This document shows positions 1-10,919 of a stretch of DNA of 10,919 bases, piece after piece. Positions within the stretch are counted from its first letter, which is position 1; each line of letters begins with the position of its first letter. Source of the DNA: Phycisphaerae bacterium (GTDB taxonomy: Bacteria > Planctomycetota > Phycisphaerae > SM23-33 > FEN-1343); contig JAWLCG010000153.1 in assembly GCA_041687295.1 (NCBI GenBank), positions 1-10,919 on the forward strand, written 5' to 3'. Made by a program: the position numbers and the translations under genes. The notes beneath the pieces are model-generated. The model made no database searches, was not told the DNA's origin, and worked only from the letters and a program-made list of their open reading frames with translations.

Positions 1-70
1 CGGCCATGGCACCCGGAAGACAAGCCAAAGCGGCGACGTTGTCGCCGCACTCCATATTGCCCAGGCAGCC

Positions 71-105
71 TCGGGCGCCGTCGACGGCGGGCCGTGCCCG
101 CCCTA
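71..105. repeat. REP-like palindromic element, single copy, same family as the 4522-4712 cluster
   Basis: tcgggcgccgtcgacggcgggccgtgcccgccctac. It contains the 10-bp perfect palindrome ccgtcgacgg and the hairpin ggcgggc-cgt-gcccgcc (7-bp arms), and is near-identical to ggcgccatcggcggcgggccgtgcccgccctacgg at 4677-4712. It overlaps the stop codon of the MFS gene. Confidence 0.55.
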
Positions 106-1434
106 CTCGGCCGGCTCGTCGTCCTCGGTGGCGGCGGCGACGGGCTCGACGGGGGTCTGGACGACCAGGGGGAAGCCCCGCTCGGGCCTCGCCTCGCTCA
201 GCATGCCGAAGCGGCGGAGGCGCGGAAACAGCGCCGCCCACAGCCCCACCACGCCGATGCAGCCGATACCGCCGCTGACCACCGAGACTACCGGCCCGAA
301 CAGCCTGGCCACCAGGCCCGACTCGAAGCCGCCCAGCTCGTTGCTCGAACCGATGAAGATGCTGTTGACGGCCGAGACGCGCCCACGCATCTCGTCGGGG
401 GTGACCATCTGCACCAGCGTGTGGCGGATGACGACGCTGACGTTGTCGAACACGCCGGTGAGGAACAGCATCGCCAGCGACAGCCAGAAGCTCGTGCTGA
501 TGCCGAAGACGATGGTAACCGCCCCGAAGCCGGCCACCGACAGCAGGAGCGTTCGGCCCGCCTTGCGCATCGGCGGCAGGTGCGCCAGCAGCAGGCCCAT
601 GCACATGGCCCCGGCGGCCGGCGCGGCCCGCAGGAAGCCGAAGCCCGTCTCGTCAACGCCCAGGATGTCGCGGGCATAGATCGGCAGCAGGTAGACCGCC
701 CCGCCCAGAAGCACGGCGAACATGTCCAATGAGATCGGCCCGAGCACCAGCTTGTGGTGCCAGACGAAGCGGATGCCCTCGGCGAGTTGTGCGAGCATTG
801 GCCCCCGCGGCGAAGGCGCCTGGGGCCTGAGCTTTAGCGTCGTCAGCAGGCCGATCATGGCCATGGAGCTGCACGCGGCGATGAGGTAGGCCCCCGGCAC
901 GCTCCAGGCCACGACGAACCCGCCCAGGGCCGGGCCCACCAGGCCGGACATCTGCATCAGGCTGGTCCGCCACTTGACGGAGTTCTCGAAGACCTCGGGT
1001 GGCACCAGCAGCGGCAGCATCGCCGTGCGGGCCGGGCCGCCCAGCCGCAGCACCGAGGAGTCCATCAGCAGCACCAGGTACATCAGCCAGATCGGCCCCT
1101 GACCGACGGCCAGGCCCGCCAGCGCCAGCGACGTCAGCGTCGCGCCGGCCATGCTGAGCATCAGCAGCTTGCGGCGGTTGAAGCGATCGGCCAGGTAGCC
1201 GGCCGGCAGCGTCAGCAGGAGCATCGGCGCCGCCTGCACCAGGCCGACCATCCCCAGGGCCAGCGGATCGTCGGTTCGGCTGTAGATCTGCCAGCCGATG
1301 GCCACGCTCTGGCCGGCCGTGCCAATGTGCACGAACAGCGAGCCGAACAGCCAGCGACGGAACGCCGCATGCCGGAAGGCCTCGTACGGGCTGGAGTGGC
1401 CGGTCCGGGGCGGACCGGATTCAGGTGTGCTCAT
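103..1434 (-). CDS. MFS-family transporter (12-TM-type major facilitator, EntS/MFS_1-like)
   Basis: 443-aa ORF, hydrophobic throughout with many predicted TM stretches. N-terminus FRHAAFRRWLFGSLFVHIGTAGQSV and the loop motif GYLADRFNRRKLLM match MFS motif A (G-x-L-a-D-r-x-G-r-k). Weak SD (agagag) upstream on the minus strand. The stop codon cta (103-105 on +) lies inside a REP-like repeat. Confidence 0.85.
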   Translation of the reverse strand: MSTPESGPPRTGHSSPYEAFRHAAFRRWLFGSLFVHIGTAGQSVAIGWQIYSRTDDPLALGMVGLVQAAPMLLLTLPAGYLADRFNRRKLLMLSMAGATLTSLALAGLAVGQGPIWLMYLVLLMDSSVLRLGGPARTAMLPLLVPPEVFENSVKWRTSLMQMSGLVGPALGGFVVAWSVPGAYLIAACSSMAMIGLLTTLKLRPQAPSPRGPMLAQLAEGIRFVWHHKLVLGPISLDMFAVLLGGAVYLLPIYARDILGVDETGFGFLRAAPAAGAMCMGLLLAHLPPMRKAGRTLLLSVAGFGAVTIVFGISTSFWLSLAMLFLTGVFDNVSVVIRHTLVQMVTPDEMRGRVSAVNSIFIGSSNELGGFESGLVARLFGPVVSVVSGGIGCIGVVGLWAALFPRLRRFGMLSEARPERGFPLVVQTPVEPVAAATEDDEPAE

Positions 1435-1664
1435 GGGGTCTCTCTGCCGGCTCCGCCGGCGGCGGCGCCCGCGGGGGCGGGCGGGTGTGACGAATTCGAA
1501 CGCAGCATCCTACCGCAGCCGGCCCAGCGGGTCAATTCGATCCGTCCTCTGCCGGCCAGCCCCGCCGGGCCTAGAATCCCATAGGCCCCGAACGCCGGAC
1601 CGGGGGACAGCGGATGCCTCCGCCCGCCCCGCCCGCGCCGCCGTCGGGCCAGGAGTGTGAAGTC

Positions 1665-2072
1665 ATGCGCAGCATCCGGTACATCCTCAGCGGCAAGCCC
1701 AGCCGCCTCGACGACTGCATCGACTACGCCGACCATCACCCCGTGCAGCGGATCGAGCTGACGCTGCAGACGCCCGAGCAGGTCACCGAGATCTGGACGG
1801 CCCGTTGGCTGCAGGGGCGGTTCACGTGGTTCTTCGAGGGCGGCGCGGTCGCCTGCGAGCGCGCCTTCGGCGGCTGTTTCCAGCACGAACCGTCCGCCCG
1901 GCAGCTCACCAGCGTCCATAACGCCAACGCCCGGCTCCTCCGCGAGCTCGACGCCATCCGCGACCGCCTCGGCGACGTCCCCATCGATGGCGCCGACCGC
2001 CGCTTCGACGAGTCAGCGGTCTACCAGCCCCAGACCGCCCAATTCGACGCCTGGACCCCCGACCAGTTGTAG
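1665..2072 (+). CDS. hypothetical protein (about 135 aa; alternative upstream start at 1614)
   Basis: ORF 1614-2072 in the track. The internal ATG at 1665 is preceded by aggagtg (SD-like) at proper spacing, and the upstream part (MPPPAPPAPPSGQECEV) is low-complexity. Codon usage matches neighbours (GC3-rich). No family recognised by eye. Confidence 0.5.
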   Translation: MRSIRYILSGKPSRLDDCIDYADHHPVQRIELTLQTPEQVTEIWTARWLQGRFTWFFEGGAVACERAFGGCFQHEPSARQLTSVHNANARLLRELDAIRDRLGDVPIDGADRRFDESAVYQPQTAQFDAWTPDQL

Positions 2073-2154
2073 CCCGTAGGGCACGTAGGTTCGTGAGCGC
2101 CAGCGAGCGGTTCTGCGTGCCGCGGCGACGCCGAGCGGTTCTGCAGCCTCGGCC

Positions 2155-2185
2155 TTGACATCGGCGGCACCCTCGCTGATATATC
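2155..2185 (+). promoter_or_regulatory. sigma70-type promoter: -35 TTGACA (2155-2160), 17-bp spacer, -10 GATATA/TATATC (2178-2185), overlapped by the perfect 12-bp palindrome CTGATATATCAG (2176-2187)
   Basis: Read directly: ttgaca tcggcggcaccctcgct gatata. The -10 sits in a conspicuously AT-rich patch of an otherwise ~70% GC region, about 75 nt upstream of the sialidase ATG (2263). Two 13-bp direct repeats cgagcggttctgc (2104-2116 and 2132-2144) lie just upstream. Confidence 0.45.
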
Positions 2186-2262
2186 AGTCCATTCCTTGCC
2201 GGTCCGCCTCCCCTCGGCTCGTTCGCCGGCGGGGGCGTGCGGGCAAACGAGAGGACTTCGCC

Positions 2263-3405
2263 ATGACCGCCGACGGTGCCTTGTTCACGACGAGCGACAT
2301 CTTCCAGGCCGGCCAGGACGGCTACCACGTCTGCCGCGTGCCCGGGCTGCTGGTGACGGCGGCCGGGACGGTGCTGGCCACCACCGAGGCCCGCCGGGGC
2401 CACGGCGGTGACTGGGACGCCAACGACATCCTGCTCCGCCGCAGCCCCGACGGCGGGCAGACGTGGGAGCCGGCGTGGCCTGTGGCGGCCGCCGCGGACT
2501 TCGGCCCCGGGCCGATGGACAACTTCGTGATGATCCGCGACGAGTCCGACGGGGCCGTCCATGCCCTGGTCTGCCACAACTATGCCCGCGTGTTCTACCT
2601 CCGCAGCGACGACGACGGGCAGACCTTCAGCGCCCCGCGCGACGTGACGGCCGCCTTCGAGGCCTTTCGCGCCGACTACCCCTGGCGGGTCGTCGCCGTC
2701 GGGCCCGGCCACGCCATCCAGGTCCGCGCCACGGGCCGACTGGTGGTGCCCGTCTGGATGAGCGACGGCACGGGCACCGAGTTCGGCCACGGCAAGCTGG
2801 GGCACCGGCCCAGCGTCGTCAGCACCGTCTACAGCGACGATCACGGCCAGAGCTGGCACCGCGGCGACCTCGTCGTCACTACCGATGGCCGGGTGATCAA
2901 CCCCAGCGAGACCCTCGCCGTCGAGCTGGCCGACGGAAGCGTCCTGCTGAACATCCGTAGCGAGTCGCCCGAGCACCGCCGGCTGATCTCCGTCAGCCCC
3001 GACGGCGCGACCGGCTGGTCCCAGGCCCGCTTCGACGACGCCCTGCTCGAGCCGGTCTGCATGGGCGGCCTGCTGCGCCTGAGCTGGCCCGAGCAGGGCC
3101 CGGGGCGCGTCATCTTCACCAACCCCGACACCCTCGAGCAGACCATGGTCCGCCCCGGCGTGGTCAACTGCGACCGCAAGAACCTCACAGTGCAGCTGAG
3201 CTACGACGATTGCCGCACCTGGCCGGTCAAGAAGGTCATCGAGCCGGGCCCCAGCGGCTACTCCGACCTCGGCGTGCTGCCCGATGGCACGATCCTGTGC
3301 ATCTACGAGTGCGGGCAGGTCGGCGGAAGGATGTTCCAGGACCGCGCCATCCGCCTGGCCCGCTTCAACCTCCAGTGGGTCACCGACGGGCGCGACGCCC
3401 TGTAG
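2263..3405 (+). CDS. exo-alpha-sialidase / BNR-repeat glycoside hydrolase (GH33-like)
   Basis: Four Asp-box (S-x-D-x-G-x-T-W) motifs: SPDGGQTW (nt 2443-2466), RSDDDGQTF, YSDDHGQSW and SPDGATGW. An N-terminal RIP/RVP motif (CRVPGL) is typical of sialidases. Start chosen at the ATG at 2263, preceded by gagagga SD. The track ORF starts at 2155 but that extension overlaps the promoter. No obvious signal peptide. Confidence 0.85.
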   Translation: MTADGALFTTSDIFQAGQDGYHVCRVPGLLVTAAGTVLATTEARRGHGGDWDANDILLRRSPDGGQTWEPAWPVAAAADFGPGPMDNFVMIRDESDGAVHALVCHNYARVFYLRSDDDGQTFSAPRDVTAAFEAFRADYPWRVVAVGPGHAIQVRATGRLVVPVWMSDGTGTEFGHGKLGHRPSVVSTVYSDDHGQSWHRGDLVVTTDGRVINPSETLAVELADGSVLLNIRSESPEHRRLISVSPDGATGWSQARFDDALLEPVCMGGLLRLSWPEQGPGRVIFTNPDTLEQTMVRPGVVNCDRKNLTVQLSYDDCRTWPVKKVIEPGPSGYSDLGVLPDGTILCIYECGQVGGRMFQDRAIRLARFNLQWVTDGRDAL

Positions 3406-3426
3406 AACCTCACCCGAAGGAACGCC

Positions 3427-4527
3427 ATGAACACGCTGGAACGTTTCCGGGCCGCCTTCGCCTTCGGGAAGCTCGATCGCCTGCCGATCCACACCTTCGG
3501 CGGATGGGACGAGACCTACGCCCGCTGGCGCACCGAGGGCCTGCCGGCCGACTGGGGACAGAAGAACTTCTTCGGCGAGGACCCCACGGCCTCCACCGGC
3601 GTGCACCTGGGGACCAACGGCTTCAGCCCGTTCTTCCCGCGATGGACGCCCGAGTTGCTCCAGGAGGACGACACCTACACCGTCATCCGCGACGAGCACG
3701 GGCGGGTCCTCCGCCGGCGCAAGGACGTCGTCAGCGCCTCCATCGCCGAGTACCTCGAGTTCCCCGTCCGCGGCCGGGCCGACTGGCAGCGCGTGAAGCA
3801 GCGGATGGACCCGGCCATTGAGGTCCGCTACGAGAAGCTCGCCGCCTCGGCCGACTGGTATGCCCAGCATGGCGAGGACCGCCCGGTGATCCAGGCCCTC
3901 TCCGGCACGTTCCGCGTGCTGTGGCACCTCATGGGCGACGAGGGGATGTACCTGGCCCTGTACGACGAGCCGGAGATGATCCACGACATCATGCGCACCT
4001 GGCTGCACATGAACGTCACGGCCATCGACCGCATCGCCGCCCGCATGCCCATCCACGTGCTGAACATCATGGAGGACATGTCGGGTAACACGGGCATGCT
4101 GATCTCGCCGGCGATGTTCCGCGAATTCATGATGCCCTACTACCAGCAGCTCATCCAGCACGTGCGCAGCCATACCGATGTGTTCGGCGTCTGGGTCGAC
4201 AGCGACGGCGACGTATCGGCCCTGATCCCGCTGCTGCTGGAGTGCGGCGTGCAGGGAATGTTCCCGTTCGAGGTGCAGGCGCACATGGACGTGGTGGCCC
4301 TGCGCCGCCAGTACGGCCAGCAGCTCGTGATCCGCGGCGGCATTGACAAGCGGGTCCTGCCCCGGGGCCGGGACGCCATCGACCGAGAGCTCGACCGCGT
4401 GCTGCCGATCTTCGCCCAGACCGGCGGCTACTTCATCTGCCTCGACCACCAGGCCCCGCCCGACGTGCCGCTGGAGAACTACCTCTACTTCCTCGAAAAG
4501 GCCCGCACCTATACACCTTGTCCGTAG
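3427..4527 (+). CDS. uroporphyrinogen decarboxylase (URO-D)-like family protein, function unknown
   Basis: 366 aa. The N-terminus LERFRAAFAFGKLDRLPIH resembles the HemE N-terminus (ERFxxALxGExxDRxPVW). The C-terminus GGYFICLDHQAPPDVPLENYLYFLE resembles the URO-D-family GGYILNLGHGIxPxTPxEN block. Good SD (gaagga) 7 nt upstream and a 21-bp gap after the sialidase suggest co-transcription. The stop TAG (4525-4527) lies inside the first REP-like repeat. Confidence 0.7.
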   Translation: MNTLERFRAAFAFGKLDRLPIHTFGGWDETYARWRTEGLPADWGQKNFFGEDPTASTGVHLGTNGFSPFFPRWTPELLQEDDTYTVIRDEHGRVLRRRKDVVSASIAEYLEFPVRGRADWQRVKQRMDPAIEVRYEKLAASADWYAQHGEDRPVIQALSGTFRVLWHLMGDEGMYLALYDEPEMIHDIMRTWLHMNVTAIDRIAARMPIHVLNIMEDMSGNTGMLISPAMFREFMMPYYQQLIQHVRSHTDVFGVWVDSDGDVSALIPLLLECGVQGMFPFEVQAHMDVVALRRQYGQQLVIRGGIDKRVLPRGRDAIDRELDRVLPIFAQTGGYFICLDHQAPPDVPLENYLYFLEKARTYTPCP

Positions 4528-4566
4528 GGCGGGCACGGCCCGCCGCGCTGGCGCCCGGCGCCACTC
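4522..4566. repeat. REP-like element, inverted-orientation copy
   Basis: ccgtagggcgggcacggcccgccgc is the exact reverse complement of gcggcgggccgtgcccgccctacgg found in the downstream direct copies. It is followed by gctggcgcccggcgcc, the counterpart of ggcgccgggcgccatcg. Confidence 0.65.
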
Positions 4567-4578
4567 AGCTCATTCAGG

Positions 4579-4641
4579 GACGCCTGTCCCGGGGGCTCAT
4601 GCGCCCGGCGCCATCGGCGGCGGGCCATGCCCGCCCTACGG
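4579..4641. repeat. REP-like 63-bp unit, direct copy 1
   Basis: gacgcctgtcccgggggctcatgcgcccggcgccatcggcggcgggccatgcccgccctacgg. It contains the palindromes gcgccNggcgc and ggcgggc-cat-gcccgcc. Confidence 0.75.
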
Positions 4642-4649
4642 ACTTTGCG

Positions 4650-4712
4650 GACGCCTGTCCCGGGAGCTCATGCGCCGGGCGCCATCGGCGGCGGGCCGTG
4701 CCCGCCCTACGG
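4650..4712. repeat. REP-like 63-bp unit, direct copy 2
   Basis: gacgcctgtcccgggagctcatgcgccgggcgccatcggcggcgggccgtgcccgccctacgg. It sits 71 bp after copy 1 and differs from it at 3 positions, all in loop or centre positions of the palindromes. Confidence 0.75.
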
Positions 4713-4965
4713 GCTGCTCCCAATGCCTCGGCCCGGTGGGGGTTCTGACGTGTCGCAGAAACTCTGATTTGGGACCTCCAATAGTTGTTGCAAATCTCCG
4801 ATGGCGGTGTAGGCTTAGGGATGAAGACTCCGAAGCTGGGCCGGCCCCCGCGGTGGGACGCGGGAACGGGCCGAAGCCCGCCAAGCGATCAGAGGGTCGC
4901 ACGTCGCCCCTCGTCGCCGGTGATCCCGGTGGCTGCGGCCCCGGGAGCCTTGAAAGGAGCATGCC

Positions 4966-5664
4966 ATGGGGATTCTTGCCCGTCTTCATCGTGTCACGGT
5001 CGGGGGGATCGAGGCCTTCCTCAAGCGGTTCGAGGACCCCGAGGTCATCCTGCCCCAGCTCATTCGCGAGATGGAAGCGCAGCTGCGCTCGGCGACCGAG
5101 GCCGAGGCCAGCGTCGCCGCCAGCGTCAAGCGGGCCGAGCGGGACCTCGAGCAGGCCCGCCAGCGCGTCACCACGCTGGGCCGAGGGGCCGAGCTGGCCC
5201 TGTCCGAGGGCCAGGAACAGACCGCCCGCGACGCCCTCAGCGCCCAAGTCGATGCCGAGCGGGCCGCCGAGCGGGCCCAGCAGAACCTCGACCGCACCCG
5301 CCAGACGCTGGAGCGTGCCACCGACGCGCGGATGCAGGTCCACCAGCAGCTGCAGGACCTGCGGAGCCGCAAGGACGAGATCCTCGCCCGCGCCCGCGTG
5401 GCCAAGGCCCAGAAGAAGGTCAGCCAGAGCGTCGACGGCGCCGTCGGCTCGACCGACAGCATTCTCGACGCGGTCGCCCGCCTCGAGCACGGCGTGGCCG
5501 AGACCGAAAGCGAGCTGGAGATCCGCAGCGAGATCAACGGCGAGCCGACCGCCTCACTGGAGCAACGGCTGATCGAGCTGGAGCGCAACAGCGAGGTCGA
5601 GCGTCGCTTGGCCGCCCTGCGGAGCCCCGGCCCGGCCGAGCCGACCGAGCCGACGCAGGCCTGA
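4966..5664 (+). CDS. pspA: PspA/IM30 family protein (phage-shock protein A / Vipp1-like, ESCRT-III superfamily)
   Basis: 232 aa. The N-terminus MGILARLHRVTVGGIEAFLKRFEDPEVILPQLIREMEAQL aligns closely with E. coli PspA [40 protein letters not shown]. The rest is a charged E/R/A/Q-rich helical hairpin/coiled coil. Strong SD aaggag sits 6 nt upstream of the ATG. Confidence 0.9.
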   Translation: MGILARLHRVTVGGIEAFLKRFEDPEVILPQLIREMEAQLRSATEAEASVAASVKRAERDLEQARQRVTTLGRGAELALSEGQEQTARDALSAQVDAERAAERAQQNLDRTRQTLERATDARMQVHQQLQDLRSRKDEILARARVAKAQKKVSQSVDGAVGSTDSILDAVARLEHGVAETESELEIRSEINGEPTASLEQRLIELERNSEVERRLAALRSPGPAEPTEPTQA

Positions 5665-5677
5665 CCCGAGTCACCCT

Positions 5678-5706
5678 CGGCGGCGGGATCGGGAGACCCG
5701 CCGCTG
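5678..5706 (+). promoter_or_regulatory. GC-rich hairpin between the two pspA paralogs (stem cggcggg / cccgccg, 9-nt loop), without a U-tract
   Basis: Read directly: the 7-bp perfect arms cggcggg (5681-5687) and cccgccg (5697-5703) extend to about 10 bp with a G-U pair. It sits 14 nt after the pspA1 stop, inside an unusually long (120-nt) spacer in an otherwise tightly coupled operon. The perfect palindrome gtgcgcac lies about 35 nt further on. Confidence 0.3.
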
Positions 5707-5784
5707 CAGCGCCCGGTGAGCCCGCGAGGACCCGTTGTGTGCGCACGGGCCCCGCGGCCGCCGGCGGAACCAAGGGGATCCGCC

Positions 5785-6480
5785 ATGAGCATCCTCGAAC
5801 GCATCCAACGCATCGCCCGGGCGAACCTCAACTGGCTGCTGGACCGGGCCGACCCGCCCGAGCAGCAGTTGGCCGAGCACATCGCCGAGCTGCAGTCCGC
5901 CCTGGCCGAGGGCCGACAGTGCGCCGCCAACTACGGCGCGACCGTCAAGCGGATGACCCGCCAGGCCGACGAGCTCGGCCAGCGCATCGCCGCCCTGCAG
6001 GCCCGGGCCGAGGCCGCCCTGGCCGCCGGCGACGAGCCCGCCGCCCGGGCCGCCCTGGGCGAGAAGCTCCAGTCATCCGAACGGCTGGCCGGACTGGAGC
6101 CGGGCCTGGCCCAGGGCCGGGCGAACTACGAACAGCTCAAGGACAACCTCGCTGCGCTGGGCGACCAGCTCTCGGCCGCCCGGTTGCGGCTGGAGGAGCT
6201 GCGGGCGCGTCAGCGGGCCGCCGAGGCCCACCGCGCGTTCGCCCAGCGGCTCGACGGGGCAGGCGCACCGGGCGCCGACGCGGACGCCTTCGACCGGCTG
6301 GAGGACGGCGTCCTGCAGGCCGAGGCCGAGGTCGAGGCCCGCGAGGAGATCCGCGCCGCCTCGATGGGCGAGGCCGACCTGGACGCGCGGAGCCGCCAGT
6401 GGCAGGTCGAGGCCGAGCTGGCGGCCCTCAAGCAGCGGATCGATCGGCCCAAGGAGTCCGACCATGGAACTGCTCCGTGA
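5785..6480 (+). CDS. PspA/IM30 family protein, second divergent paralog
   Basis: 231 aa from the internal ATG at 5785 (SD aagggga upstream); the track ORF starts at 5716. The N-terminus MSILERIQRIARANLNWLLDRADPPEQQLAEHIAELQSAL has the same architecture as PspA helix-0/helix-1, and the remainder is an Ala/Arg/Glu-rich coiled coil. It ends with a 17-nt overlap (ATGGAACTGCTCCGTGA) into the next gene. Confidence 0.8.
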   Translation: MSILERIQRIARANLNWLLDRADPPEQQLAEHIAELQSALAEGRQCAANYGATVKRMTRQADELGQRIAALQARAEAALAAGDEPAARAALGEKLQSSERLAGLEPGLAQGRANYEQLKDNLAALGDQLSAARLRLEELRARQRAAEAHRAFAQRLDGAGAPGADADAFDRLEDGVLQAEAEVEAREEIRAASMGEADLDARSRQWQVEAELAALKQRIDRPKESDHGTAP

Positions 6481-7102
6481 GGCCCTGTCGCCCTGGAACG
6501 TCCTGTTCACCGCCCTTCTGGCGGCGCTGGCGGGCTACTGGGTGCTGGTGATTCTGGGCGCCCTGAACGTCGAGGCCATCGACGTCGACGCCGGCGACGC
6601 CGATGCGGACCTGGGCGCCGACGGCGAGGCGGCCGGCGGCCCGTTGCGGGCGCTGCTGGCCTGGCTGTTCATCGGCGAGGTGCCGGTGATGGTGCTGGCG
6701 AGCATCTGGGTGCTGAGCCTCTGGACGCTGGGCGTGCTGGGCCAGCACTACTTCAACCCCACCCGGGCGATCGTGCCGGGCCTGGGCGTGCTGGCCGGCA
6801 GCCTGTTCGTCAGCCTGCTGGTGGTGCGTGTGGCGGCCCGGCCCCTGCGGCGGGCGTACGCCCTGCTGAACAAGGACTACAACAACCCCGGCCAGGTGGT
6901 CGGGCGAATCTGCGTGGTGACGACCTCGACCGTCTCCGAGCGCCTGGGCCAGGCCCAGGTGACGACGGCGGGGGCGCCGATCCTGCTGAACGTGGTGGCC
7001 GAGGCCGGCCAGGTCCTCCGCAAGGGGGACGAGGCGGTCGTCGTGACCTGGGATGAAGGCAAGGGCGCCTACATCATCGCGCCCGTGGATTTGGAGGCAT
7101 AA
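6464..7102 (+). CDS. NfeD/YqiJ-like membrane protein (TM N-terminal half plus C-terminal OB-fold), the usual partner of SPFH/flotillin proteins
   Basis: 212 aa. Hydrophobic segments VLFTALLAALAGYWVLVILGAL, VMVLASIWVLSLWTLGVL and GLGVLAGSLFVSLLVV. The C-terminal GQVVGRICVVTTSTVSERLGQAQVTTAGAPILLNVVAEAGQVLRKGDEAVVVTWDEGKGAYIIAPV matches the NfeD short-form OB-fold pattern (G-x-G-x-v ... G-x-V-x-V ... y-x-V). SD aaggag 7 nt upstream. The stop lies 3 nt before the flotillin start. Confidence 0.75.
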   Translation: MELLREALSPWNVLFTALLAALAGYWVLVILGALNVEAIDVDAGDADADLGADGEAAGGPLRALLAWLFIGEVPVMVLASIWVLSLWTLGVLGQHYFNPTRAIVPGLGVLAGSLFVSLLVVRVAARPLRRAYALLNKDYNNPGQVVGRICVVTTSTVSERLGQAQVTTAGAPILLNVVAEAGQVLRKGDEAVVVTWDEGKGAYIIAPVDLEA

Positions 7103-7105
7103 GCC

Positions 7106-9121
7106 ATGCTTGCTGCATTTGCCGAACAGACCTTCGCCGTCGTGGTGGCCCTGGCCGTCCTGTTCGGGATCGGCATCCTCGCGATGGTCGTCAAGTGGTA
7201 CCACAAGGTCTCGCAGGGCCAGGCCCTCATCCGCAACGGCGCCGGCGGCACGCGGGTGAGCTTCTCGGGCATGTTCGTCGTGCCGATCCTGCACAAGGCC
7301 GAGTACATGGACATCTCGGTCAAGCGCGTCGAGATCGACCGCGGCGGCGCCCAGGGGCTCATCTGCAAAGACAACCTGCGGGCCGACATCAAGGTCGCCT
7401 TCTTCGTCCGCGTCAACAACACCGTCGAGGACGTGATGAAGGTCGCCCAGGCCCTGGGCTGCGTGCGGGCCAGCAGCGAGTCGGCCCTGTACGAGCTGTT
7501 CGACGCCAAGTTCAGCGAAGCCCTCAAGACCATCGGCAAGCGGTTCGACTTCGCCGAACTCTACACCAGCCGGGTGGCGTTCAAGGAGGAGATCCTCGAG
7601 GTCATCGGCACCGACCTCAACGGCTACGTGCTCGAAGACGCCGCCATCGACTACCTCGAGCAGACCGACAGGAAGCTGCTCAACCCCGACAACATCCTCG
7701 ACGCCGAGGGCATCAAGAAGATCACCGTCCTGACGGCCGAGCAGTTCGAGTTCGCCAACAGCCGGGAACGCGAACGCGACAAGACCATCACTCGCCAGAA
7801 CGTCGAGGCCAAGGAGACGATCCTCGAGCTCAACCGCCAGCTCGCCGAGGCCGAGGCCAAGCAGCATCGCGAGATCGCCACCATCCAGGCCCGCGAGGAG
7901 GCCGAGGCCAAGCGCGTCCAGGCCGTCGAGCGCGAGAAGGCCGAGAAGGCCCGCATCGCCGCTGACGAGGAGATCGCCGTCGCCGAGGAGAACCGCCTGC
8001 GGCAGATCGTGGTCGCCGCCAAGAACAAGGAGCGCACCGAGGCCGTCGAGAACGAACGCGTCAGCCGAGACCGCGACCTCGAGGCCACCGAGCGCGAGCG
8101 GCAGGTCCGCCTGGCCGAGGTGACCCGCGACAAGGCCGTCGAGACCGAACGCAAGGACCTGCAGACGGTCATCCGCGAGCGGGTGATGGTCGAGAAGAGC
8201 GTCGTGCAGGAGGAGGAGCGGATCAAGGACACCCGCGACTTCGCCGGCGCCGACCGCCAGAAGCGCGTCGCCATCACGCAGGCCGAGCAGGACGCCGAGC
8301 GGGCACTGGTCAAGGACATCAAGGCCGCCGAGGCCTCCAAGCGGGCCGCCGAGCTCTACGCCGACCAGCAGCTCATCGAGGCCGAGGCCAACGAGAAGGC
8401 CGCCCAGCGCAACGCCGCCGCCAAGGTCACCCTCGCCGAGGCCAACGTCCAGGAGCAGGCCGTTCCCGGCCTGGCCGAGACGACCGTCTTGAAGGCCAAG
8501 GCCGACGCCACCGAGAAGCAGGGCGCCGCCGAGGCCAAGGTCGCCGAGATGCGCTTCCACGCCGACGCCGAGGGCATCCGCGAGAAGGCCGACGCCATGA
8601 AGCTCTTCGACGGCGTGGGCCGAGAGCACGAAGAGTTCAAGCTCCGCCTCGACAAGGACAAGCAGATCGAGCTGACCGCCCTGGACATCCAGCAGCAGAT
8701 CGCCCGCGAGCAGGCCACGCTCATCGCCGCCGCCCTCAAGAGCGCCCGCATCGACATCGTCGGCGGGGAGAACGGCTTCTTCGAGCGGCTGGTGCAGTCG
8801 ATCACCGCCGGCAAGGCCGTCGACCGCATGATCACCAGCTCCGAGGTGCTCAGCGACCTGCGGCACACCTTCCTCGACGGCGACGGCGAGCAGACGGCCC
8901 AGCGGATCCGCGAGTTCGTCGCCCAGTTCGGCGTCAGCAGCGAGGACGTGCGGAACCTGACGGTCTCGGCCCTGATGATGAAGCTCATCGGCCTGGCCGA
9001 CGAGACCGGCAAGGGCCCGCTGCAGCAGATGCTCGGCCAGCTGGAGAAGATGGGCCTGGGCAACCGGATGGCCCACGAGCTGATCGGCCCCGGGGCCGGG
9101 CGCATGACCTCGCGGTCGTAG
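7106..9121 (+). CDS. flotillin-like SPFH/band-7 domain protein (YqiK/FloT-like) with an extended EA-rich coiled coil
   Basis: 671 aa. N-terminal TM helix FAVVVALAVLFGIGILAMVVKW, then an SPFH domain (ALIRNGAGGTRVSFSGMFVVPILHKAEYMDISVKRVEI...ICKDNLRADIKVAFFVRV) and a long flotillin-type Glu/Ala repeat region (AEAEAKQHREIATIQAREEAEAKRVQAVEREKAEKARIAADEE...). SD ggagg upstream. Confidence 0.9.
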   Translation: MLAAFAEQTFAVVVALAVLFGIGILAMVVKWYHKVSQGQALIRNGAGGTRVSFSGMFVVPILHKAEYMDISVKRVEIDRGGAQGLICKDNLRADIKVAFFVRVNNTVEDVMKVAQALGCVRASSESALYELFDAKFSEALKTIGKRFDFAELYTSRVAFKEEILEVIGTDLNGYVLEDAAIDYLEQTDRKLLNPDNILDAEGIKKITVLTAEQFEFANSRERERDKTITRQNVEAKETILELNRQLAEAEAKQHREIATIQAREEAEAKRVQAVEREKAEKARIAADEEIAVAEENRLRQIVVAAKNKERTEAVENERVSRDRDLEATERERQVRLAEVTRDKAVETERKDLQTVIRERVMVEKSVVQEEERIKDTRDFAGADRQKRVAITQAEQDAERALVKDIKAAEASKRAAELYADQQLIEAEANEKAAQRNAAAKVTLAEANVQEQAVPGLAETTVLKAKADATEKQGAAEAKVAEMRFHADAEGIREKADAMKLFDGVGREHEEFKLRLDKDKQIELTALDIQQQIAREQATLIAAALKSARIDIVGGENGFFERLVQSITAGKAVDRMITSSEVLSDLRHTFLDGDGEQTAQRIREFVAQFGVSSEDVRNLTVSALMMKLIGLADETGKGPLQQMLGQLEKMGLGNRMAHELIGPGAGRMTSRS

Positions 9122-9153
9122 ACACCGATGTACCAGTGCGGAGGGCAGTGTTG

Positions 9154-10919
9154 ATGGCGGACACGCCGGTCCAGGCCGAGTCGGCCCCTGCCGACGCCCC
9201 GCTCGAGGGCGGGACCTACGAGATCCTGCGCAACCGCCTGGCCAGCCACGGCCAGGAGCTGCGCGAACGGCTCGAGCAGCTCAACGTCGCCCGCAAGGAC
9301 GTCTTCGGCTCGCTCGACAGCCAGCTCGTCTCGACCGAGCGGATCAGCACCGAGAACAACTGCGTGCCGCGCGACATCGCGCCGGTCGGCGAGACGATCC
9401 TGTTCGGCTACAACGTCTTCATCGGCCTGCGGGCGACGACCACGCCGGCCGACGTCTTCTCGGCCTACCGCTGGCAGGACGCCGCGCTGAGCCCCTGCCC
9501 GCTCGAGCTGATCCACGACGAGCGCTTCGAGGCCGACTTCGCCAACCTCTACCGCTACTACCGCCACACCACCTTCGCCCGCTTCGCGCGGCGGGGGCCA
9601 CACCTGTTCATGGTCTTCCGCGTCGGACAGGGCGCCGACGACATCAAGACCTTCAAGTGGCTAATCCGCGACGGCACGCTGAGCTACCTGGACAACCGCA
9701 GCGACCACGAGCTGGTCTACCCGCCCCAGCACGGCTTCGAGTGGCAGCGGGCGACGCACGACATGCACCGCCCGGGCCCCTGCCCGCACATCTCAATCGA
9801 GGACCGCGTCTTCGTCGAGACCCTCGGCGGCGACCTGACGATCAAGGTCGAGGACAACACCGCCAGCGGCCAGGGCATCTTCTCCGAGCCCGTCGAGAAC
9901 CCCGACCAGACCCTCGACGACGCCGAGGTCCTCTACGCCCTCGTCGGCGACCTGGTGCTGCTGCGCATCCGGCCCTACCAGGAGAAGGCGTTCCGCCACA
10001 TCGTCTACAACGCCAAGATCCGCCAGGCCGTCCGCATCGACTCGATCCAGGAGGCGTGCGTCCTGCTGCCCGAGGGCCACGGGCTGATCTTCCCCCGCGG
10101 CTACTACCTCCAGTCGGGCCAGCACAAGCAGTTCGACCAGGCCATCGAGGGCATGACCTACGAGGCCTGCGTCAGCTCGCCCAACGGCGAGGACTCGCTC
10201 TACTGCTTCCACAACCGCCTGACGGGCGAGTACGTGCTGCTGGCGTACAACCTGATCGCCCAGCGCGTGGCCGTGCCGATCCTGTGCCACGGCTTTTCGC
10301 TCTTCGAGGACGGCACGCTGCTGTACTTCCGCGCGTCGGACGAGCCGCAGAAGCACCACGCCATCCAGGTGTGGCGCACGCCCTTCACCGGGCCCGACTT
10401 CCTGCGGCCCGCCCGGCAGGACAGCTACCTCTACAAGATCGGCAACCGCGACATCGTCCGCTGCATGGCCGAGTGCACCGAGCTGCTCAACCTGCTGGGC
10501 CGCGACGAGTCGTACGCCAACCTCTACCTCGACCTCACCCGCAAGGCCCAGGCCCTGCGCGACGCGTGGTTCTGGCTGGGCCGCGAGGAGACCTTCAACC
10601 TCGCCGAGCCGCTCGACCAGATCCGCCAGGCCGCCGCCAGCGCGGTCGAGGAGTACGAGAAGGTCACCCGCGCCCGCCAGGCCTCGGCCGAGCAGATTGG
10701 CCGCGTCGCCGGGCAGGTGCAGGAGCTGGTCGGCTCGATCGACTACTACCACCTCGACGACATCGGCGCGTTCGTGAAGCTGCTGGCGGGCATCCGCGCG
10801 GGCCGGGGGGCCGTCGTGGGCCTGCGCGATCTGCGCTACGCCGACCCCGCCCGCATCGACCCGCTGGAGGCCCAGCTCGCCGAGCATGGCCAGAAGCTCT
10901 CGCAGCTGTGCGTGGAGTT
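9154..10919 (+). CDS. large conserved-looking hypothetical protein, 3'-truncated by the window (at least 588 aa), co-operonic with flotillin
   Basis: Not in the ORF track because no stop is reached. Translated by eye from the ATG at 9154 (SD ggaggg 7 nt upstream, 32 nt after the flotillin stop): MADTPVQAESAPADAPLEGGTYEILRNRLASHGQELRERLEQLNVARKDVFGSLDSQLVSTERIS...HGQKLSQLCVE. The frame stays open for 1766 nt with GC3-rich codon usage identical to its neighbours. No Walker A, TM segment or other known motif is recognisable in the visible part. Confidence 0.65.
   Translation, partial: MADTPVQAESAPADAPLEGGTYEILRNRLASHGQELRERLEQLNVARKDVFGSLDSQLVSTERISTENNCVPRDIAPVGETILFGYNVFIGLRATTTPADVFSAYRWQDAALSPCPLELIHDERFEADFANLYRYYRHTTFARFARRGPHLFMVFRVGQGADDIKTFKWLIRDGTLSYLDNRSDHELVYPPQHGFEWQRATHDMHRPGPCPHISIEDRVFVETLGGDLTIKVEDNTASGQGIFSEPVENPDQTLDDAEVLYALVGDLVLLRIRPYQEKAFRHIVYNAKIRQAVRIDSIQEACVLLPEGHGLIFPRGYYLQSGQHKQFDQAIEGMTYEACVSSPNGEDSLYCFHNRLTGEYVLLAYNLIAQRVAVPILCHGFSLFEDGTLLYFRASDEPQKHHAIQVWRTPFTGPDFLRPARQDSYLYKIGNRDIVRCMAECTELLNLLGRDESYANLYLDLTRKAQALRDAWFWLGREETFNLAEPLDQIRQAAASAVEEYEKVTRARQASAEQIGRVAGQVQELVGSIDYYHLDDIGAFVKLLAGIRAGRGAVVGLRDLRYADPARIDPLEAQLAEHGQKLSQLCVE

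Follow-up and report, generated by a model that had tools for sequence, protein, structure and literature searches.

Bacterial PspA proteins are membrane remodellers of the ESCRT-III fold, and a Vps4-like ATPase appears to be absent from bacteria (PMC7619361), so the disassembly of PspA polymers in bacteria is a live question. The stretch of DNA analysed here (the window, a whole contig of 10,919 bp) carries PspA genes next to a flotillin gene, and an earlier note made from its letters had read the cluster as one membrane-repair machine with the flotillin as its platform. Which of these genes belong together, and is PspA or some other protein the constant partner of the flotillin?

The five same-strand genes of the earlier note, with their coordinates, gaps and overlap, were all confirmed by ORF calls and by an independent gene caller (public collection), which gave identical products of 232, 231, 212 and 671 aa for the four complete genes (Table 1). 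The junctions are, in order, a 120-nt gap, a 17-nt overlap (6464-6480), a 3-nt gap (7103-7105) and a 32-nt gap (9122-9153), and a Shine-Dalgarno-like purine run lies 6-12 nt 5' of each start. The overlap between pspA2 and yqiJ and the short gaps are compatible with translational coupling. The fifth frame is truncated by the assembly and not by biology, because the window is the whole contig. No ORF was found between 4528 and 4965, and a scan of the + strand detected no terminator-like site inside the cluster (~70% G+C). At this base composition, scanning the window for sigma-70 promoters, sigma-54 promoters and terminators was uninformative, and matches to the sigma-54 consensus stayed below chance expectation. 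Long minus-strand ORFs under the cluster (e.g. 6428-9076) were read as high-GC artefacts, because the region has ~70% G+C and the family matches belong to the + strand products. The ORF list and the profile searches revealed none of pspB, pspC, pspD, pspE or pspF in the window, in agreement with the view that this is not the classical pspF-pspABCDE arrangement.

Table 1. Features of the cluster and its leader in the window
Feature	Position	Strand	Description
Structured 5' leader RNA	4836..4950	+	~115 nt, four helices; covariation, CM and MFE fold
Leader helix P1	4838-4879	+	encloses hairpin P1a
Leader helix P2	4885-4917	+	
Leader helix P3	4924-4946	+	
Shine-Dalgarno AGGAG of pspA1	4954..4958	+	7 nt before ATG, 8 nt after P3
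pspA1	4966..5664	+	232-aa paralog of the PspA/IM30 family (ESCRT-III fold), without TM segment
GC-rich hairpin, no T-run	5680..5704	+	directly 3' of pspA1 stop; fold prediction
pspA2	5785..6480	+	second PspA/IM30 paralog, 231 aa; stop overlaps yqiJ start by 17 nt
yqiJ-type gene	6464..7102	+	short NfeD-like membrane protein, 212 aa; three hydrophobic segments, C-terminal soluble domain
YqiK-type flotillin gene	7106..9121	+	671 aa; N-terminal TM, SPFH/Band-7, coiled coil, C-terminal region
Giant AAA+ ATPase gene, 5' part	9154..10919	+	1,766 nt, 588 codons; cut by contig end

Both PspA products match Pfam PF04012 over positions 1-216 of the 220-position profile (PspA1, 116.7 bits, E 1.5e-33; PspA2, 108.7 bits, E 4.3e-31; cut-off 33.9), so that the proposed pair of PspA/IM30 paralogs is borne out over the full length of the family. 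Their matches in the PDB are Vipp1/PspA (E 8e-19 and 1e-22, respectively), and the two proteins are 32% identical to each other (BLASTP E 6e-12). In the search with the PspA equivalog TIGR02977 / PRK10698 they reached 93.8 and 91.3 bits, below the cut-off of 242.95, and with the LiaH equivalog 64 and 41 bits, below the cut-off of 380. By these scores PspA1 and PspA2 belong to the family without being orthologous to PspA of E. coli or LiaH of B. subtilis.

The third gene had been taken for an NfeD-type membrane protein, and this assignment holds as the YqiJ type. Its product matches Pfam YqiJ_N (PF21001) with 31.7 bits (cut-off 23, E 1.9e-7) and E. coli YqiJ by BLASTP (E 2e-5), and it has TM-like segments at residues 11-39, 60-94 and 101-128. 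The YqiJ_OB and NfeD models of Pfam found no match in it even at E<=10; in the BLASTP alignment its residues 143-195 face the region of E. coli YqiJ that matches Pfam YqiJ_OB (139-198).

Placing the fourth product in the SPFH family, as the earlier note did, required profile-profile comparison. Pfam Band_7 and Flot (PF15975) gave no match to it even at E<=10, and NCBIfam and PDB sequence searches returned nothing or near nothing, but hhalign aligned it with E. coli YqiK at 99.9% probability (E 4e-33, 392 columns) and, over residues 14-183, with the Pfam-verified Band_7 protein of locus L001 (E 1.8e-38, 41% identity). The former alignment ends at YqiK residue 411, just within the Flot domain (406-530) that Pfam recognizes in YqiK besides Band_7. 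A hydrophobic segment at residues 1-33 is followed by the SPFH/Band-7 region (~35-185) and by a long Ala/Glu-rich coiled coil, and homologs are annotated in their sources as 'flotillin family protein' or YqiK. The protein scored 20 bits against the FloT equivalog NF058507 (cut-off 700) and is, on these alignments, a flotillin of the YqiK kind rather than an ortholog of FloT. The AF2 model, built from a low-diversity alignment of 18 sequences, had pLDDT 54 (SPFH region <50), too poor for a fold search. E. coli yqiJK and B. subtilis yuaF-floT are pairs of the same type, in which a three-TM short NfeD protein precedes a TM-SPFH-coiled-coil flotillin; the window flotillin is ~120 aa longer than YqiK and differs in escaping the Pfam Band_7/Flot models, and the E. 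coli yqiJK locus has neither an ATPase nor a PspA gene adjacent to it.

The fifth gene, left as unknown in the earlier note, instead encodes the N-terminus of an AAA+ ATPase of ~1,770 aa, with a match to the full 448-position profile of Pfam DUF3686 (616 bits, E 3e-185). Full-length relatives have ~1,765-1,812 aa, and all those checked combine DUF3686, DUF7902 and AAA; judging from these relatives, the DUF7902 and AAA+ parts of the window ATPase should lie beyond the contig end. The part inside the window comprises an N-terminal helix, a beta-propeller and a helical/coiled-coil part. AF2 modelled it as a beta-propeller with a helical region after it (pLDDT 92.4, pTM 0.85), and Foldseek with this model found generic beta-propellers only. 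In the PDB profile search the propeller gave no usable match and the middle region one marginal coiled-coil match (E 0.0075). Across 29 species the motifs SPPGYGKTT, YLDDIQH and MAGNPYTESG are invariant; Walker B is DD and not DE, and hydrolysis may therefore be slow or regulatory. The nearest solved relatives are the classical AAA proteins p97/CDC48/NSF, which match around the P-loop only (E ~5e-6). No MIT domain or Vps4 match was found in Pfam or PDB, and no protease or TM domain was detected. Several ESCRT-III-fold paralogs with one AAA-type ATPase recall ESCRT-III/Vps4 of archaea and eukaryotes, a possible functional analogy. However, the ATPase differs from Vps4 in lacking MIT, in being ~4x larger, in its beta-propeller N-terminus and in an AAA similarity confined to the P-loop level, and on these features it is not a member of the Vps4 family. 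The annotation 'DNA repair ATPase' for this family has no support from the gene context.

The spread of these genes was surveyed in 80 species-representative loci; Planctomycetota, Verrucomicrobiota, Bacteroidota and Acidobacteriota are among the phyla covered. The YqiJ gene stands upstream of the flotillin gene in 75 of 77 loci and the ATPase gene downstream of it in 75 of 78, and PspA genes are attached to this trio in only ~5% of the species-representative loci. Clustering of the flanking ORFs revealed no conserved neighbour beyond the trio. As judged from gene order, the conserved core is YqiJ-flotillin-ATPase, the constant partner of this flotillin subfamily is the ATPase and not PspA, and the PspA genes are clade-specific accessories. 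In the Phycisphaerae-type clade of the window the unit is PspA1-PspA2-YqiJ-flotillin-ATPase-PspA3. This six-gene order is complete in seven loci from independent genomes and metagenome contigs (L001, L003, L005, L086, L087, L116 and L124), lacks PspA1 in L008 and runs into a contig end in L002, L088, L110, L113 and L127. The linkage of PspA to flotillin is thus not unique to one genome: the earlier claim stands for recurrence within the clade, and the part that made PspA a fixed member of the unit gives way to the trio as core. Extra Band_7 genes occur in the L001 and L058 loci, and in L088/L089 pspA1 is abutted by a small gene whose match to a phage family is weak.

In the tree, the three PspA genes of the operon fall into three position-specific clades, one of which contains PspA1 of the window, and the window PspAs do not group with YjfJ. 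Orthologs of PspA2 at >=46% identity were found only in the same operon, and PspAs at 35% identity sit elsewhere. Five members nested in the PspA-bearing clade have had their PspA genes lost or moved. A YjfJ-type PspA with CesT/Tir stands beside the same trio in the Bacteroidales locus L058 (Pfam check) and in the Dokdonia archetype, with CesT_Tir_1 upstream of the PspA gene in L058, so by tree and context PspA joined this trio on at least two occasions, with different PspA lineages as sources. Such repeated attachment argues for a functional and not an accidental link.

Upstream of pspA1 lies a structured leader RNA (Table 1). Across loci of 42-74% GC it combines conserved blocks with variable, compensating helices. 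Among 21 sequences 90.5% of cells were paired and double changes occurred in 22 of the 34 pairs; none of 500 shuffles reached the observed value, and slid controls gave 36-54%. A CM alignment of 24 sequences was 95.1% paired and contained two invariant U-G pairs, and MFE folding of the copy in the window gave the same helices. In 1.43 Mb of collected loci, CM matches were located only 5' of the first pspA of these operons. The window had no match in Rfam 15 at gathering level (best leader hits 12-13 bits, thresholds 34-50), nor did the literature searched contain this RNA. Covariation and context give the leader good support as an orphan cis-regulatory RNA specific to the operon, and it could reveal the signal that induces the operon. 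Two readings were discarded. The CCUCC strand of P1a is not an anti-Shine-Dalgarno, since it varies (CCGUC, CCAUC, CCCGC) and AGGAG is invariant across the alignment; and a GATCA/TGATC long-range pairing or operator is not kept in L001 and L005. Roughly half of 35 pattern matches in metagenomes were attributed to chance, since neither a downstream PspA nor a CM score came with them.

The gene combination is not new: Ravi et al. 2024 (mSystems, PMC11237479) published it in outline and described operons of PspA, YqiJ/YuaF, Band-7/flotillin and a beta-propeller-AAA+ protein with Dokdonia donghaensis ANH61663.1 as archetype. These authors also noted abbreviated operons without PspA, as found in our survey. 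The window shares with their operons the order of the three core genes, and as in them a PspA gene immediately precedes yqiJ. In contrast to them, it has no CesT/Tir (YjfI-like) gene or YjfJ-type PspA; the clade has three PspA paralogs of another lineage, on both sides of the trio, instead of one; and it has the leader RNA, which the CM found in none of the other collected loci. The operon is therefore a variant of a published type rather than an unprecedented one.

Among relatives, the closest one studied experimentally is bacABCDEF, the 'biofilm-associated cluster' of Pseudomonas aeruginosa (PA3732-), which was shown by RT-PCR to be co-transcribed (PMC10948618) and appears to belong to the operons of Ravi et al. 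Its order is a YjfI-like gene, PspA, short NfeD, SPFH (PaFlo3) and two more genes, and its PspA, BacB, rises on osmotic shock (PMC10948618, PMC2587700, PMC13086221); P. aeruginosa SPFH mutants, that of PaFlo3 included, have slight phenotypes only (PMC13086221). From the description of Ravi et al. and the bac authors' own comparison, BacE is presumably the DUF3686 ATPase. The bac cluster is the proteobacterial CesT/Tir version, for which a sigma-54 site has been proposed; the window yielded no such match. An eLife paper on Arc was set aside; it names PA3729 as a background protein only. B. subtilis pspA-ydjGHI (samGHI) likewise encodes PspA with an SPFH protein, and PspA reportedly needs that protein for its link to the membrane (PMC8581546); the SPFH protein (YdjI) and its partners (YdjG/H) differ from those of the window, and the operon as named has neither YqiJ nor an AAA+ ATPase.

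Taken together, the best explanation is probably that positions 4836-10919 are the front part of a six-gene operon, in which an ancient, widely conserved trio was supplemented in the Phycisphaerae-type clade with the leader and with three PspA paralogs dedicated to it, the products acting as a joint membrane machine; from its relatives, a pspA3 is predicted after the ATPase gene on the source genome. The working proposed here is drawn from sequence. YqiJ and the flotillin would form an SPFH assembly on the cytoplasmic side of the inner membrane, on which the soluble ATPase would dock via its propeller and coiled coil and spend ATP in remodelling or recycling protein assemblies. In this clade such assemblies may include mixed polymers of the three PspA paralogs, which would seal or reshape stressed membrane, and the ATPase, though no homologue of Vps4, would then recycle them in the manner of Vps4. 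The leader would set expression after transcription start, a ligand or protein binding beside the ribosome-binding site. The operon is a concrete, testable candidate for a partnership of PspA polymers and an ATPase. The boldest extension seems doubtful to us: the leader would belong to a new class of riboswitch or protein-responsive RNA that senses membrane or envelope stress and switches on a bacterial ESCRT-III/Vps4 counterpart, in which the three PspA paralogs co-polymerise and the ATPase recycles them; if true, the co-encoded giant ATPase would be the 'missing' ATPase for bacterial ESCRT-III-like polymers on a flotillin platform.

Against this joint machine speak the DD form of Walker B, the lack of an MIT domain and of specific similarity to Vps4, and the slight phenotypes of the P. 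aeruginosa SPFH mutants. A further point against it is that ~95% of trio loci, across phyla, have no adjacent PspA gene. Together with the loss or relocation of PspA genes in the five nested members, it makes PspA unlikely as the primary substrate of the ATPase. The same facts favour a reading that we find rather less convincing but take seriously, namely that the ATPase acts only on the flotillin/YqiJ assembly or on client membrane proteins, possibly as SPFH-plus-AAA+ quality control like HflK/C-FtsH without the protease, and that PspA is co-expressed and not a substrate, protecting the membrane from leakage caused by ATPase activity or by the same stress. Cup-like SPFH oligomers are listed by a review among the activators of PspA/LiaH (PMC7619361), which suits it as well. 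Yet the trio is flanked by three position-conserved PspA paralogs, pspA2 overlaps yqiJ, PspA2 orthologs occur nowhere else and PspA was recruited twice independently, and the ATPase has no protease or TM domain.

The overlap and the constant gene order to either side of the trio, with convergent recruitment and the exclusive context of the paralogs, also make it improbable that the locus is a regulon of independent stress genes, in which PspA and trio share a promoter but form no joint machine, although the loci are modular (extra Band_7 genes, the absence of PspA1 in L008, variants without any PspA). An anti-phage or inter-bacterial conflict system of membrane proteins and an AAA+ NTPase is hardly credible: a large NTPase with a propeller, variable neighbourhoods and the weak phage-family match beside pspA1 in L088/L089 would fit it, but PADLOC gave coiled-coil noise and no real match, no nuclease or toxin domain was found and the trio has no conserved flanking neighbour of any kind.

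A minor feature remains in the spacer between pspA1 and pspA2, where the predicted hairpin (Table 1) may perhaps be an mRNA-stabilising or partial attenuating element. The fold of the whole spacer was not significant (z -1.3), and neither its length nor its sequence is conserved across loci; a hairpin of this kind is absent in L002 and L088, and comparable ones follow pspA1 in L001, L003 and L005.

Five genes on one strand were called as ORFs in the second half of the window, the complete 10,919-bp contig with a G+C content of about 70%, and the last frame remains open at the contig end. Genes 1 and 2 are 120 nt apart, genes 2 and 3 overlap by 17 nt, and gaps of 3 nt and 32 nt separate gene 3 from gene 4 and gene 4 from gene 5; a purine-rich ribosome-binding site precedes every start, and no intrinsic-terminator-like site was found on the + strand inside the cluster. 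The gene calls of a public protein collection for the first four genes are identical in length to ours, and together with the ORF coordinates they confirm the packing described in an earlier note. The absence of pspB, C, D, E and F from the window, claimed there as well, also held; the upstream genes are unrelated and encode an MFS transporter, a BNR-repeat sialidase-like protein and a URO-D-like protein. Three long ORFs (588-882 aa) lying antisense or out of frame over real genes were rejected as high-GC artefacts. The coordinates of all features are listed in the table.

Coordinates of genes, RNA leaders and minor features in the window and in related loci (L-numbers)
Feature	Locus	Position	Strand	Remark
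Gene 1, pspA1	Window	4966-5664	+	ORF call; 232 aa
Gene 2, pspA2	Window	5785-6480	+	ORF call; 231 aa
Gene 3, YqiJ-type	Window	6464-7102	+	ORF call; 212 aa
Gene 4, flotillin	Window	7106-9121	+	ORF call; 671 aa
Gene 5, ATPase, N-terminal part	Window	9154 to contig end	+	Open frame
ATPase gene	L001	12104-17431		Walker B at residues ~1340-1346
RNA leader	Window	4836-4950	+	
RNA leader	L001	6908-7051		
RNA leader	L003	984-1116		
RNA leader	L005	7576-7705		
RNA leader	L002	6440-6569		
RNA leader	L008	171-280		
RNA leader	18 metagenome loci			
Promoter-like boxes	L005	7507-7534		
Promoter-like boxes	L001	6836-6864		
Terminator	L005	7334-7363		
Stand-alone Band_7 gene	L001	9332-9904		190 aa
Stand-alone Band_7 gene	L058	12009-13328		439 aa
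ORF downstream of ATPase gene	L049	16018-16824		Same strand as ATPase gene; no Pfam match
ORF downstream of ATPase gene	L077	10318-11079		Same strand as ATPase gene
ORF downstream of ATPase gene	L078	12000-12782		Same strand as ATPase gene
ORF downstream of ATPase gene	L062	15272-15901	-	Opposite strand to ATPase gene
Gene overlapping pspA1 start	L088	391-891		166 aa
Gene overlapping pspA1 start	L089	361-861		166 aa
Candidate ORF	Window	1614-2072	+	152 aa
Palindrome copy	Window	84-108	-	
Palindrome copy	Window	4522-4546	+	
Palindrome copy	Window	4617-4641	-	
Palindrome copy	Window	4688-4712	-	
Direct repeat, 67 nt	Window	4578-4644 / 4649-4715		
Hairpin after pspA1 stop	Window	5680-5704		
Rejected long ORF	Window	6428-9076	-	
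Rejected long ORF	Window	1906-4536	-	
Rejected long ORF	Window	4785-6551	+	

The first two genes encode full-length PspA/IM30 proteins (Pfam E values of 1.5e-33 and 4.3e-31, respectively), as had been proposed from the sequence alone. Both match solved Vipp1/PspA chains, share 32% identity with each other and score far under the equivalog cut-offs for E. coli PspA and LiaH. The third gene exceeds the Pfam cut-off for YqiJ_N, carries three hydrophobic segments and aligns to E. coli YqiJ across the region where the latter matches YqiJ_OB. The fourth gene matched no Pfam model even at E<=10 and no PDB sequence, which, taken literally, goes against the SPFH placement made in the earlier note, but profile-profile comparison settles the SPFH/flotillin identity: the protein matches E. 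coli YqiK, itself Band_7 plus Flot in Pfam, with 99.9% probability (E 4e-33, 392 columns), and over residues 14-183, a 190-aa paralog of a related locus with a verified Pfam Band_7 match (E 1.8e-38, 41% identity). On these matches it is classified as a divergent YqiK-type flotillin. Its AlphaFold model, based on a shallow alignment, was too poor for use (pLDDT 54). Extra stand-alone Band_7 genes were observed between yqiJ and the flotillin gene in L001, and between the flotillin and ATPase genes in L058.

The fifth gene, previously regarded as unknown, was identified by a match to DUF3686 (E 3e-185), and its counterparts on longer contigs of relatives encode ATPases of 1,765-1,812 aa with DUF3686, DUF7902 and AAA domains. 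The structure predicted for the window fragment from a 100-sequence alignment (pLDDT 92.4, pTM 0.85) comprises an N-terminal helix, a beta-rich domain (residues 57-408) and a helical region (residues 425-587), for which Foldseek returned generic beta-propellers only. No TM segment was detected in this window-encoded part, and neither the propeller nor the middle region has a usable solved sequence relative. The best solved matches of the AAA+ domain are the P-loop regions of p97/CDC48/NSF (E about 5e-6), and its motifs SPPGYGKTT, YLDDIQH and MAGNPYTESG are invariant across 29 species. The Walker B motif is thus an invariant Asp-Asp rather than Asp-Glu (29/29 species), which, judged from the motif, may indicate slow or regulated hydrolysis. 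The genomic context gives no support to the source name 'DNA repair ATPase'.

One genome per GTDB species was scanned for synteny and annotated by phmmer and HMM searches, which yielded 80 loci from Planctomycetota, Verrucomicrobiota, Bacteroidota, Acidobacteriota and others. Of the loci that could be assessed, 75 of 77 have the YqiJ gene immediately before the flotillin gene and 75 of 78 have the ATPase gene immediately after it. Only 3 of 66 assessable loci, plus one with a short flank, have a PspA gene before this trio, and 3 of 58 have one after the ATPase gene; no further conserved neighbour was found among the 80 loci. The trio is therefore regarded as the conserved machine and PspA as an accessory. 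Among the window's relatives, the order PspA-PspA-YqiJ-flotillin-ATPase-PspA is complete in seven loci (L001, L003, L005, L086, L087, L116 and L124), cut by a contig end in five (L002, L088, L110, L113 and L127) and without the first PspA in L008. The linkage is accordingly not unique to this genome, and a third pspA gene is predicted just past the window's contig end. At the corresponding place in four Pirellulales/Planctomycetia loci, an ORF of about 210-270 aa was observed within about 230 nt of the ATPase gene.

The PspA tree resolved three position-specific clades, those of the first and third PspA being sisters. Orthologs of PspA2 with at least 46% identity were found in this operon only, and PspAs at 35% identity in unrelated contexts. 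The PspA of the Bacteroidales locus L058 (CesT_Tir_1, YjfJ-like PspA, YqiJ, flotillin, an extra Band_7 gene, ATPase) clusters with E. coli YjfJ and not with the window's paralogs, so PspA has joined the trio on at least two occasions. In the flotillin tree, the PspA loci bearing an RNA leader form one clade, in which five loci without adjacent PspA (L004, L006, L007, L010 and L069) are nested, indicating secondary loss or relocation of PspA. A PspA-bearing variant without the leader was also seen (L088 and L089), in which a gene of 166 aa, weakly matching Phage_CP76, overlaps the pspA1 start; its flotillin falls outside the leader-bearing clade.

The leader itself is a four-helix RNA located immediately 5' of the operon's first pspA gene, which is pspA1, or a PspA2-type gene in L008; its helices covary strongly and its junction nucleotides do not vary. 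About 130 nt 5' of pspA1 are conserved between loci of 42% to 74% G+C, with invariant blocks (ACGAU, CGUCGYCGGU.AU, AGCCU and AGGAG) separated by helices that differ in sequence yet remain complementary. A pattern derived from these blocks matched, among 92 loci, the six other PspA-bearing loci only. In metagenomes it matched 35 sites, 16 of which directly precede a PspA1-type gene, and two more of the 35 (L096 and L110) were confirmed by a covariance model; the remaining 17 were rejected as chance matches, a number about as estimated beforehand. Across 21 distinct sequences, 90.5% of cells pair, compared with 36-54% with slid partners and 78.8% in shuffles; double changes occur in 22 of 34 pairs and in 104 cells (36 ± 5 in shuffles), and none of 500 shuffles reached the observed values. 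The alignment of 24 leaders gave 95.1% pairing, a value that leans towards the structure because the alignment was fitted to the model. In 1.43 Mb of loci the covariance model matched only upstream of the first pspA gene, including that of L008, which lay outside its seed, and had no matches in the 75 PspA-less loci; from the metagenome sites it recovered L096 and L110, likewise outside the seed. Because two pairs are invariant U-G, the structure exists only on the sense strand of the operon, and the minimum-free-energy fold of the window leader gives P1/P1a, P2 and P3.

The motif precedes the full operon wherever enough DNA follows. In the two AT-richer loci, L005 and L001, a perfect TTGACA -35 box and a plausible -10 box with 16-17-nt spacers lie about 40 nt upstream, which fits a 5'-UTR location; in L005 they follow a strong terminator. 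A distance of 8 nt separates the end of helix P3 from the Shine-Dalgarno sequence, and we infer that the leader controls translation initiation or mRNA stability via a ligand or protein. No match was found in Rfam 15 or in a literature search.

Operons of PspA, YqiJ, flotillin and beta-propeller-AAA+ ATPase, with Dokdonia as archetype, have already been described, together with more widespread abbreviated forms without PspA (Ravi et al. 2024, PMC11237479). In P. aeruginosa, bacABCDEF (YjfI-like, PspA, short NfeD, PaFlo3 and two more genes) is co-transcribed and influences biofilm formation and rhamnolipids, SPFH deletions have slight phenotypes, and BacE is presumably the ATPase. For B. subtilis pspA-ydjGHI, the accessible part of PMC8581546 reports an experimental link of PspA to an SPFH protein. 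Given these precedents, the composite is not new in kind. Within the accessible text of these papers, however, there is no description of the CesT/Tir-less form, of three dedicated PspA paralogs flanking the trio on both sides, of the separate lineage of these PspAs or of the RNA leader. The present analysis adds the identification of the fifth gene, the trio as core, the conserved triple-paralog architecture and a well-supported orphan RNA leader.

Gene identities, operon-like packing and conservation patterns are established directly; the mechanism that follows is a proposal. YqiJ and flotillin would form an SPFH assembly at the membrane, where the soluble ATPase would dock by its propeller and coiled coil and remodel assemblies. 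At the SPFH platform, the three PspA paralogs of this clade would polymerise, and the ATPase may recycle their polymers. Since the trio is mostly free of PspA, the ATPase is more likely to act primarily on the SPFH assembly or its clients. The main rival reading is that PspA is merely a co-expressed membrane protector; a defence function of the locus found no support. The dedicated membrane repair or remodelling machine on a flotillin platform suggested earlier is thus upheld in part: packing and conserved linkage agree with it, but its core is the trio, with PspA as an accessory.

Some minor elements were observed in the window. The 25-nt GC-rich palindrome CCGTAGGGCGGGCACGGCCCGCCGC occurs four times (0 expected by chance), each copy being intergenic and just past a gene end. 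Three copies follow one another in the interval from the URO-D-like gene to the leader, which also holds a 67-nt direct repeat; the palindrome looks like a REP/MITE-type repeat. A 152-aa candidate ORF without Pfam match lies between the MFS and BNR-repeat genes. The fold of the pspA1-pspA2 spacer in the window was not statistically significant; here and in L003, L005 and L001, though not in all loci, the pspA1 stop is followed by a GC-rich hairpin that lacks a T-run and may be a differential-expression element.

Follow-up and report, generated by a model that had tools for sequence, protein, structure and literature searches.

The window, i.e., the whole 10,919-nt stretch of Phycisphaerae DNA analysed, carries on one strand (+) two PspA/IM30 paralogues, a YqiJ/NfeD-like gene, a flotillin-like gene and the gene of a large putative ATPase, which is the target of this report. 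No terminator-like site was found on the + strand between 4400 and 9300. The first gene of the putative operon (4966..5664, +) encodes a PspA/IM30 paralogue of 232 residues (Pfam PspA_IM30, E=1.5e-33; GC3 0.92). The second paralogue (5716..6480, +; E=4.2e-31; GC3 0.91) spans up to 254 residues; its PspA_IM30 match starts at residue 25, and the true start may be later. The end of this gene is overlapped by 17 nt by the gene (6464..7102, +) of a YqiJ/NfeD-like membrane protein of 212 residues (Pfam YqiJ_N, E=1.9e-7), which features three hydrophobic segments (residues 11-39, 60-94 and 101-128). A divergent flotillin/SPFH-like protein of 671 residues, with a single N-terminal hydrophobic segment (residues 1-33) and a conserved block towards the C-terminus (residues ~500-640), is encoded downstream (7106..9121, +). 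This protein weakly matches the NCBIfam FloT model (E=2.9e-4), had no match in the Pfam scan and yielded nothing useful in a PDB sequence search. Among its homologues, 3 of 32 match Band_7 (best 6e-11), and the family profile hits QmcA in the PDB at E=0.005. The window contains no CesT/Tir gene, and positions 4528-4965 lack coding signal; the Rfam scan of the window returned no match.

The target gene occupies positions 9154..10919 (+), and its frame stays open from the ATG at 9154 to the end of the window, which cuts it after 588 codons. The DNA of the window is 70% GC, and ORF length by itself is no proof of coding; spurious antisense ORFs of 876 and 882 residues, in which GC peaks at codon position 1, are also present. 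The target ORF is a real gene, because GC3 in frame is 0.98 and a Shine-Dalgarno-like GGAGGG (9140..9145, +), read directly from the sequence, lies 8 nt 5' of the ATG. The GC content at codon positions 1/2/3 (0.685/0.408/0.981) follows a pattern common to the upstream PspA, NfeD and flotillin genes. The stop codon of the flotillin-like gene (9119-9121) leaves a gap of 32 nt to the ATG, and in-frame alternative starts are possible at GTG 9136, GTG 9148 and TTG 9151. An earlier note on this DNA, drawn up from the sequence alone, had described an open frame of more than 588 residues cut by the window end, starting 32 nt after the flotillin stop with a good Shine-Dalgarno site and carrying no nucleotide-binding motif or TM helix. 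All of this agrees with our results, as neither a Walker A motif nor a hydrophobic segment of TM strength occurs in the 588 window residues. The possibilities, raised in the same note, that the frame lacks coding signal or closes shortly after the window are contradicted by the GC3 value and by the length of the homologues, which run about 1,100-1,300 residues beyond the point where the window cuts the target.

The protein, which had been regarded as a member of an unrecognised family with no known domain, in fact belongs to a known one. Residues 35-473 (9256..10572, +) match Pfam DUF3686 (PF12458) at E=3.2e-185 over profile positions 1-448 of 448, with a score of 616.4 bits (gathering cut-off 25 bits), and the family also carries DUF7902. 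The aromatic/His-rich block singled out earlier (FKWLIRDG...PGPCPH, residues 167-212) is present but lies inside the known DUF3686 domain. We identified 449 homologues at E<=1e-5, the best showing 61% identity. The family is common among Bacteroidota and in the Planctomycetota-Verrucomicrobiota group; its carriers include Chitinophaga pinensis and planctomycetes such as Thalassoglobus. Complete homologues are 1,630-1,890 residues long, and the window therefore covers only the N-terminal third of the target. By homology, the target is the N-terminal third of a predicted giant cytoplasmic DUF3686-DUF7902-AAA+ ATPase of roughly 1,650-1,900 residues. The layout comprises, in order, an N-terminal helix, a divergent beta-propeller, a long helical region with DUF7902, an AAA+ module at about residues 1270-1400 and a C-terminal tail, which varies among homologues (TPR, ankyrin, coiled coil). 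TPR and ankyrin repeats were also considered as alternative N-termini and rejected, these repeats being C-terminal tails. The AAA+ module is found in all 68 complete homologues of at least 1,600 residues, roughly 360-530 residues from the C-terminus, as anticipated by the suggestion of a C-terminal ATPase domain downstream of the window. The presence of this module in the protein of the source organism is extrapolated from homologues, since the window reaches only to residue 588; a 39-mer taken from its end had no exact occurrence in the metagenome contigs searched.

The N-terminal part was modelled with AlphaFold2 (pLDDT 89.5; secondary structure assigned by DSSP) and compared with the PDB using Foldseek, a check proposed in the earlier note. 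The model features a long N-terminal helix (residues 19-51; 9208..9306, +), a beta-propeller-like domain of about 29 strands (residues 57-408; 9322..10377, +) and a region of long helices (residues 425-587; 10426..10914, +), after which DUF7902 begins just beyond the window end. The most conserved propeller blade corresponds to residues ~211-250 (PHISIEDRVFVETxGGDLTIKxEDNT). Top Foldseek matches are mostly recognisable propeller proteins, with a probability of ~1 but low TM-scores (0.13-0.36). As modelled, the N-terminal part of the target is a divergent beta-propeller followed by helices. Many His, Asp and Glu residues in the propeller are invariant, and could form a catalytic or metal site instead of a docking surface.

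The succession of a propeller and long helices is reminiscent of clathrin, IFT-A and coatomer, and the target might itself be a structural membrane scaffold or coat, whose AAA+ module controls its own assembly beside flotillin microdomains. The propeller-plus-helical proteins matched in Foldseek include IFT-A, Elp1 and the terminal domain plus linker of the clathrin heavy chain. In addition, the stretch of about 800 conserved residues that separates the propeller from the AAA module matches no solved domain, a PDB profile search with the middle region (590-1225) having returned no meaningful match, and the family is frequent in the bacterial groups mentioned above. We nevertheless consider this reading improbable, as the TM-scores are low, the matches are to generic propellers, and the helical part resembles bundles or a coiled coil rather than a demonstrated alpha-solenoid. 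The coat-protein resemblance is a lead, not a test.

In the homologues, conservation peaks in the AAA module (mean column identity 76%). Walker A (SPPGYGKT), Walker B (DD), the sensor-1 N and the Arg residues in NRAD and SYR are invariant, and the module is therefore probably catalytically active. A GNP motif is conserved at sensor 1, before which a beta-hairpin is predicted. There is no obvious aromatic pore loop in the module, and substrate threading is therefore unsupported. The model of the module (pLDDT 74, of moderate confidence, with the Walker A loop below 50) matches the AAA+ folds of RuvB, ClpX and MoxR-type NorQ/CbbQ in Foldseek. The best target TM-score is that of NorQ/CbbQ (TMt 0.55-0.63); E-values do not separate RuvB, ClpX, MoxR and Cdc48. 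Sequence profiles give a similar picture. PF00004 scores 27-33 bits in four full-length homologues, in two of which the match stops after the first ~73 of 131 profile positions, and the AAA_5 match is marginal (22-27 bits versus a cut-off of 22). RuvB_N and RuvB match the P-loop region weakly, at a level equal to that of the Cdc48, ClpX and MoxR matches. Cdc48/VAT sequence matches are limited to the Walker A region; for p97, VAT and Rix7, the alignment to the family profile spans no more than about 40 residues there (E~1e-5). Some sources name fragments of the family "MoxR-like ATPase". A domain scan of the homologues revealed no protease domain in the conserved core.

Gene linkage was analysed from both sides. 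A flotillin gene is located upstream of the ATPase gene in 61/66 ATPase-anchored genome loci, in 58 of them at most 3 kb away and on the same strand, and in the other 3 behind an inserted ABC cassette. Conversely, the DUF3686 ATPase gene lies directly downstream in 56 of the 58 flotillin-anchored metagenome loci. In many bacterial phyla, the flotillin and ATPase genes form an almost obligate pair (92-97% of loci, whichever gene is the anchor), and the concern that homologues might never be linked to flotillin or PspA genes can be set aside. The co-occurrence with PspA, NfeD and flotillin genes, which the earlier note proposed to test, extends to YqiJ, homologues of which are found upstream of flotillin in 52/66 ATPase-anchored loci, but not to PspA, which is upstream in only 16/80 ATPase-anchored and 2/65 flotillin-anchored loci. 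PspA is a lineage-specific addition, and the tight partner of the ATPase is flotillin, not PspA. As most loci lack PspA, it cannot serve as the general substrate. The gene is duplicated in the window and in the closest Phycisphaerae relatives, and the three closest relatives have a third PspA directly after the ATPase. Bacteroidota loci show the order cHTH <- CesT_Tir - PspA - YqiJ - flotillin - ATPase. A fusion of a flotillin C-terminus to DUF3686 (P0364) was dismissed as a frameshift artefact, as its contig has the 4-nt-overlapping fragment genes typical of frameshift errors; the N-terminal extension of P0246 was rejected as a flotillin part, being without similarity to flotillin.

The neighbourhood bears on two functions that names might suggest. 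The automatic NCBI name of the family is "DNA repair ATPase", and Pfam describes it as "ATPase involved in DNA repair". Apart from these labels, a role as a DNA repair ATPase could draw on the RuvB_N and RuvB matches, but these are as weak as the Cdc48, ClpX and MoxR ones. No DNA-binding, nuclease or helicase-specific domain emerged from the Pfam and NCBIfam scans or from the PDB profile of the middle region, and the conserved neighbours are all membrane-scaffold genes. Our literature search retrieved no paper naming DUF3686 or PF12458 and no experimental work on the family. Taken at face value, the label is almost certainly wrong. A system of anti-phage defence or abortive infection, in which the large ATPase would sense infection and the membrane proteins would act as effectors, is very unlikely. 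Large multidomain ATPases beside membrane proteins are common in defence systems, and PspA owes its name to "phage shock". PADLOC, however, found no meaningful match for any of the five operon proteins and no match for the window protein; the best scores were a 15-bit mad8 hit on the P-loop of a full-length homologue and coiled-coil noise on PspA. Moreover, conservation of the gene pair extends across phyla (47-68% identity), and genes beyond the core vary from locus to locus, without any defence gene repeatedly adjoining it.

The ATPase lead had been described before, by comparative genomics, in Ravi et al. 2024 (mSystems, PMC11237479), and is therefore not new. These authors reported operons encoding CesT/Tir-PspA, YqiJ/YuaF, a Band-7+coiled-coil+flotillin protein and a beta-propeller+coiled-coil+AAA+ ATPase, with an example context from Dokdonia donghaensis, as well as abbreviated operons devoid of the CesT/Tir-PspA dyad, and read them as chaperone-like assembly systems. 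Their ATPase has the same domain order as the target family (propeller, helical/coiled-coil region, AAA+), which in Pfam terms corresponds to DUF3686 + DUF7902 + AAA. It likewise directly follows TM-Band7-coiled-coil-flotillin and YqiJ-like genes, with PspA upstream, and the five-gene context that they published recurs in the Bacteroidota relatives identified here. In contrast to the full published operon, the window features two tandem PspA genes and no CesT/Tir gene. By architecture and context, rather than by direct sequence comparison, the target family appears to be that of the published Dokdonia protein. The view of the protein as a novel remodelling partner of a PspA/flotillin module thus needs amending: it is a conserved partner of the flotillin module and the remodelling guess was largely right, but the protein is not new and PspA is found at a minority of loci. 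A 2026 paper on P. aeruginosa SPFH proteins reports no relevant ATPase.

Because its gene almost always follows a flotillin gene, the ATPase probably remodels bacterial membrane scaffolds. That its function is specifically the ATP-driven remodelling of flotillin/PspA membrane assemblies is a proposal to which we give an about even chance. The propeller and helical region would attach the ATPase to the flotillin assembly at the membrane or, where PspA is present, to its polymers. The AAA+ module, presumably an oligomeric ring, would spend ATP to disassemble, recycle or reorganise the scaffolds during envelope stress. Such a role would be functionally analogous to that of Vps4 on ESCRT-III, without homology to Vps4.

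Membrane cages built of SPFH proteins work with AAA+ machines, as in FtsH-HflK/C, where the cage surrounds an AAA+ protease; SPFH proteins also pair with NfeD proteins, as in QmcA-YbbJ. The target locus resembles these systems in encoding together an SPFH scaffold, an NfeD/YqiJ-type membrane protein and an AAA+ machine, three components that presumably cooperate. Unlike FtsH, the target is devoid of TM segments over its first 588 residues, carries a propeller at the N-terminus and belongs to a family with no detected protease domain. The AAA+ module also resembles those of MoxR-type chaperones (NorQ, CbbQ, RavA), as judged by the best superposition, the marginal AAA_5 match and the GNP at sensor 1, but about 1,250 residues precede the ATPase module in the target family, the tails differ, and no VWA gene recurs among the conserved neighbours.

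These similarities prompt a reading with the roles reversed, in which the ATPase is confined and controlled by the flotillin cage and YqiJ/NfeD, the scaffold is not the substrate, and damaged or unassembled membrane proteins or complexes are extracted or reshaped in a MoxR-like manner. The same synteny fits, and the superposition on NorQ/CbbQ and the "MoxR-like ATPase" labels are in line with it. The variable TPR, ankyrin and coiled-coil tails resemble client- or adaptor-binding modules, and caging of FtsH by HflK/C offers a precedent. A chaperone-like assembly role was read from the operons (PMC11237479), and another report (PMC11222466) describes S. aureus flotillin as stabilising unfolded proteins. 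On the other hand, the conserved core lacks both a protease domain and the VWA partner usual in MoxR systems, and the Foldseek E-values of the AAA model, itself of moderate confidence (pLDDT 74), do not split MoxR from RuvB/ClpX. We regard the reversed arrangement as a possible, clearly less probable alternative to the remodelling of flotillin/PspA assemblies.

Remodelling of flotillin/PspA assemblies leads to the comparison with Vps4, a classical-clade AAA ATPase that disassembles ESCRT-III polymers and binds their tails through its MIT domain. In archaea and eukaryotes, ESCRT-III polymers need such an AAA+ disassemblase. The target family shares with Vps4 an AAA+ ATPase encoded beside ESCRT-III-superfamily genes (PspA) and the plausible recycling of a membrane-bound polymer. 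It differs in its size, which is four times larger, in its constant partner, flotillin instead of PspA, and in an N-terminus formed by a propeller; neither the window protein nor four full-length homologues gave an MIT match. Furthermore, the similarity of its AAA module to classical AAA proteins is confined to the surroundings of Walker A, and the module has a DD Walker B and, ahead of sensor 1, a predicted beta-hairpin.

These data relate to the question of how bacteria dismantle or control their flotillin and PspA/Vipp1 assemblies, and a 2025 review (PMC7619361) states that a Vps4-like ATPase appears absent in bacteria. The analysis adds quantitative linkage figures for the flotillin-ATPase pair, evidence that the "DNA repair ATPase" label on hundreds of database entries is unfounded and, from the window, a Phycisphaerae-type variant with duplicated PspA. 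As it nearly always adjoins one flotillin subfamily across many phyla, the ATPase is a concrete candidate for a Vps4-like role. By analogy, and tentatively, the family might be the missing bacterial counterpart of Vps4, a non-classical AAA+ ATPase recruited by a propeller instead of an MIT domain, which would disassemble and recycle flotillin cages and, in lineages with two or three flanking PspA genes such as that of the window, ESCRT-III-like PspA polymers.

Chance produces long open frames on both strands of high-GC DNA. The window has a GC content of 70% and contains antisense ORFs of 876 aa (1906-4536, minus strand) and 882 aa (6428-9076, minus strand), both overlapping real plus-strand genes. 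Their GC maximum falls at codon position 1 (GC1 0.96 in the ORF at 6428-9076), and they are spurious, each mirroring a real gene on the opposite strand. Because such ORFs occur, ORF length is no evidence of a gene in this DNA. The target frame, open over 588 codons from the ATG at 9154 to the window end at 10919, features GC fractions of 0.685, 0.408 and 0.981 at codon positions 1, 2 and 3; GC3 is 0.97-1.00 in each 300-nt window, and the pattern matches that of the four same-strand genes upstream. The frame-specific coding signal called for in the earlier note is therefore strong, and the target gene is real. The stop codon of the flotillin-like gene (TAG, 9119-9121) lies 32 nt ahead of the target ATG, and a GGAGGG motif is found at 9140-9145. 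Alternative in-frame starts (GTG 9136, GTG 9148 and TTG 9151) would alter the protein by at most six residues. The frame, the 32-nt gap and the SD-like motif had all been correctly described, the quoted peptide corresponds to target residues 167-212, and the 588 residues indeed contain neither a Walker A motif nor a hydrophobic segment of transmembrane strength.

A gene map was obtained from the frame plot, Pfam and NCBIfam. An MFS transporter gene (103-1434, minus strand) is followed on the plus strand by an ORF of 152 aa (1614-2072), which has a good coding signal and no match in Pfam, NCBIfam or PADLOC, and by genes encoding a BNR-repeat protein (2155-3405) and a URO-D-like protein (3427-4527). 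A 438-nt gap lacking coding signal (4528-4965), in which neither a sigma-70-like promoter match nor an Rfam family was found, is presumably the regulatory region of the operon. Downstream, on the plus strand, are two PspA genes (4966-5664 and 5716-6480), a gene for a YqiJ/NfeD-like protein with three hydrophobic segments (6464-7102), the flotillin-like gene (7106-9121, 671 aa) and the target. These five genes are separated by 51, -17, 3 and 32 nt, with no plus-strand terminator-like site found between them, and are thus consistent with one operon. That they constitute a defence system is very improbable, PADLOC being negative.

The flotillin-like protein has no Pfam match, even at E<=1, and an NCBIfam FloT match of 20 bits only. 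Band_7 was reached by 3 of 32 close homologues (best 6e-11), and a family profile searched against PDB retrieved only QmcA (E=0.005). By sequence comparison, the product of 7106-9121 belongs to a divergent subfamily of SPFH proteins, one that would escape standard annotation.

The target itself had been assigned to an unrecognised family with no known domain. This does not hold, as residues 35-473 match the whole Pfam profile DUF3686 (PF12458; E=3.2e-185). A search of 5.8 billion proteins retrieved 449 relatives with E-values of 1e-5 or below; the top match shares 61% identity. In many of them the automatic annotation reads "DNA repair ATPase", the sole support for a role in DNA repair, which we consider extremely improbable. 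Among 50%-identity cluster representatives, an exhaustive search identified 840 clusters at E<=1e-3, of which 273 reached E<=1e-30; complete representatives range from 1,590 to 2,036 aa, with the DUF3686 domain N-terminal in every case. Complete ORFs (1,624-1,887 aa) were obtained from 68 of 80 fetched genomic loci. In homologues, DUF3686 (approximately residues 35-475) is followed by DUF7902 (~595-680), a long conserved region that matched no solved structure, an AAA+ module (~1,230-1,590) and a variable tail. Depending on the member, the tail features a coiled coil, TPR or ankyrin repeats (TPR, ankyrin or apolipoprotein-like coiled coil in the homologues P0161, P0194, P0168 and P0211), which suggests lineage-specific adaptor or client binding. 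The last window residues, LSQLCVE, align with the start of the conserved DUF7902 block; judged from this alignment, the window ends within the target gene and contains its first third only. No copy of the exact 39-mer at the window end occurs in the metagenome collection.

AlphaFold2, run on the 588 residues with an alignment of 51 sequences, gave a model (mean pLDDT 89.5, pTM 0.82) in which a helix spanning 19-51 precedes some 29 beta-strands within 57-408 and long helices at 425-587. Conservation in this N-terminal part peaks in a single blade (residues ~211-250), which starts directly after the His-rich block quoted earlier. That the protein is a self-assembling propeller-plus-helix coat is improbable.

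The AAA+ module is the most conserved region of the homologues (76% mean column identity). Walker A (SPPGYGKT), Walker B with DD (DDIQH), sensor 1 (MAGNPYTESG) and arginines in NRAD and GSYRNMN are invariant, which argues for an active enzyme whose catalytic competence is probable. The ATPase domain predicted downstream of the window is thus present in homologues. In sequence profiles, classical AAA proteins align over ~40 residues at Walker A only. A model of moderate confidence (pLDDT 74), with a beta-hairpin ahead of sensor 1, matches RuvB, ClpX, ClpB, MCM, Cdc48, Vps4 and MoxR-type NorQ/CbbQ with similar E-values; the highest target TM-scores, 0.55-0.63, are those for NorQ/CbbQ. The modelled fold is AAA+, and the matches do not separate clades. 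In the main rival explanation the roles are reversed, and the scaffold regulates a MoxR-like chaperone that serves other membrane proteins as clients; we regard this as unlikely.

Linkage was analysed in two samples, each made up of the 80 best matches and so biased to relatives of the window's proteins (47-68% identity). In the first, with one genome per species, 58 of the 66 ATPase-anchored loci with at least 3 kb upstream have a same-strand homologue of the window's flotillin no more than 3 kb upstream. In 3 more, flotillin lies behind an inserted ABC-ATPase/DUF5687 cassette; the remaining 5 (L018, L019, L032, L061 and L073) have no flotillin within the ~7.5-10 kb available upstream. In some Bacteroidota loci, genes are inserted between flotillin and ATPase: those for an ABC-transporter ATPase plus a DUF5687 protein in L042 (7035-9899) and L050 (7123-9899), and unclassified repeated ORFs (cluster c14) in L039 (4810-9718). 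A YqiJ/NfeD-like gene was detected by tblastn in 52/66 loci. Clustering of all neighbouring ORFs identified flotillin and YqiJ/NfeD as the only recurrent partners, and no conserved gene downstream of the ATPase. Reciprocally, in an independent collection of metagenome contigs, with the flotillin subfamily as the anchor, a DUF3686 gene is directly downstream on the same strand in 56 of the 58 loci that extend 1.5 kb or more in that direction (exceptions, L112 and L138). The loci derive from Planctomycetota, Verrucomicrobiota, Bacteroidota, Bacillota, Desulfobacterota, Riflebacteria and Alphaproteobacteria. The ATPase hence pairs near-obligately with one flotillin subfamily and YqiJ/NfeD. A genuine flotillin-DUF3686 fusion would have given direct evidence of interaction; the apparent fusion of a flotillin C-terminus to DUF3686 in P0364 (L161, 1844-7310) was discarded; rather than a Rosetta-stone fusion, it is most probably an artefact of frameshifts, the operon on that contig being split into frameshifted fragments overlapping by 4 nt.

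PspA is present in 16/80 ATPase-anchored and 2/65 flotillin-anchored loci, and is a lineage-specific addition to the pair. Of the co-occurrence envisaged with PspA, NfeD and flotillin genes, the flotillin and NfeD-type parts hold in most loci and the PspA part in some lineages. The three closest relatives (Phycisphaerae-type, 60-62% identity) share with the window a pair of upstream PspA genes and carry a third directly after the ATPase (L001, 15326-16012; L002, 15412-16245; L003, 11850-12608). The Phycisphaerae-type operon is therefore PspA-PspA-YqiJ-flotillin-ATPase-PspA, and the window stops short of the third PspA position. Bacteroidota loci feature the order CesT_Tir_1-PspA-YqiJ-flotillin-ATPase, with a divergent HTH gene upstream. 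They match the context described by Ravi et al. 2024 (PMC11237479), who reported operons combining, among others, CesT/Tir-PspA and a YqiJ/YuaF 3TM protein, found abbreviated operons without PspA to be more widespread, and proposed a chaperone-like function in putting together membrane-linked complexes. Judged on architecture and context, the target belongs to their ATPase family, which includes a Dokdonia protein. The literature searched does not name DUF3686 or PF12458 and yielded no experiments on the family.

The claim of a novel component therefore fails: the target adds a member, with a PspA-duplicated operon variant, to a catalogued family already described computationally. The functional intuition of the earlier note, a partner that remodels the flotillin module, with an ATPase domain to be sought farther downstream, was good. 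The propeller and helical part would dock on the flotillin assembly (or on PspA, in loci that have it), and the AAA+ ring would disassemble or reorganise it at the expense of ATP, a mechanism to which we give an even chance. Such action would be analogous to that of Vps4 on ESCRT-III and would share its logic with FtsH enclosed by the HflK/C cage. A 2025 review (PMC7619361) considers a Vps4-like ATPase apparently absent in bacteria. The value of the target lies in the measured strength of the flotillin-ATPase coupling and in the question of which machinery remodels flotillin and PspA assemblies in bacteria.
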